64,000 nt of DNA from a virus, in the IMG/VR virus record IMGVR_UViG_3300031552_000001, positions 32,001 to 96,000 of that record; one strand, written 5' to 3'. The notes below the pieces were generated by a model, which made no database searches, was not told the DNA's origin, and saw only the letters and a program-made list of their open reading frames with translations. The position numbers and the translations under genes were made by a program. Shown piece after piece: positions 1 to 64,000 of this stretch. The stretch's first letter is position 1. The number at the start of each line of letters is the position of its first letter.

Positions 1-321
1 GGGGTGAGCAATTTAGTGAATGAAATTAAAAAGTCGGGTATTCGCCCTTCGGCTTTTGGCCTTTTAAAAGTAGCAGGGTATGGCTTCGCAGGAGGAGGAG
101 GAAATATAGTAACTCAAGCTGCTCGGCTACTGGACATTCCGTGCTTTCCCATACAAGAGGGTATGTTTACTTCAAACGACCCATATGCGGTCACTCGAAT
201 TTTGAGGAACCTCATCGCTTCTACTCCAGTAGGTGCGAAAAGTACTCGAGTCTCGTCTAGGAAATCTCTCATAGAGGAGATTCTAGCCACCAAGCTGCTA
301 AAAAAACCTGTTTGGGCATAG
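1..321 (+). CDS. 3' end of a hypothetical protein (frame open to the window edge); possibly the C-terminus of a vWA-like protein
   Basis: Frame open from base 1 to TAG at 319-321. The family guess is weak. Confidence 0.45.
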   Translation, partial: GVSNLVNEIKKSGIRPSAFGLLKVAGYGFAGGGGNIVTQAARLLDIPCFPIQEGMFTSNDPYAVTRILRNLIASTPVGAKSTRVSSRKSLIEEILATKLLKKPVWA

Positions 322-399
322 ATAAGTTCTATTCATACAGCGGGTTATCTTTAAAGATGCCCGCTGTATTTCAATTTGACCCTGTGGGAGGGTTCGACA

Positions 400-1350
400 A
401 TGTCGTGGAAAGAGCTGTTGTCAAAGACAAAGCAAGAGGTTTTACCTTGGTTTGGTTTGTCAACAATCCATAATGCCTATCGGTCGTGGACTCTAGTTGG
501 AGATAGTCCGCTTGAGCATGGGTGGTACAAATTCGATGTTACGGCAGGCCGAGCTGCTACTTTGGCAAGTCCAGAACCCCAACCAGGTAATCTGGAGTGG
601 GCAGACGGCCAACAGAAGATAAAAGGATATGTTGTAGGGGGTAGATTTATACCCGACGGCCGCCGCGTTATAACAGACCCCTCAAAACTGGTACAACAGA
701 CACAGCCTCTCTACTGTATAGAACCGGGGCTAGAAAGGTTCGCTAGGGCAACTGCCGTTCTGGACAGGCATACCTACCTAGTTTTCATGCAGCAGGAGTT
801 TCCGGAGGCTGCCGATGAAGAAGTAACGATAGCCTACCGAGAGCGCAGATCTTCTTTAAAAGGAATTAAAGGAGTAACTCCTGCTCTCGACCTCGCCTTT
901 AGATGGATGACGCATCAACGGAATGTTGTCGAAGAACGTAGGCGCCAACTCGAGCTCTTACGAGAGGAGGAAGAAAAGAAGATAGCTGAAGCTGAAAGGT
1001 ACCAAAAGCTACTAAAAGAATCCGGAAGCGCCGTAGGCAGAAGAGCGATTGCGGAGCAGGATTTTGAGACTGCGGCAAGGGAGGCGTTGAATATCTCAGG
1101 TGCTACGCTTCTGGACGCTAGACCATCTAAAAACAGAGGGGAAATGGTAGTTCAGTACAGATTCGACCACAGGGGTTTGGAGTGCGTAGTGGACGCAAAA
1201 ACCCTTAGAGTGATTGACGCTGGAATCTGTCTTACTGACGAATACACGGGCGAAAAGGGAGATGCCCGTTTCACTCTTGAGTCTCTACCCGGAGTGGTCC
1301 GGGAAGCCATTCGAGCTGGTTCGCTGGTGGTATGGAGGCATGCAGATTGA
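400..1350 (+). CDS. Hypothetical protein with central coiled coil and candidate divergent E2/UBC-like C-terminal domain
   Basis: GGAGG RBS before ATG at 400. Glu/Arg/Lys-rich helix, then helix + beta-meander + IDAGICLTD (Cys codon 1228-1230). The E2 call is inference. Confidence 0.6.
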   Translation: MSWKELLSKTKQEVLPWFGLSTIHNAYRSWTLVGDSPLEHGWYKFDVTAGRAATLASPEPQPGNLEWADGQQKIKGYVVGGRFIPDGRRVITDPSKLVQQTQPLYCIEPGLERFARATAVLDRHTYLVFMQQEFPEAADEEVTIAYRERRSSLKGIKGVTPALDLAFRWMTHQRNVVEERRRQLELLREEEEKKIAEAERYQKLLKESGSAVGRRAIAEQDFETAAREALNISGATLLDARPSKNRGEMVVQYRFDHRGLECVVDAKTLRVIDAGICLTDEYTGEKGDARFTLESLPGVVREAIRAGSLVVWRHAD

Positions 1351-2371
1351 GGCAACGACCGTGCTGACAGAGAAAGAAAGAATACTAAAGTCTACAAGGC
1401 CTGAAGAGTTGTTTCCTGGCAACCTAGAAACGGCCAAAGACGAGTACAAGAAGTTAGCCAGAAAGTGGCATCCAGACTTTCAAAACGGAAGCACTTCCGT
1501 AATGTCTCACATAAATAAGCTGTATGACGAGGCAGTACTTCTCATCCAGGCTGGTAAATGGCCAAAGAGGGGCATCTTACGGCTCAATAAAGAGATCGCA
1601 GGGACTATTTCCTTTCGGTTTCTTGCAAGTAGGCCCTTTAGCTTAGGTCACCTATATTTAGGGGAAACTCACCTCTCATATCTTGTAGAAAAAAAGCATT
1701 TACGGTTCGCCGAACGGTCACTTTCTGCGACTGAAAGTTTTCGATATGCCAACCACAAGATGGAGTCAGAGATCTCTAAATACCTGCCTAATAACGTAAC
1801 TCCTTATCTACTAAAAGACAGTCGATGCTTGATAAAAATACCAAAAGTGAAAGAAATGCTATGCCTTAGAGACGTTCTTTCCTTTTACGGAAAACGCCTA
1901 AAGATGGAAGAAGTCGCTTGGATAGGAAGCGGCATGCACAACATTGCATGCTACCTATATTGGGCTGGGATTGTGCATTCCAACTTCTCTTTGGACTCGG
2001 TTTTTATCAACCCATCTACTCATGACGTTGCTCTCCTTGGGGAGTGGTGGTTTGCCTCAAGGCGAGGCGAAAGGCTAAGACACTTGCCTGCTAGAACTGT
2101 GCATTTTCTTCCGTGGGAAGTGCAGGTCCGTAAGGAAGCGACCTACCTCATAGATCTAGAGACCATAAGAGCTACTCTCAGAGAATTAATGGGAGACATC
2201 ACAGGTAAAGACATCGAGTGCAACCCCTTATCGGAATGGGCGCAGACTCCTGCCACTAAAAAGCCCAATAAAGAATACGCTAATTGGCATAGTGCCATCA
2301 AAAAAACCTTCGGGAGACGAAGGTTTGTAAAAATGGCTCTCAATTCGGAAACTTTATATTCGAGTAAGTAG
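1340..2371 (+). CDS. J-domain / protein-kinase-like (probable pseudokinase) fusion
   Basis: YKKLARKWHPD J-domain motif. Kinase-like C-lobe IVHSNFSLDSVFI...VALLGEWW lacks the catalytic and DFG aspartates. Start placed at ATG 1340 (uncertain). Confidence 0.75.
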   Translation: MQIEATTVLTEKERILKSTRPEELFPGNLETAKDEYKKLARKWHPDFQNGSTSVMSHINKLYDEAVLLIQAGKWPKRGILRLNKEIAGTISFRFLASRPFSLGHLYLGETHLSYLVEKKHLRFAERSLSATESFRYANHKMESEISKYLPNNVTPYLLKDSRCLIKIPKVKEMLCLRDVLSFYGKRLKMEEVAWIGSGMHNIACYLYWAGIVHSNFSLDSVFINPSTHDVALLGEWWFASRRGERLRHLPARTVHFLPWEVQVRKEATYLIDLETIRATLRELMGDITGKDIECNPLSEWAQTPATKKPNKEYANWHSAIKKTFGRRRFVKMALNSETLYSSK

Positions 2372-2415
2372 TAAACGTCCCCTCTAACAGGAGCAAGGCT
2401 CTAAAGGAAAAGAAC

Positions 2416-3339
2416 ATGGGCGGCGGTCGATTTGATCCTACAGACTGGAATGATTATTCAACCAGCAGAGGCTACGATAAGCCTACTACAAAAGCAGCTG
2501 ACATCTACAAAAGGGGGGATATATTTAAGGACTTTGACCCCAAAAATCTGAAAGACGGAATTAGGGAGTCAAGAGATTCAGAAGACAACCCTAACTCTAC
2601 TCCTATCATTGTGGGGTTGGATGTCACCGGCTCTATGTTTACGGTACTAGAGACCATGGCAAAAAGGGGGTTAAAGACCTTATTTGAGGAAATCTACAGC
2701 AGAAAACCCGTAGAAGACCCTCACGTCCTTTGCGCTGCTATAGGCGACGCGTACTGCGATGGTGCTCCTTTGCAAGTTACTCAGTTCGAGGCAGATTTGA
2801 GAATCGCTGAGCAGCTAGAAAAGCTGTACCTGGAAGGTGGAGGCGGAGGGAATGACTCCGAAGGGTACTCTTTGTTGCACTACTTTGCAGCAAAACACAC
2901 GTCTTGTGACTCTTTCGAGAAGAGGAAGAAAAAGGGGTACCTATTCACTATCGGCGACGACGGCCCCACCCCAAAAGTGATGCCAGAGCACGCAAAAGCA
3001 GTATTCGGGGATGACATTGAGGAGGCGCTTTCTTGCCAGCAGATCCTTACCCTGGCTTCTCGTCAATGGGAGATATTCCATCTGATAGTCCAGGAAGGGG
3101 GCACCGCAGATAGGGCCATGGACGGCAGATGGAAAAAACTACTTGGAGAGCGGGCTTTGGTTTTGAGAGATCATCAAAAGATGGCTGAGGTCATAGTGTC
3201 CACGCTACAAGTAGTCGAGGGCGCCAACCAAGACGCAGTCGTAGACTCGTGGAGCGGAAGCACTGCGATGGTAGTAAAAGACGCAATTCAGAACCTTTCC
3301 AAAAGAGATCAATCCTCTTCTGAAATAGTCACTCTCTGA
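2416..3339 (+). CDS. vWA-domain protein
   Basis: MIDAS-like IIVGLDVTGSM; GGGGNDSEGY; YLFTIGDDG. Confidence 0.85.
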   Translation: MGGGRFDPTDWNDYSTSRGYDKPTTKAADIYKRGDIFKDFDPKNLKDGIRESRDSEDNPNSTPIIVGLDVTGSMFTVLETMAKRGLKTLFEEIYSRKPVEDPHVLCAAIGDAYCDGAPLQVTQFEADLRIAEQLEKLYLEGGGGGNDSEGYSLLHYFAAKHTSCDSFEKRKKKGYLFTIGDDGPTPKVMPEHAKAVFGDDIEEALSCQQILTLASRQWEIFHLIVQEGGTADRAMDGRWKKLLGERALVLRDHQKMAEVIVSTLQVVEGANQDAVVDSWSGSTAMVVKDAIQNLSKRDQSSSEIVTL

Positions 3340-3373
3340 CTATCTCCCAGATATGAATAATGCAGTAGGGTAA

Positions 3374-3417
3374 CGACATGCGGGAAGTAAGCTGCTTTTC
3401 GCATGTCGCTTCTTTTT
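3374..3417 (+). terminator. Intrinsic terminator-like hairpin
   Basis: CGACATGCGGGAAG / CTTTTCGCATGTCG stem (two G-U pairs) followed by CTTCTTTTT. Confidence 0.7.
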
Positions 3418-3449
3418 CGTTGAAACCTATTTCCAAAAGGATGTAGTCA

Positions 3450-4634
3450 ATGAAGCTGACAGCAGTAATAGGGGCAAACTACGGAGATGAAGGAAAAGGC
3501 CGCGTAGTTGACTACTTCTCAAACAAAGGCTCTTTGGTCGTACGGTTTAACGGTGGAGCCCAAGCAGGGCATACTGTAGTCACCAAAGTAGGCCGTAGAC
3601 ATGTTTTTAGGCATTTCGGCTCTGGCACATTCAAAAATGCGCCCACCTATCTTTCTAGGCACTTCATAGTTAACCCCGTACTTTTTCGTCCGGAGTATCA
3701 GCAATTATATGCGTTAGCGTTAGATACAAATGTCGTTGCGCACCCCGAATGTATCGTTACCACGCCCTGGGATATGTTTCTCAATCAGTCCTGTGAGAAG
3801 AGCAAATGCGTCTCTCACAGAGGAAGCTGCGGGTGTGGAATAAACGAGACAGTAGTGAGGAATCAGTCGAAGTTTAAACTCACCCTTAGAGACCTAAGCA
3901 GCCCAAACCTGCCAAGTACGTTATTTTCAATAAAAGACGAGTGGGTTCCGCACAGGGTGTCGGAACTGGGGCTTAGTTACGGAGAACTCTCTTCTTTGAT
4001 AAGAGAACCTGAGTGGGCTTATCGATTCTTGGATGACTGTAGGTTTTTCTTGAAAAAGTGCAGGGTTCTCCCCTTACATGAAGGGGATACCTCTCCTAAC
4101 TTTTCCAGCTTTCCTGATGCAAAACACGTCATCTTTGAAGGTGCTCAGGGTCTACGGTTAGACGAGTTAGGTCGCGATTTTCCTTTTGTTACTAGATCTC
4201 GGACGGGCCTCCCTAACGTATTGGACATTATTAGAAAAGAAGGGTTTAACGACACTCTGGATGTCGTATACGTTACGCGCCCCTATCTCACTCGTCACGG
4301 TGCCGGTCCGCTGAATAACGAACTTACGGCTCCGCCTTACGCAGGAATTACTGAAAGGACTAATGTTTTCAACGCTAATCAAGGCCCCTTTCGATATGCT
4401 TGGTTAGATATAGACGCGCTAGCAAGAACTACTAAAGAAGACCTAAGCCTAGCGACTGACGTAAAAACAAACCCGAAATTTGCTATAACATGTTTGGACC
4501 AAATGCCCCGTACTTTTTCTGTCATAGCGGAGGGTAAATTGGTGATGGTCACTGCCAAAAAATTGGCATCTATGCTTTCGGACCGTACTGGCATAGAAGT
4601 GTGTATGATGACGCCCCCTCCTTCTCCTATCTAA
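3450..4634 (+). CDS. purA: Divergent adenylosuccinate synthetase family protein (PurA-like, not PurZ)
   Basis: GANYGDEGKG, GGAQAGHT, IFEGAQG, VTRS and YLTRHGAGP motifs. The aspartate-binding loop is atypical (see findings). Confidence 0.85.
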   Translation: MKLTAVIGANYGDEGKGRVVDYFSNKGSLVVRFNGGAQAGHTVVTKVGRRHVFRHFGSGTFKNAPTYLSRHFIVNPVLFRPEYQQLYALALDTNVVAHPECIVTTPWDMFLNQSCEKSKCVSHRGSCGCGINETVVRNQSKFKLTLRDLSSPNLPSTLFSIKDEWVPHRVSELGLSYGELSSLIREPEWAYRFLDDCRFFLKKCRVLPLHEGDTSPNFSSFPDAKHVIFEGAQGLRLDELGRDFPFVTRSRTGLPNVLDIIRKEGFNDTLDVVYVTRPYLTRHGAGPLNNELTAPPYAGITERTNVFNANQGPFRYAWLDIDALARTTKEDLSLATDVKTNPKFAITCLDQMPRTFSVIAEGKLVMVTAKKLASMLSDRTGIEVCMMTPPPSPI

Positions 4635-4751
4635 AAATAACCCGACACTCGGCCTTCAGCGCAGGCATTTTCATCTAGAACAGTCGGGTTCAATTAGTCT
4701 ATTTTGGCGCTGTGCCGCAGATTGGTAGTCATTCTAAAAAAGAGGTTTATC

Positions 4752-6743
4752 ATGAAACAGGTTACTTGGGTTTTTCTGTGTTTGAGCATCGTGTCGTGTT
4801 CGAGCGGCACGCTGTTCGTTCCTTTAGAGTCAAATCCGTGTGACTCGTGTGAAGAAGGAGAGGTTTGCAGCCAAGGCGAATGCATTTCTCCAATTGATTG
4901 TGAAGAGTTAGGGGGTGTTGTGGTCAAGGGGGGCGGCGCATGCCAGCTATGCGGCGACTTTGAGGTGGTGGGTACAGAAGAGTGCGATGATGGGGAAGAA
5001 ACCGAATTTTGCAACTCAGACTGCACTTTTACTGAGTGCGGGGACGCCATAGTGAACTTTGCCTCAGGAGAAGAGTGCGATGATGGAGAAAATAATGGCA
5101 GGTATCAAGGATGCACAAAAGAGTGCACAATTTCTCCTTACTGTGGAGGAGACAGTGCCGCGGTAGCTTGTGACGATCACGACGCATGTACAGTTGATGC
5201 TTGCAGTTACGACGGATGCACAAACACCTTCTCGTCTGACTTATGTCACCACCTTGCGTTCGACGTGGCGCCTATGAAGACAGTGTTCGTAGGTATGACC
5301 TGGCCGACGTTTTCTGTGCGAGTGGAGAATTCTCTGGGCTACCCGGTAAACATTTCCTCTCCTGTTACCTTAGTCTTATCAGGGGCGCTCAACAGAACCA
5401 TCGAAGCTACCCTCGTAGAAGGAGGTGCTTACTTCTCGACTCTTGCAGCATTCAAGATTGGAGCTGTAAGCATAGAAGCTAGCGTGCCTCTTATAGGCTC
5501 CACGTCAAGAACTGTTGCAGTTATTGACCCCTCTCCAGAGTGCAAGCTGGACGATGATTGCGATTTGGGTTTTGTGTGTAATGAGAATTGGGGAATTTGC
5601 GCGCTTCCTAACTGCAAATCTCAACCGGACTTCACTCCCTGTGAAGTAATAACAGACCCCGACCGCTCCTACGATATTTGCTTGGGGGGTAAATGCGAAT
5701 CTCCTGGCTGTGGAGAAGGTAACTGTAATTCTCCGGGGCCCAATTTCAAGATACCGGATACAGGAGCGGTGCTTTGTTATGGAGAGGATTCAGAAATTCC
5801 CTGCCCTAGTGAAGAAGAGGCCTATTATCTACAAGATGCTCAACAGGGGTGGGATTTTACCCATTCTGCGCCAGAAAGGTTCTCGATAGATGTGTCGTCT
5901 GGAAATAAAGTGATAACAGATACTATCACTAATTTGATGTGGGAAGGCTGCACTCAAGGTTATGACAACTGCTCTGACCTAGGTGGGGTTTGCGGTCCTA
6001 TGTGCGACTGGAGTGAATCTATAGCTTATTGTGATTCTTTAATGTGGGGAGGGTACACAGATTGGAGGTTGCCTAATTCCCAGGAACTTCTGTCTATTAT
6101 CGACTACCGCCATCTCACTCCGGCGCTAGACAAAGAAGTGTTCGACGACTTAGGTGTATACCCTGGCGCGATGTATTGGACATCTGACAGCTCTCTATAC
6201 GAAAAATCTATGGGGCTCACAGTAGATTTTCGAGATGGGGAGACGTCAGTTCAAGATAAAAGCCACGAAATTCCTACTCGTTGCGTAAGAGGGCGCCCTC
6301 ATCTCATAAACTACAATAGGTTTGAAAAAACAGAAGGAGCGTATCCCACGGTTTTAGATACTACTACGGGGCTGATGTGGCAGGGTTGTTTAGCTAGCTC
6401 TAATTCCGTCTGTAACCCTAATTACACCTCCAAATATCGATGGGATGGAGCTTTGTTCTATTGCGAAAATTTAGAATGGGGAGGCTATAGTGATTGGCGG
6501 CTCCCTAATGTAAAAGAAACACACAGTTTGATAAATCACAGAGAGCGTTCGAGAGTCGACTCCACTATGTTTCCTATGGTGTCCAATCAGTCCCTAATTT
6601 GGACATCTACGCCATCTCCAAAAATTAGTGGAGGATCGTCTACAAAAAAAGAGGCATGGAGGGCGCTTTTCGGCTCTTACGACAGTATAAGTTCTGGCAG
6701 CAAGGAAGAGATGCTTGAAGTCATGTGCGTAAGAGACCCATAA
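4752..6743 (+). CDS. Secreted Cys-rich lipoprotein with myxococcal-type Cys repeats and two tandem Lcl/DUF1566 domains
   Basis: Signal/lipobox MKQVTWVFLCLSIVSC. CGDAIVNFASGEECDDG-type repeats. Two copies of D..T.LMW.GC...W..A..YC..L.WGGY.DWRLPN..E..S...W.S...CVR. Confidence 0.85.
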   Translation: MKQVTWVFLCLSIVSCSSGTLFVPLESNPCDSCEEGEVCSQGECISPIDCEELGGVVVKGGGACQLCGDFEVVGTEECDDGEETEFCNSDCTFTECGDAIVNFASGEECDDGENNGRYQGCTKECTISPYCGGDSAAVACDDHDACTVDACSYDGCTNTFSSDLCHHLAFDVAPMKTVFVGMTWPTFSVRVENSLGYPVNISSPVTLVLSGALNRTIEATLVEGGAYFSTLAAFKIGAVSIEASVPLIGSTSRTVAVIDPSPECKLDDDCDLGFVCNENWGICALPNCKSQPDFTPCEVITDPDRSYDICLGGKCESPGCGEGNCNSPGPNFKIPDTGAVLCYGEDSEIPCPSEEEAYYLQDAQQGWDFTHSAPERFSIDVSSGNKVITDTITNLMWEGCTQGYDNCSDLGGVCGPMCDWSESIAYCDSLMWGGYTDWRLPNSQELLSIIDYRHLTPALDKEVFDDLGVYPGAMYWTSDSSLYEKSMGLTVDFRDGETSVQDKSHEIPTRCVRGRPHLINYNRFEKTEGAYPTVLDTTTGLMWQGCLASSNSVCNPNYTSKYRWDGALFYCENLEWGGYSDWRLPNVKETHSLINHRERSRVDSTMFPMVSNQSLIWTSTPSPKISGGSSTKKEAWRALFGSYDSISSGSKEEMLEVMCVRDP

Positions 6744-6765
6744 CGCAAATTGTGTTTTGGGTTGT

Positions 6766-6810
6766 TATCGAGGAGGGCATAGCCCGTAAGGCAGCCTCCT
6801 CGATATTTTC
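6766..6810 (+). terminator. Intrinsic terminator-like hairpin
   Basis: TATCGAGGAGG / CCTCCTCGATA perfect 11-bp stem followed by TTTTC. Confidence 0.65.
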
Positions 6811-6847
6811 TAGACTTATTGAGTTGTATCTCCTCTATGAGAGTTAG

Positions 6848-7096
6848 ATGAGAAAAACACCAAAAGACACCCCAGGCCTTAAAGCTTGCGGGTGTAAAAA
6901 TTCGAACGTGTTAACTTGTTATGTTTATGATGCTAGCTTTACTGGTGTCCGAGAGCATTACGTACAGTGTCAGTCTTGCGGAAGTGGAACAAGAGTGACT
7001 TCCACTAAAGCTGAAGCTCAGCGCTTATGGAATATTAGACAGCTACAATGGATAAACCCAAAGAAATGGCGTTTTAAAGAGGGTAAAGAATGCTAG
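6848..7096 (+). CDS. Lar (restriction alleviation)-family Zn-ribbon protein
   Basis: CGCK...YVQCQSCG...EAQRLWNIR matches the Lar family pattern (CxxC pairs, A...WN.R). Confidence 0.65.
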   Translation: MRKTPKDTPGLKACGCKNSNVLTCYVYDASFTGVREHYVQCQSCGSGTRVTSTKAEAQRLWNIRQLQWINPKKWRFKEGKEC

Positions 7097-7485
7097 AAGC
7101 GGCTGCTGTGTTTGATTTAAACTTCAACGAGTTTTATGGACATTATCCTGACGGAAGAACCGACTCTTGGATACCTGACTCTCGATCTTTGTGGGAATTT
7201 ATTTGGGAGCACCGAGTAGAAGTAGGGGGAGTCGCCCACACGCATCCGTGGGATGGGGAGGCTTATCCGTCACAAACAGACATAACCACGTTCGCTGCCA
7301 TAGAAACAGGGCTCGGTAAAAGACTTCTGTGGCCAATTATTACTATGACAGAAACTAGATGTTTCTCATTCAACAAACTAATGCGAGAGTACACAGATAC
7401 TTTGTTTCTCATTAACATTCCGCAGCATACAGAGGCATTACGTATTCTTGCGGAAAACCTGCGACAAAAGTCGCTAGGAGGATAA
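7090..7485 (+). CDS. JAB/MPN+ (Mov34) metallopeptidase
   Basis: GVAHTHPWDGEAYPSQTD = HxH-x7-S-x2-D JAMM motif. Confidence 0.88.
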   Translation: MLEAAAVFDLNFNEFYGHYPDGRTDSWIPDSRSLWEFIWEHRVEVGGVAHTHPWDGEAYPSQTDITTFAAIETGLGKRLLWPIITMTETRCFSFNKLMREYTDTLFLINIPQHTEALRILAENLRQKSLGG

Positions 7486-7486
7486 C

Positions 7487-7774
7487 ATGGGTGGAATGGA
7501 TTTGGTACCGATTGTAACCGAGTTGTCTTCAGCAAGGCTCACTGTTACCTATAAAGGAGAACAGGGGGACCTGCCGGACAGCGTAGAGTATGACACGCCC
7601 GACGATGTCATAAAACAAATAGCGAAAGAGTCCATTCGTGGCGGGTATGTGCCAGGGATTTCAGCAGACCCGGACGCGGAGTTTGATGACTTTGTAGTGG
7701 ATAGATTTTCTGCTAGAGAGGGCGCTCCTATACCTCGGATCAGCCTCAGGCCGAAAACTCCGTTCGGCAGTTAG
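7487..7774 (+). CDS. Ubiquitin-like (beta-grasp) protein, predicted
   Basis: 95 aa, beta-beta-alpha-beta-beta pattern, ends LRPKTPFGS. Directly downstream of the JAB gene. Confidence 0.7.
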   Translation: MGGMDLVPIVTELSSARLTVTYKGEQGDLPDSVEYDTPDDVIKQIAKESIRGGYVPGISADPDAEFDDFVVDRFSAREGAPIPRISLRPKTPFGS

Positions 7775-7807
7775 TATCTTCTCAAAAGTAAAACACAAGG
7801 AGAATCT

Positions 7808-8125
7808 ATGGCCGGATTCTTATTGTTATTCAAACGGTTGTTTAGAAAGCCGCACCCTCTCTTAGACTATTACCATTGCGACAGAGCAAAAAAGCGTATG
7901 GATGACTACGAAAAGCTTAGAGCTAAAAGAGTGTTGCCCTCATCTTCCGTATCTACTGTAGCCCTGTCTCAGTACACGCAGCAGGCAGCGAATATCGTAG
8001 AAAGAGAAGGTAAGGAGTACGCTCCGAGTCTGGAAAACGAGGTGCGCTTGCTGTCACTGCTAGTTAGAGAGCTGTTGGGCGAGGTTATATACCTTCACGA
8101 CCACTTAAACCGCCATGTCAGATAA
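7808..8125 (+). CDS. Hypothetical protein
   Basis: GGAG RBS; operon-like spacing. Confidence 0.6.
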   Translation: MAGFLLLFKRLFRKPHPLLDYYHCDRAKKRMDDYEKLRAKRVLPSSSVSTVALSQYTQQAANIVEREGKEYAPSLENEVRLLSLLVRELLGEVIYLHDHLNRHVR

Positions 8126-8432
8126 AAAATGCTCCCACACTTGGGAGCTACAACTTAGATTCTCTAGTCCTCCCGGTAAAGGCTCCATACAACGCTTTCG
8201 ATGCGCCTTGTGTGGAGCTTGGGGGTACAATAATCCTCCATACCGAATGGTCATCGCTTCGTATAAAGGCCCTATCTTAAATCCTCCACAACACTGGGAT
8301 CGAGAGTCTTTCTCCGATCCTAGTCTGTCAATGCAGGATATCGAAGTTACAGAGTATACAACTGCTAGAGAACTTGAACGAGACAAACCTATAGGGTGGT
8401 CTCTCCCGGATAAATGGAGTGAGCCTAAATGA
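8115..8432 (+). CDS. Hypothetical protein (small Cys/His cluster CSH...CALC)
   Basis: Overlaps both neighbours by a few bases, typical of translational coupling. Confidence 0.55.
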   Translation: MSDKKCSHTWELQLRFSSPPGKGSIQRFRCALCGAWGYNNPPYRMVIASYKGPILNPPQHWDRESFSDPSLSMQDIEVTEYTTARELERDKPIGWSLPDKWSEPK

Positions 8433-8662
8433 AACATAGCCAGACTGCCTCCTACAACAACCTTTCCGGCAAAGTAATTCATGTCGGCGTAGGGATTCAT
8501 GCCGTTGTAAAGGAATTTTGCAGGGAACGTAACTTACACATGAGAAACTTTACAGAAGAGGCTCTAGATAGAGCTATGTTTGTGACAAAAGAAGAAGAAA
8601 GTTACGAAACTGAGCATAGAAAGAACAAAAATGAAGAAAAGACATCTGTCTCTGCCGATTGA
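8429..8662 (+). CDS. Ribbon-helix-helix-like DNA-binding protein
   Basis: KVIHVGVGIHAVVKEFCRERNLHMRNFTEEALDRAM strand-helix-helix pattern. ATGA overlap with the upstream stop. Confidence 0.55.
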   Translation: MKHSQTASYNNLSGKVIHVGVGIHAVVKEFCRERNLHMRNFTEEALDRAMFVTKEEESYETEHRKNKNEEKTSVSAD

Positions 8663-9452
8663 GTGCGGAGAAAAAACTTGTGCTTCTCAAAAAGGAAAGT
8701 TCTGCGAGTTTTTGTATGTAGAGAGATTTGGTACAACCCCCTTCTGCAAATTGTTTTCTGAACAGTTAAGAATAAAGGGGCATGTTCCCTTGGAAGAGGT
8801 AGACGGGTGGTTGCAGCGTCATCCAAGGTGTCTCGAGCTCGAAAGCAAGTTAGAGGCCCTGCCTTTAGAAAACTTCTCGGATAAAAATATCCGACTTTTC
8901 GGAAACGAGTTGTCTCTTACAGGGGCCTTATTCTCGAGTAATGAGGAAGGGTACATCTGCTTATTTCCTACTCAAAAAGCGCCACCTAACATAGCAGTCA
9001 TGCCATTAGATATTGAGGAGTGGAAACACCTTCTCAAGCAATTAGACACTCAAGAGGTGGAAGTAATTCAAACCGCTTCAGATGGAACGGTTACCAAAGC
9101 AATTTTGAGAAAAAGTCAGAGACTTATCGAACAGAGGGTCTCCTGGAGTGTATTTCGACGAGACAGCTACCGTTGCAGGTATTGTGGCGCCACTGGGGTT
9201 CCGCTGACCGTAGACCATTTAGTTCTATGGGAAGAAGGGGGGCCCAGCACAGAAGATAACCTCCTTACTGCCTGCCGCCCCTGCAATAAGACTAGAGGTA
9301 ACTTGCCATATGAAGAATGGCTTAAACACCCTTACTACCTTGAGAAAGCACGCAACGGCCTCTCGAGAGGACAGCAATGCGCCTTAGCGGCTATTGTGCC
9401 TCGCCTAAAAGACATTGAGCGTAGAGTGTCCAAACGTTCAACAAGAAAATGA
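8631..9452 (+). CDS. HNH endonuclease (McrA-type C-terminal domain) with Cys-rich N-terminal domain
   Basis: VFRRDSYRCRYCG...LTVDHLV...GGPSTEDNLLTACRPCNKTRG. Confidence 0.85.
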   Translation: MKKRHLSLPIECGEKTCASQKGKFCEFLYVERFGTTPFCKLFSEQLRIKGHVPLEEVDGWLQRHPRCLELESKLEALPLENFSDKNIRLFGNELSLTGALFSSNEEGYICLFPTQKAPPNIAVMPLDIEEWKHLLKQLDTQEVEVIQTASDGTVTKAILRKSQRLIEQRVSWSVFRRDSYRCRYCGATGVPLTVDHLVLWEEGGPSTEDNLLTACRPCNKTRGNLPYEEWLKHPYYLEKARNGLSRGQQCALAAIVPRLKDIERRVSKRSTRK

Positions 9453-9464
9453 CAGGAGATTTTT

Positions 9465-10040
9465 ATGATAGTCATTGTTGGATTAGGCGCTTTGGGCTCT
9501 CACTTGGCTTTAGTTTTAAGGAACCACAAAGAGGGGCTACATCTAATTGATTTCGATAGAGTGGACTCTCATAACACTCAAGCTCAGTTCCACGGTGTAA
9601 GAGATATTCGACTCAAAAAATCGGAGTCTTTGAAGAAGAATCTATTTGGGCTATTTGGCTCAAAAGTACTGGCTACCCCCCATAGAGTAGAAGAAACCAA
9701 CGCAGAGACACTGCTTTCTTCCAACGAGGTCGTAGCAGATTGTACAGACAACTACGTTGCTCGGCAGCTCATACAAAAAGTATGTACCAAACTGCCCGTG
9801 CCATGCCTACACGGAGCTCTTTCAGGTGATGGGCTGTTTAGCCGAGTAGTGTGGGATGAGCACTTTACAGAAGCGGACAGGGAGGACGAAGAGGGCGGTG
9901 CTACTTGCGAGAATGGAGAAAGGCTACCATTCTTCTCTTTCGTCAGCTCTTTTATGGGAGGGGAAATACAGCACTTTCTGAAAACTGGCCAGAAGAGGAG
10001 TTTTCAGCTTACCTCTTCTTCAGTTCTTCGACTTGCTTAG
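9465..10040 (+). CDS. ThiF/E1-family adenylating enzyme (standalone)
   Basis: IVIVGLGALGS Rossmann motif, LIDFDRVDSHN, VADCTDN. Candidate catalytic Cys in GATCE (codon 9906-9908). Confidence 0.88.
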   Translation: MIVIVGLGALGSHLALVLRNHKEGLHLIDFDRVDSHNTQAQFHGVRDIRLKKSESLKKNLFGLFGSKVLATPHRVEETNAETLLSSNEVVADCTDNYVARQLIQKVCTKLPVPCLHGALSGDGLFSRVVWDEHFTEADREDEEGGATCENGERLPFFSFVSSFMGGEIQHFLKTGQKRSFQLTSSSVLRLA

Positions 10041-10044
10041 CTTA

Positions 10045-10081
10045 GAAGAGAGTGAGTATTTCTCACTCTCTTCAATTTTTT
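10045..10081 (+). terminator. Intrinsic terminator between convergent transcription units
   Basis: GAAGAGAGTGAG / CTCACTCTCTTC perfect 12-bp stem, 5-nt loop, then AATTTTTT. Confidence 0.8.
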
Positions 10082-10086
10082 AGCCC

Positions 10087-10371
10087 TTAGACTTCCGGAT
10101 GTTCCAGCTCCTCTACAATGGGTTCATCGGCTTCTGTTTCTTCGCAGCGATAGGGTTTTTCGTCATCTTGCATAGCGTAAGCAAATCCTCGAGCCTTAAT
10201 GACGAATTTAGCTTCCGCCTTCGAATCTGATAAACAAACTTCGGCGTCAACAAAATCAATTTCCATACCTGCAGAGCGGAAGGTCTCTAGAATGGGAGAA
10301 ATAAACTCTGAAGGGGTTACTTTCTTTGAAGAGGTTTGAGGTAAATCAATAACGGCCTTTTTACGAGGCAT
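10087..10371 (-). CDS. Small hypothetical protein (acidic C-terminus)
   Basis: AAAGGA RBS before ATG; last gene of the - strand block. Confidence 0.6.
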   Translation of the reverse strand: MPRKKAVIDLPQTSSKKVTPSEFISPILETFRSAGMEIDFVDAEVCLSDSKAEAKFVIKARGFAYAMQDDEKPYRCEETEADEPIVEELEHPEV

Positions 10372-10535
10372 GATCTGGTCCTTTGTAAAAGTTCGTGTTT
10401 GGCTTCACAATCGCTGCTTTTAATTTCACCAACGGTCTTGCCTGTCAAGATACGAAGGGGGCCCCAGCCAGGCGGCCAGAACCTAGCTGGGGCGCGCAGG
10501 GCTCAGGGAGACCAGACCCTTATACCCCGCGCCGT

Positions 10536-10760
10536 TTACGGTGAAGGTGGGCCTATCCTAGGAGCGTAAGCTCTCGAACTTTCCAATTTTTTTAGCTTGG
10601 CTCTAGGAGCAGATAAGTTTTGGAGTCTGCCGTCCGTGCCTGCAGGGTTAGACGTTAGAAGGTGAGCTCCCCCGTTTCCGGCAAGACCTGGTATACCGGG
10701 CACGCTAGCGGATTCCTTTAACAGAATACCGCTAGCTCTAGACGCCCTAAGCAGTTTCAC
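10536..10760 (-). CDS. Small hypothetical protein downstream of tail tube
   Basis: GTG start 2 nt after the tube stop codon; no recognisable domain. Confidence 0.4.
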   Translation of the reverse strand: MKLLRASRASGILLKESASVPGIPGLAGNGGAHLLTSNPAGTDGRLQNLSAPRAKLKKLESSRAYAPRIGPPSP

Positions 10761-10762
10761 GA

Positions 10763-11491
10763 TTACAGCCCTATAGCAGAGCCTTCAGACGCCCCCAAAG
10801 ACACTAACGGCAGCGCACTAACCGCCACGGCATATGCCCGTTCAAACTGAACGGCCGCGTTTTCTTGGATCACAGTACCTTGCGCGTCCGTAGCCATAGT
10901 GTGGTTCGGAATATAGCAAGATTCCATGTAACAGGAACCGACAGTATCCTCATTGCTGTCTCGCAGGTACAACATCATGCCTACAGGCTGCGAAAAGAGG
11001 TCGGACGCTAAGTTAAGATACAGGTTTTCATAACCCGGCGCTACCTTCACGTCATGAGGGTTAGCTACAGTCAACGCCCCTACATTATCTGCCCCTATAA
11101 CAGAGGGGATAATTGTAGGAGGGAACAGGTCTTGGTAGTACGCATACAGCACGCGCAGCAGAGAAGGGCCGTGGTACATGACCCTGCTCAAGCCCAACTG
11201 TCCCACGGTATGCCCTGAGACAAAAAAACTCCTCTGAGACCCGATTTCCCAGATTCGATTAAACTGTCTGTTGTGGCTCAAGCTAAAGTTTTGAACGATA
11301 CCGAGCGGATACACGATATCATCCACGGCTCCGCTTGTTGCCCCCGTTCCAGCCAACGTCCCTACACCAATATTAGCTAATCTAGGAGGGCCTGCGGCTA
11401 ACATAGTGAAGGAGGCGTTAAGAAATTGACCGTCCACCAGACCGCTCTGCACATACCGTTGATACGGTTGCCATTCACTGAAGCGAGCCAT
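10763..11491 (-). CDS. Tail tube protein
   Basis: LGIVQNFSLSHNRQFNRIWEIGSQRSFFVSG...CYI.NH...VIQENAAVQFER tube pattern; GGAG RBS; near the sheath gene. Confidence 0.8.
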   Translation of the reverse strand: MARFSEWQPYQRYVQSGLVDGQFLNASFTMLAAGPPRLANIGVGTLAGTGATSGAVDDIVYPLGIVQNFSLSHNRQFNRIWEIGSQRSFFVSGHTVGQLGLSRVMYHGPSLLRVLYAYYQDLFPPTIIPSVIGADNVGALTVANPHDVKVAPGYENLYLNLASDLFSQPVGMMLYLRDSNEDTVGSCYMESCYIPNHTMATDAQGTVIQENAAVQFERAYAVAVSALPLVSLGASEGSAIGL

Positions 11492-11546
11492 ATGAGGTCT
11501 CCTTTACGATTAAGGTGTGTCGCAACGCTAACATAATGACCTTACA

Positions 11547-12851
11547 TCAAGTTACGATACCTAACGTAAGGGCGTTCGAGCGGTGACCGTTACTCACTAC
11601 CACAAGGGAGGCAGAGTCGCCGTTAGCAGAGCCCGTAAAGTCGCTGACTGCCATGGCGATTGCTGTATCCGTAATGGTACCGTTAACGGTCTGTTCAAGA
11701 TTGTTGACTAGTACTTCGACTCCTGACCCTACACCGCCTGCAAGTGGGGTAGCCGCTGCCACAACAACGGGATCTCCGCCGCCGCCGGAAACAGCAACTT
11801 GCACGAGGGCATGTGCCGCAGCATAAGCGTCGACGGCCGCTTTCACGTCTGCGGCAGTGGAGGTGCCCGTATTGAGCGTAACAGTAATCGCCGTACCCAC
11901 TACAGCAACAGATAGGGCACCACCAGTTGCCAGTTCGACCGTAATGGAATTACCAGGCGTACCTGGACGGTTGGCACTAAAAGCTAGAGAAGCGGCCCCC
12001 GTACCAAAAGTATACGAAGCAAAAGACTGCCCCTGGAGAAAATTATCTCCGGCAATTGCCGCGGCAACGGGAGACCCTGCAATACTCACAGAAGTGCCTC
12101 CTGTTACTTTACCGATAAGCGGATAGTCCGCTTCTGGGGTACGGATAGCCAGACTCAGAGTGTTTGTAAGACGACCATTGGTACGCACTTGGAGAGCCGC
12201 AGAGTCGGCATCTGAAATCCCGCTCAAGTCAAAAATGGCTGTAAAGCCCGTAGCCGTAACTGCGGAGACCACGGTTTGGTCGACGCCGTTTAACAGGACT
12301 TCAAAGCCCGAGCCCACTCCACCAGAAAGAGCTGTTGCAACTGCATCAAGTACGGTACCACCGCCACCGCCAGAGACAGCCACTTGCACGAGGGCATGAG
12401 CGTCCGCATCGGCGTCAATAGCGGCCTTCACCGCAGCAGCCGTAGAACCCGCGGCCGCTAAGGTCACAGTAATAGCGGTGCCTACAACTGCAACGGAAAG
12501 AGCTCCGACGCCAGTAGTCAAAGCCACTGTAATGCTGTTTCCGTCAGTGCCGGGTCGATTAGCAGTGAATGCCAAAGAGGCGGTAGTCAGCCCCAAGGTC
12601 AAAGTAGCCGCAACCTGGTCTTGAAGAAGGTCGGAACCTACAACACCGTATGTGGCAGTAGGGTCTTGCTTATCAATAGCGCCTCCCCCTACCACCTGAG
12701 TAAGTTGAGGATATCCAGAGAGCGACTCAAGGGTGACCATAGCCTCCTCTACGTCATCTCGAAGATCTTGGACTTCCGCCTGTAAACCGCCACTTCCTCG
12801 AACCAAATGAGGCTTGTCAGGGCCCTTTGAACCGAATGCCTTTGATGCCAT
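11547..12851 (-). CDS. Tail-associated structural protein with two tandem ~195-aa repeats
   Basis: Repeat ASLAF.ANRPGT.GNSITV.L...ALSVAVVGTAITVTL...STAA.VKAA.DA...AHALVQVAVSGGGG occurs twice, 585 nt apart. Located between sheath and tube genes. Confidence 0.7.
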   Translation of the reverse strand: MASKAFGSKGPDKPHLVRGSGGLQAEVQDLRDDVEEAMVTLESLSGYPQLTQVVGGGAIDKQDPTATYGVVGSDLLQDQVAATLTLGLTTASLAFTANRPGTDGNSITVALTTGVGALSVAVVGTAITVTLAAAGSTAAAVKAAIDADADAHALVQVAVSGGGGGTVLDAVATALSGGVGSGFEVLLNGVDQTVVSAVTATGFTAIFDLSGISDADSAALQVRTNGRLTNTLSLAIRTPEADYPLIGKVTGGTSVSIAGSPVAAAIAGDNFLQGQSFASYTFGTGAASLAFSANRPGTPGNSITVELATGGALSVAVVGTAITVTLNTGTSTAADVKAAVDAYAAAHALVQVAVSGGGGDPVVVAAATPLAGGVGSGVEVLVNNLEQTVNGTITDTAIAMAVSDFTGSANGDSASLVVVSNGHRSNALTLGIVT

Positions 12852-12911
12852 GATTTTCTCCTTAGAGCTAAAAATTGGCGAGAGGGCCCGCCAGTTTTTC
12901 GTTAATTATGA

Positions 12912-13265
12912 CTACTCTTCCTCAAAGGCCTCTTCATCAAGACCCTCTTCATCGATTTCGTCTTCATCTTCGCACTCAAGTTTATTGAGTATCCCCTCTT
13001 TGCACAAAGCCTCTCCGAGTTCTTCATCACACACTACCTGAATAAAATGAGCATCCGCGTGCTCTATCTCTAAACCCTGGTCTGACGCCAACTCTGACAT
13101 TCGGTCTAAGGTATCCGCAGCACTCCTTAGCAATTCCGCATAGGCTGTAAAAGCTTCGGCATCTGCATTAGAAACCCCATTAGACTTCGCATGCTCCAAA
13201 CAGTAGCCTAGGTCATCACCCTGTTTAAAGTACGGAAGGTGCAACTCGTAAGATTTAGAAGTCAT
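12912..13265 (-). CDS. Acidic hypothetical protein
   Basis: Intact ORF directly after the HNH gene; Glu/Asp-rich tail. Confidence 0.65.
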   Translation of the reverse strand: MTSKSYELHLPYFKQGDDLGYCLEHAKSNGVSNADAEAFTAYAELLRSAADTLDRMSELASDQGLEIEHADAHFIQVVCDEELGEALCKEGILNKLECEDEDEIDEEGLDEEAFEEE

Positions 13266-13283
13266 TTAGTCTTTCTCTCTTCA

Positions 13284-14093
13284 CTACACTGTAACCATGA
13301 TGCTAATTCTTCTTTTACCACGTCCGATAGGTCGTGGGATTGAAGTAAAAACTTGAGCCGCTAGTTTTTGGTCGTACTCGTGACCAGGAGGATGCCCCTG
13401 GCCTCGCCGAGCCCTCCTATCCATCACTTCTAAATTCTCTGGTCGGTTGTCCGACCGATTTCCGTTCCTGTGATGAACTATTTCCCAATCCTCTAAATAG
13501 CGCCCAAGCGCCTGCTCCATTACCAAGCGGTGCTCGAGCATAAGCCCCGACTTCTGTGCTCTTGGGTGCCCTTCTGGAGCCCAAACTAAAACGTAACCCT
13601 GTTTGTCGTAACGAGGCTCCGTCCTCCTCGGGCGACCTGCGGGTAATCGATCTCTTAACCTGTTCCCTTGAGTGTCGATCCGACCTTTCCTTTTTAGTTC
13701 GGCATGACAACCACACATGCCCCGACTGATAGCCCTCTTTGAGCACCCAGGCACTAAGCAAAGGGTCTGAGGACCCTTTTCTCGTAACCGCAACACCTTG
13801 AGTTCTTCCCCCCGTTTTCTTTGCTGCCAATGACCAGTGCAAAGACCGTCTCCGCAAGGACGGTTTGTGCAGCCATCTACTAAGCATTGGGCTCCTGGCC
13901 CGTAACTGCCCACCCGTTTGAATGGTCGAAGTTGTTTTCCAGTTTCCCAATCGAAGATACTCCGTAAGGCATAAATGTAATGACGATGGCAAAAACCCCG
14001 GCTCCCTCCCTTTATAGTATTTTCGCACCCCTCTGCTTTGCATACTGGCCACGGTTCTTTTCTTTTAGGTCGTCCTGGATGTCGTAAATTCAT
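13284..14093 (-). CDS. Free-standing HNH homing endonuclease with N-terminal Cys/His repeats
   Basis: LEHRLVMEQALGRYL..WEIVHHRNGNRSDNRPENLEV. Three C-x4-C...C..H repeats. Start at ATG 14093 after AAGGAGG. Confidence 0.9.
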   Translation of the reverse strand: MNLRHPGRPKRKEPWPVCKAEGCENTIKGGSRGFCHRHYIYALRSIFDWETGKQLRPFKRVGSYGPGAQCLVDGCTNRPCGDGLCTGHWQQRKRGEELKVLRLREKGPQTLCLVPGCSKRAISRGMCGCHAELKRKGRIDTQGNRLRDRLPAGRPRRTEPRYDKQGYVLVWAPEGHPRAQKSGLMLEHRLVMEQALGRYLEDWEIVHHRNGNRSDNRPENLEVMDRRARRGQGHPPGHEYDQKLAAQVFTSIPRPIGRGKRRISIMVTV

Positions 14094-14124
14094 AGTGACC
14101 TCCTTGGTCACTATTATTATACCA
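14092..14124 (-). promoter_or_regulatory. Extended -10 promoter (TG-G-TATAAT) plus RBS-sequestering hairpin of the HNH gene
   Basis: - strand reads TGGTATAAT A ATAGTGACC AAGGA GGTCACTAT G. The 9-bp perfect stem covers the RBS end and the ATG. Confidence 0.75.
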
Positions 14125-14133
14125 CAATTGACG

Positions 14134-17100
14134 TTAGATTATTAGGGTCAGCCTCAAATAGTTCGCAGGGAAGGGAACGTCGATCGTGACGTCCACCAGA
14201 ATAGTGTCAGGAGCGCTAGCATCTTGAATCAAATTATTGACGTCTGCGCCAATAAGAACCCCTGACTCAATAAGAAAGTTAAGCTGCCCCTGCACAACCG
14301 TCGATAAACTATCCAGAAACCCTTGTGTGATATTAGAGCGGCCTATGAAGTTGCGAAGACCTGCCCGCATAAACTTTGCGGTAAAGTCCACGACCTTAGT
14401 AATCGACAGCTCCCTGGTTTCAATCGATGAGTTGTCAGTAGACAGTTGGTGTCTGCAAATAACAGGCGCCCCTACCGCATCCCGTACCAGAATATAAACC
14501 CCGCCTGCGGCGATGATATTAAGATGCGTATTGGTAAACTTATCGTTTGAGCCAATAGGGCGCGTTAATCCGGTAATGGGGAAGTTAGTAAATCCCTGCT
14601 GTGGAGGCTGCTGCCCTACCATGCCCACAATACAAGCCGTGGCATAGTAACCGCTTACAGACTGCTCCAATCCAGTGACGTTAATTGCCACTTGATCTGG
14701 GAACACATAATAGCCTCGACGGAAGCCATAAGCCTGAGCAGATTCTTGAATCGTAGAGGCAATAGCTGCCCTGTCTGGGCGGGTAGTACCAGAAAGAAGT
14801 AGTTGCTCGCCCCTAATAAAGACGCTCCAATCATCACTGATGACTGTAGTGGGGAACGCATCGCTGCTGTAGAAGGAATCCTCGTTTCCATCCCCAGCAG
14901 CAAACGTAGTACGAAGAGTGAGAGTAGTTCCGGCAGTGACCTTCTGGACAAGGTAATACTTATCGTCGTCTCCGATATCTAAGTACACCTCGTTATCGAT
15001 TTCGCCCGTAGTGGGGTTAATATCGAGATTGGGGTCAATTCCAGCGGCAATAAGAGCCGGAGCGAGGTTGACATCGACAGTGCACTCATTCGCGGTGGCT
15101 GTAGTATTGAGGTCCGTACCAGATCCTACAATCTCAGGATTTGCCCTATCCGGCATAGGAGGATTAAAGAAGTAAATCCTTTCCCCCTTCTGCTCAGGCT
15201 CCGACATCGCGTTAACATGCGTCAAAAACGCCTGATGCACCGTGCTGAGCTGAGAAGCAGTAGCTAGCGCATATACTTCCTCATTCTCCAAAAAGTCTGC
15301 GCATCGAGCGTACCCTGCGGGGGTGCCGTCAGGAGCATCAGCGGAAACCTCCGGCACACCAATTGCGGCCACAGAAGTAGCTGTTGCGTTTAACAACGCC
15401 AAGTAAGCCATAAGTGCGCCGGGGTTATCAGTGCTTATAGGGTCAGCGGCCTCTTCAAGCGTAGAGATGTCGTCGATAGTCAAAAGAGCCGGATTATCAG
15501 CATCCGGACTCAAATCTAGACGAAGACCCTTATACGCAATGACTATCGGAGCAAACCCTGGGTTGAACGGGGTTCCGGTCAGCCCATCCCGAAGTATCTG
15601 GCTTTGAACAACTGCATTTCCAGAAATGTCTATAGCCAAGTCTGGTGCGGGCCTGCCATCTCCAACTGTAGAACTGGATCCCGTAAAGCCAAGAATGGTA
15701 TTGGCAGTCCCGGCGCCAATAAGTATCTTCGACGCTTCTCCAACCTTTACGCTGGTCAGCTTCAATGCGGGGGGACTAGAGCTGCTAGCTGCCGCAATAT
15801 TCGGAGTGAGTTCATTGATTCTATCCACAATAGAATCAAGAGAAGTTCCGTTGTCGTCCTCATCCTTCTGAAGCGTAACACTCCAAACTTTCGGATTACT
15901 GTCTAGCGACCACTCAAACGTTTTACCGTTCAAATCGGCATCAGTACCCGTAACCGGGCTGCCGTCAACAGCAAAAAGAGTGTCTGTTCCACCTGTAACT
16001 TGAACGCTAGCGGTGCTACCGACGTTCTCGTTCCTGGTACGGAACGCCAGGTAAGTACCAGCCGCGTCCTCCACGCCGGTAACAAGCGCGGTATACGCCT
16101 CAGTATAGACTGCCTGGGAATTCCAGTCCGCGACCGCAGCAGCTATTGTTGCATGAGCCGCCGCCCAAGTAATTGTTTCCGAACTTTTAGCGACTCCCAG
16201 ATAAGTAGGAGTGTAGATTACCGTTTGACCTGACGTTCTGGCCGTAAAGGCAGCGGAGGCCACCTTTATTGCAGGCAAGCCCGGGCGGTACCGTATATTC
16301 TCACCGACGTCTGAAAGAGGAAGAGAAGTAAAGCCTAAATCCGAAGCTACAGTCGAGGCGGCAACTGTTATAGCGGCATCACTTCCAGTATTAGCCGCAA
16401 GAGTTCTGAACCCAAGATGCGTAGCTACGGCAGCGTCAACTTCGTCCCCGACATCATTGGAGGCGTACGTTTCAAAATTCGTAGCCTGCGCGTTAATTTG
16501 AGCTATAGCGTAGGCTAACGTACTCCAAGAGTCAGCTCCAACTCCCGTACCCGAGCTGACCGTTTCAGTAGATTGAGCCACGCCGCTCACGGTTACGTCT
16601 ACCGAGATACTTTCACTCGGAGACGACGTACCAGAAAAAGCGCTTTGAGGCACCACGTACGGCCTGCTGGCTGCTACAGCGGCTACGGTGCCTGTGACAG
16701 TCGCGGCCGCGCTGGCACTCGGAGCAGGATATACGAGGTTGTTGGCTTCTATCCATACTCTTCGAGGGGCAAACTTAGCCCCCTGGGATATAATGTTTTG
16801 CTCTACTTCCATTGTTAGTAGAGCGCTTTCCACTGTAGCCACTTGGCCTATAGCAATTCCATCGGCGATTAAATCATCGCCTACTGCAATACTGTCACTC
16901 AAGAAGTTTGGAGCAGTAATGTAGGCCGTACCGAGAGAAGACACCGTCCCCTGCTGGTTTCCAACATATACCGCAAGCCGGGGGCTAGTGTAATCTCCGT
17001 CACTATCGTCTACGGCGTAAAAGCCTGAACCCACCGCGATAGTATCATCTGCGGCACTGAAGCCCAACCTTGTAGCTCCCACATTGGCAGAGCCTTCTTT

Positions 17101-17766
17101 TCTTACAACAACAGAGGCTCCAGCACCGTAGTTCGTAGAGGTAAGAACAAGAACCCCTGTTCCTCCTGTTGCGGACCTAGAAGCCAAGCCGGGAACCAAA
17201 GCATTGATTTGGTCGATTACCTCGTCAAGAGTTAGGACACCCCCCGGCGTAGAAGCAGCGAAAGTTACCGTGATGTTACCCGACGTAGGTAAGGTGCCGG
17301 ACGTGGGAGGCAGTGCAGTGTGCCCATCAAGCAACAGGATAAGGGTTCTACCGTCTAGGTCGTAACCACCTCCTGTACCTGTTTCAGTAGAAGTCCCCTC
17401 TACGTACGGCTGCAAAGAAACGGTAGGGTCAAGGTAGCTTTTAAGAAATGCAGACTCTCTTGATAGCTCCCTGAGCTCTCCTCCAAATTCAAAGAATACG
17501 CGCACCGTATCCTCTAGCACGTCCACTTCATCAATGTTATCTCGAGGAGAAGGGAAAGACGACTGGAGGACGGTCTGCTCAAGTTGCTCATATAAAGAGC
17601 TTATCTTGGCATCACTATTTACCGTGCCGTCACTTTGAAGCGCTTCGATAACTTCAAAGAATGGGGCTATTACGCAAGGAACTAGCGTAGGAGTAACTAT
17701 AGTGGGAGACGTGGATGCGAACTCTTGCACCACTTCGACCCCGGGTCGGGGGAGTTCAGTAGCCAT
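14134..17766 (-). CDS. Contractile tail sheath protein with large inserted domains
   Basis: N-terminus ELPRPGVEVVQE. C-terminus CRHQLSTD...RELSITKVVDF...ILVDVTIDVPFPANYLRLTL. About 1210 aa. Confidence 0.92.
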   Translation of the reverse strand: MATELPRPGVEVVQEFASTSPTIVTPTLVPCVIAPFFEVIEALQSDGTVNSDAKISSLYEQLEQTVLQSSFPSPRDNIDEVDVLEDTVRVFFEFGGELRELSRESAFLKSYLDPTVSLQPYVEGTSTETGTGGGYDLDGRTLILLLDGHTALPPTSGTLPTSGNITVTFAASTPGGVLTLDEVIDQINALVPGLASRSATGGTGVLVLTSTNYGAGASVVVRKEGSANVGATRLGFSAADDTIAVGSGFYAVDDSDGDYTSPRLAVYVGNQQGTVSSLGTAYITAPNFLSDSIAVGDDLIADGIAIGQVATVESALLTMEVEQNIISQGAKFAPRRVWIEANNLVYPAPSASAAATVTGTVAAVAASRPYVVPQSAFSGTSSPSESISVDVTVSGVAQSTETVSSGTGVGADSWSTLAYAIAQINAQATNFETYASNDVGDEVDAAVATHLGFRTLAANTGSDAAITVAASTVASDLGFTSLPLSDVGENIRYRPGLPAIKVASAAFTARTSGQTVIYTPTYLGVAKSSETITWAAAHATIAAAVADWNSQAVYTEAYTALVTGVEDAAGTYLAFRTRNENVGSTASVQVTGGTDTLFAVDGSPVTGTDADLNGKTFEWSLDSNPKVWSVTLQKDEDDNGTSLDSIVDRINELTPNIAAASSSSPPALKLTSVKVGEASKILIGAGTANTILGFTGSSSTVGDGRPAPDLAIDISGNAVVQSQILRDGLTGTPFNPGFAPIVIAYKGLRLDLSPDADNPALLTIDDISTLEEAADPISTDNPGALMAYLALLNATATSVAAIGVPEVSADAPDGTPAGYARCADFLENEEVYALATASQLSTVHQAFLTHVNAMSEPEQKGERIYFFNPPMPDRANPEIVGSGTDLNTTATANECTVDVNLAPALIAAGIDPNLDINPTTGEIDNEVYLDIGDDDKYYLVQKVTAGTTLTLRTTFAAGDGNEDSFYSSDAFPTTVISDDWSVFIRGEQLLLSGTTRPDRAAIASTIQESAQAYGFRRGYYVFPDQVAINVTGLEQSVSGYYATACIVGMVGQQPPQQGFTNFPITGLTRPIGSNDKFTNTHLNIIAAGGVYILVRDAVGAPVICRHQLSTDNSSIETRELSITKVVDFTAKFMRAGLRNFIGRSNITQGFLDSLSTVVQGQLNFLIESGVLIGADVNNLIQDASAPDTILVDVTIDVPFPANYLRLTLII

Positions 17767-17809
17767 TTTTAACACCTTTCAACAAGTCGCAGTGTTCTGT
17801 AGCCATAAT

Positions 17810-18592
17810 TTACTCCTCTCCTTCAAACTTCGCATCCTTCACGACTTGCGAGAAGGTGGACTCTGGAGGTTGTGTACTCACAGGATGGACAGGCCGCCCA
17901 TAAATAGACGCCCGGCGAATCTGCGCAGCTTCTCCTGCGCTAAACCGTTTACCGGCTGGTGATACGTTCATTGTCATAAACATTTGCCTAAACGTTACCG
18001 ATGGGTCTCTTATAAGCCACTGGGGCTGCCAATAGAACGGGATAGTTACCACCCGGGATATGATCTTCTCTTCGGGCAGTGGGCCCGTGTATGCGGTAGG
18101 ACCCGACTCGGGAGATATGGCATGGTTCATCCCTACTTGATGTAAGCCGCCCCCTTTTATGATAATACGCCTATATACGTTAGTGGCATAGGAACAATAC
18201 CAAGCTATTCTACTTGCAAGTAGCCCATCTCTGCTTTGACAGTGATAGGTCATTGTCGAGGGAAATAGGTCTGTATGGGTTCTTTCTCCCGTCGACATCA
18301 CCTTTTGCCGCATAAGCTGGTCTATAGCTAAAACAGCCCACTTACCTTCCCCAAACACACATGTTATGTGTGGTTTTTTCTCTACAGCCTCTAACCTAGG
18401 CTTCTGGTCGGTAATAATGAGTTCTGTAGTCTCTTCGTTAGGCCTCCACTTCCAGCCCGTTCCCTCTGGAGCCTCTCGAAAATAGTTCTGCAAAAAATAC
18501 ACGAACACCCGCGTGATTTGCAGCATGGGGTCTTCCGCGAGGCTCAGGTCTGAGCCCCTCTCATACCCTCTAACTGTTTCGCTTGACGGCAT
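17810..18592 (-). CDS. Probable tail terminator / tail completion protein
   Basis: Immediately upstream of the sheath gene; size and beta-rich pattern fit. Positional inference. Confidence 0.5.
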   Translation of the reverse strand: MPSSETVRGYERGSDLSLAEDPMLQITRVFVYFLQNYFREAPEGTGWKWRPNEETTELIITDQKPRLEAVEKKPHITCVFGEGKWAVLAIDQLMRQKVMSTGERTHTDLFPSTMTYHCQSRDGLLASRIAWYCSYATNVYRRIIIKGGGLHQVGMNHAISPESGPTAYTGPLPEEKIISRVVTIPFYWQPQWLIRDPSVTFRQMFMTMNVSPAGKRFSAGEAAQIRRASIYGRPVHPVSTQPPESTFSQVVKDAKFEGEE

Positions 18593-18926
18593 TCTGCTCT
18601 ACCTGATTCGCTCTTCTAAGAGCTTCCATAGTTGCGAACGAGCTAAGAGCTCCTAGTACCCCTATCGCCTTTCCTACTCGAGCTTTAGTAGTTGCGCTCC
18701 ACGGTTGAGGTAAAAGCCTAGAAAGATACTTATGGCCCAAAACGGCACCCCCTGCTGCTCCTAAACCGTACCCTAAACCGTACCCTATTCCACTTTTGAG
18801 CCGCTTCTTTACTTGCAGACCTAAATTAGGTTGAAAGGACACCCCTTCCTCATTAGATTTTTCCGCCTCCTCTGCCTCCTTAATAAGCAGCAGTTCTTCA
18901 ACAAATGACGAAAAACTTGGAGACAT
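18570..18926 (-). CDS. Small virion-type protein with SFVEEL..IKEA leader and glycine-zipper hydrophobic segments
   Basis: GIGYGLGYGLGAAGGAVLG; shared N-terminal motif. Confidence 0.7.
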   Translation of the reverse strand: MSPSFSSFVEELLLIKEAEEAEKSNEEGVSFQPNLGLQVKKRLKSGIGYGLGYGLGAAGGAVLGHKYLSRLLPQPWSATTKARVGKAIGVLGALSSFATMEALRRANQVEQNAVKRNS

Positions 18927-18928
18927 TT

Positions 18929-19807
18929 CTACTCTTCCAGAAGATCTTTTATGGGGGATACAAAGTCAGCTTGCGGACACATCGGCCTTGTCATCGATCG
19001 AGCCGGGGAGAACGAGCTAGATACGTCAAAGTTTACAGGCACCTTGAATTTGATATCATCCTTGGGTAGAGCCCACAGTTTCATTTCTTGCCGCACTACG
19101 CTTCTCAGTTTCTCAGTGACAGGAACGTCCTTAACCAACCACCGTTTGTTTTCAGCCTCTACAATCATATCCTTTGGTTTGATGGGCGGGAAGGCTGATG
19201 TTCTGGCAGTGGTCATTACGAACTGATGTTCTTCAAAGTCAGTCCTTTGCACACTTTTAGGAGAGGGGTCGATTTGTATGTAGAATCTTATAGGTTTCGC
19301 AAAGCCGCCGACGTAAGTGGTATCAAAACAGGTCGCACAATTTTGATGGGTAGCCCTGCCGATCGTATTACCTTTTGGCCCCAAGTCATAGCAGTTACTA
19401 CATCGTTGTCCGAAGGTGAGAGCAGGAAACAAGAACGCTACTCTTCCCGTAAACTCCTGGAGCAAAAGAGACTCTCTTCTTCGAAATTCTAAGCCCAAAA
19501 GATCTGGCTCTGCCTCTAACCAAACAGGACCAAATTCTTGTGTCTCTCCAGTTTCGCGTAAAACAGAACGTATCTTGTAATAGTAGTTTCTCCAACGATG
19601 GAACTGGTGAACTCCAGGGTCTCTAAAAGAGTACGTATTGTAGAAAGGGCCCGCTATCACACTGAAAGGCCCAGCGGCTCCGTCTACGCTCCGAAGAACG
19701 TAAAAATCGTAACCCTCTAGCTCTTCGGTAGTATCCGCAATCTCCCAAAATAAATCCAGGTAGTCGATGGAGAATGAGCGGACATAGAGTTTAGTTACCG
19801 TAATCAT
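18929..19807 (-). CDS. Probable neck / head-closure protein with N-terminal beta-sandwich and Zn finger
   Basis: FN3-like N-terminus (LDLFWE...YVLRS...YYKIRSV). QRCSNC...CATCFDTTYVGGF Zn motif. Located between head and tail genes. Confidence 0.6.
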   Translation of the reverse strand: MITVTKLYVRSFSIDYLDLFWEIADTTEELEGYDFYVLRSVDGAAGPFSVIAGPFYNTYSFRDPGVHQFHRWRNYYYKIRSVLRETGETQEFGPVWLEAEPDLLGLEFRRRESLLLQEFTGRVAFLFPALTFGQRCSNCYDLGPKGNTIGRATHQNCATCFDTTYVGGFAKPIRFYIQIDPSPKSVQRTDFEEHQFVMTTARTSAFPPIKPKDMIVEAENKRWLVKDVPVTEKLRSVVRQEMKLWALPKDDIKFKVPVNFDVSSSFSPARSMTRPMCPQADFVSPIKDLLEE

Positions 19808-20143
19808 CTAGCCGCCAAACATACGAGTTAGCCAACCCTTCTTAAACCGATTCAAGACAATCTTACGATATTCAGGCTTCATACTCTCAAGTATGCTGAC
19901 TGTAATATTGGGGTTGTCTATTGCCTCCTGTATGCCTCTTTTGAAGCCAAACATCGCCCGATCAATGTTACCCGATGAGGTTAAACCTCCAGTCAGAGCG
20001 CCCATACTGGCTCCAGTGGCCCCGCCTACAAGAGCATTACGAAACCTGTTTTCGCCCTCGCCGGTAATAGCCCCAACTGTCGCGCCTCCAGCTCCACCTA
20101 AAGCGACGCCTTTTGCTACGGGGGTTGATAGGACACTGGTCAA
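19808..20143 (-). CDS. Glycine-zipper protein (TTG start, or frameshift extension of the upstream gene)
   Basis: ALGGAGGATVGAITG...ALVGGATGASMGALTGG. No strong RBS. Confidence 0.55.
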   Translation of the reverse strand: MTSVLSTPVAKGVALGGAGGATVGAITGEGENRFRNALVGGATGASMGALTGGLTSSGNIDRAMFGFKRGIQEAIDNPNITVSILESMKPEYRKIVLNRFKKGWLTRMFGG

Positions 20144-20178
20144 GGTATTAAGTACCCCGCCCGTTTTAGCCAGTGCCC

Positions 20179-22068
20179 CTACTGAGGGCCCTCTTCACTC
20201 TCTCTAGGAAACTGATTTGCCCCAAACCCTTGAGTAAGACCCTGGACGTATCCATGCCCCGCTCCGGCACCAAACGCTCTGCGCGCTCGAAGCATCGACA
20301 AAAGCTTATCGGCTACCGCTTCTTCGGCACCTTCTGCCTGACCAACTCTTCTACCATACAGACCGCCGAGCGCGGCTCCGCCTAATGCGCCTACTCCGGC
20401 AGCTAGAGGAGCTTTAGCTTTCAAAAGCTTACCCACACCAAAACCAGCGCCTGCTCCTAGAGCCCCGCCTCCTAGTCCTCCGGCAACAGTGCCTCGCCTA
20501 CCCCACTGCTGAGCTCTTCCCTCTATGTCCTCTCGCTCTTGAGCGTTTTGAATAGCCTCTTCTATCTCTCCTGGGCTTAGAGCAGGCTGGCCGGTTACGT
20601 TAGGCATGAAAGTACCTTCAGCCATTTTTGCCATTATTCTGCCCGCCGCGTCACCTACTTCCATCAAAGAAGAGACTTTGGCGGCCCCGCTCTTGTCTAA
20701 ATACTTCTTTCCCTTTTGCGCCGCAAGCCAACCAGGATCCGTGGTTCCTTCCGCTTCTGCCTGTTGTACTATTCTTTCTACTTCTTCGGGTGTGGCGGGC
20801 CTCCCTTCTGGCTCATCTATAAAACTTGCGGGGAGGCCCATACCGAATGCAGCGCCCAATAGGCCTCCGGCAACACCTCCACCAAAAGTCCTAGCAATTC
20901 TACTGGGCAAAGTCCTGCCCCCTTTATATCCTAAATATCCTCCAAGACTGCTTCCCGCTAGACCTCCAAGAATTGATCCTACATTCAAGGAGCGCAATTG
21001 TTTTTCAGAAAAATGCCTAAACTGCTTATCGTCCGCTGTCTTAGATTGATTAGATGCCAAAGCCCCCACACCAAAGCCCGCCGCTCCAGCGGTTCCCATA
21101 GCTACCCCCGGATGGGCCTTAGCCGTTTGCATGACGGATTTACCCACTCCTGCGCCGCCCTGCCTGGCAGCTTGAAATGTACCAGCCACTTGTTGAGCTT
21201 TTCCCTTAGCTGCCCCTATAGCGGGCTTAACCGCGCTTACTGCTTTGGAGCCTATGCTCTTCAAAGCCGGTACCGCTGCACTAAGGTTGAAAGCAAGTTT
21301 AGTGTACCCGTCCTTCTCAAGCTTAACAAGCGCCTTATCTATATCACCCCCACAGCTGCCAAAAGCAGCAGCAAAGCATTCAACGGATGCAGACTTGTCT
21401 TTCGTTAAAGGGCCCTTATAGGGAGGACCTTGATGTTGCTTACCAGGCTTGCCTTGGCGAGAGGCGATTCTAGCCTTCATACCTGCCGGCATGTCCGGGT
21501 GATCGCGCTTCAAAGCGCTGTAAATCTCTTTTACTTTCTTAGGGCGATCTTGCTCAGTAAAATGAGGCATGTCCCTTTTGGCGGCCGTTTTGTAGTTAGG
21601 CAAAATTTGCGCTACCGAGGGGGCGTTAGTGGCCAAGTTTTTCAAACCCCCTACTGTCTTACCTGCGCCTTTAGCTAGCTTGGCCGCTCCGGGTATGGGA
21701 ATAGCGGCTGTTTTTGCCCCAACAGGGATTCCCATTGGGCCTTTTCCTTTTCCGCGCCCTTTTCCTTTACCTTCTCCTTGAGAACGGAGCTTACCCCCAG
21801 GGCAAGAGGCAGCAGCTTTCTTTACTCTTCCGCACTCGCACTGAAAGATACTTCCAAGCTTTGTCATCTGCCCCCCGCAGCCGCCACAGACATCTTCTGG
21901 CAAAGCCACCCCTGCCAACTTGGCTAGCTCCTCCACAGAAGCCGATTTTAAAAAGCGAGCGTCTTCCTCTTCTCGAGCAGCTTTCTTAGCCAACTCTTCT
22001 AAATGAGCGTCGAGCCTGCGTTGAGTTCCCGCATACTTTACCAATTCTTCAATGTAACTCTCAAGCAT
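20179..22068 (-). CDS. Modular head/ejection polyprotein (KxA-delimited modules, Zn ribbon, several glycine zippers)
   Basis: Leader SYIEELVKYA. CGGCG...CECG. Module RDMPHFTEQDRP.KVKEIY.AL.RDHP. Three GxxxG-rich hydrophobic tracts. Confidence 0.75.
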   Translation of the reverse strand: MLESYIEELVKYAGTQRRLDAHLEELAKKAAREEEDARFLKSASVEELAKLAGVALPEDVCGGCGGQMTKLGSIFQCECGRVKKAAASCPGGKLRSQGEGKGKGRGKGKGPMGIPVGAKTAAIPIPGAAKLAKGAGKTVGGLKNLATNAPSVAQILPNYKTAAKRDMPHFTEQDRPKKVKEIYSALKRDHPDMPAGMKARIASRQGKPGKQHQGPPYKGPLTKDKSASVECFAAAFGSCGGDIDKALVKLEKDGYTKLAFNLSAAVPALKSIGSKAVSAVKPAIGAAKGKAQQVAGTFQAARQGGAGVGKSVMQTAKAHPGVAMGTAGAAGFGVGALASNQSKTADDKQFRHFSEKQLRSLNVGSILGGLAGSSLGGYLGYKGGRTLPSRIARTFGGGVAGGLLGAAFGMGLPASFIDEPEGRPATPEEVERIVQQAEAEGTTDPGWLAAQKGKKYLDKSGAAKVSSLMEVGDAAGRIMAKMAEGTFMPNVTGQPALSPGEIEEAIQNAQEREDIEGRAQQWGRRGTVAGGLGGGALGAGAGFGVGKLLKAKAPLAAGVGALGGAALGGLYGRRVGQAEGAEEAVADKLLSMLRARRAFGAGAGHGYVQGLTQGFGANQFPRESEEGPQ

Positions 22069-23626
22069 AGTAGTCTCCGTGCTCTAAATGATTGGAATGA
22101 CCCGCCGCAGCAGAGCTTCCTAACCCTACCCCGCTAAGAATGGCCGCTCCTCGAAGATAGTTACCTACGTTAGTAGAGTCTTTGGCCGCCTCTTCTACGA
22201 CTTTTCCAGAAGCAGATGAAGGAGCCCTCTTGGTTGCATTGCGGATAGAGGATAATATGCCTGCTTTTTTAAGAATGCCGTCCGCCCACGACACATAAAA
22301 GCTCGCGACCTCTTGTTCTTTAGAGGGAGAGCTAAAAGCTAGCTTCTGTATGTTTGGGAAGTTTGTAGCTACTTTTAAGGCCAAGTGCCAGGGATCTAAC
22401 CCACTGGCTTCTGCAAGCTTACAAAAACCTTGACCCAGTCCTTCTTTGTCCGAAAAGCTCTTATCCAAGCTATAATTAAAGAACTCTAGCGCCGCGTGTT
22501 TTTGAAGAGGAGGGCCATACTTTTGGTAGAGAAGCCCTAACGCATGATCTAAAGAAGCCTGCTTGATGTCGTCCTTACATCTAGCATCTGCCACCTTTGC
22601 CTTAGCCGACTTTTGTTTTGTGAGTAGCTCTCCTTTAGGCTTACCCCTCAGCGCGCCATAAATAGAGCTGCCAGCTAACCCCCCGGAAACTCCGCCTACT
22701 ACGGCCCCACCATAGCCTTGTGTGATCTTACTGAGGAGAGTACTGCCTGTCCTCTGCCCCAGGTAACCTAACAGCCCTCCCCCAATAAGACCACCGGCTC
22801 CCCTTGCTATCAACTCTGCAAGATCCTGCCTCGAAGAAATTGGTTTTGTACTTGGGGCTTCAGCTATCTTATCGACTCGGGCATTTGAGCTCATGGCCTC
22901 ATCCTCCATCTTCTCTAAACGGGTGTAGTAATCGGGAATTTCAGACAAATGATCTCTAGCTATTTCTTTAGCTACCAAAGGAGACTGCGTGTGCTCTTTC
23001 TCTATCTTCTTTCCCATAGCTAATTGCTTAGAAGAGAAGTCAGAGTTAGGACGATAGTCGGCCTTACCTCCCGTAAGGGCTTCTTTAGCCGCTTTGATAA
23101 AGGCCACCTTGTCCGCTAACGAAGCAGTAATAGCTCCTGCCCCTAAGCCCCCTGCTCCGGCGCCTATCTCCAAACCAGTTCGGTATCGCTGCAATACATT
23201 TCTGCCCTCCTCGGCTGCCGCTCCTGTAAGGGGGGCCCCCTTCTTCCATCCTAGTCCTACAAGTTTCTTAGCGACCGGCTTGCCTAATATATGCTGACTA
23301 GCTTTTCGTGCGCCAATACCTCCTGCCGCACCGAGAGCAGCGCCCGTTAAGGCGCCGCGAAGCTTACCCCCCTCTCTAGAACTCGCAGCCCCAGCAAGTC
23401 CTCCCAAACCAGCCCCAGTCAGGCCCGCAGCGAGCCTTCCAAACCCCTCTTTGAGCATTTCGCTGCCTTTTTTCTCGGTATCCGCCTTAGAACTTTGAGG
23501 CATCTTACGGACGGCGAGCATGATAACGTCATCTAAAGCAGGTGCTGCCTTTTCTGCCATCTCTAAAAAAGAGGCTTTTTTAACGCGCAATCCAGCCTTG
23601 TCTAAGTAATCGCCCCACTTTCCCAT
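22061..23626 (-). CDS. Modular head/ejection polyprotein containing a DUF5661-like module and glycine zippers
   Basis: QLAMGKKIEKEHT...AKEIARDHLSEIPDYYTRLEKME resembles DUF5661. Many KxA motifs. Confidence 0.75.
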   Translation of the reverse strand: MGKWGDYLDKAGLRVKKASFLEMAEKAAPALDDVIMLAVRKMPQSSKADTEKKGSEMLKEGFGRLAAGLTGAGLGGLAGAASSREGGKLRGALTGAALGAAGGIGARKASQHILGKPVAKKLVGLGWKKGAPLTGAAAEEGRNVLQRYRTGLEIGAGAGGLGAGAITASLADKVAFIKAAKEALTGGKADYRPNSDFSSKQLAMGKKIEKEHTQSPLVAKEIARDHLSEIPDYYTRLEKMEDEAMSSNARVDKIAEAPSTKPISSRQDLAELIARGAGGLIGGGLLGYLGQRTGSTLLSKITQGYGGAVVGGVSGGLAGSSIYGALRGKPKGELLTKQKSAKAKVADARCKDDIKQASLDHALGLLYQKYGPPLQKHAALEFFNYSLDKSFSDKEGLGQGFCKLAEASGLDPWHLALKVATNFPNIQKLAFSSPSKEQEVASFYVSWADGILKKAGILSSIRNATKRAPSSASGKVVEEAAKDSTNVGNYLRGAAILSGVGLGSSAAAGHSNHLEHGDYYA

Positions 23627-23638
23627 TAAAATCTCCGA

Positions 23639-23770
23639 CTATGCCCAAAAGAGAAGTATATACTTGCCGGGACGTTCAAAGATTGCTTGTATGTTAGAAG
23701 GGATGATGCTGTTATCATTCACAAAGCTCACAAGATCGCCAATCGACTCGAACATGTTGTAGTAAAGCAT
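23639..23770 (-). CDS. 43-aa small protein not in the ORF track (MLYYNMFESIGDLVSFVNDNSIIPSNIQAIFERPGKYILLFWA)
   Basis: ATG 23770 to TAG 23639; AAAGGAAG upstream; fills the intergenic gap. Confidence 0.5.
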   Translation of the reverse strand: MLYYNMFESIGDLVSFVNDNSIIPSNIQAIFERPGKYILLFWA

Positions 23771-23891
23771 AAAGGCTTCCTTTTTCTACAAAGAGGTCAA
23801 TAAATTACCTTACGCTCTGTAGATGGGGGTGAGTGTACCCTTTCTCTTTTACTGATAGAAGCCATAGCAGCAAACTAAATCTTCGCCCCTT

Positions 23892-24416
23892 TTACACATA
23901 GCCAAAAAAAGCGTTCACAAAATACAGCTCGCTGTGTACCCCACTTCGATTAGGCCCAAGCAGGTTTTCTATATTTATGGCCACCAAAATTCTCTGCTTC
24001 TTCCGTTCGTACTCTGACTTCATCATGCTTATCCAAGATGCAATAAGCTGGGGGTTTTCTGTTTGTACGTTCTGCCCTCCGTCTGAGTATGAAATGTGAT
24101 TACGAAGATGTAAGATACCCAAAGACTCAAGGGCGGTGATTACCACCCCTCGAGTAAAGACGCTGACGAACCCTCGTTCTATTATCATTTGGAGATCTTG
24201 CCCTATGAACGGAGGGGTCGACATCCAATCGCTAAGGGTATCAATAACCGCCCACTGTAAATGTCTTGGACTATGATCGTACCCTGCTGTAAGACGATTC
24301 AATTCAGGATAATCCCGCATGAATCTACGGGTGTATTCTGCAAGCTTTTTTATGAGAGGATCGTTTAGTTCAACGAACCCGGAGGTTGTTCCTTCGTCTG
24401 TGATAGCATAGGTCAC
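23892..24416 (-). CDS. Probable head-tail adaptor protein
   Basis: Helical ~170-aa protein (RRFMRDYPELNRL...WAVIDTLSDW...) a few genes downstream of MCP. Positional inference. Confidence 0.55.
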   Translation of the reverse strand: MTYAITDEGTTSGFVELNDPLIKKLAEYTRRFMRDYPELNRLTAGYDHSPRHLQWAVIDTLSDWMSTPPFIGQDLQMIIERGFVSVFTRGVVITALESLGILHLRNHISYSDGGQNVQTENPQLIASWISMMKSEYERKKQRILVAINIENLLGPNRSGVHSELYFVNAFFGYV

Positions 24417-24419
24417 TTG

Positions 24420-24863
24420 TTACCACCGCCTGTTGCCCTTCTTGCCCCGCTCCTTGTGTTTGATGCCTTCTGCGGATTCTTCAGACTCAATAGGCTCGGA
24501 CGCTTCTTCTTCTTCAATTTGAGGAGCTTCTTTTTCCTCAATCTCTACCGGAACTTCTTTAGCGGGTGCTGCTTCCTCCTTCGAGGGCTCCTCCTTTGAA
24601 GGCTCGGGTTTCGGGCTCGTTCTATGATGCTCGGCCTTCACCACGATCTTTTTCGTTTTCTGCAAATAAGAAGGAGGTTCTTTTCCGACATACAAGAGCT
24701 TGCCTATCTCGTCCTTATGAATTTTGTGAGCCGTCTTCAACAGCTCCTCATCCACTTGCATGGATTTCCCTGGGTACAGTAGTTTCCCTAAAACCAGAAG
24801 GTTTTGTGGCACTACCGGCGTAGCCGGATTGTTGGTGACGTTCCAAATACGGGTCATTGCCAT
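24420..24863 (-). CDS. Hypothetical protein with Glu/Lys-rich disordered tail
   Basis: Intact ORF in operon. Confidence 0.65.
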   Translation of the reverse strand: MAMTRIWNVTNNPATPVVPQNLLVLGKLLYPGKSMQVDEELLKTAHKIHKDEIGKLLYVGKEPPSYLQKTKKIVVKAEHHRTSPKPEPSKEEPSKEEAAPAKEVPVEIEEKEAPQIEEEEASEPIESEESAEGIKHKERGKKGNRRW

Positions 24864-24866
24864 AAC

Positions 24867-25736
24867 TTACTCCTGCTCCTCTGCTTCAGCAGCATCCAGA
24901 ATGGCGTCGATTACCGCCTGTTTGTTGGACAGCTTTTCGGGAGACTCGACTCCGTAAAGAGTAGCCATTTCGTTAAGCTCGTTACGGCTTTGCTGACGGA
25001 GATCTTCTTCTGACAGGACAGTGGAGTCCTCGTCATTTACTTCCTCTTCTTCGGCTTTTGCAGCTTCGTCTTCCTCTTGAGACCAATTCTTCCCCGGGTC
25101 TTCATCTTCGCCCTGACTTTCGTTAGCAGGGGCCTCTTGGTTTTCTTGAGTCGTAGGTTTACCTTCGGGATCTTTTAGGTCTTCACCGTTGGGATCTTCG
25201 TTGGGATCTTCTTTTTCTTCCCACACTTTCTTATCTGTCGTATCGGCGAAAAGAGGCTCGAGAAGCGTTTTGTCGATTTTTAAGTCATCCTTGTAGTCCT
25301 TAGAGAGCCTGGCTCCCAAGTCCGCAAGTTGATCTACAGTAAGCGCCTGTAGACTGTCAGGTCTGCAAATTTCTGCAGTGCCGGACCGTACACTAGCAAG
25401 CAGTGTATTGAAATTACGAAAAAGGTCTGTAAACGACACTTCAGTGTACCTATCGCCCTTACAACGAATATGACGGCCGTCATCTAACATCAAGCGCTGT
25501 TTTCTCTGACCAGGTCGGCCGGCACGATGAACCTTGGTTCTGGCACTGTACCCTAAATGCCTAACCATGACGTAATCCAAGGGCCGAGGCTTAGCCTCCT
25601 TAACCTCTTCTTTGGCAGAAGGGTTCTTCTCATACTTCTCTTCCTCAGGAGCATAGCCTTCTTCTGGTCTAGAAACTTCCTCGTTGCTCACCACACCCTC
25701 TTGTTTCTGAAGGGGTTCTTCATTTACCGATACCAT
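24867..25736 (-). CDS. Acidic protein with C-terminal Rho-N/HeH-like helical domain
   Basis: EEDLRQQSRNELNEMATLYGV...NKQAVIDAIL at the C-terminus. Confidence 0.6.
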   Translation of the reverse strand: MVSVNEEPLQKQEGVVSNEEVSRPEEGYAPEEEKYEKNPSAKEEVKEAKPRPLDYVMVRHLGYSARTKVHRAGRPGQRKQRLMLDDGRHIRCKGDRYTEVSFTDLFRNFNTLLASVRSGTAEICRPDSLQALTVDQLADLGARLSKDYKDDLKIDKTLLEPLFADTTDKKVWEEKEDPNEDPNGEDLKDPEGKPTTQENQEAPANESQGEDEDPGKNWSQEEDEAAKAEEEEVNDEDSTVLSEEDLRQQSRNELNEMATLYGVESPEKLSNKQAVIDAILDAAEAEEQE

Positions 25737-25737
25737 T

Positions 25738-26568
25738 TTAGGCCTCCTTTAGGCGGCGCTCAGTTTCATGAGGGCACTCACCAAAATGCGCTTTGGCACA
25801 ATTGCAGTTCCAGCATAACACTTGGAACCCGGGTGGGTAGCTGTTGTTCTTGAGCCACCGATACATCTCCACCACATAACCGTGCTTCTTCTTAATAGAG
25901 CGTCTATGCTCTGCGCCATCATTATTAACATGGTCGATAGTAAGAAATTCGAAAATAGTTTCTCCGCAGCATGCACAGACAGGGCCACCATAGGCGTCGA
26001 ATGCTTGAAGCTTAAGGAGCCTTTTTCTTTCTCTACCGACTGATCGGTTACGCTCTCCATTCTTATGGTATCTGTCCCTAGCTTTAGCCTTACAAGCTGA
26101 ACATAAGCTGATTTCAGTAGTCTTAAGAGGCTTACGGCAATGGAAGCACTTTCGATTTTCTTGAAGCTTAGCGTGGTATTCCTTAACGTAGCTTCGAGTG
26201 CACTCTTTACACCTAGTCCGGCCCGCAGCAGTAGATGAGGAGTAAAACTTCTCGATAGGCAAATATTGCTGATGCCCACTACACCACTGAGTGCCTTCTG
26301 AAGCAGCCCTCTTAATAAGTTCTTGCTCCGATAAAACGTAGTTCTTTTTATACCAGCGTTTGGTGTAGCTTCTGCACCTCTCGCAGTAAACCTTTCGGCC
26401 GTCGTTTCTAGGCTTGTTACATCTAGGGCAATACCCGGAAGATTTAAGACTCTCTCTACGCTTGTTGTACGTAGCTTTTCTACACGACTTGCACTGATTA
26501 TACCCCGGGTAGAAAGCATCGACCGCAAGCTCTTTTCCACAAGTTGAACAAACTTTCAATTCGAGCAT
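25738..26568 (-). CDS. Free-standing HNH-type homing endonuclease with multiple CxxC repeats
   Basis: CACCGETIFEFLTIDHVNNDG...GFQVLCWNCNCAK. Inserted directly after the MCP gene. Confidence 0.88.
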   Translation of the reverse strand: MLELKVCSTCGKELAVDAFYPGYNQCKSCRKATYNKRRESLKSSGYCPRCNKPRNDGRKVYCERCRSYTKRWYKKNYVLSEQELIKRAASEGTQWCSGHQQYLPIEKFYSSSTAAGRTRCKECTRSYVKEYHAKLQENRKCFHCRKPLKTTEISLCSACKAKARDRYHKNGERNRSVGRERKRLLKLQAFDAYGGPVCACCGETIFEFLTIDHVNNDGAEHRRSIKKKHGYVVEMYRWLKNNSYPPGFQVLCWNCNCAKAHFGECPHETERRLKEA

Positions 26569-26602
26569 GGCATAAGCCTCCTTCGAGGTCCTTATGCCAT
26601 GC
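26565..26602 (-). promoter_or_regulatory. RBS/start-sequestering hairpin of the HNH gene
   Basis: GCATGGCATAAG / CTTATGCCATGC perfect 12-bp stem enclosing CCTC-GAAG-GAGG. Covers AAGGAGG and the ATG at 26568. Confidence 0.8.
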
Positions 26603-26630
26603 CATACAATTACTTGTCACCCAGTATTGT

Positions 26631-27752
26631 TTAATATTGGGATACTGAAGGGTAATGAAGCCCTGAATCAACTCGGTTATTCTCGGCACCGAGATCTTCC
26701 TCGGACGCCGGCAACTTCGCAGCGTATCCAGTGTCTTCATCACTCGGCTTCACAGAACCTCGGTAAAGCTCAAGCTTACGGCACGCGGCAATATTTACGA
26801 TGCCCATGCCGATATCTTCCCAACTTTGCCACGTGATGACGTTCGCAATCTTGTCGATATAGAACTTGGTGTTGTTGAGAATGTAGAACTTGCCAAAGAA
26901 CTGCGGCGCAGTGAAGATGTAGATGTTCCCTGTTCGGAGAATGTCTGTCTTCACTGTACGAACAACCTTACGGCCCAGCAGGGTATTATACTTGTACCCG
27001 TCAACGACCGTCTCAGACGTGATCTTGTCACCGAAGTCCTCGAGCGTCCATTGAAGAACGTCATCGTGGTCACCTTCAGTGATAAGTATACGTTCTGAGC
27101 GCAAGCGGTTGTTATCAAGCAGCTTAAACAGGTTAACGAAGTCAGGCCGCTGTACAGGACGAACCGTAAAATCTGTACCGTCAGCCGCCAGTGCCAACTC
27201 ACCCTTCACAACAGACACTACTTGAGCAGTAGCGCTACCAGCTCGGATATTGGTGGCGTTGTAGGCAGTACCAGTACTGTTGGTTTCTACCTGAAGCGCC
27301 TGAATTCCAGACTCGATATGACGGGTGAACTCCCTGTCTTCGATTTCCTGGATATCTTTCACCGAGTTGTCTTCAATGACTTTGGTGATAGGCATTTCGT
27401 AGGCCAAAAGCTCCTGTTCTGTCTTCTCAAATTTCTCCGAAGAGATAGTGAAGAAGGGAATCTCAGCCTTAGGCGCGCGAATGAACCGAGCAGTAGGCTG
27501 ATCACGGAAGGTGATAGCCATTGCGCGGCTCTGAGGCTCCACATCCACAATCTTGACGAGAGTGTCGTGGTTAACAGACCTCTGACAGTCCGCCCGGGTT
27601 ACCTGCTCCGGAGGAATAATGTGACGAGAATACGCAACTTCGCGCAATCGATCGCGAATCCACGAACCGCCGTATTCAGCAATCTTGTCTTTGCCTTCCT
27701 GCGTATCCAACCGTTGGTTGAACATCTCGAGTGTTGCTTGGACCATACTCAT
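26631..27752 (-). CDS. Major capsid protein (HK97-like fold predicted)
   Basis: IRDRLREVAYSRHIIPP, FFTISSEKFEK...ELL, IEDNSVKDIQEIEDREF, ITWQSWEDIGMGIVN. About 373 aa; follows protease, scaffold-like and decoration genes. Confidence 0.88.
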   Translation of the reverse strand: MSMVQATLEMFNQRLDTQEGKDKIAEYGGSWIRDRLREVAYSRHIIPPEQVTRADCQRSVNHDTLVKIVDVEPQSRAMAITFRDQPTARFIRAPKAEIPFFTISSEKFEKTEQELLAYEMPITKVIEDNSVKDIQEIEDREFTRHIESGIQALQVETNSTGTAYNATNIRAGSATAQVVSVVKGELALAADGTDFTVRPVQRPDFVNLFKLLDNNRLRSERILITEGDHDDVLQWTLEDFGDKITSETVVDGYKYNTLLGRKVVRTVKTDILRTGNIYIFTAPQFFGKFYILNNTKFYIDKIANVITWQSWEDIGMGIVNIAACRKLELYRGSVKPSDEDTGYAAKLPASEEDLGAENNRVDSGLHYPSVSQY

Positions 27753-27800
27753 AGTCAATCTCCTTGTCCTTTCGTTGAGGTTCTCAGTTAGCTACAAGAG

Positions 27801-28253
27801 CTACACTCGGATGAACCGCAAGAAGTTGTTGTTGCTCGCTGGCAGCCGCGTGACATAGCCAATAATGTGACCTGTGGTGTAAATCTTCAGGCCCCTTAGC
27901 CATGTAGAAGTACCAACAGTTACTGTTGAAACTTCCAAAGCGGCCCCCACTGTCAGAGAAGTAGAGCTCATAATCAGCGTGTCTGCCTCATACGGCCCAA
28001 GGTACAAGAACGGGCCCTTCTGAAGGGCTTGGGTCTCGTACCTTCCGCGTTCTGCGAAATACGCAAACGACGGTACTTCTGCAGGAGTGGCAGAACCCCG
28101 CGCCATCTTGTAAGACGTATCGAGCTCTAAGAACTCTCCGTCAAGCAAAGGCTGCGCGTTTGTAGGGTTCAAAAGAGCAGGCGCTGCCAGCTCGAAAGGA
28201 CGACGTTGAATCGTCTGAAACTCACTCACCAGTTTGATGTTTTGAACTGCCAT
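27801..28253 (-). CDS. Probable capsid decoration/cement protein
   Basis: 150-aa beta-rich protein immediately upstream of MCP. Positional inference. Confidence 0.55.
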   Translation of the reverse strand: MAVQNIKLVSEFQTIQRRPFELAAPALLNPTNAQPLLDGEFLELDTSYKMARGSATPAEVPSFAYFAERGRYETQALQKGPFLYLGPYEADTLIMSSTSLTVGAALEVSTVTVGTSTWLRGLKIYTTGHIIGYVTRLPASNNNFLRFIRV

Positions 28254-28295
28254 TTCTTAACCTCCAAGATTTCTGCGTTGTGTCCTTAAACCAGC

Positions 28296-28652
28296 TCAGG
28301 AAGCGGGGTCCTCACCGCTAATGATGAACTGTTCAAAGGAAGATAAGCTGCCGCTACCCGCTAGTTCGTCGGGGTTACCAAATATGCGGCCCTGAGGAGC
28401 CGCAAGCTTGATAGCCTCTTCAGTGACATCGAGGCTGGGAACTACTTCTAGAGCCGCCACTTTTTGCTCAAAAGTGAGGTCTGTAGAAAGCCCTTTTTCC
28501 TCCATATCCCTAGCAATTTTTTCCATCCTGCCTTTTTTCTCATAACTTGCCACTTTCTCTGAGAGAGTGTTCCGCTCTGAGGTTAAGGCTTCGATGGCGG
28601 CCCCTGCCTGCTTTAGGAGAGAAGCCGCGTCTTGAGTGCTAATCTTTTTCAT
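28296..28652 (-). CDS. Scaffold-like coiled-coil head protein (KxA repeats)
   Basis: LKQAG, EKVAS, EKIAR, QKVAA and IKLAA in 118 aa. Confidence 0.65.
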   Translation of the reverse strand: MKKISTQDAASLLKQAGAAIEALTSERNTLSEKVASYEKKGRMEKIARDMEEKGLSTDLTFEQKVAALEVVPSLDVTEEAIKLAAPQGRIFGNPDELAGSGSLSSFEQFIISGEDPAS

Positions 28653-28671
28653 AGACTTTGTTCCTCTCAGG

Positions 28672-30189
28672 CTAGGCCATCATAGGAGAAGGGGGTGGAT
28701 TTGCGCCGGCAGGGGCACTTGCGCCCATACCAAACTGTTGAAGCTTCTCCGTATCCTCCGCTCCGGCTTCTGGGGCTGCTCCAGATTCTGGGCCAGCTTC
28801 AGCGCCTCCGGCCTCTCCAGCCAAAAGCTCCTGCGCCGCAGCAATGTCCTCGGGAGTCACACCGGCAAGTACAGCAGCTAACGCCGCTTCCATCTCTTGA
28901 TTCTCCTCCGGTAAAGCCTCAGGAGCAACTGCTCCTTCAGCTCCCGCAGGAGGTGGAGGTGGAGCGCCGCCTTCCCCCATAGGGGGTGCTTCGCCTGCTG
29001 CTTTCTTCACCAGCATAGCAATCCTCTGACGTACTTCGGGCGAGGATGACGCCAGTTTCTTGAGCAACTCTCTTGTCGCAGAAATCTTTACACCCGCAGC
29101 GGGGGTGTTATCCAACGACTCTTGGAGAGTATGATCGTGAGCCGAAGACTGCATCGGCTCAGTCAAAAGCTCTGACAAAGCTCCTTTATTCTGTTGCTTG
29201 GCTTTACCCTTGGTTGCGTTGATAGCCGCTTCATTACTAGCAAGCAGATCTCGGCCGCCGCCTTCGCCAGAAGTAGGAGCAGAACTTCGAGGCGTATTAC
29301 TGCCTGCCTCAGACCCTTGAGACTGAACGCTAGGTACGCCAGGCTCAGACTGCAAAATAGGCTCGGACCCAGCAGAAACTTGTGCAGGATCTTCGTCATT
29401 TCCCGCAAATTTCTGAATCAGGGCCGCGGCTGAATCCAACGGAATGCCAGAAGCTGCGGCCTTTGCCATAAGAACTTTTGCTCTCTTGGCCTGTGCAAAC
29501 TTCTGACGTAAGACCTCAGCTTCCTTACCAGATACCCGGTCCAATACTCGAGCAGCCCTATCTGATGCTGTCTTGCTGCCGGTGGACTCGTCTCCACCAG
29601 GCTGCTTCAACAAATCCTCAGGCTGAGGCGGAAGCATCATGCCCTTGTTAGTTTCCAGAGCGTTAGCGGCATCATTAGGATTAGGCTTCTCATCCGGAGT
29701 AACAGACTTCGGCGGTTGATTTGACGATGTCGCCTCGCCGCTCTCGCCTGCGTCCAAAGAGGTGCCTGGAGTGTTGGCCCCTGAAGACGGAATAGCATTA
29801 CCCGCCCCCACTCCCGTTCCGGAGTTATCTGGGGTTACAGTAGAAGGAGGAATAGAGTCGGGATTCGCCTCAGTGGTCTGATGCGCCTTATCCCCTCCTT
29901 CAAATGCTTTCTTAATGAGCGCTTGATTGATAGCCGCATATTCTGCCAGTTTCTCTTCTGGAGTCTGCGAATAATCAATCAAATGCAAGTTTCCCGCAAG
30001 ATGCTTACATGCAGAAGCGAGCTTGCTCAAATACTCATTGCTAAGGTTGGTCTCTACAGAAGGCTTGGCCAAAGGCTGCGACGTAATCGCCGCTCTCTTC
30101 TCAACACTCCGGGAAGACTCGCTAGCAAGCTTCTCCTTAGTGTCGCCAAGCACCTGACGGACCATCTCGTTAACCGACATACTCATCAT
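28672..30189 (-). CDS. Scaffold/core head protein, low complexity, KxA-rich
   Basis: EKLAS, SKLAS, IKKAF, SKTAS, QKFAG, KKLAS and VKKAA separated by Pro/Ser/Gly-rich linkers. Confidence 0.7.
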   Translation of the reverse strand: MMSMSVNEMVRQVLGDTKEKLASESSRSVEKRAAITSQPLAKPSVETNLSNEYLSKLASACKHLAGNLHLIDYSQTPEEKLAEYAAINQALIKKAFEGGDKAHQTTEANPDSIPPSTVTPDNSGTGVGAGNAIPSSGANTPGTSLDAGESGEATSSNQPPKSVTPDEKPNPNDAANALETNKGMMLPPQPEDLLKQPGGDESTGSKTASDRAARVLDRVSGKEAEVLRQKFAQAKRAKVLMAKAAASGIPLDSAAALIQKFAGNDEDPAQVSAGSEPILQSEPGVPSVQSQGSEAGSNTPRSSAPTSGEGGGRDLLASNEAAINATKGKAKQQNKGALSELLTEPMQSSAHDHTLQESLDNTPAAGVKISATRELLKKLASSSPEVRQRIAMLVKKAAGEAPPMGEGGAPPPPPAGAEGAVAPEALPEENQEMEAALAAVLAGVTPEDIAAAQELLAGEAGGAEAGPESGAAPEAGAEDTEKLQQFGMGASAPAGANPPPSPMMA

Positions 30190-30209
30190 TTTGACGGTCT
30201 CCTTTAGGT

Positions 30210-30479
30210 TTACACGAGCGGCGGCGGCGTCGACTTTACAGCACCACCGATGCCGGTAGCCGCCATTGGCGCGTTTGAGTGAACCATGGTGTAGTTTGTT
30301 GGCTGAGCTGGCTTAGGTTTCGGCAAAGAGTTCCCTTTACCGATACCAGAAGAGGGAAGTGGCTTGCCTATAACATTTCCGCCCATACCGCCTACTGCGG
30401 GTTTAGTGAATTTCATCACATTGCCCTCGGCGATTTTTTGAAGCTCATCTGTAAAGGAAGCCAACATTCTCTCGTACAT
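30210..30479 (-). CDS. Small virion-type protein with ASFTDELQKIA leader
   Basis: ATG 30479 one base after the upstream stop; shared motif. Confidence 0.6.
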   Translation of the reverse strand: MYERMLASFTDELQKIAEGNVMKFTKPAVGGMGGNVIGKPLPSSGIGKGNSLPKPKPAQPTNYTMVHSNAPMAATGIGGAVKSTPPPLV

Positions 30480-30480
30480 T

Positions 30481-31194
30481 TTAGCCCGCTCTCTTTGCCT
30501 CCACTGCGGCCACATCTATGCCAGCGTTAGCCAACATCTCAGCGGCTCTTTGGTTCACGGCCGCTGCCAGCTTCTCTTCATCCGAAGAGCGCAGCAACCC
30601 GTGCGCTTCGGCCCACGCCGCCGCACGTTTCTCGGCAAGAATGTCTATTGCGCTCTTCTTTCCTGGCGTGGAAGCGGCCTCCTTAACAACAGGGCTAGGC
30701 CCGCCCTCACCGCTCTTGGCAGAAGCCTGCTTCTCTATCTTGCACTTTTCGTTCCAGAAGGCGTGTGCCATTTGCCTGCCCAAGTAATCTGCTTGAGCAA
30801 CTTTCTCTTCGAAAGACTCCTCGCCTGAATTAGCGGTATCCAAAGCCTTGAGTTCAGCCAAAGCAGCCTCCTTCAAAGCCTCTTCCTCACCCTTCTCAAG
30901 CTCTTTCTCCTCTTCTTTCTTCTCTTTTGCAGCAGATTCAGATTTCTCGTCGGCAATTCCCTCAAAGTCAGGTGCTTCGCCTGCGGCCTCTTTTACCAGA
31001 GCGCTATCTTTTCCAAAGATCTCTGCTGCAACTTTTACCACAGTGCTTCCATCAAGCTTGTCGATGTCCACACCTTCTGCCCTCAAAGCCTCGTCCAAAA
31101 GCTGGATTTCAGCCAACTTCTCTACGTCCGAAGAGTCGCGAGGGGCACCAATCGACTCTCGTGTACCGTACATTTCTGCCAAAAAAGCGTTCAT
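30481..31194 (-). CDS. Scaffold/core head protein (KxA-rich)
   Basis: By hand count, 11 of 24 lysines are in K-x-A. AGGAG RBS. Confidence 0.72.
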   Translation of the reverse strand: MNAFLAEMYGTRESIGAPRDSSDVEKLAEIQLLDEALRAEGVDIDKLDGSTVVKVAAEIFGKDSALVKEAAGEAPDFEGIADEKSESAAKEKKEEEKELEKGEEEALKEAALAELKALDTANSGEESFEEKVAQADYLGRQMAHAFWNEKCKIEKQASAKSGEGGPSPVVKEAASTPGKKSAIDILAEKRAAAWAEAHGLLRSSDEEKLAAAVNQRAAEMLANAGIDVAAVEAKRAG

Positions 31195-31283
31195 GCTAAC
31201 TTCTCCTTGATGTGTTAGGTTTATCTCTCAGGCTTAATAGGCAAGTCACCAAGGATGAGCTGTCCTCTATGCCCCACGCCTGG

Positions 31284-34200
31284 CTACACTCCTCGAGCAA
31301 CATACTGCCCTCCCCGCCACATTTTATCCCCGGCGTCCAACGCACGGTCTACTACACCACGAGTTTTAGGGTCTCTAAGCAAAGCCCCCAGCCCGCTCAC
31401 TGCTGCCATTGAAGTAAGCCAAGGATGCTCTGCTACCAGTGAACCTAATAAACCGACATCTTCCCCTCGCGCCATCGACCGACGCTTGTGAGCCGAATAC
31501 AGTAAAGCTAAGGGCACGGACCCTAACACCAACGTTAGAGTTCTTCTGTCTAACCCTAAAGGAGACGCAGTCTTGCTAAACATATCTTCAGTGCTTAAAC
31601 CTAGAGTTCTGGCATGAAGCTCCGGATGGCTTACTATTGCTTTTGGTAATTCGCTTGCCAATTTCATGATCTCTTTTCTGTACCAAGTGTATGCGGATGC
31701 AATCTTGGAGAGAAGAGGAGAATCTACTTCGGAGGACGAATGGTGAGAAGCGGGCTTTGATGTAATAATCTTCCCTATTCGACGCCGCACAACCGGCCCC
31801 GTATATGACTTGTCTTCCAAAAAGGGCAGAAGCCTCTCGAGCAGGGTCTCATCAAATTGGGAAGAATCTAAAGGAGCACAAGGAGCTTCACTGCTGTCAT
31901 TTTGCGCAGCTACTGCTCCAGCATTATCTAACTTGTCTGCAAGGTCGCCCTTTCCTATATGCACCAAAATGATGCGCTGAAACTCCTCGGGCTTTAAAGC
32001 CATGCCCATTAAAGCAGGAGTGGCGAGACTCTTCTCTAACTCCGGGCACTCTCCCATCTGATTCAGTACGTCCTTTGGAAGAGAGGGTTCTGTTTGAGAA
32101 AGTATAGGGGAAACCCTGCCCACTGCTTTACTAGGCCCTATCCTCTTTACAATCTCAGCCCATTTCAGGTGGGACATTTTCGTCTCGTTCGACACCTTCA
32201 ATAATTCTTCGGGGCTCCACCCGTGATGGATAACTCGAGCTACCTTCACCGCAGCAATGTCTACAGAAGCTGTCTTGGCTTTAACGAGATCTCCAGAGTT
32301 TGACCTAATAACGTTCAGCTCCTTGCCGCTAGAAGAGTCCCTCCATGTTTTTTCTCTTCGTCTAGCCGAGCCTGCGCCAGCAAATAGCTCATCTAAATTG
32401 GCAGAAGCGACTTTCATAGTTCCGCCTTCCTCCGAAGCTACACTGAACTCGTCCTCCAAAATCAAATCGGCTACTTTATCTGACCAGATAGATGCTAACT
32501 TTTCACCGTGCGCCTCTTTCCGGACAACCGCTTTTTTGAATAACGGGTAGGCCATAACGGTCAATGACCTAAAAAATTTCGGATTGTCGTAATGAGCTAA
32601 ATAAGCAGCCTTTGCTTGCTCCGGAGTTTGGAACCCTAGCATCACTTTATCTTCATCATACTTGCCGGCCTTTCGACCATTAATAAAATTCTGGTGTACG
32701 ATATAGACGTTCTCGGGGTCCCAAGGGCCTACGTAAACGTCTAGCTTGTCTCCGTCTACTCCTCGAGTTCCCAGAATCTCCCCGTATGGAAGCTTCATAT
32801 GAGTCTTCCAGCCCTTACCTTCTCGAATATCACCAGGCCGGTTCTCTACATGAATAGTCAAACCTTTAAGTTTTATGGTCCCTGTAAAGGGAAATTCTTT
32901 TCGATTAGGTTTTGGAGGAGGGCCAATCTTGATGTTCTTTGCGCGCTTAAACGTTTCCTCTAAATCAGCAGAAGAGGTTTTCATGCGATTTGGGTGAATC
33001 GTTTCGTGGTCTAGTTCCTTATCAAACTTTTCTTTATCTATTTCCTTCTTAGCGCCTTTCAGTGCGGTAAGGCCGTCTGGTCCGTCCCCGTCTACCCCAA
33101 ATTCTACAGTACGAGAGCTGCCGTAACTACCTAACCTCTTCGTAGCTAAAAGAACCCTGTCCAAACTAGCTAATAAGTCAGGGTTCCCCTCAATGTGATA
33201 ATCCCTACGGTCTACTTCATAAGACCCTCCTTTAACAAACGCGCTATCAGATAATTCTGCGCGGGGGTCCGTACCTCCTTGAGCTTTTCGTAAGTAGTAG
33301 TCTACGGTTTCTCTACGGCGGCATACACTACCCGGGGGCTTAGGATTCTCGCCCCTACCACGCCTCAGATAAAAGTCCATTATTTGGCTTCTTCTATCTC
33401 GTATCGGTTGTTCTCTCGATGAGTCAACTCCAGCGGACTCTTCTTCGTCTAAAGTTCCTGCATTTGTTCTAAGTACTCCGTCTTCTATTGCTGTAGGGCT
33501 TTCCTGATTATCTGTACGCCCCATGATAAGGCGAGTGTCTGCTTCATCCATAGGGTCGATAGAGGCTGTCTTTACTTGGATGCGGCACCCACTTACACAT
33601 TCTTTGCAAGTACCGACTCCACAAGCTGCTTTGATCAACCCGATTCTATCCTCTTGTAGGTTGTACACCGTTTCTGCGTCTATTACGGATTGAGGAACAT
33701 AAGAGCCAGACGCTAGCTTACACATCACCTTTGCTGTTTTATCTGCTCCAATAAATACAAAACTAATATCAAAGAACCTCGGATGAGGGTTAATGACGGA
33801 TATTCTTCTACCGTCGTCCAATATTTTACCTAAACCAATATTCTTTACGCAGCTACAGTAGTCTTCTCTAGTTTTAGACTTGTGCCCACAAATCGAACAA
33901 ACGTCGTACGGAATTCGCGTACCCATACTTACATCAGGAAACTCGCCAGCAAGGATCCTATCAACAACGTCTTGCGCACCATTCTGAAGAGCCAGCGCCT
34001 TATCGATTAGAACTACCAACTCCACCCTATGCATCTTAGCGTTCCAACAAGCCACTGCTACTGTGCCGAACGCTCGATTAGGATCTTTGTTTTGGTGATG
34101 CTTAAAAGGAAGCGCGTTAAGAAATGTCCAGTACCCGTATGGAGGTATAGGTTTACCTGTAAAATCGTCTATAGGATGAGACTGCCCGCTATGTAGTCTG

Positions 34201-34451
34201 CAATCATGAACAAGGGAGGCTTCCGGAAAGTCGTCCCCGTTCACATTAGCTCCATAATATTCAGACGCCCCTAACGCGTTTACCAAAACCGCTAGCTTAT
34301 TAGGGTCTTTTTGATAGCCGTTTAACCATTCCTGTACGGGGGGCATAAGATGCTTAGCCTCTTTAACCATAGTAATCTGTGGCTCAAAGAGGCAAACCAA
34401 AGGCTCCCCGTCAGGGGCAGTGCCTTTGAAAGTTGCTAGCTTAGTGATCAT
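31284..34451 (-). CDS. Prohead protease polyprotein with embedded inorganic-pyrophosphatase-like domain
   Basis: N-terminal protease: FKHHQNK, VLID, DVSMGTRIPYDVCSICG, NPHPRFFDISFV. Internal IHVEN..G..R.G...M..PYGEI.GT.GVDGD.LDVYVG...YDEDKVMLGF (~32585-32870). Confidence 0.8.
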   Translation of the reverse strand: MITKLATFKGTAPDGEPLVCLFEPQITMVKEAKHLMPPVQEWLNGYQKDPNKLAVLVNALGASEYYGANVNGDDFPEASLVHDCRLHSGQSHPIDDFTGKPIPPYGYWTFLNALPFKHHQNKDPNRAFGTVAVACWNAKMHRVELVVLIDKALALQNGAQDVVDRILAGEFPDVSMGTRIPYDVCSICGHKSKTREDYCSCVKNIGLGKILDDGRRISVINPHPRFFDISFVFIGADKTAKVMCKLASGSYVPQSVIDAETVYNLQEDRIGLIKAACGVGTCKECVSGCRIQVKTASIDPMDEADTRLIMGRTDNQESPTAIEDGVLRTNAGTLDEEESAGVDSSREQPIRDRRSQIMDFYLRRGRGENPKPPGSVCRRRETVDYYLRKAQGGTDPRAELSDSAFVKGGSYEVDRRDYHIEGNPDLLASLDRVLLATKRLGSYGSSRTVEFGVDGDGPDGLTALKGAKKEIDKEKFDKELDHETIHPNRMKTSSADLEETFKRAKNIKIGPPPKPNRKEFPFTGTIKLKGLTIHVENRPGDIREGKGWKTHMKLPYGEILGTRGVDGDKLDVYVGPWDPENVYIVHQNFINGRKAGKYDEDKVMLGFQTPEQAKAAYLAHYDNPKFFRSLTVMAYPLFKKAVVRKEAHGEKLASIWSDKVADLILEDEFSVASEEGGTMKVASANLDELFAGAGSARRREKTWRDSSSGKELNVIRSNSGDLVKAKTASVDIAAVKVARVIHHGWSPEELLKVSNETKMSHLKWAEIVKRIGPSKAVGRVSPILSQTEPSLPKDVLNQMGECPELEKSLATPALMGMALKPEEFQRIILVHIGKGDLADKLDNAGAVAAQNDSSEAPCAPLDSSQFDETLLERLLPFLEDKSYTGPVVRRRIGKIITSKPASHHSSSEVDSPLLSKIASAYTWYRKEIMKLASELPKAIVSHPELHARTLGLSTEDMFSKTASPLGLDRRTLTLVLGSVPLALLYSAHKRRSMARGEDVGLLGSLVAEHPWLTSMAAVSGLGALLRDPKTRGVVDRALDAGDKMWRGGQYVARGV

Positions 34452-35218
34452 TAGCCTAGTCTTGGGTCATCCGCGGGCACAGCCTCTGAACCTTCCCAGA
34501 ACTGCGCCTTGTTTTTTGCTGCTTCGTATTCCTTCTCGGCAGTTTCCATGTTCTTTTGAGCTGTAAGAACTTGGAGGTTGCTAAGCGAATTTGGGCCCCC
34601 AATAGAATCGCTGCCAGAGGGCACAGATCCCATTGGAACCTTACTCATAAAAAATTCCTTACCGCTTCTACGCTTATTGGCGTCTGTAAGCTGCTTGTGC
34701 GCACCTACCAAATTGCTAACTGTGCCTATGTCGACCCTTTCTTGATCTAAGATATTCTTCACAAAAGTTCCTGCCACTAGCGGGTCTTCGGCATATGCCG
34801 GGTTGAATCTGTAAAGAGTATTAAATGCGTCCTCCACCGCCCCTGGATCTGCGTCGGAAAGATGGGGATTTTTGTCTATCATAGTTTCGAATGACTTCGC
34901 CTTGTGGACCTTATTTTTAACTGCGTCCACTAACTTGCCTGAATAGTCAGTAGCGGTGCCTATCAACGCGCCCAGCCCAACGGAGCCTGCCAGCAAAGGG
35001 GCAACGTCATGAGCCTGTGCGTAAGCTCTCTCAAAAAATCCGGCTTCAGGGCCCAGCCCCTTCACTAAATTTTTCCACCCCAGTTTTTCTGCTGCTTCTT
35101 TTCTGAATTGAGAGTCGCTTTCGTATTTGGAAAGAAAAGAACTTACGTTTTTTCCAATCCTCTCAACTTGCTCTTCAGTAAGAAGACCTTCGGCAGCCAA
35201 CTTTTCGATCAAGTTCAC
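34451..35218 (-). CDS. Virion-type protein with hydrophobic segment and KxA motifs
   Basis: GTG start at 35218 after AGGAG; EKLAA, RKEAAEKLG; LLAGSVGLGALIG. Confidence 0.7.
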   Translation of the reverse strand: MNLIEKLAAEGLLTEEQVERIGKNVSSFLSKYESDSQFRKEAAEKLGWKNLVKGLGPEAGFFERAYAQAHDVAPLLAGSVGLGALIGTATDYSGKLVDAVKNKVHKAKSFETMIDKNPHLSDADPGAVEDAFNTLYRFNPAYAEDPLVAGTFVKNILDQERVDIGTVSNLVGAHKQLTDANKRRSGKEFFMSKVPMGSVPSGSDSIGGPNSLSNLQVLTAQKNMETAEKEYEAAKNKAQFWEGSEAVPADDPRLG

Positions 35219-35226
35219 GTTTGCTC

Positions 35227-35484
35227 CTACTGAAATTTTGGGATTGAAGGCACTGCTCGAGCATTTGCTGCTTGGAGCCACGGTTGGGTAAGCCCGGCTT
35301 GCGAATTCCTAACCCCCTGAGATACTATCGGTGCCGCCGTAGCTGCTACCAACCCCGTACCGGCAAGCCCCTTCCAGTGTCTACCAGCAAATCCAAGCGT
35401 TTTTCTTCCAGCAAGCTGAAGAGCCTTACCTACAAACGCTTCCTTAGTAATCTTTTCCGCTACTCGGCTAGACCTAAGAAGCAT
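35227..35484 (-). CDS. Small virion-type protein with hydrophobic segment
   Basis: TKEAF motif; GLAGTGLVAATAAPIV. Confidence 0.55.
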   Translation of the reverse strand: MLLRSSRVAEKITKEAFVGKALQLAGRKTLGFAGRHWKGLAGTGLVAATAAPIVSQGVRNSQAGLTQPWLQAANARAVPSIPKFQ

Positions 35485-37063
35485 TGCGCAACCCCTCTTT
35501 TATTGCCTTATCCACCAAGTTGTATTGATTTTGGATGCGCCTATTTGTTTCAGAAAATACCGTATCGCCTTCCGCAAGTTTACACATCGAGGCATAGATC
35601 TTTGCTATAGGGTGATTCAAATTAGGCACTCGATAGCAGGCGGTTTTACAAATACCGTATTGAATAGAATCCGCCTCTGCCTTAATAAGATCCATCCCTT
35701 GCTTAGACAATTCACCGCAAAGTGAGGCAAAAGCCAATTTAACTTCCGATTCGTTTCCGTTCACTTCATGCATAAGATGAGCAACCTCGCCCAAATTGCC
35801 TCCATTCCACATATATTGGCTAACAGCCTTGTGAAGCTCTGCGGAAGCTTCCTTTTTCATCTCCTCATTCTTTGCAGAGGCGCTGAAGCACTCATCTAGC
35901 ATCTTAGCTAATTTCTGCCTGGTTCGAATAAGACTTCCATATGGATTAGCCCACGGATAATAGTCTCGCTTGGAAACTTCCTTCTTGATAGCTTCCAAGG
36001 AGTGAGCCTCCTGCGCAGCCTTTATAAGAAGTCCTGCATGAGGTCGGCGCGCCCTAATGTAGTCAAATGCCTGCTTCGTGAAAGAGCCCATTTTTATTCC
36101 TTCACCCCCTGGAGGGGCCGTTACAGCCCCCGCCGCGGGGGCAGGAATCTGTTCTTCGGGCATAGGAAGCTGCCCTGCCATGGCTTCTGGAGCAGCTTCC
36201 GCAGGAGCTCCCGCTACTCCAGCGTCAGGAGGAGGACCTTCTGGGGCAGGAGCAGGGACCGCCCCAGGTTGGCCTTGAGGATTCATTGCGTCTAGGGTTT
36301 GTTGCTGCACCTTCTGGAGTTCTTGTCTTTTTTTAGCGAGCTCTATTTCCCGTTGAATCTCTAACATCTGTTTATTGTAGCTGTCTCCGTCCTCGGCCGA
36401 CATAGGCTCTTCTTGAGGCATTGGCGCTGGTGCTTGGGGCATCATGCCCGGGGCTACATCAGCTTGTTTAGACTTTTCATCTCCCAAAACTCGGGAAAGA
36501 ACAGAAGAATAGTCATCCCCGTTAGCACTCGCGTGTTTTGAGGTAAGATCAAAAATACGGTCTAATACCAAGTCTCCACTTTCATTCTTAGAGCGCTGAG
36601 CACAAGCTACTTTCTCCAATCCAGGAGGCGCAAAATCAACGCCCAAAAATAGCTTAGATAGTGCAGCGTCGGCTTCCAAACCCGCCTGCCCTAACTTTAC
36701 AGAACCGCGGGCATAGTCGTCGGCCGCAGGACTCATAGTCTGGGGCCGAGCCCCGTTATTGATCTCCAATAAAATCTCACCCGGGTCCGCTACCGAAAAA
36801 TCAATATTCTTGTCTGAAGCATACTTCTCATTATCACTGAACAGTCTAGAAAACGTCTCTTGGTTCGCGAATTCGACAACTCTACGTACCTGATGGGTAG
36901 AAATACTGGGATGCTCCCTAGCAATTTTTACAATCGAGTCGTTTAGTGAGCTGCTCCCAGAGAGGTATTCCACCGCAGCCCGTCTTCCCAAGGACTGTAG
37001 GTCTGAAGGACTCAAAGCGGCGTAGGTACTTTTTGATTCTAGACCAAATGGAATGTCGCTCAT
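35474..37063 (-). CDS. Head core protein (KxA-rich, Pro/Ala/Gln linker)
   Basis: At least 12 K-x-A motifs; GAGGT RBS; directly downstream of TerL. Confidence 0.72.
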   Translation of the reverse strand: MSDIPFGLESKSTYAALSPSDLQSLGRRAAVEYLSGSSSLNDSIVKIAREHPSISTHQVRRVVEFANQETFSRLFSDNEKYASDKNIDFSVADPGEILLEINNGARPQTMSPAADDYARGSVKLGQAGLEADAALSKLFLGVDFAPPGLEKVACAQRSKNESGDLVLDRIFDLTSKHASANGDDYSSVLSRVLGDEKSKQADVAPGMMPQAPAPMPQEEPMSAEDGDSYNKQMLEIQREIELAKKRQELQKVQQQTLDAMNPQGQPGAVPAPAPEGPPPDAGVAGAPAEAAPEAMAGQLPMPEEQIPAPAAGAVTAPPGGEGIKMGSFTKQAFDYIRARRPHAGLLIKAAQEAHSLEAIKKEVSKRDYYPWANPYGSLIRTRQKLAKMLDECFSASAKNEEMKKEASAELHKAVSQYMWNGGNLGEVAHLMHEVNGNESEVKLAFASLCGELSKQGMDLIKAEADSIQYGICKTACYRVPNLNHPIAKIYASMCKLAEGDTVFSETNRRIQNQYNLVDKAIKEGLRNAS

Positions 37064-37123
37064 GTGTTACCTCGTAATGCACAAGTTAGTGGCGTTCGCC
37101 GCGGCTCAACCCTAACATGAGGC

Positions 37124-40100
37124 CTAATTCGTGGGAAGATTAGGGGATGACGTAATGTCAAGATCGTCCATGGTATCCTCATAGTCTTCCTCGCTCACCA
37201 ACCCATGCTCCCTCTGTATCTCTTTAGTGGGAAGAATAACGTCCGCTCGAGGTCTTATGTAAAAAGAGGCTAGAAAACCAAATACCATCGCGTGGAATGA
37301 GTCGTCGGTCCTCCCAGCAGCGCACTTGTAAATATTCATCCTAAGCCTATCATTGTACTCCGAAAATATGTTCAACATATCTATAGCAAAAGGCTCTTCG
37401 AATTCTTCCCACCGAGGAAACCAAAATACATTAGCCCTTTTTATTGCGTTAAAAACGTCTGACATCACCTCAGTGCGGTGGCATAAATGTCTCGGCACCC
37501 CCAGCTGGGCATCAAACTTTACCTTCTTCTTAACATTACCGACCCATTGGTATTTCTTCACCTTATCAGCTCCGAAATATCTAACAAGCTCGTCATTTGG
37601 CCAAAAACCCCCTCCGTAGTCTACTCCAATTTTTTGAACGTTAAATTCTCTAACTAGGTGTCGTATCTTCTTTATTTGCACTGCGGGCTCTGATTCTACA
37701 CCTTCAAATCTATGCCAATAGAACCAAGTGAATCTCTCAGGAGCAAACGGCAAATATCCTCCTAGGCAAACTACCGTGTAACTATTCTCGCCCGACCCCC
37801 AGTCAATTCCCATGAATATCGGATACTGACTGCTGTACTGCTTCACGTCTTTATAAAACTGCATGGACAACTCGTCCCAGCAGTTTCTTCTAACATCTCT
37901 TCGAGTAAGAGGTCTGGTGCCGGAATCATAACTTCTTCCAAGAACCTCATTGTAGAACTTAGCTCTGCTGTACACTCTCTGCTTGTTGAGTATGTCGTTC
38001 CAATCCATCCACGGAACCATAAGCTGAGGTATTCTAAATCCCTCAAATGGATTCTCAGTATTAGGATTGGGGTTAATTGCGCTCCAGCAGGCGTCGGGAT
38101 CGTCAGGTCGTATAAGCTTTCTACACCGGCTACAGATAAGACCGTCCGGGCCTATATTTTCCTCATCCAAAACATTCCAATGCCAGGAGCTTCTATTTTT
38201 TGGGGTTCCGTGTCTTTTACAAGGTACCACCCATTCGTTCTGCGTAGAGAACCTAGACCAGTAATACTCTATGGAGTTGTCTAAGGATTTAGGAGTTCCG
38301 GCGTAAATAAAATATTTGAATGATGAGTGAGACGCGCACTCCTCAATAACCGGCACGTTGTCGAGCAGAATGTCTTGGAATTCATCGATAACAACCAAGT
38401 CTGAAGGAATTCCACGAGTGTTATGCACTACTAGACCGTCTGCTACAAAGCAGCCAGATTCTTCCACGGTTAAATCATATACGTCATCCACTCCTTCTTC
38501 AAACACGCCCTTGACTCGGACCCACGACCGGGACGGGTCGCATAATCCTTTCAGATAAGAATCGTTCAGTTTATAAGCTATAGATAACAGTACTCTACGA
38601 CCAATACTGTCTTTGACGTTGCCTGGTCTAAGTTGAATTCTATATCTCGTCCAAGCAGAATGAGTGCTTAGGCCGTAATGCTCTTTTAAGTACCTCCTTA
38701 ACAACGCGTAAGATACAGGAATTCTGTCTTTGTCGTCTTTGCTTCTAGTAGTCTTAACCTCACATTTTCTAAAATGCCCAATAAGGTGTAAGAGCCTCTC
38801 TGTGGGGTACTTAGTCAAAGACAACGTGTAGCTTACTTTAGCCTTTTTTGTAGACGGCCTCTTGCGATAAATAGCGCTTCGAATGCCAAAATTCCATAGC
38901 ATCCTAGCCAAGCCCTCTATCAATTCCTTGGATGCACTAGAGTATCCAGCTCTAGCCCCTCCGTCGTCAGGGCTACACCAGCCATCCCCCCAAAATAATG
39001 CCCGTAAAAAAGCGATCTTCTCCGACTTAGGGGCAGACCATATGGCACGCGGTATCTTCTTATACTCCGCTTTTTTACCGAATTCCCCTAAGCTCCATAA
39101 AAGAGCCTTAGCTCCGTTAATGCCCTGTCCTCGACGGTCGGAGTACAGCCCTACATTCCAGCACGTTTTAAACCCCGGTCTAGAGTCCTCTACTCGAGAA
39201 CCTACAGACAGCCCCACCCTACGCGCTTTTACTTCAAACTCCCTCAAGTATTTCTTGTCAGAATTTGTAAACCTAACAGAGGACGGCTTGTTACACTCGC
39301 CTTCTGCTAACATGGCCCCTATGAGCCAAGCCATGTCCTCACCAACACTCAAAAAGGCGCACTCCTTGCCTGAATGGTGCGGGGCAGCTACAAAATCGCT
39401 TTTGAGGAGGTCTTCTGCATTTACCCAGCCTCGTTGCGTAAGAATAGGGTGGTCAAAGCTGCACATTAGTGGAACAGGATAGTCAGTCTCTACTCTGACT
39501 ATCCTTTTTCTTGCGCTTAAATGGGGGTTTGTAGCTGTAGCAATATAAGGCTTACCTTCTGTTGTCGAGGTAACGACCCGAACAGCCTTTCCTGCTTCTG
39601 CTAACTCCTTAATAGAGGCCAATGACCCGTCTGCTAAGTGTATTAGGCTGCTGCCATGCAAGCATCGGTCCGCGTTCAAAAATGCAAATCGAAGAGTTAT
39701 TTGTGAGTGGTTAATGAACCTCTTCTCAAACACATTTTTGAGGAGTCGATTATTGGTAGTTTGCTTCAAGAAAGGGGAAAGCTCTATAGGCTCAGCAATT
39801 CGGTCCCTACTGAACACTTTAGTTTGTTGGTTAGAGGGACTGACATAGAGCGCTCGAAAATAAGGGTTCATAAGCAAGTATGAAAGAGACACATTTCCCA
39901 GTAGCGTGCTGTTGTGCGCTACCAGCCCCTCAACGACAAAATTATGAGTATCACCTACCTCAAAGTCTACGCACTTGCAAATTCCTACTGGGGTGATCTC
40001 GACAACCCTGTCCCAATAAAGATCGGTGTCGGTGTGCGCAGCTAAAACATCCACCAACCCTTGATCGCATAATGAATCAGACCTAAAAAAACGAACATAC

Positions 40101-41479
40101 TCCAATAACTTGTTTCGAGTGGGCGGGTACTTTAATGTGCGGCGAAGCCCATCTTTATGCAAACTCTTGCGCCTATTTTCATGCCAGTTATCTTCCCCTC
40201 TAGAAGCTAAAATCTGTGCAATTAGTTTATTGATTTCTTTCGGGTACGTATCGCGATTATTACTAGAAGAGCCCGTAGGGGGTTTTACCTTCTCAGATTT
40301 TCCTAACGCCCCTATATCTTTCAGTAGGCGTGTGGCGCCCTTCTGAGTCTCTACGCGCAGTATATAAGCGAATTTTCTTTCCCCTCTTTTCTTATAAATA
40401 GACGGCCAGTTTTCTCGTATTTTGGAAGGTATACCGAACTTCCAAAGCAGGGACTGCACCTGTCTAACAAGAAGCTTGGACATAGAGCAGTATTCTAAGC
40501 TATACTTAGACCGGCTGTTTTTCTTAATGTGGCCGTCAGTAGACCAAAGACGATTTAAAAACAGTGATGTTTGCCGCATACTAAGGTCAAACACCCAAGG
40601 CGGGATAAATTTAGTGTAAGAGCTACAATCCAGAAGCCCGTCCTCTCTCATCCATCTATAAATCTCCCCAACATGAATTTTAACTATCTTGGAACTTCGA
40701 GTTGCGTAGTCATAAATTTTACTAGAACCCCCTACATTTTTAACGTCTGAAATAAATTCTGAAAGCCTCTCTCCCGGAGTTTGCGTAAAGCACACTCCGT
40801 CTGTAAGTCCGCCGTCTCCAATCAAATAGGCAGTTAGCCTTACCCTACTTTCGGGCATTGTAACTGAACCCGTAAAGTCCCCCCCTTGCCGCACAGCAGC
40901 TATTCTGTCTCCTACTCTTAATTGAGATCCCTCCGTCCAGCCGTCCCAGGTTCTCATAGGGTGGGTTAATGCTATCTCTAAGGTACGCCCTTGCCGAGTT
41001 TTTACTCTTACACAAGGCTTTGATACCCGTTTAGACACCCAACTAACGGTACCTGAAGACAGGTGTGCCCCGTCTAGCGACATTGTTACAAGAGAGTCTC
41101 CGATCTTCACGTCCCCTGCGGCAATCAACTCCCCGTTTGCTCGGCTACACAAGCTGGAGATAGGTACGCACTTCTCGACTTGCCTTCCAGCCATCAATAT
41201 TTTGCGCTTAGAAGACGAGTTGTATATAGCTCTAAGATACTCCCTGCCTTTAAAACTGAAGTTAACTAACCTACCCCCTGAAGGGATCTTAAACGCCCCC
41301 TCCACGAAAGCAGAGGGGACGGCCGTCAACGCCCCTTCTCTCGTAAAAGAACCTATATCTATCTCCTCGTTTGCTCTTTTCTCCTTAGCCGATAAAGGAT
41401 CGTACCTATAGTCTTCCTCAGTATCGTAGAGGGAACTCGGACGGACATCAGGATTATCGGATAAGGCTACACGCAGCAT
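37124..41479 (-). CDS. terL: Terminase large subunit containing two inteins (spliced product about 616 aa)
   Basis: After splicing: Walker A GRQVEK|ST, NADR|TRG, Walker B LVVIDEFQD, nuclease MGIDWG, IGVDYG, TDDSFHA. ATG 41479 after GGAGG. Confidence 0.92.
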   Translation of the reverse strand: MLRVALSDNPDVRPSSLYDTEEDYRYDPLSAKEKRANEEIDIGSFTREGALTAVPSAFVEGAFKIPSGGRLVNFSFKGREYLRAIYNSSSKRKILMAGRQVEKCVPISSLCSRANGELIAAGDVKIGDSLVTMSLDGAHLSSGTVSWVSKRVSKPCVRVKTRQGRTLEIALTHPMRTWDGWTEGSQLRVGDRIAAVRQGGDFTGSVTMPESRVRLTAYLIGDGGLTDGVCFTQTPGERLSEFISDVKNVGGSSKIYDYATRSSKIVKIHVGEIYRWMREDGLLDCSSYTKFIPPWVFDLSMRQTSLFLNRLWSTDGHIKKNSRSKYSLEYCSMSKLLVRQVQSLLWKFGIPSKIRENWPSIYKKRGERKFAYILRVETQKGATRLLKDIGALGKSEKVKPPTGSSSNNRDTYPKEINKLIAQILASRGEDNWHENRRKSLHKDGLRRTLKYPPTRNKLLEYVRFFRSDSLCDQGLVDVLAAHTDTDLYWDRVVEITPVGICKCVDFEVGDTHNFVVEGLVAHNSTLLGNVSLSYLLMNPYFRALYVSPSNQQTKVFSRDRIAEPIELSPFLKQTTNNRLLKNVFEKRFINHSQITLRFAFLNADRCLHGSSLIHLADGSLASIKELAEAGKAVRVVTSTTEGKPYIATATNPHLSARKRIVRVETDYPVPLMCSFDHPILTQRGWVNAEDLLKSDFVAAPHHSGKECAFLSVGEDMAWLIGAMLAEGECNKPSSVRFTNSDKKYLREFEVKARRVGLSVGSRVEDSRPGFKTCWNVGLYSDRRGQGINGAKALLWSLGEFGKKAEYKKIPRAIWSAPKSEKIAFLRALFWGDGWCSPDDGGARAGYSSASKELIEGLARMLWNFGIRSAIYRKRPSTKKAKVSYTLSLTKYPTERLLHLIGHFRKCEVKTTRSKDDKDRIPVSYALLRRYLKEHYGLSTHSAWTRYRIQLRPGNVKDSIGRRVLLSIAYKLNDSYLKGLCDPSRSWVRVKGVFEEGVDDVYDLTVEESGCFVADGLVVHNTRGIPSDLVVIDEFQDILLDNVPVIEECASHSSFKYFIYAGTPKSLDNSIEYYWSRFSTQNEWVVPCKRHGTPKNRSSWHWNVLDEENIGPDGLICSRCRKLIRPDDPDACWSAINPNPNTENPFEGFRIPQLMVPWMDWNDILNKQRVYSRAKFYNEVLGRSYDSGTRPLTRRDVRRNCWDELSMQFYKDVKQYSSQYPIFMGIDWGSGENSYTVVCLGGYLPFAPERFTWFYWHRFEGVESEPAVQIKKIRHLVREFNVQKIGVDYGGGFWPNDELVRYFGADKVKKYQWVGNVKKKVKFDAQLGVPRHLCHRTEVMSDVFNAIKRANVFWFPRWEEFEEPFAIDMLNIFSEYNDRLRMNIYKCAAGRTDDSFHAMVFGFLASFYIRPRADVILPTKEIQREHGLVSEEDYEDTMDDLDITSSPNLPTN
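38420..39664 (-). mobile_element. Intein 2 of TerL (415 aa, LAGLIDADG endonuclease)
   Basis: C-start CLHGSS, CSFDHP, ends LVVHN|T. Motifs IGAMLAEG and LRALFWGDG. Confidence 0.93.
39911..41170 (-). mobile_element. Intein 1 of TerL (420 aa, LAGLIDADG endonuclease) in Walker A
   Basis: C-start CVPISS, TLEIALTHP, ends LVAHN|S. Motifs TAYLIGDG and LNRLWSTDG. Confidence 0.93.
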
Positions 41480-41527
41480 TAAATAGTCCTCCAAGAAAAA
41501 AGAAGACCTCTCTGGTATAAGAGGGCC

Positions 41528-41893
41528 ATGACAACCTCCAAGAAACACCTAGCTAAAACCAGACTGCAATGGGTAGAGCATGCTCGACTAGGCATTCTCA
41601 GTGCTGTAGGGGAAGATGTCGTAAAACCCCAGTTTAGAGTATTCTCTACTGTAGATCCTCTTCGATTCATATTGAGCATTAACCTTACACTACCACTAGC
41701 AAAGAACACCAGGAAACCTCTGAGAGACTATATACGCGCATGGGCAGAAGAATTCGGCTGTGAAGTGCCTGTTATAGACATTCAAAACTCTAGAGTTCAA
41801 GCAGAGGTACTAACTAAAGAAAGAGTATGGAGTAGAGATGCAAAAGGTAAATTCACTAAGGGGGCAAGAAGGTTTGAACGCAGGCCTCGATGA
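41528..41893 (+). CDS. Hypothetical protein
   Basis: GAGG RBS; first gene of a + strand island. Confidence 0.6.
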   Translation: MTTSKKHLAKTRLQWVEHARLGILSAVGEDVVKPQFRVFSTVDPLRFILSINLTLPLAKNTRKPLRDYIRAWAEEFGCEVPVIDIQNSRVQAEVLTKERVWSRDAKGKFTKGARRFERRPR

Positions 41894-42491
41894 GTGCGGT
41901 ATGGGAGCCCTTTGCGGGCCCGTTACAGTTTGCGTTGCTGCCTTTCCGATAGGCCCATGCCCGGTAGAGGGCGTAGAAGACTCTAAGAAGCTGACATTCA
42001 AAAAGAGGATGGAGCTGGCGCCCGTTCTTATGAAGAAAGCGTCCTTCTTCAATATAGGATGGGCGCACCCCTCAGTAATAGATAAAGAGGGGCTGAGTGA
42101 GGCCTGGAGAAGAGCGAGTTTAGACGCCCTTGAGGGGCTCCCGAAAAACACCGACCTCCACATAGACGGGGTAAATACCATACAGGGGTATACGGGAGTG
42201 CAGACTGCGTACGTAGATGGAGACGACTTCATTTGGCAAATTTCCGCAGCCAGTGTGATAGCCAAAGCAGCTAGAGACTTAGAAATGATAGGAATGAGCC
42301 GATATTTTCCTCATTATAGATGGGAAAGAAACATGGGGTACGGCTCAGCAGCTCACATAGAGGCACTCATTAAGCTAGGCCCCAGCTTTTATCATCGAGG
42401 AAGGTACCTCGTCAAATTGTTTGAAAAGCATAAGGATAAAATAAACGTAGCTAAATGGGGTAAATGGATGGAATCCTGGATTCCGTACTGA
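41838..42491 (+). CDS. rnhB: Ribonuclease HII
   Basis: AGLDECG.GAL.GPV, DSKKLT, HIDG, GD...QISAASVIAKAARD, GYG...H...GPS.YHR. The true start may be TTG 41874. Confidence 0.9.
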   Translation: MQKVNSLRGQEGLNAGLDECGMGALCGPVTVCVAAFPIGPCPVEGVEDSKKLTFKKRMELAPVLMKKASFFNIGWAHPSVIDKEGLSEAWRRASLDALEGLPKNTDLHIDGVNTIQGYTGVQTAYVDGDDFIWQISAASVIAKAARDLEMIGMSRYFPHYRWERNMGYGSAAHIEALIKLGPSFYHRGRYLVKLFEKHKDKINVAKWGKWMESWIPY

Positions 42492-42503
42492 AAGGCAAGA
42501 CAT

Positions 42504-42974
42504 ATGACTAAAACACAAGACGCCATATACGAGCTAGTTTCGGCACAGTCCGCTCTCAATACGCCAACCCCGTCCTCGTGCCCGTCAAATTATGTGGAAC
42601 ACGCGTACGGTCATATTTCTAACGCTTTACGCATACTAACAGCCGACGAGACTATGAAATTGTCGCGTTGGACAGTCTCCATTGGAACTGAGAGGTTGTT
42701 ACAAAAAACCAGTTGGTGCACATTAGACAAGTCAGGGGAACTCAGTATAGACTTACTAGCATTTATCCGCGCTTTCGGATACGAAATACCTGATAGCCAC
42801 AAAGAAACTGTCGTAGAGGAAGTCGGACATCGTGTACGCTCAAGACTGCCTTTCTTACGTACTAACGCTCCCCCTATAGACACCATTAGCGCTATCAAAG
42901 CCATAATACTCAGCGAATTGAGCCAACTGGAAAGAGAAGGCTATTTCTGCGAGATGATCTGCTTACGCACTTAG
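42504..42974 (+). CDS. Hypothetical protein
   Basis: AAGG RBS; convergent with the ligase operon. Confidence 0.55.
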   Translation: MTKTQDAIYELVSAQSALNTPTPSSCPSNYVEHAYGHISNALRILTADETMKLSRWTVSIGTERLLQKTSWCTLDKSGELSIDLLAFIRAFGYEIPDSHKETVVEEVGHRVRSRLPFLRTNAPPIDTISAIKAIILSELSQLEREGYFCEMICLRT

Positions 42975-42999
42975 CGTAAAGAGGATCATCTCCTTGATC

Positions 43000-43194
43000 C
43001 TAGTGAAGAGCGGCTATTTTACTGAGTTCGTCTAGAAAAGACGACAGTACACTAGCGCTCTTCTCTACCTTTTCGGGGAGCTTCAAGCCCGTACTAGCAT
43101 TGTCCCAGTGTACTACGTCAGCGGGAGTAATGCCTGCTTTTCGCGCTCCAGCAGAGTGGAAGAATCTTCTTTGACGCTCACTTTTGTACGGCAT
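43000..43194 (-). CDS. Small virion-type protein (MPYKSERQRRFF module, C-terminal SFLDELSKIA)
   Basis: N-terminal MP[FY]KS..QRR motif typical of small phage head modules; shared motif at the C-terminus. Confidence 0.7.
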   Translation of the reverse strand: MPYKSERQRRFFHSAGARKAGITPADVVHWDNASTGLKLPEKVEKSASVLSSFLDELSKIAALH

Positions 43195-43199
43195 ATTTC

Positions 43200-44756
43200 T
43201 TAACTCGTAGACATTGCCATATAGCGCAACTCATCCAAAAATGAGCAAGCCAGTTTTTGAAAGTATAGAGGCCCACAAAAATTCTTCCAAGCTGTTTTCT
43301 CTATCTCACCTTTTTCAAGATGCCATCCACTAAATCTTGGTTGAAAAAGAGCACCCCTGTCCTCAGTTCCGAAACGCTTTGTCGCCCTCACTTTTGCTAC
43401 TCTCCCAATATATTTGTTCTGGTTTTTCAGCATATCCTTGCCCATAGCGTGAGGAAAGCCCCCTACTTGTCCTACAATAGGCCCGTCTTCTGTCCAAGAG
43501 TAGCTTACAGAGCCGGCTCTATCGTGAGGCTCTCCCGTTTTTCCACTTACGGCAGGGTGTATTTTCCTTACATAGACATCAAAATCCGGAATGATTTTTG
43601 CTTTTGTTGGGGCGCTAGAAGACTGCTGTTCCACAAGGACTACGCCCTCTCTTGTAAGGGGGTACTTGCCTGTTATTATGCTTTTAAGAAGGGAGGATTT
43701 ATCTTTGGGTGTTAATGCCATTTTCGGCATCCAAAGGTCTTTAATTTTTTCTTCTACCTCTTTAAGGATCTTTAACTTCTCCACAAAAGGTGCGTCCACT
43801 ACAGATTTACCCTTATGTCTTACAACGTCGAAAGGGAACGCATGTAAGGTCGCATCCAGCTCTTTTTGTTTATCTCTACTTTCCCATACCTTCGTATTGA
43901 GAAGGCCCCCTATCACCTCTGACGGCAATGCCTTCCCTTTAGAGTCTAACGCTATAGTTTCTCCTCGAAGTATAGTTTTATCCAATTCCTTAGGAACTTT
44001 GTCCTTCAGCAGCTCTGTCAGTTTATGCGTGTGTTCAATAAGGCCGGTCGGGGTCAGCTTTCCTACTCTATAGGAGAATACTCTTGGAGCGCGCCCGGCC
44101 TTCAAGTCTATTATAGAATGAGCCCCATCAAGCTTAGGCATCATAATCTGGTCAGTTCTATTTGGGTCTACTTTGTCAATGTCTACTTCTTTATAACTGG
44201 CCTTACCAGAAGGTATATCCGGCCTACGTTCTCTAGTAACTGTCTTGTTGTGTATGAACCACCTTCCAGCGTCATCTCTGCGGATAGAAAATTCTTCAGG
44301 GTGCCTTTTGTCGTATAGGTTAAATCTAAGCTTAGTTCCAGGTGAGTCATCAGGCGCCGCATGATAAACGTCGGCTTTTGTTCGCCGGCCTTTCTCTACG
44401 ACCCCCTTTCCGTATTCGGTAGATATACGACCCAAAAAATCCATATACGGAATAGTATGGTCGTAGGTGGGCACCAATAAAGAAGACTGGCCGGGCTTTG
44501 GGAGCTCTTTTCGTCTTGGTAATACAAAAGAGTGAGCAACGCCGGTCTCGGGGTTGCCTAAGCGTAAGTCTACATGCGGGCCGGCTCTTTCTGCTAAATG
44601 GGGGTGAGCGGACATCTCCCAAACTTCTGGTTTTACCACCTTAGGCAGAGCAGTCACCTTTCGTTTAGGCACTCCAGGACCTAAACCACCGTCTTGATAG
44701 TAACGACTTTCCCTTTTCGTAACCCTCGCTGCTATCTTCTCCAGACGGCTAAGCAT
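43200..44756 (-). CDS. LigD-type 3'-phosphoesterase fused to ATP-dependent DNA ligase
   Basis: PE domain: HLAERAGPHVDLRL...TYDHTIPY...EYGKG. Ligase: PKLDG, LRGE, FPFDVV, REGVV, KAK, OB domain LFQPRF. Confidence 0.88.
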   Translation of the reverse strand: MLSRLEKIAARVTKRESRYYQDGGLGPGVPKRKVTALPKVVKPEVWEMSAHPHLAERAGPHVDLRLGNPETGVAHSFVLPRRKELPKPGQSSLLVPTYDHTIPYMDFLGRISTEYGKGVVEKGRRTKADVYHAAPDDSPGTKLRFNLYDKRHPEEFSIRRDDAGRWFIHNKTVTRERRPDIPSGKASYKEVDIDKVDPNRTDQIMMPKLDGAHSIIDLKAGRAPRVFSYRVGKLTPTGLIEHTHKLTELLKDKVPKELDKTILRGETIALDSKGKALPSEVIGGLLNTKVWESRDKQKELDATLHAFPFDVVRHKGKSVVDAPFVEKLKILKEVEEKIKDLWMPKMALTPKDKSSLLKSIITGKYPLTREGVVLVEQQSSSAPTKAKIIPDFDVYVRKIHPAVSGKTGEPHDRAGSVSYSWTEDGPIVGQVGGFPHAMGKDMLKNQNKYIGRVAKVRATKRFGTEDRGALFQPRFSGWHLEKGEIEKTAWKNFCGPLYFQKLACSFLDELRYMAMSTS

Positions 44757-44765
44757 ACAGACGCC

Positions 44766-45305
44766 TTACTCAGTTTCAGTAACCAAGAGATGATTAAGCG
44801 GTTCGCATGCTTTCCTAACGAACTTCTCTATGCCTACCAAAATAGCGGTATTTTTTGCCCTCTGGAACTGAACTACATAAGCCCCTAGTTCGGGCACTAG
44901 TTCTACAGCCGCGTCGCCGACCCACATGGCATCCACGGCATCTTTAATGAGTTGTTTTATATTTTCAGGAAAAGAAAGTGCAGAAGCTTCTTCAGATCTT
45001 CCAGGTGTGTAAACTAGCCCGGTGTGCCCACAATAGCCGCAGGCCTTTACCTCTCTGTTAGACACATCAACTACCGCTCCGCAATTTTTGCATTGAGGCT
45101 CATAGTGACCCTCTACCCACTTATCTTCTACGCCCGCCCTAGGAAACAAATGTAAAAGAACGTCATCTTCCTTAATCGTGTACTCAACAAAAAGCCGAGG
45201 TAGGTCAGTTATTTTTTCCAAAATTACGGGAGAGGCCGTCATAGGACGAGTACTCGCCGATACTTCAGATAAAGCATCCTTGGTATCGTAATACCACTCA
45301 GGCAT
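44766..45305 (-). CDS. Hypothetical protein with Zn ribbon
   Basis: CKNCGA...CGYCG. Start placed at ATG 45305, overlapping the upstream TGA. Confidence 0.6.
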   Translation of the reverse strand: MPEWYYDTKDALSEVSASTRPMTASPVILEKITDLPRLFVEYTIKEDDVLLHLFPRAGVEDKWVEGHYEPQCKNCGAVVDVSNREVKACGYCGHTGLVYTPGRSEEASALSFPENIKQLIKDAVDAMWVGDAAVELVPELGAYVVQFQRAKNTAILVGIEKFVRKACEPLNHLLVTETE

Positions 45306-46206
45306 CACCATTCCCGGCATCGCCTTCCTCACTTTCTTCGCGGAATTCACCTTCATCTGTTCCATCTCCGCTGTAAGAGCCAGAAGGCCCTACTAAATCG
45401 GAAATGGCAGGTATGGCTTCGTCTTTATGCGCCATTATCCAATGTCGCACTTCTTTGAGTTGCTCTTCATAGCCGCCACCCTCACCATAAAGAATATCGT
45501 ACAGAGATCGCAGCTCCCTACACAAAGCTGTGAGGGTTTTTACATTTCCATACCCATCAGCCTTGTACGCTAAGTGTTGTATTCTAAAAGAAATCTGTCG
45601 ATGGGAGTCTCTCAACGACTGTTTGTAATCATATTTTGGGTTCAAACCAGCTCTGAACAATGCTTGCTGCTCGCCACACAGCAACGGGGCCATGTAGTCG
45701 TCGTACGCCAAGTGATTACCAAGAAACAAATCCCACTCTACTCTAGTAAGGTTTCTCCTTCTCCAAAAATAGTGCTCGTAATAAATAATCATGCTCTCTG
45801 TAAGAGATTCAGATAGCCTATATTTCCTGCTCAACTTATCGGCGATTACGCTGTACGGAACATCCCCCATTAGAAGAATATGGAGGTCGTGCTGGTAGCT
45901 TTTATCCCCGTGCTCCCCGAATATATCAGTAAGCACTCTTTTCATCGGAGCGTCTGGGCGCCAAATAGTATATATACGCTCCTGCTTCATGAACTGAATT
46001 GTAGGAGCATGCCTTGCGTTATTAAAAAGGAAGTCAGGCGGAGCTTGAAAGGTTTCTAACAAGGTCTCCCAGCTTTCATCGCGAATGCTCATAAGCCCTA
46101 GATTGCGTAGAGTAGTGTTTATAGTGTCTAATGTAGGGGTTTTTTCTGGATCCCCCCAAGAAGACGCAAGAAGATACCGAATATAATACTCACTAGGGTG
46201 TCTCAA
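45298..46206 (-). CDS. Hypothetical helical protein (small terminase candidate, unproven)
   Basis: Intact 302-aa ORF with TTG start; function guessed from context only. Confidence 0.55.
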   Translation of the reverse strand: MRHPSEYYIRYLLASSWGDPEKTPTLDTINTTLRNLGLMSIRDESWETLLETFQAPPDFLFNNARHAPTIQFMKQERIYTIWRPDAPMKRVLTDIFGEHGDKSYQHDLHILLMGDVPYSVIADKLSRKYRLSESLTESMIIYYEHYFWRRRNLTRVEWDLFLGNHLAYDDYMAPLLCGEQQALFRAGLNPKYDYKQSLRDSHRQISFRIQHLAYKADGYGNVKTLTALCRELRSLYDILYGEGGGYEEQLKEVRHWIMAHKDEAIPAISDLVGPSGSYSGDGTDEGEFREESEEGDAGNGDA

Positions 46207-46231
46207 AGCTCGCCTCTATTCTGGTTCAGAG

Positions 46232-48244
46232 TTAATTAGAAAAACTCAGCTCTTTTTGCTGAAGAGACTGTAAACCTAAAATTACGTCTTCCAACGCCGC
46301 AAGCATTCGCTCTACGGCAACTTCTGGGACCTCTTTAAGGCCAATCCTAACCGCTAACAAAAGCTCGGCTAATTTAGACGACGCGGCTTGCAGCGCAGGC
46401 AATAGGTCAACGAAAGTAGAGACGTTTTCAGCGTTTAGAAACCCCAAACCCAAGATCTTGTCCGCTGTAAGCGCATCATCCAGTACAGTAGCTTCCTTAG
46501 CTAAAAAGTAATTGTAAATAGGGGGGTTTAGCTCCGACAGTTCCTTTTTTAGCTCTCCTCTGATGGAAGCTAGCTTCTCTCCTACAGAACCCAACACCTT
46601 GAGGCCCCCTACTGAAACTCTCTCCCCGCGTTGGGCTCTATCCAAAGCAGTTTTACAAAACGTCGGCTCCATGCCCAACGCTACCCCTAAGAACATCGCA
46701 TCTTTTCTGTTGACGAATTTGGTGTAGTCCGAGGCAACTTTAGCAATCGCGGGCCCTCTGAACGTAAATATGTCTGCGGTATCGCCTACTATATCCACCG
46801 TGCCAAGCTTGTTATCGAACGCGAGTTTCGAAAACATAGTAGGGTCAGAAACGAGCTCCGTTTTACCTCTCAGGGGCATCCAGTTTAAGAAATTGGGGAG
46901 CACCCACTCCGATTCCCCCATCTGTACTGGCTTGGCTAGTCCTTCTCCAAAAGAAAACGTTACTTGACCCCCTAGCTCTGTTTCCGCCAAGAAACGAACC
47001 CCTGTTGGGGACTGCATTGAGCTGATTACCGTCATCGGAACAAAAGCTTTTGCCGTACCGTGGTCTATGTAATAAAGAGTGCCGTACCCTTTTGGTATCC
47101 CTTTTGGTATATCAGTGGACTTACCGGCTACCTCACCCGCAATTGTTTCCTGAACAGCGTACTGGGACCCATTGGTGAATAGCGACAGAGGAAGTACCTG
47201 CAAATCCAATGTCATGATCTTTGGAAACACCCACCCTATAAGAGTGTTGCCGGTGCTATCTTGCACTTTCCAAATACCAAACGAATCGGCGGCCTTCACC
47301 TCTTCAGCTTCTAAGGTTTGCTTCACAGGAGCGTCAGGACTTACTGTAACAGAGCCGTCACTTTCCAGCCGTTCTTGCATGTCCTGATCACCCATCATGT
47401 CTTGGGCAACCGACATGGGCACCTCTTCCTGCTGAGGAGCAAACATGCCGTCCGTAGCCCACTTCACTAGCGCTCTGTTGGTTCCCAGCTTACTTAGCTG
47501 TACAACAGTAGGTTTAATATGATTGGCTACGAAAGAAGCTACTTTTTCTGGGTCTGAGGGCGATAGTCTAAGAGCAGAAGCAAACGCTGCCTTTACCCCT
47601 TCGTTTCCATTACGTACTGCCGCATTCATCGAAGGGTCTGATAATGCTTCTTTAAGTCTCGAAGCGTGACCTTCTTTAATACGCCCGTATAGCAACGGCA
47701 AAAGCGGAAGATTTTCAATTTCCTTTTGCGCACTTCCTACTTTCGCCCCTCCAGAACCAAAACCCCCAAACCCCGATCGAAGAGGGGGCTGCAAATCATT
47801 GACCAGAGAGGGGTCCATTGGTCGAAGCCTAGTAACGTCAAAAGCCTCTGGCCTCATAAGCATCTCTCGAAGTCGGCTCTCTGTTAGCCTGTAATACTTC
47901 TTACCACTAATAAAAATATCCAAAGGAGAGAGCATCTGCTCTTTTACGACAATAGGTATGTGCGCTTTGTCTAACCCGGACGTCTGCATTTCCTCTACAG
48001 TCATCGCCGTTTTAGGCCTAACCTCAATAGAGCCGAAAGCGTAGCCTCTCTCTTCATCTTGCTTGTCTATAAGTACATGTACTTCATACGTGCTCAGATA
48101 CGGAAGCTGCTTGTACGCCTCTTGAATAATCTCTTGGGGCCAGTTATCGACATTATCCCCTAATCTGGTAAGCATCCCAGCAAGCTTTTCAGTTCCCTCA
48201 AATTGGATAGGGGCGTCAAGGAACAGGGCTTCTTGTACAGACAT
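46232..48244 (-). CDS. Large virion-type protein (KxA motifs)
   Basis: ATG 48244 after AGGAG; EKLAG, EKVAS, SKLAF, AKVAS, EKLAS, SKLAE. Confidence 0.7.
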   Translation of the reverse strand: MSVQEALFLDAPIQFEGTEKLAGMLTRLGDNVDNWPQEIIQEAYKQLPYLSTYEVHVLIDKQDEERGYAFGSIEVRPKTAMTVEEMQTSGLDKAHIPIVVKEQMLSPLDIFISGKKYYRLTESRLREMLMRPEAFDVTRLRPMDPSLVNDLQPPLRSGFGGFGSGGAKVGSAQKEIENLPLLPLLYGRIKEGHASRLKEALSDPSMNAAVRNGNEGVKAAFASALRLSPSDPEKVASFVANHIKPTVVQLSKLGTNRALVKWATDGMFAPQQEEVPMSVAQDMMGDQDMQERLESDGSVTVSPDAPVKQTLEAEEVKAADSFGIWKVQDSTGNTLIGWVFPKIMTLDLQVLPLSLFTNGSQYAVQETIAGEVAGKSTDIPKGIPKGYGTLYYIDHGTAKAFVPMTVISSMQSPTGVRFLAETELGGQVTFSFGEGLAKPVQMGESEWVLPNFLNWMPLRGKTELVSDPTMFSKLAFDNKLGTVDIVGDTADIFTFRGPAIAKVASDYTKFVNRKDAMFLGVALGMEPTFCKTALDRAQRGERVSVGGLKVLGSVGEKLASIRGELKKELSELNPPIYNYFLAKEATVLDDALTADKILGLGFLNAENVSTFVDLLPALQAASSKLAELLLAVRIGLKEVPEVAVERMLAALEDVILGLQSLQQKELSFSN

Positions 48245-48255
48245 GGTATTTCTCC

Positions 48256-49431
48256 TCACTTCGAGAAAGTCGTAGTGGACAGCAGCTCAGCGAGCTGCCC
48301 GTTAAGAGACGCTAAAGCAGGCGCGGCTACAACAGGCGTTCCTGGAGCAGCGCAGGTAAAAGAGGATATTTGGGTTATCAAGCTGGTAAGAAAAGACACT
48401 AATTTATCCCCTTTGACGAAAGGAGACGTAGCTCCGTTACCGAGGTGTATTACTGGAGAGTCTAACTGAGCTTTAGTCGCACTTTTCAGAACGGCTTCCG
48501 TTTTTCCTTCTACTACTACCCGTGCGGACGTAGACCTTACAGCAGTCTCTTGCTGAGCTTCTGCCGTAAATGAGCTCCCTGCACTCAACTCTATAGAGCC
48601 GTCAGTGGCACCCATGACAATATCTCCCTCAGACACCGTCAGCCCCCAACTCTTTTTTACTTCCCATGCTATACTTCCTTCTTTGGAAATATCCATATGA
48701 GCTACTATAGCCGCGCCCTCTTCTCCAGACTCAAACACCTCCAACAGCAGTGTAGTAGCTTCGCTCTCCCCGTGGGAACCAATACTAAGCGTAGCAACAT
48801 GCCCTCGGTCGTTCCCTTTTTCCTTAACCTTCAAAGAAAATTTTGTTAAGGCCTCACCGTCCGTGGTCTGGTCATCTCTCTCTGTGCTCCACACGAGCTC
48901 TCCACCAAAGGTAAAAAGCTCATAGTTCTCACAAAAATCTCTAATGAAATTTCGAATAGGGACGTACATTCTTTGGGCTGTTGGAGTGGCCCCTATTTGT
49001 ACTACTCCCCCCCGTCTCAAAACTACAAAGTTCTCGTCTCTCGTTCGTAACATAATATCGCCGGGATTTAGGGTTTGTCTTCCTCCTCTAAAACCGTCAA
49101 AATCCATGTCATGAGCGGACTGAAAGCCTAAGACAAAAGGAGCAGCAAACCTGCCCCCGCTGGGGACACACACCCACACCATAGACCCTACTTCCGGTTG
49201 TGCGTAAACACCCTCTCCATTAGCGAAATGAAAATACGGGCTCATTACCTGTAAGTCAAAATACCTCTTATTTCCCAGTTCGCTAATGCAGTCTACACTC
49301 CAGCTCTCTATGTTAACGTTAATCACTCTACACGTTTCTATAGACGCTCCTCTCCATTCTGACTCTAATATGCTAACTGGTTGTGGAGGTCTGCCTGTAG
49401 GGCCTAAGTTATTTAAAGGGGTAGTTGGCAT
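48256..49431 (-). CDS. Baseplate central spike-like protein (gp5/gpV-type OB fold plus beta-helix)
   Basis: CRVINVN..SWSVD...YAQPEVGSMVWV OB-fold pattern; repetitive beta C-terminus; VIHLG..A..P.VKGD tip region. Confidence 0.65.
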   Translation of the reverse strand: MPTTPLNNLGPTGRPPQPVSILESEWRGASIETCRVINVNIESWSVDCISELGNKRYFDLQVMSPYFHFANGEGVYAQPEVGSMVWVCVPSGGRFAAPFVLGFQSAHDMDFDGFRGGRQTLNPGDIMLRTRDENFVVLRRGGVVQIGATPTAQRMYVPIRNFIRDFCENYELFTFGGELVWSTERDDQTTDGEALTKFSLKVKEKGNDRGHVATLSIGSHGESEATTLLLEVFESGEEGAAIVAHMDISKEGSIAWEVKKSWGLTVSEGDIVMGATDGSIELSAGSSFTAEAQQETAVRSTSARVVVEGKTEAVLKSATKAQLDSPVIHLGNGATSPFVKGDKLVSFLTSLITQISSFTCAAPGTPVVAAPALASLNGQLAELLSTTTFSK

Positions 49432-49450
49432 TGTATGGGGGCCTTTAGCT

Positions 49451-52400
49451 CTAATACGCCCAAGGGGTGTCAGAAGGCGGTTGACCGAATTCTTTTCCTA
49501 CAGCCATGCCGGGTATGGGGTGGGTACCGTGCAAAACAGACTTCCACCCTTTCGCTGCGGCATCCAGTATAGTGCTCTTCAAGCTCCTGCTTTGAAGTCT
49601 GGCAATCCAGTCAGTTTGTAGCTCCAACGGAAGCATGTTCACGCCCTGCAACACCGGCTTATACGTCACTTGTTTCTGCCCCGGCTTCAAGTTACGATTG
49701 AACGCCGCTATCTCCGAAGTAGCCGCATGATCTCCTCTAAGCAATGTGTCGTGATCTCCAGGGTCTACTACTTCGCTCAAATTAGTCATAGCCCTGACAA
49801 ACGTCTCCACATTACGTCTTCGAACAGGCCCCTCGTCTTTATATGCGTTCCAAATCTCGTCCGTTAGATACTGCTGCACAGTGTTTATATTAGTGCGCGC
49901 CAACATATCTCTTGGGTTTTTGGGGCCGTCAGAAAGAGCGTCCCCCGCCTTAACTTCTTGCCCCTTCTTTACGGATATTGACCTAGTTGCAGGCACATAG
50001 TGAGGCACGGCAGACTCTAAACTAGACGCCTTATTCGGAGACACCATGACTCTCCAGCCGCCTGCCGGGTCTTTCTCTATTTTCGACACTGACCCTTCTG
50101 TATCTGCTAAAGTAGCCGCCCCGGGAAGTTTTTTAGGCACGTTAAGCAACTGCTCCAGTCGATTAAATAGACTTGTAGCGCTAGTGCCTTTAGCTCCTAC
50201 AATTCCGCCGGTATGAAAAGAATTATGCGTGCGTATTTTATTAGCGCTAAACGCCCTACTTGCAGTAGACAAATCGTAAGTCCAACCGCTGTACTTTACT
50301 TCCCTTACAGACACCACTTTCGAATAATAAAGATCGGGATAAAGCTCTGGTCCCGCATATCTGCATAAAAAAGACCAAGCTTTTTTAAAAAGAGAAGTCA
50401 CTTTCTCAAAAACCCCAGGACTTTTAGAAGAAGACCACTCTCGAGTAATGCCTACGTATCTTCCATTGATTGCCCTTGTGTGAAAAGCAGCCTCTTGTTG
50501 TTCTTTATAAGCCTCTTTCGAAATCAGTGTGGTCCTTAAACACCCTGCGCAACTTACGAGCACCAAATCATACTTAGTGCTATTTCTATAGCCCCTAACA
50601 TCACGCACGGGTTCTGCGCATCCACAAAAACCACACTTGCCGGAGCCTGTTCTCGCCAACGTTGCGTGGTTGCCTTGCGCTATCAAGTAACTTCCGCTCT
50701 CCGTCCTCATTTCGTACATCGTATCGCAAGGCTCGTGCCTCTGTATTGTGTACACCGCGGTATATTCATACCCATCCCATACTTTTAGCCGCTCTGTAAC
50801 TTTTGTTTCCATCCCTCTATCTACAGAAACGTCGCTGTATACTTGATCCCAAAGAGATTTCAGAGTCAGTATAGATACCGCCCCGTCTGTAGTTTTTATG
50901 CGCACCTCAGAGTCTTCGGCTAAGCAGTTCATGGCTAACTGCGTTGCGGGCTCACCCAATGCCTGCGCAGCTATTACTCCGACGTTAGAGCCGGGAGAAT
51001 GTAGCTTTCCTTCTTCATTCAGACCGTAGCATTTGCTACATAAGCCCTTACCGTGAGCGCATTTTAGTGGAGATCTAACTTCCAGCTTAGTAATTTTGTT
51101 GTTTCTCAGCCGGCTCAGGAGATCGGGGGTCACTAAAGTACCTGCGGGCACTTTTCCTTTATCTATACCGGCCTTTACTCCCAAATCGATATCCTTAACA
51201 GTAAATCTGTCAAGAACGTCGTTGTTGTCTACGGGCAGAACCACGCCCTTAGTGGTGCCGCAATCATCATCCACTATCAGTTGATTCATAGCGGTATTCA
51301 CAAGATGTTTAGACATCTTACCGGGAGCCTGGGTACCCTGAACTCGGCCTATTGTGCCCATTCGAGCTCCGTGCATAGAGGCAAAGTAAGAGCCGATATC
51401 CAGCCCCTCTGAATAGGATTTAGGGATAGGGATCGGGACAGGTTCTCCCCTAGAATCGGCAACCAGCATAGGCGCCACAGTCATTTGCTTAAACTGAGAC
51501 CAACTGCCTCTAGCACCAGACTTCACCCAGTCGTACATTCTATTCTTGCTACGGTCTGCTCGTTTCTTGGCCACGCCGTGAATTTTATCTGCGGCAGAGG
51601 CATAAAGCTTTACGATCTCTTCCTTTCGTCTGATTGGACCATATGTCTTGGACCGTATTTTAGCTTCCTTGCCGGCAGCGTCTTTCAATACCTCATCTCG
51701 ATATTCACGGTCTGATAAGAAGTCATCTAGCCCAATAGACATCCCAGTAGCGTATTCGTTTCCGATATCCTTTAGCCGGTCAGCAACTACCCCAAAATCC
51801 TTCGGAGACTTCTTTGCAACTTCCGTAAGCAAAGAGTTCAAAGTCTTCTTATCGAGCATGAAAGAAGTGTCATTTAGTATCCTAGAGTCTCGAAGGTCTG
51901 TAGGTAAGGAGTGGTACAGCATAACTCTACCTACCGTAGTCTTTACGGGCCCTGCTGCTTTTTTGAACAGGGCGCCAAAGGGGTCTCCGTCCAACTCGTT
52001 TAGCTTAATAGGATCGGTAAGCCGAATACGGCCCTCCTTTACCGCTCTCGCGGCATCCGCCACAGAAGAGAAACGAACAGGATCCCTATCCTCTACTTCC
52101 GTAAGCTTATAAAGCCCCATCATTGATTCTTGAGTAGGCTTAGACATAAGGTAGCCGGTAGTAGGGCTAAACAAATTAAAGGAAGGCAGCATCTTTATCG
52201 CTTCCTTCACAGCCTTCTGACTCACAGGTACGAAAGCGCTCATTTTGTCACCGTCGAAGTCAGCGTTGAAACCCGAAGTGACTAACGGGTGGACTTGAAC
52301 AGCCTTTCCTTCAATAAGCCTAGGTCTAAATGCTTGTACTCCAAACTTATGTAAAACAGGGTCTCTCTTAATAATGATAGGACGTTCATCTACCACAACC

Positions 52401-55400
52401 TGCAAGGCATCCGCTGCCGCGGGATGGTTTTTCTTTACCATGTCTTGTGCATCCAGAGGCTTGTGCCCTAACTGCACTAAACGACGTATTACAAAAGGCT
52501 TATATAGCTCCGCCGCTGCTTTTCTTGGTAACCCTACTTCATCTAAACTAAGAGAAGGCTCAGGGGTGATAACTCCCCGCATAGACAGGTCTTGTCGCCT
52601 TCCTATGATTTTATCTTGGAAAAAACCCTCCTTAGGCTGCCCACCTTTCTCGCCAGACCCGGAGATAGTTTGCATTATAGCGTTTCTATGCTTGCCTTGA
52701 TGAACCCCTCCCGTAAGCATTACAGCTTTTAACCCGTCGTATAGAGCAGACTGAAGCTCTACTTTTTCTTCTGGGGGAAGTGCAGAATCGAACCCTTTCA
52801 GCTTCGAATTTACATGTCCTATGTGATTGTAAAGGCGGTTCACGTCATCGTACCGAATCACGCCATTATCCATAACTATGATAGGTCTGAAAACCGGAGG
52901 CAGCACCGGCAGATGCTTCATTGTGTACGCTTCAGAAGGGGACAAACCGGCCCTATCCAGGGCTCTTAGGTATTTAAGTTTTTTGTTGGCATCATTAAGC
53001 TTCGAAGCTCTAAGAGTAGGTAAACGATCTTCTATGTCTTTCTTCATCTTTTTTAGGTCTAGTGCTTTAACAGCGGCTACTATCGCTTGAGGGCCTGTCA
53101 TACCGTTTAGGCGCTCCCCTCCTGTAACTATGCGATTAAAGCTATTTTGGTTTAGACCAAGCAGAGAAGATATGGGCCCCTCAAATACAGGATTCGGCAT
53201 TCTTTCCGGAAGAGGAACATGCGACCATTTCGTACCGCGTACGCCGCCCGTAACTTTTGGATCAAATATACCTCCCACTTCCTCACGAGCATCCTTAGCC
53301 CACAACGCTCTACCCGCGTCAGCTAAGGCCCCATTGCTCATTTCTAAGACTTTTTTGTCGGTAAGGGGCTGTAGTATTAGGTTGTTACCCTCTTTGCTGA
53401 TATCTAGCCCCATTCCCTTGAGGTATCCTTCGAACTTTTTGAACACGAACGGCACTTTTGGGGTAGGCACTGAATCGCCTGCCTGTAGCTGAGTCCAAAA
53501 CTCATCGTTGAAATCCGACTTCAAGGTCTGCATTTCTCTGATGTTTTCTCTAGCGTTATGGGCCAGTAGGGCATACAGCCCCATTGCGTCCATAGTCTGT
53601 CCGCCTTTAGGTCCCCCACCGGAAGGAAGTAGGTTAGAGTCATACGCATCTCTAGATCGTACAGACAGCCCCTTATCGGCCGTATGGTGAAGCTTCAAAA
53701 TATATTGTGGGCCAGTAAGTACGTCAGGGAATTTTCTTCCCGTCTCGGGGTCATAGAGGTCCTCGGTGTCGCTCACGCCGTTCTTTTTCAGCTCATCTCT
53801 AAGATGGCGAGTGTAGTCTGTAATTTTCGGATCAAAATTATTGACGACGTAAGGCTTACCTTTTTTCTCAGCAAGCTTTGCAGCAGCAGTCTCCAACACT
53901 TGCCCCAAATTTATCCGGGTCGGGACCCCAGTCTGGTTTAGAAGCACCTCTACCGGCTTGCCTTCTTTTGTCTTAGGCATCTCGCTGTCTGGAATTACTC
54001 GAGTAACCACTCCCTTATTTCCATGACGACCAACTATCTTATCTCCCACGTCTGCGGGAACCTCGGCCCTAACATAGACGGTAGTGTTTTTTCCGTGTTT
54101 TGCTACCCTAGTGACTGTCCCGGGAACATCTTTGGTCCATCTAATCTCTCTAGGCTTCCACGGTCTAATAAGGCCTTTCGAAAATAGACCTAATTTCTGT
54201 TCGTCAGGAGTTACGTTTTCCTCCTTCAACACTCCAAATAGGATATCGTCTTTGTTTACAGTTTGTCCCTCTCTTATAATGGCGTCCTCATCCAGCTTAT
54301 CTGATTGCTCTTTCGTAACCTTACCGGCCATATAAGACATGAATTTCTTTTTATCTAACTGGATACTTTTTTCGGCCGTAACTTTTTCTCTAAATAAATG
54401 TTCGCTGTTTCCGCACCATCTAGGCTTCCCGTTCCTACGAACGTAAACGACTCCAGAGGGCACTGACACGCACCACACTTTAATAGGCTCTTTAAGTTTT
54501 GTAAGCTTGAGTTTAGAAAAATCAGAGGCATTAAGGTGAGGCGAGTGTTCCTCTCCAAGTATTGATACTCGGTAGGAATCTACCGTAGCGGTTACTACTT
54601 CTCCAGTAGACTTTGTAGAGGAATAGCCTGCTTTGCAGTGAATGGACCAATTAGCAGAGTACCCGCAGTGTAACGCTAACCGCTGCACATCGTCTCGTAG
54701 TCGAACACTAGAGGTAAAATATGACCCCTTCTTTTGCATAGAAAGTCCGCCGTCCCCTAAAAGCAGACCTTCCAAAAGTATGCGCGACTGCCTTTGGCTC
54801 AAAGACCAAACCCATTCTGGTAGGTACTTATCTACGGCTTTACCAAACTGACTAAGATAAGACGCCGCTTGCTTGCTAGACCAAAGCCAACGATCGCAGC
54901 TAGCCAAAGTCCCAAACCCTAACCGGGACGAAAGCTCTTTCAGAACTTTTTTTACTCTAGGCTTAAACTGCCGTATCGAGACCTTCGGGGACTTTTCGTT
55001 GCCCCCTCCTTTATAATCGCAGTGACCCTCTGCAATATACAACCCGAACAACAGGCACCAGTCGTCCATGTTTATAGAAAGTGGAGAGATTTCACGAGAA
55101 TTATATTCAGGACCATGGGGGTTACATTTTCTTATCGACGGCAACCTAAAGACATCTTGATCTGGGCCCGCATTCTCTGCTGTGCGAAGTAGTCTAACTC
55201 TTTTATTTAATAAAAGACTAGCTTCTACTTTTTCGAACACCTTCTTCTTAGACGGACTGACGTACAGTTTATGAGTAGGCGTAACGCAAATATCAAATTG
55301 ACGAGAGGAAGCCATCGCCATTGTGTCTGACAATCCATCATGAAACTCTATTATGCTTTGGTAAGACAGTTTTCCATCTTGAAGAGAAGCCACAAGGTCG

Positions 55401-57421
55401 GATTTTCTCAACTGATCCCTTGTTAACCACCCTCTGTTACTAAGAATCTCTGTACGGGCATCAAAACAGGTAAGTTTTTTAGCGGCCGTCTCAGACACCA
55501 CCACCCCGTCTTCGAAGTTCAACCCCTTCCACGGCATATAAGCCACTCTAAGATTCGTGCCCAGCGCCAGGGTGCCGTTCTTAGTAAAATTGATGTCAGC
55601 AACCACCTGCCCAGATGATACGTTGTCACCTACTTTAACCAAGGGGGTGCTGCTAAGAACACTTTTGTCGTCATTTAGAGGATAGTCATCGTACAGTTGA
55701 ACTTCTTTTTTCGACCCGTCTTTTGCCTTAACGATTATTGCATCTTTTTTAATCGACTCTACAACTCCATTAATGGGCGAGACGTGGCTTACAAAAGCAC
55801 CTAAACCCTGCTCAAAAGTGCGAGAGGGGCTATCACTTCTTGTCTGCACAAGAGGCTCCTCTCTGTCCTTTAGAGACACCGCCTGCTCTAATTGCCGAGA
55901 GGCGACCATAGTTCTATTGCCTTGGTTGTTTTGCAAAAACGGAATGATGTTTGCGGACAAGTCGAACATGCCTTTACTTGAAGCCAGTACGTAGTCTACG
56001 TCCTTTGGCTTCAGTACAGTCACCGTACCCTCCGAATCGGACACCTTCACAGAGTCCTTAACCGGCACGGGCTTACCCGCCTTCCATTCATATTGATCGG
56101 GGAATGCTAAATTAGACTTGAGAGCCTGATAGGGGTTTATGAACTCCCTTTTTCCAGTCTTCACGTTGAACACCGGAATTTTTAAGTCCTGGCCGTCCTT
56201 CACCACATGGGAAGCAAGCTGAAGTGTGACGCCGATGCGATCCGATTCTGGCGTATGGATTGGGTCCAAGAACCCTAAATGACTGGGGTTAATGGACTGA
56301 GCTTCTAGAGAAACCTCGTGGGTGGATTTGATCCCTCCCTCACCTGGAGCAAAAAGAGTAGTTCTACGATTACCTGAAATAAAACTTATAGGGTTGGTTT
56401 GAGTCGGTCTTTCAGACAGCACGGAACTTACAAAGAACTTGCGCAGGGGCTTACCAAAAACGTCGGGGTTGATAATGTCCCTAACTCGATCGTGCTTGTC
56501 TAACGTATTCCCTATCTTTCTTTTTACCCCTTTTTCTACCTGCCATTTCTCTAAACGCTCATTTATAAGGTCTTCCGCTGAGTAAAGATCCTTGAAGGAC
56601 AAGGAGTCTCTATCATCAGGCTCAACTTTTTGTTGAGACACCTGTAAGATTTTTTTGGAGCCCGCCAATAAAGACGCACCGTTGACTTTATCGTAGGGCT
56701 TCCCCAGTGTTAATTGGGTTGAGTCCGGGCGAAGCACCGTCTTATCAAACTCGCCTATAACTAACTTCTTAGCTTCTTCTACCGTTTCTGGATTAGAGCC
56801 TCTAACCGCTCTATAGAACTTTCTGAGAGCGTTCTCAGCATTTGTGCTCTTGTTAGCGCTCAGAATATCCTTTCCCCATGTTCTTTCTATGGAGTCGTCA
56901 TCTACCCCCATCGTCTTCAGAATAGGGTAAAGAGGTATTTGGGCCTCTCCATAGCGAAGGGTCATTTTTTGAGTTTTCGGACTGAAATCCATATCAAACG
57001 CCTTGCCCTTGGCTAGATTCCACTGAGAGGTGAGTTCTCCATTTCTTCGAATTCTGGTATAAACCCCCGACTTCATTCGAAATAGGTTATTTACCTGCCA
57101 CTCACTGCCATTGACGATATAGCTATAACGGCGAGTTATTTTTGGTAATTGAGCGACATTGACCACCTGTTTATCAACCACCTTACCTGTACTTTTATCC
57201 TTAAGCTCGAGTTCCGCGCGTATCGGAACAGTCCAGCTTCTGCCTTTTATTCTTGCGTCCTTTTGCTCTCGTATGTCGTCTATGTCCTTGTCGTCATCTA
57301 CCCACACCTTCTTTGCTACAAGAGTGTGCTGTTTTCCCTCGATAGGGAAATAATTCTGGATAGTACGAGCCGTTCTTTTTTTGAGACTCTCGAAAGCCTC
57401 TTCAGGAGAATAGTGCGCCAT
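49451..57421 (-). CDS. rpoBC: Single-polypeptide DNA-directed RNA polymerase, fused beta + beta' (about 2067 aa after removing two inteins)
   Basis: Beta motifs: GLNFEDG, GDKIVGRHGNKGVV, LLNQTGVPTRINLGQ, LKLHH. Beta' motifs: KRDPVLH, NADFDGD, GARMG, QALGEPATQL..N|SFHTGG. Junction near 53390. Confidence 0.95.
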   Translation of the reverse strand: MAHYSPEEAFESLKKRTARTIQNYFPIEGKQHTLVAKKVWVDDDKDIDDIREQKDARIKGRSWTVPIRAELELKDKSTGKVVDKQVVNVAQLPKITRRYSYIVNGSEWQVNNLFRMKSGVYTRIRRNGELTSQWNLAKGKAFDMDFSPKTQKMTLRYGEAQIPLYPILKTMGVDDDSIERTWGKDILSANKSTNAENALRKFYRAVRGSNPETVEEAKKLVIGEFDKTVLRPDSTQLTLGKPYDKVNGASLLAGSKKILQVSQQKVEPDDRDSLSFKDLYSAEDLINERLEKWQVEKGVKRKIGNTLDKHDRVRDIINPDVFGKPLRKFFVSSVLSERPTQTNPISFISGNRRTTLFAPGEGGIKSTHEVSLEAQSINPSHLGFLDPIHTPESDRIGVTLQLASHVVKDGQDLKIPVFNVKTGKREFINPYQALKSNLAFPDQYEWKAGKPVPVKDSVKVSDSEGTVTVLKPKDVDYVLASSKGMFDLSANIIPFLQNNQGNRTMVASRQLEQAVSLKDREEPLVQTRSDSPSRTFEQGLGAFVSHVSPINGVVESIKKDAIIVKAKDGSKKEVQLYDDYPLNDDKSVLSSTPLVKVGDNVSSGQVVADINFTKNGTLALGTNLRVAYMPWKGLNFEDGVVVSETAAKKLTCFDARTEILSNRGWLTRDQLRKSDLVASLQDGKLSYQSIIEFHDGLSDTMAMASSRQFDICVTPTHKLYVSPSKKKVFEKVEASLLLNKRVRLLRTAENAGPDQDVFRLPSIRKCNPHGPEYNSREISPLSINMDDWCLLFGLYIAEGHCDYKGGGNEKSPKVSIRQFKPRVKKVLKELSSRLGFGTLASCDRWLWSSKQAASYLSQFGKAVDKYLPEWVWSLSQRQSRILLEGLLLGDGGLSMQKKGSYFTSSVRLRDDVQRLALHCGYSANWSIHCKAGYSSTKSTGEVVTATVDSYRVSILGEEHSPHLNASDFSKLKLTKLKEPIKVWCVSVPSGVVYVRRNGKPRWCGNSEHLFREKVTAEKSIQLDKKKFMSYMAGKVTKEQSDKLDEDAIIREGQTVNKDDILFGVLKEENVTPDEQKLGLFSKGLIRPWKPREIRWTKDVPGTVTRVAKHGKNTTVYVRAEVPADVGDKIVGRHGNKGVVTRVIPDSEMPKTKEGKPVEVLLNQTGVPTRINLGQVLETAAAKLAEKKGKPYVVNNFDPKITDYTRHLRDELKKNGVSDTEDLYDPETGRKFPDVLTGPQYILKLHHTADKGLSVRSRDAYDSNLLPSGGGPKGGQTMDAMGLYALLAHNARENIREMQTLKSDFNDEFWTQLQAGDSVPTPKVPFVFKKFEGYLKGMGLDISKEGNNLILQPLTDKKVLEMSNGALADAGRALWAKDAREEVGGIFDPKVTGGVRGTKWSHVPLPERMPNPVFEGPISSLLGLNQNSFNRIVTGGERLNGMTGPQAIVAAVKALDLKKMKKDIEDRLPTLRASKLNDANKKLKYLRALDRAGLSPSEAYTMKHLPVLPPVFRPIIVMDNGVIRYDDVNRLYNHIGHVNSKLKGFDSALPPEEKVELQSALYDGLKAVMLTGGVHQGKHRNAIMQTISGSGEKGGQPKEGFFQDKIIGRRQDLSMRGVITPEPSLSLDEVGLPRKAAAELYKPFVIRRLVQLGHKPLDAQDMVKKNHPAAADALQVVVDERPIIIKRDPVLHKFGVQAFRPRLIEGKAVQVHPLVTSGFNADFDGDKMSAFVPVSQKAVKEAIKMLPSFNLFSPTTGYLMSKPTQESMMGLYKLTEVEDRDPVRFSSVADAARAVKEGRIRLTDPIKLNELDGDPFGALFKKAAGPVKTTVGRVMLYHSLPTDLRDSRILNDTSFMLDKKTLNSLLTEVAKKSPKDFGVVADRLKDIGNEYATGMSIGLDDFLSDREYRDEVLKDAAGKEAKIRSKTYGPIRRKEEIVKLYASAADKIHGVAKKRADRSKNRMYDWVKSGARGSWSQFKQMTVAPMLVADSRGEPVPIPIPKSYSEGLDIGSYFASMHGARMGTIGRVQGTQAPGKMSKHLVNTAMNQLIVDDDCGTTKGVVLPVDNNDVLDRFTVKDIDLGVKAGIDKGKVPAGTLVTPDLLSRLRNNKITKLEVRSPLKCAHGKGLCSKCYGLNEEGKLHSPGSNVGVIAAQALGEPATQLAMNCLAEDSEVRIKTTDGAVSILTLKSLWDQVYSDVSVDRGMETKVTERLKVWDGYEYTAVYTIQRHEPCDTMYEMRTESGSYLIAQGNHATLARTGSGKCGFCGCAEPVRDVRGYRNSTKYDLVLVSCAGCLRTTLISKEAYKEQQEAAFHTRAINGRYVGITREWSSSKSPGVFEKVTSLFKKAWSFLCRYAGPELYPDLYYSKVVSVREVKYSGWTYDLSTASRAFSANKIRTHNSFHTGGIVGAKGTSATSLFNRLEQLLNVPKKLPGAATLADTEGSVSKIEKDPAGGWRVMVSPNKASSLESAVPHYVPATRSISVKKGQEVKAGDALSDGPKNPRDMLARTNINTVQQYLTDEIWNAYKDEGPVRRRNVETFVRAMTNLSEVVDPGDHDTLLRGDHAATSEIAAFNRNLKPGQKQVTYKPVLQGVNMLPLELQTDWIARLQSRSLKSTILDAAAKGWKSVLHGTHPIPGMAVGKEFGQPPSDTPWAY
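50222..50926 (-). mobile_element. Intein 2 of RNAP (235-aa mini-intein with CxxC...CxxC insert) in the trigger loop
   Basis: QLAMN|CLAEDS...QGNH...TYDL...IRTHN|SFHTGG. No LAGLIDADG motif. Confidence 0.9.
54407..55468 (-). mobile_element. Intein 1 of RNAP (354 aa, LAGLIDADG endonuclease) in the beta portion
   Basis: KKLT|CFDART...VTPTHK...GLYIAEG...EGLLLGDG...RWCGN|SEH. Confidence 0.92.
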
Positions 57422-57586
57422 TTGTGCTCCCGCGCTGTCTTTAGCGATGCCTAACCGCCTGAGCGCTTCAGCATCCTACACCAGTAAAAGAGGTTCCAGC
57501 AACAACCCTTGGTGAGAATAAGCGAGCTACTTCGACATAAGAAGAGTGAAGAGGCAATAGTGCCCTTACGTACGGAGACTGAAAAA

Positions 57587-57751
57587 ATGGAAGAAAAATC
57601 GTCGTGCGAGATGTTTAAACAAGATTTGGATTCGATGGTGGGGGGTACGTTTCCAACAGACACTACGTCTGACTCTACAGAAGACAGTAACCAAAACCCC
57701 GAAACTGAACCCACAAACGAGAGCAGTAACGAAAAGACAGTAAATGATTAA
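57587..57751 (+). CDS. Small acidic Ser/Thr-rich hypothetical protein
   Basis: GGAG RBS before ATG 57587. Confidence 0.4.
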   Translation: MEEKSSCEMFKQDLDSMVGGTFPTDTTSDSTEDSNQNPETEPTNESSNEKTVND

Positions 57752-57798
57752 GCTGTTTCTGCTTGGCTTACTCGCAGGCTTAATGTGGAGAATTTCCT

Positions 57799-58365
57799 AT
57801 GAACTCAAAAAAGCCCTTCATTCGTCCATCGATCAAGACGGAGAATAGCTCATCAGAAATACCACGAAGGGCCGCACCAAAAACTACAAAATCGATAAAT
57901 CTCGGCCCGTGCCTCCTATGTGGGGGCCTAGTTACAGGGCCAACTGCTATTCGACTAAAGCACGGCTGCGTATCAAATCGAAGAGGGATAGAATTCCTGC
58001 CACTACCATTTGACGACCAAACAATGGTTAAGTGGCTCTGTATCGGGTGCGCTCTGGATAACAACGTTGTCTCTGACGATGTTAGCGGGTTCTCTACCCT
58101 GTTAAACGGCCTAAAAAGCGACGGCCAGTGTTGCCTGTGTGGGCAAGTTATCGAACCCTACCCCCTAAAGGAGTGGTCTAGCGCAATACTGATAGAATTC
58201 GGAATGGCGGTTCAAAGTAATAAAGGGCCCTTTCATATTTTCCACCCCAGCAAGTCGGGCCATCTTCACTACTTCTGCCTGGATGACTTAAACCTGGAAC
58301 TGTGGAGGATAATAGAGAGAACAGACGAGCCTGATTACCAAAGGTATCTGCCGACATGCATATAG
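57799..58365 (+). CDS. Cys-rich (double Zn finger-like) hypothetical protein
   Basis: CLLCG...HGC...CIGC and CCLCG...HYFC. GGAG RBS. Confidence 0.65.
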   Translation: MNSKKPFIRPSIKTENSSSEIPRRAAPKTTKSINLGPCLLCGGLVTGPTAIRLKHGCVSNRRGIEFLPLPFDDQTMVKWLCIGCALDNNVVSDDVSGFSTLLNGLKSDGQCCLCGQVIEPYPLKEWSSAILIEFGMAVQSNKGPFHIFHPSKSGHLHYFCLDDLNLELWRIIERTDEPDYQRYLPTCI

Positions 58366-58610
58366 GAAAATCCAAAGTGGTGCTGTGTGACCATTGCGGA
58401 AAGGCACTTACAGAGGAGGAAGCTGATAGTAGCACTCGCAACGGAAAGGTGCGCCACTTCTGCCGCGGTAATTGTATGAATGAATACTACCTCGAACAGC
58501 TAGGCAGTGAAGCTGAAAGACGCACCTACGAAAAGTACAGACACGAATACAACCTCATCTACAAGATGGTGTGCCCCGCCTGCAAATGGCGCTTAAAGAG
58601 ACTGCTATGA
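58356..58610 (+). CDS. Small Zn-finger protein (TRASH/FCS-like)
   Basis: CDHCG...HFCRGNC; C-terminal CPAC. Confidence 0.65.
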   Translation: MHIGKSKVVLCDHCGKALTEEEADSSTRNGKVRHFCRGNCMNEYYLEQLGSEAERRTYEKYRHEYNLIYKMVCPACKWRLKRLL

Positions 58611-58655
58611 TCCACCAAACGAGACTTCTATTTACAGCAAAGGAAGGATATTGCC

Positions 58656-58922
58656 ATGGTAGAGAAGATCTTAAATGCCCTCTTGGCCACAAGAAGAAGG
58701 GAACCTCAAACATTTGCCAGAATAATGAATTTCCTCGGCAAAGGAAGAGCGCCAATCGAATTTGATGCACCCGACATAGCAAGGCTTCCGTGGAAGGAAA
58801 CGTCTACTGGAAAATTTATCGTCCTCGTGAAAAACAAAAAGGTCGTCATGGCCTTAGGATGCCCGGAAGGAAAAAAGCCTTACGTTACGACGGTAGAATG
58901 CACAAACATCGTACCTCAATAA
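58656..58922 (+). CDS. Hypothetical protein
   Basis: AAGGAAGG RBS. An alternative coupled ORF at 58607-58765 overlaps it, so the call is uncertain. Confidence 0.4.
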   Translation: MVEKILNALLATRRREPQTFARIMNFLGKGRAPIEFDAPDIARLPWKETSTGKFIVLVKNKKVVMALGCPEGKKPYVTTVECTNIVPQ

Positions 58923-58932
58923 CATCAAACAG

Positions 58933-58958
58933 GAAAAAGCCTCTCGGGGCTTTTTCTT
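58933..58958. terminator. Bidirectional intrinsic terminator
   Basis: GAAAAAGCC-TCTCGG-GGCTTTTTC between convergent stops at 58922 and 58963. Confidence 0.8.
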
Positions 58959-58962
58959 AGCC

Positions 58963-59826
58963 CTACAAGGAAACAGTGGGCGTAGGTTTAGGCCCTAATG
59001 GAGCTGTAGGGACTCCACCTTCAATCAGAGGCATTCTAACAGGAGCGGGTGCTGCTCTGCGGGGGAGAGTTAAAGGGGCCCTAGCGGGAGCGGATTTAAT
59101 CTGAGATAAGGCTCGGCCCTTAGAACCGCCTCCTATAAGCCGATAAAGCTGTTCCTTATTTAGCCCTTGTTCAGACCTTCCTATCGCTTTTTTCATATAG
59201 GGAGTAAATTTACGCAGTCCCGATTCGGTTAAGTTAAGTACGTTACCGGCCATACCCCCCATACCCTCAGCCTCCCCTTTATGCATAGGAAGAACATCAA
59301 TAGCTTTTTCGCCTCGGATATTGGCCTTCCTAATGTCCTCTAATTGATAGCCCTTCGAAGCTCCAGCTCTTTGGAGCTCTTCTTTGATTGTAGCTTCTGC
59401 TCTACGTCCAGGCTCTCCTCCCGGTACGTATTCATGAAAAGTAGCCCGACCGCCTCTGCCTGTTCTTGCGAAGCCGTAAGTCTTAGCCAGCCTCGGAGAA
59501 TCTACGACCTTAGACATTTGTAGCTTGCGCCCTACCATCATAGGAGAAGCTATAGCGGAAGTGGGGTCATAGAGCTTACGAACCGCTACCCCATGCTCCG
59601 GGTGAGCTACCAAATCGGCTATTCCTTCGCTACCGCCTCCGAGGTGCTTGATGTGAGACCCCATAGCTGAGGGTTTCAACACTCCAGGGGTCTTTGCTAG
59701 TCGGCTAGCCTGCTCAAGCGCCCCACTGGTTCCTTTAGAGAACAGGTTCTTAATAAGACGGAAACCGGCTCTGGCTGAGATCTTCTCAAGCTCGTCTTTA
59801 AAAGCAAGTAAAGAAGTAGAATTCAT
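58963..59826 (-). CDS. Minimal Hanks-type protein kinase with AFKDELEKIS leader
   Basis: Subdomain I HLGGGSEG, II VAVRK, IV SPRLAKTYG, V HEYVPGG, VIb EDIRKANI, VII KAID. Confidence 0.78.
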   Translation of the reverse strand: MNSTSLLAFKDELEKISARAGFRLIKNLFSKGTSGALEQASRLAKTPGVLKPSAMGSHIKHLGGGSEGIADLVAHPEHGVAVRKLYDPTSAIASPMMVGRKLQMSKVVDSPRLAKTYGFARTGRGGRATFHEYVPGGEPGRRAEATIKEELQRAGASKGYQLEDIRKANIRGEKAIDVLPMHKGEAEGMGGMAGNVLNLTESGLRKFTPYMKKAIGRSEQGLNKEQLYRLIGGGSKGRALSQIKSAPARAPLTLPRRAAPAPVRMPLIEGGVPTAPLGPKPTPTVSL

Positions 59827-61835
59827 GCCGCTGCAGCCTCGGGCCCTCTCATGGGAGGTTTCTGCTCAGGCATAGGCTGAGCCGCAGAGTTCACATTAGC
59901 CCCTCTAGACTGCTGCATAAGCTGCAATATCAACGAATAGAGTTGAGGATTACTGCTTCTCATCTGCATAAGGTGCTGCTGCTTCTCCTGCTCGGGTAGC
60001 TGATTCAGCCAACTCACTACCTTATTCGCTATATCAAGAACCCCAAGTTGGGAAGGTTGATTAGACACCAATTGAGATTCACCAGAAGCAGTAGGGGATT
60101 CCTCCTGACTCATCTCCATAGGAGGCACCTGACCCGCTTGATTCATCATCCCGGTTTGAGCGTTTATGGCAGCACCTTGCGCTATAGGGCTAGACATGCC
60201 AGGCTGACCTGCGGCCGCCATACCCCCCTCTTGCATCGCTCTTTGGTCTTTTGGATCCATAGGGGCTACTTGTTGCTCCATCAAAATTTTCTGCGCTCTA
60301 GTTTGATACTTGATTTGAACCAGTTGGGCCTCACCTTGAATGCCTGCCTGAGCCAAAGCTTGAGACCTTTGATTTTCGAGCACTCTCTTTTGCTCTACGG
60401 ATATTAGCTCAGATTCTTTGACTGCATCCCAGTCCATGTCCTCAAGTAAAGACTTGTCAGACAACTTACCCGCTTGATTCATTTGCAAAAATAGGGCGCT
60501 ACGCTGCAAATCATCCGCCATTTTGAACCGTTTGTAATGTACAGGTACGGTCTCCCACCCCATATACGCGCCTATATTTGGCAGGATAAAATCAGTAACC
60601 AACTGTTTATGTTGTGTCCTTTGATCTAAAAAATGATTCTCCAAAATTCTCAGAGATACGTTTGAACCGCTATAGCTCATTCCACCGAAGACGAACTCTA
60701 TCGGGACTCCCATGCCTGCAATAATATGCTCTGCCCATACGCGATATTCTTGTGCCAACATTAAGGCTCTTCCATCGCCGCCTAAAGTCTGTTGGCCTAC
60801 TGGAATAGGAAGTAGTGGGATGTAGTTGTTATCTAACCTCCATCGAATAATCTCCTGCTCTATTTTGTCTCGCCATTGTGTAAGATTAACAGACGAATAT
60901 ACAGAAGCATCTGGAGAGGAGGTCTGTGGAAACAGCAAGCGTAATGGGACGATATGTTCTACTGCAATGGCTTCTTGGGCCTTACGCAATATTTGGAGGT
61001 AGAAAGCGTCTTTGAGAACAGGAAGAACCATGGGCATCCCCCACCCCTTGTCCTTTTGGGCAATGGTAGGGCGCTTCATGTGGTAAATGTTATCCCGACT
61101 AAACAATAACGCTTTATTCTGACGAAGGGCCTCAATAAACACTTGAGGAGTGCGCTCTATGATATGCCGCTTAGCCATTCGGACATCATTCGCAAGCATA
61201 GGAGGGATAACGTAGTAGTATCTGCTCTCTCCCGTAGCCTCATTGTGCTGAATTGTGACGTACTCCGGGTTCCACCTAATTAAATGAATATCCCTTACTG
61301 ATCGAACGTAATGATCTCTGACCTGAAACTCTTGGTGGTGGTCGCATCTTTGACAGTTACCTACAAACTTGTAATCTCTAAAAGTGTACTTCTGTTTTTC
61401 TACCCTAGACCGATGCCCGCAACTCTTGCAAATGAGAAGCTTATGGAAAGGGAATGAAATAGATATGAACGCGTTACCGTAAGCTTGATAGTCAAGCCCT
61501 GCTTCCACTTCAAACTTCTTGAAGTTTAAAACTGACCCAAAACAATACTCCCATTGCTTACGAAGCGGCTCGTTTTCTGTATCAAAGACTAAGTCAGTTA
61601 TGGGGTATTCTGCCATTTTAGAACAGACGGCGTTGATAAGCGGGTTAGTTAAAAAGTAATACCTGCACCAACGCAACATCGTTTTAAACGACGACGGCAA
61701 ATACGTATGAGCTATATCAAAAAAAGGAGAAGGGTATCTAATGGCCCCCAGGGCTTCACTAGTTAACGACCGTCCAGTATTCCTAGAGAATCGCATACCG
61801 CCAGAAGGACCGAATGTTAGAGCATCTATGCTCAT
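59823..61835 (-). CDS. Portal protein with Zn-finger insertion and Gln/Pro/Met-rich tail
   Basis: NPLINAVCSKMAEYP, YGNAF, LIRWNP, IYHMKRP...WGMPMVLPVLK, IIAGMGVPIEFVFGG. Insert CKSC...CQRC. Confidence 0.88.
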   Translation of the reverse strand: MSIDALTFGPSGGMRFSRNTGRSLTSEALGAIRYPSPFFDIAHTYLPSSFKTMLRWCRYYFLTNPLINAVCSKMAEYPITDLVFDTENEPLRKQWEYCFGSVLNFKKFEVEAGLDYQAYGNAFISISFPFHKLLICKSCGHRSRVEKQKYTFRDYKFVGNCQRCDHHQEFQVRDHYVRSVRDIHLIRWNPEYVTIQHNEATGESRYYYVIPPMLANDVRMAKRHIIERTPQVFIEALRQNKALLFSRDNIYHMKRPTIAQKDKGWGMPMVLPVLKDAFYLQILRKAQEAIAVEHIVPLRLLFPQTSSPDASVYSSVNLTQWRDKIEQEIIRWRLDNNYIPLLPIPVGQQTLGGDGRALMLAQEYRVWAEHIIAGMGVPIEFVFGGMSYSGSNVSLRILENHFLDQRTQHKQLVTDFILPNIGAYMGWETVPVHYKRFKMADDLQRSALFLQMNQAGKLSDKSLLEDMDWDAVKESELISVEQKRVLENQRSQALAQAGIQGEAQLVQIKYQTRAQKILMEQQVAPMDPKDQRAMQEGGMAAAGQPGMSSPIAQGAAINAQTGMMNQAGQVPPMEMSQEESPTASGESQLVSNQPSQLGVLDIANKVVSWLNQLPEQEKQQHLMQMRSSNPQLYSLILQLMQQSRGANVNSAAQPMPEQKPPMRGPEAAAA

Positions 61836-61843
61836 AGACCACC

Positions 61844-62650
61844 TTACCCGTAGTATTTTTGAATAGTGTTCAGTTGCTCCACAGCTTCACTGGGCGACGG
61901 GGCTCCAACAGCCGTCCTTACGCTGGCCCCAGACCTGACTCTATCTAAAACTCTGCCTAAGCGAGAGCCTAAGCTGGTGGCTCCGTACCAGAGCCCCATT
62001 GCTGGCGCGATACCTAACCCGCTACCTAAAATCATTCCCCCAGCGCTACCTAGCTCCCCTATTCCCTTCTCTAAGGCCCCTCCTTCGCCTGTAGGAGTGG
62101 CCTTCTGCGCGTTCACAACACTTGGGATTCCCATGCCCGCAAAGCCTACGGTCATCCCTTTGCTACCTACAGGGAGATACTTCGTGAGGTTTCCAGCTCC
62201 TGTCCACCCTTTTCGTGATAACTCCTCAGCAACCGATCTAGCTTTACCCGCATTCGGAGAAGTGCCTAACAAGTGCTCCCCGCCCCCCAATAGTTTCTTA
62301 TATGCTCTAGGATTGGTGGTCTTTAAAGAAGTAGCGGCCTCACTGGCGCTTCCAAACCCCAAGGCCTTTGCTCGTTGCTCCATACCGTGTAAAGGGGTAG
62401 AAGCTTCCCAGCCCTCACGCAGCCCCTTTATTGGAGAAAAAGCCCGCCGAGCGCCTTCAGCCCCCCCTCTAAATAACCCATTTTTACCTCGACTAATTTT
62501 ACCAACCGCTTTTAAGGACAACCGTGTAGGGTTTCTTAACGCAGTTGTAGAAAGGTACTTTCCTATACGTCGAAGAATCTGCCCCTGCGCCAGTTTTTGC
62601 AGCTCTTCCGAAAACACATCAAACATAACTGGTGTTAAGGTTTCACCCAC
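61844..62650 (-). CDS. Virion-type protein with VFSEELQKLA leader and glycine-rich hydrophobic C-terminus
   Basis: Shared motif; ELGSAGGMILGSGLGIAPAMGLW. Confidence 0.7.
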   Translation of the reverse strand: MGETLTPVMFDVFSEELQKLAQGQILRRIGKYLSTTALRNPTRLSLKAVGKISRGKNGLFRGGAEGARRAFSPIKGLREGWEASTPLHGMEQRAKALGFGSASEAATSLKTTNPRAYKKLLGGGEHLLGTSPNAGKARSVAEELSRKGWTGAGNLTKYLPVGSKGMTVGFAGMGIPSVVNAQKATPTGEGGALEKGIGELGSAGGMILGSGLGIAPAMGLWYGATSLGSRLGRVLDRVRSGASVRTAVGAPSPSEAVEQLNTIQKYYG

Positions 62651-63510
62651 GTTTTCAACTCCTCGAGCTGCTCTACAAGCTGCTTGTTCCGAAGCTGCAT
62701 ATATTCGTAAGCTACCATAAGCTTAGCCGCCTGGACGTCCTCCGTTATCGTTTCATCCAGATTTAAAGAGTCTACGCCCTTACTTTTCATTCCGAGAAAC
62801 TTTGCTTCTACCAGCTTGGGATCGTACCTGAGAAATTTTTCTATATCCCTACCCGCCTTATCTGGGACCTTGGGATTAGGTTTCATGTTAAGCGGGTGTT
62901 CGTCCGAAAATCTTGCGGTACAGAAGTCGCATCGCCCGTCGAGGTCATCGCTGTCGACGTTTCCGCAGACTTTGCACACATAGGAGGGTCGGGACAACTT
63001 TCCTTGGGCAAAATCCAATGGAGCCGGTAAGTAGGTGACCCCTTCGTCGAGTGCGCAGGCCGCAACATACCTTTGAGGCTCATCATTATAGACCTCTTTT
63101 CGGATAGTGTTAGCTATGTCTACTCCCGCCATTAGCTGCGACAGTGTACAGCGCTGCGCAATATCGAATCTGGGAATATTGTTATTGAGAGCCTGTATAA
63201 TTTTTTCGAAGATGTGCCATTCTTTCCAAAAGCCAACTGTAGACGTTAGCGTTCGTACAGCTTGTATCTTCTGCCAATTTTGCTCGCTTATGGAGGTAGC
63301 TTTAAACGTATCGAGAATTTCTTGCTTTAGCGTAGTGGGCTCCCATTCCATCCAAGACGCTCCGAACTTTTCCAAAAGCACCATTGTAAGCACTACAGGG
63401 TGCGCGTCATGAAAACTAAACAGTCGAATGATGGGCTCTAAGGAAGCCTGAACAGGAGCTGGAACTTTACTTACGTCCAGCCCCCATTTAACCATAGGAA
63501 CTGAATTCAT
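62635..63510 (-). CDS. Hypothetical virion-region protein with Zn ribbon
   Basis: CKVCG...CDFC; intact ORF in operon. Confidence 0.65.
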   Translation of the reverse strand: MNSVPMVKWGLDVSKVPAPVQASLEPIIRLFSFHDAHPVVLTMVLLEKFGASWMEWEPTTLKQEILDTFKATSISEQNWQKIQAVRTLTSTVGFWKEWHIFEKIIQALNNNIPRFDIAQRCTLSQLMAGVDIANTIRKEVYNDEPQRYVAACALDEGVTYLPAPLDFAQGKLSRPSYVCKVCGNVDSDDLDGRCDFCTARFSDEHPLNMKPNPKVPDKAGRDIEKFLRYDPKLVEAKFLGMKSKGVDSLNLDETITEDVQAAKLMVAYEYMQLRNKQLVEQLEELKTWVKP

Positions 63511-63519
63511 CTATTAACC

Positions 63520-64000
63520 TCAAACGATCTGTGCCACTTCACTTTGTTCAGGATGATCTGAGGCCATTCTGCATATGAGTTTCTTTTGGGGAGTCGGCAT
63601 AGAATCAAAAATGGCTACCGGGTTTTTCTGAAACTCCTTACACACATCCTCTGTAAATACTTTTTTTAGCTCACAAAGACGATTCTGGGCTAAGTCTGTA
63701 AGCTGTTCCGTAGTTACCCTATCATTACCCCCATCCCAAAGTACTTCGGCAGTTTTATTTATTCCAAAGGTAGAAGCCCATGGGTCTAGAACGTAGTTAT
63801 CCCAAAGGCGGTCGAGCCCCTCCTTCACATCGAACCTTCGAAGAGCCTCAGCGTACACATCAGGCTCTATAGAAGACCTCTTCTCAAAAAGTTCCTCTAA
63901 AAATAGCCGAGAATCCCCCTTAGGGTCACACGCTACCTTACGCATCTCTACAGCAGCTTTAAGATGGCCTTCGGAAGCCCACCCAACAGCGCCTAAGTCG
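63520..64000 (-). CDS. 3' part of a virion-region protein (frame open to the window edge)
   Basis: No stop upstream of 63945 within the window; RKVAC and NKTAE motifs. Confidence 0.6.
   Translation of the reverse strand, partial: DLGAVGWASEGHLKAAVEMRKVACDPKGDSRLFLEELFEKRSSIEPDVYAEALRRFDVKEGLDRLWDNYVLDPWASTFGINKTAEVLWDGGNDRVTTEQLTDLAQNRLCELKKVFTEDVCKEFQKNPVAIFDSMPTPQKKLICRMASDHPEQSEVAQIV

Follow-up and report, generated by a model that had tools for sequence, protein, structure and literature searches.

The locus

The window analysed here, a stretch of 64,000 nucleotides, consists of bases 32001-96000 of a complete 192,137-bp phage record in IMG/VR. Near its 5' end lies a gene that a preliminary description had taken to encode an orphan protein whose C-terminal domain looks like a divergent E2, possibly the E2 missing from a set of JAB, ubiquitin-like (Ubl) and E1 genes downstream. 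The gene itself is real: the open reading frame encodes 316 amino acids, beginning at the ATG at position 400 with a Shine-Dalgarno-like GGGAGGG run 9 nt before it, and the cysteine codon singled out is TGT. The JAB, Ubl and ThiF-type E1 genes also lie downstream, as had been described. The features of the locus are collected in Table 1; the 316-aa product is referred to below as the cysteine protein and the residue in question as Cys277.

Table 1. Coordinates of the cysteine protein gene, its parts and its partner genes in the window
Feature	Positions	Strand	Basis
3' end of upstream partner gene; 639-aa vWA protein, complete MIDAS (D439-x-S-x-S, T502, D529)	1-321	+	Pfam VWA_2; synteny
Cysteine protein gene; 316 aa, fixed member of five-gene Ubl cassette	400-1350	+	ORF and translation, homologues, synteny
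N-terminal beta-rich domain, residues 1-135	400-804	+	AlphaFold2 model
Long E/R/K-rich helix, residues 161-209 (49 residues)	880-1026	+	AlphaFold2, pLDDT about 90
C-terminal alpha+beta domain, residues 211-316: two helices, 4-strand meander, Cys loop, helix	1030-1347	+	AlphaFold2 of whole protein and of domain alone; invariant residues
Cys277 codon, sole universally invariant cysteine, proposed Ubl-thioester site	1228-1230	+	128/128 and 99/99; TGC and TGT both in use
JAB/JAMM peptidase, intact H-x-H...S-x-x-D site, putative Ubl-tail trimmer	7090-7485	+	Pfam Prok-JAB
Ubiquitin-like carrier, 95 aa, ending ...RPKTPFG-S (Gly94 plus 1-residue tail)	7487-7774	+	Conserved C-terminus
Single-domain ThiF/MoeB-type E1, 191 aa; GxGxxG, DCTDN, invariant Cys148	9465-10040	+	Pfam ThiF 3.3e-21; NCBIfam ThiF/MoeB

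The upstream partner gene starts 1,599 nt before the window (L003:12402-14321). Between its stop (321) and the start of the cysteine protein gene there is a 15-bp hairpin (335-369); the minimum free energy of the region containing it (318-400) is -31.4 kcal/mol, with a z-score of -4.9 against shuffles, and the hairpin could act as a terminator or attenuator, or be a processing site. Just 5' of the vWA gene, before the window begins, are two elements of ~135 nt (L003:11784-11919 and 11958-12091). Both align to the whole of the Rfam tRNA model, at 36 and 47 bits, and are about 60 nt too long for it; ARAGORN calls no tRNA in either. They read as tRNA-like RNAs with an insert.

A five-gene cassette in phages and bacteria

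The cassette recurs in 50 viral loci and in 79 bacterial loci, the latter found with HMMs built from the viral genes. Its order is fixed and all on one strand: a ~640-aa MIDAS vWA protein, the cysteine protein, a JAB peptidase, a Ubl, and a ~190-aa ThiF-type E1. When the viral loci were searched by tblastn with the window proteins, the vWA partner was found in 49/50, the JAB in 50/50, the Ubl in 49/50 and the E1 in 46/50. The vWA gene is directly 5' of the cysteine protein gene in 49/50 viral and 69/79 bacterial loci, and in many viral loci its stop lies 8-10 nt before the start of the cysteine protein gene, with the JAB gene beginning right after that gene ends. The bacterial loci are mostly from Myxococcota, with some from Verrucomicrobiota and single Leptonemataceae and Virgisporangium genomes, at 26-49% identity. 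In some myxobacteria the vWA, cysteine protein and JAB genes stay together and the Ubl-E1 pair is 5-10 kb away or on another contig; in the five myxobacterial genomes tested where the Ubl gene was outside the flank, it was still present, once in each.

All-against-all clustering of the 9,764 ORFs within 8-10 kb in 128 loci gave the same picture. The conserved families are the five cassette families only (128, 117, 114, 111 and 103 loci), and the next is a mobile HNH family, in 25 loci. No homologues of the cysteine protein were found apart from JAB, Ubl and E1 genes. On linkage, as on conservation of the cysteine (below), the preliminary description clearly stood, these being two of the three points on which it had said that its proposal could fail. 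The cysteine protein is also retained in 12 cassettes that lack the JAB, and therefore serves the vWA protein, Ubl and E1 rather than the JAB.

The gap of 6-9 kb between the cysteine protein gene and the JAB, Ubl and E1 genes is peculiar to this phage. In the window a 5.7-kb block separates the cysteine protein gene from the JAB gene; this block is found in 0/50 viral loci and is a local insertion. It carries genes for a J-domain protein, a second vWA protein, a PurA-like enzyme, a 679-aa Cys-rich protein and a Lar-like protein. The J-domain gene (1340-2371) overlaps the stop of the cysteine protein gene by 11 nt and is absent from 50/50 related viral loci; its product has an N-terminal J-domain with HPD (Pfam DnaJ, E 0.004) followed by ~270 aa that include a kinase-like H-S-N stretch. 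A chaperone arrangement, with an Hsp70-like upstream gene and the cysteine protein as a GrpE-like exchange factor for the J-domain protein, was considered and rejected, since the upstream gene encodes a vWA protein and the J-domain gene occurs in 0/50 viral loci. The gene at 3450-4634 encodes a diverged adenylosuccinate synthetase homologue (Pfam 7.5e-39) whose best PHROG is phrog_1211 (4.5e-54), a PurZ-type family, a match that hints at 2-aminoadenine DNA. The 679-aa Cys-rich protein (4704-6743) has an N-terminal hydrophobic stretch and two C-terminal repeats that match the function-unassigned PHROGs phrog_16004 and phrog_4245; among the loci compared it is unique to this phage. Further downstream, an HNH endonuclease gene (8631-9452) is inserted between the Ubl and E1 genes. 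HNH genes lie inside the cassette in 21/50 viral loci, at differing positions, the pattern that mobile nucleases should show.

Most of the viral loci scanned contain many tRNA genes on the same strand as the cassette. In huge-phage relatives a phage-encoded tmRNA (L004:15744-16101, L043:1034-1409, L052:15504-15872) and as many as 45 tRNA genes lie no more than 10 kb from the cassette.

We found no description of the cassette in the open-access papers and bioRxiv preprints searched; a jumbo-phage survey mentions TROVE proteins, with no link to Ubls. We read the cassette as an undescribed Ubl system of huge phages and some bacteria, with the cysteine protein as its fifth fixed subunit.

The cysteine protein family

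The label 'orphan' was mistaken, for the cysteine protein has more than 600 homologues. Among the candidates scored in a word-indexed search with it as query, 607 proteins reached E≤0.001; the top 120 of these are 49-62% identical over the full length. An exhaustive profile search gave 480 cluster representatives, of which 199 had E≤1e-30. These representatives are nearly all 290-350 aa long and share the architecture of the query. Homologues occur on huge-phage contigs and in Myxococcota and Verrucomicrobiota genomes; a copy in the GenBank phage Virus Rctr197k (44% identity) is annotated merely as hypothetical. Among proteins of 554-2000 aa none is a fusion with E1, JAB or Ubl, and forms consisting of the C-domain only are limited to five short hits, which are probably contig-end fragments. 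Many homologues (loci L005, L006, L008, L010, L013 and others) have an acidic C-terminal tail of 5-40 residues, often ending in W or D (DDDW, EERW); the copy in this phage ends ...WRHAD. Such a tail could dock on the MIDAS site of the partner.

The AlphaFold2 model of the whole protein, built from 31 homologues, has a mean pLDDT of 87.9, and the C-domain folded separately (pLDDT 84.2) keeps its elements unchanged. The N-terminal domain is probably two small OB-like barrels; it has weak OB/cold-shock matches and is a candidate partner- or RNA-binding part. The long helix that follows is modelled in a form that would suit either a coiled coil or a single-helix spacer. In the C-domain, helices 211-220 and 222-233 precede strands 236-242, 248-255, 258-265 and 270-273, after which come the loop D273-A-G-I-C277-L and a helix, 296-306, that starts at LESLP. 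The preliminary description had read a helix, several short strands, then AGICLTD and a final helix from the letters of this domain, in agreement with the model.

Cys277 is kept in 128/128 representatives and in 99/99 true homologues from the loci, a count that leaves out five apparent exceptions, which are out-of-frame or frameshifted ORFs; it is invariant in true homologues down to 26% identity. Gly275 is likewise present in 128/128 representatives and Cys262 in 121/128. Invariant across the family, diverged bacterial members included, are D273, G275, C277, L278, D288, L293, S295, L296 and P297, and the residues around Cys277 (D273, G275, L278, D288) make up the most conserved patch of the protein. 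The Cys277 codon is TGC in 79 cases and TGT in 37, and neighbouring codons vary synonymously, so selection acts on the amino acid. A Cys262-Cys277 disulfide or metal pair is ruled out because Cys262 is lost in diverged myxobacterial homologues, where Ile or Ala, for example, takes its place. The homologue alignments contain no conserved His and no invariant Lys. An invariant cysteine that stands alone, with an invariant Asp and Gly beside it, would be more in keeping with a thioester or persulfide carrier than with a protease or metal site.

Is the cysteine protein an E2?

The proposal that this is the missing E2 has to be divided. That the protein works like an E2 is a reasonable hypothesis, given the invariant cysteine and the linkage; that it is a divergent E2 does not follow from its sequence or its predicted fold. 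No UBC-like family was found in a Pfam scan of the whole protein (E≤0.1) or of 42 C-domains (E≤10), and Pfam, PHROGs, NCBIfam and PADLOC scans gave no match of any kind. There was no E2 among its PDB matches by phmmer and profile search; those to DPY30 (E 0.01) and, with the C-domain profile, cholera toxin B (E 0.06) are chance. Foldseek against PDB and BFVD returned nothing at E≤0.001, and a part-search of the ESM Atlas gave no usable feature match; structural rows from the Atlas (DsbC_N, YbjN and a viral J-domain cluster) were set aside, with TM ≤0.55 and a poor Atlas model (pLDDT 0.51). RWD, Ubc9 and Cap2-E2 do appear among the whole-domain matches of the C-domain, whose helix and four-strand meander are a common arrangement.

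The G-x-I-C-L context that had been invoked also differs from the one present: the protein has G-I-C-L, with Gly at -2 from the cysteine, versus Gly at -3 in the E2 type. The HPN motif is absent from both the sequence and the family consensus, as had been noted, but this is not decisive because several bacterial E2-like families also lack it (PMC1779556). The position of the cysteine is E2-like in one respect: in the model it lies between strand 270-273 and helix 296-306, the loop position of an E2 catalytic Cys. It is just 4 residues past strand 4, nearer to the place of HPN in an E2. In a comparison by hhalign of 13 Cap2-type E2 domains (Pfam Prok-E2_B) from Myxococcota genomes with a 78-sequence C-domain alignment, the single alignment obtained matches Cys277 with the catalytic Cys of E2, and the LESLP helix with the next E2 helix. 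We rejected this match: its score of 14.5 was reached by 43/300 column-shuffled controls, and the reversed control scored higher.

None of the cassette proteins matches any E2 model in Pfam, NCBIfam and PADLOC scans. With an E1, a Ubl and a peptidase present and no such match, the carrier role in the system is therefore vacant.

The partner proteins

The Ubl ends in R-P-K-(T/V)-P-F-G plus a variable stretch of 0 to more than 50 residues, and G94 is at least 95% conserved. The tail is present in 39/48 cassettes with a JAB. In the JAB-less loci, all of them bacterial (L060, L063-L066, L069-L071, L073, L075, L081, L085), the Ubl ends exactly at the Gly in 12/12 cases, versus 9/48 where a JAB is present (Fisher p=2e-7). 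That the tail is absent where the JAB is absent argues that the JAB exposes the Ubl glycine and that the glycine carboxylate is the reactive end. The JAB-less cassettes are in effect a natural experiment, showing tail trimming as the predicted job of the JAB, whose conserved residues are E3, H50, H52, S61 and D64.

The E1 aligns to ThiF/MoeB up to residue 124. Its Cys148 is present in 89/89 sequences and, given a ThiF alignment offset of 32, would fall near the ThiF crossover-loop cysteine.

The vWA partner resembles TROVE/Ro60 clusters (0.89-0.92) by language-model features (Atlas) alone; the TROVE HMM has no match in the phage genome, and a PDB profile search of the vWA partner was also negative. 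'Ro60-like' is thus a lead. Outside its vWA part the protein has a conserved Q-I-C-E stretch whose cysteine (C321) is nearly invariant (100/101) and could be a second relay site or simply buried.

Proposed function and alternatives

The most likely reading of these sequences is that the cysteine protein would be a functional analogue of an E2 carrying the Ubl on Cys277, to which we assign a probability of about 0.45, without claiming membership of the UBC family. It is rated likeliest because the cassette has no recognisable E2 and the protein has an invariant, apparently unpaired cysteine in an E2-like place. We infer the following path, its Cys277 thioester, direction of transfer and acceptor included: the JAB would cut the variable Ubl tail to expose Gly94, and the ~190-aa ThiF-type E1 would then adenylate Gly94, perhaps holding the Ubl on Cys148. 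The activated Ubl would pass to Cys277 as a thioester, and the N-terminal beta-barrel domain together with the tightly coupled MIDAS vWA partner (possibly a Ro60-like RNA-binding ring) would choose the acceptor.

E2-independent Ubl conjugation occurs in the archaeal SAMP/UbaA and Thermus TtuB/TtuC systems, so a carrier may be unneeded, and this opens the main rival: a non-catalytic adaptor in a system where the E1 alone activates and transfers. The barrels and long helix would bridge the vWA protein (Ro60-like), RNA and the Ubl machinery, with Cys277 as a structural residue or redox switch. Two further points weigh against the carrier reading: the vWA partner, too, has a nearly invariant cysteine, and in some myxobacteria the Ubl-E1 pair lies apart from the other three genes. 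We nevertheless regard the adaptor as rather unlikely, since a cysteine with a purely structural role would seldom stay invariant in more than 100 homologues at 26-60% identity while Cys262 is freely lost, and it is precisely the surroundings of Cys277 that are best conserved. Descent from UBC is a different and weaker claim than E2-like function. Here the protein would be a true, extremely diverged UBC/RWD member in which the HPN stretch was deleted and strand 4 runs into G-I-C-L. The order of elements is as in UBC, the RWD, Ubc9 and Cap2-E2 matches point the same way, the spacing is like that of Cap2-type E2s (D at -4 and Pro at +14 from the Cys in short-loop bacterial forms), and E2-like families without HPN exist in bacteria (PMC1779556). 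Common origin seems to us unlikely.

A sulfur relay would make the Ubl a carrier of the ThiS/MoaD/Urm1 type, with a persulfide on Cys277 giving a thiocarboxylate for thiolation of tRNAs or the neighbouring tRNA-like RNAs, and the OB-like N-domain holding the RNA. Several observations suit it: the E1 has ThiF/MoeB as its nearest kin, tRNA gene arrays surround the cassette in most of the viral loci examined, tRNA-like RNAs with inserts precede it in this phage, the N-domain has its weak OB/cold-shock matches, and trimming of sulfur-carrier tails by a JAB has a precedent in CysO/Mec. They are outweighed, in our judgement, by the F-G rather than G-G terminus of the Ubl, by the cysteine protein having no nucleotide-binding motif, and by a vWA/MIDAS partner that fits no known sulfur relay; nor is a PP-loop thiolase, rhodanese or cysteine desulfurase conserved within 8-10 kb in the 128 loci, though host enzymes could supply these. 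Such a relay is accordingly a doubtful candidate. Least probable is that the protein is a Ubl acceptor (substrate) or a cysteine peptidase removing the Ubl; constant co-occurrence with Ubl genes and an invariant nucleophile would be expected of these roles, but there is neither an invariant Lys nor a conserved His for a Cys-His dyad, and the JAB already supplies a peptidase.

The reading of the protein as an E2-like carrier can be carried a step further, to RNA-guided protein tagging. The tRNA-like RNAs and a Ro60-like vWA ring would capture a host tRNA-handling factor (e.g. an anticodon nuclease or another RNA-targeting defence protein), and the cysteine protein, its fold in this reading independent of UBC, would move the Ubl from the mini-E1 via Cys277 (and possibly onward via vWA Cys321) to that factor. 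We put this forward as speculation with slender odds. If true, it would mean a second, independently evolved E2-like carrier and a link between an RNA surveillance particle and ubiquitin-like tagging. To our knowledge all carriers found so far are recognisable UBC relatives. If Cys277 carries the Ubl, either the cysteine protein would exceed every known E2 in divergence or the E2 step would have been invented separately. Its E1 would then be smaller than that of any other such system, and the protein would be coupled to a vWA partner with a MIDAS, possibly Ro60-like, amid tRNA genes. All parts of the cassette are small and soluble-looking.

Comparison with known systems

Ro60 (Rsr)/Y RNA particles, including the Ro60 of Thermus phage phiLo (PMC12135203; PMC4201824), resemble the cassette in the language-model features of the vWA partner and in the tRNA-like RNAs just upstream, but differ in that the TROVE HMM and PDB profile searches are negative for the vWA partner. 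The Ro60 papers searched, the phage Ro60 structure paper among them, mention no Ubl or ubiquitin, E1/ThiF or JAB (PMC12135203; PMC4201824).

Like the cassette, the SAMP/UbaA/HvJAMM1 and TtuB/TtuC systems pair an E1 of the MoeB/ThiF kind with a small Ubl that terminates in Gly, include a JAMM peptidase and are linked to tRNA biology. Ubls of the SAMP/TtuB type have a GG terminus and also serve as sulfur carriers, with PP-loop partners, and we know of no fixed vWA or Cys-protein partners in the SAMP/UbaA and TtuB/TtuC systems.

The study of Ubl conjugation in bacteria and phages is still young, its examples being CBASS Cap2/Cap3, Bil and Bub. In CBASS, Cap2 is an E2-E1 fusion (Pfam Prok-E2_B) that acts with the Cap3 JAB, whereas the cysteine protein is unfused to E1 among proteins of 554-2000 aa and its profile comparison with the 13 Cap2-type E2 domains is not significant. 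Moreover, Cap2 conjugates the cGAS-like enzyme itself, with no separate Ubl. Like the cassette, Bub is a diverged bacterial Ubl pathway whose E1 has no separate catalytic-Cys domain and whose carrier departs from the canonical E2; it differs in using Ser oxyesters and a DUF6527 serine protease, where the cassette keeps C148 in the E1, C277 in the cysteine protein, and a JAB (PMC11601596).

Bil is a bacterial anti-phage Ubl conjugation system consisting of BilA (Ubl), BilB (E2), BilC (JAB) and BilD (E1) (as summarised in PMC11601596). Both systems place a small Ubl, a JAB and an E1 in a single operon, with a Cys protein directly 5' of the JAB in many of our loci; neither has an E3 gene, and the carrier is thought to select its target itself. 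BilB, however, is a recognisable UBC-type E2, while the cysteine protein matches no E2 model, and BilD is a large IAD-AAD-CYS E1, while the cassette E1 is a single adenylation domain of ~190 aa. The cassette adds a ~640-aa MIDAS vWA protein, and it is found mainly in huge phages, among tRNA genes.
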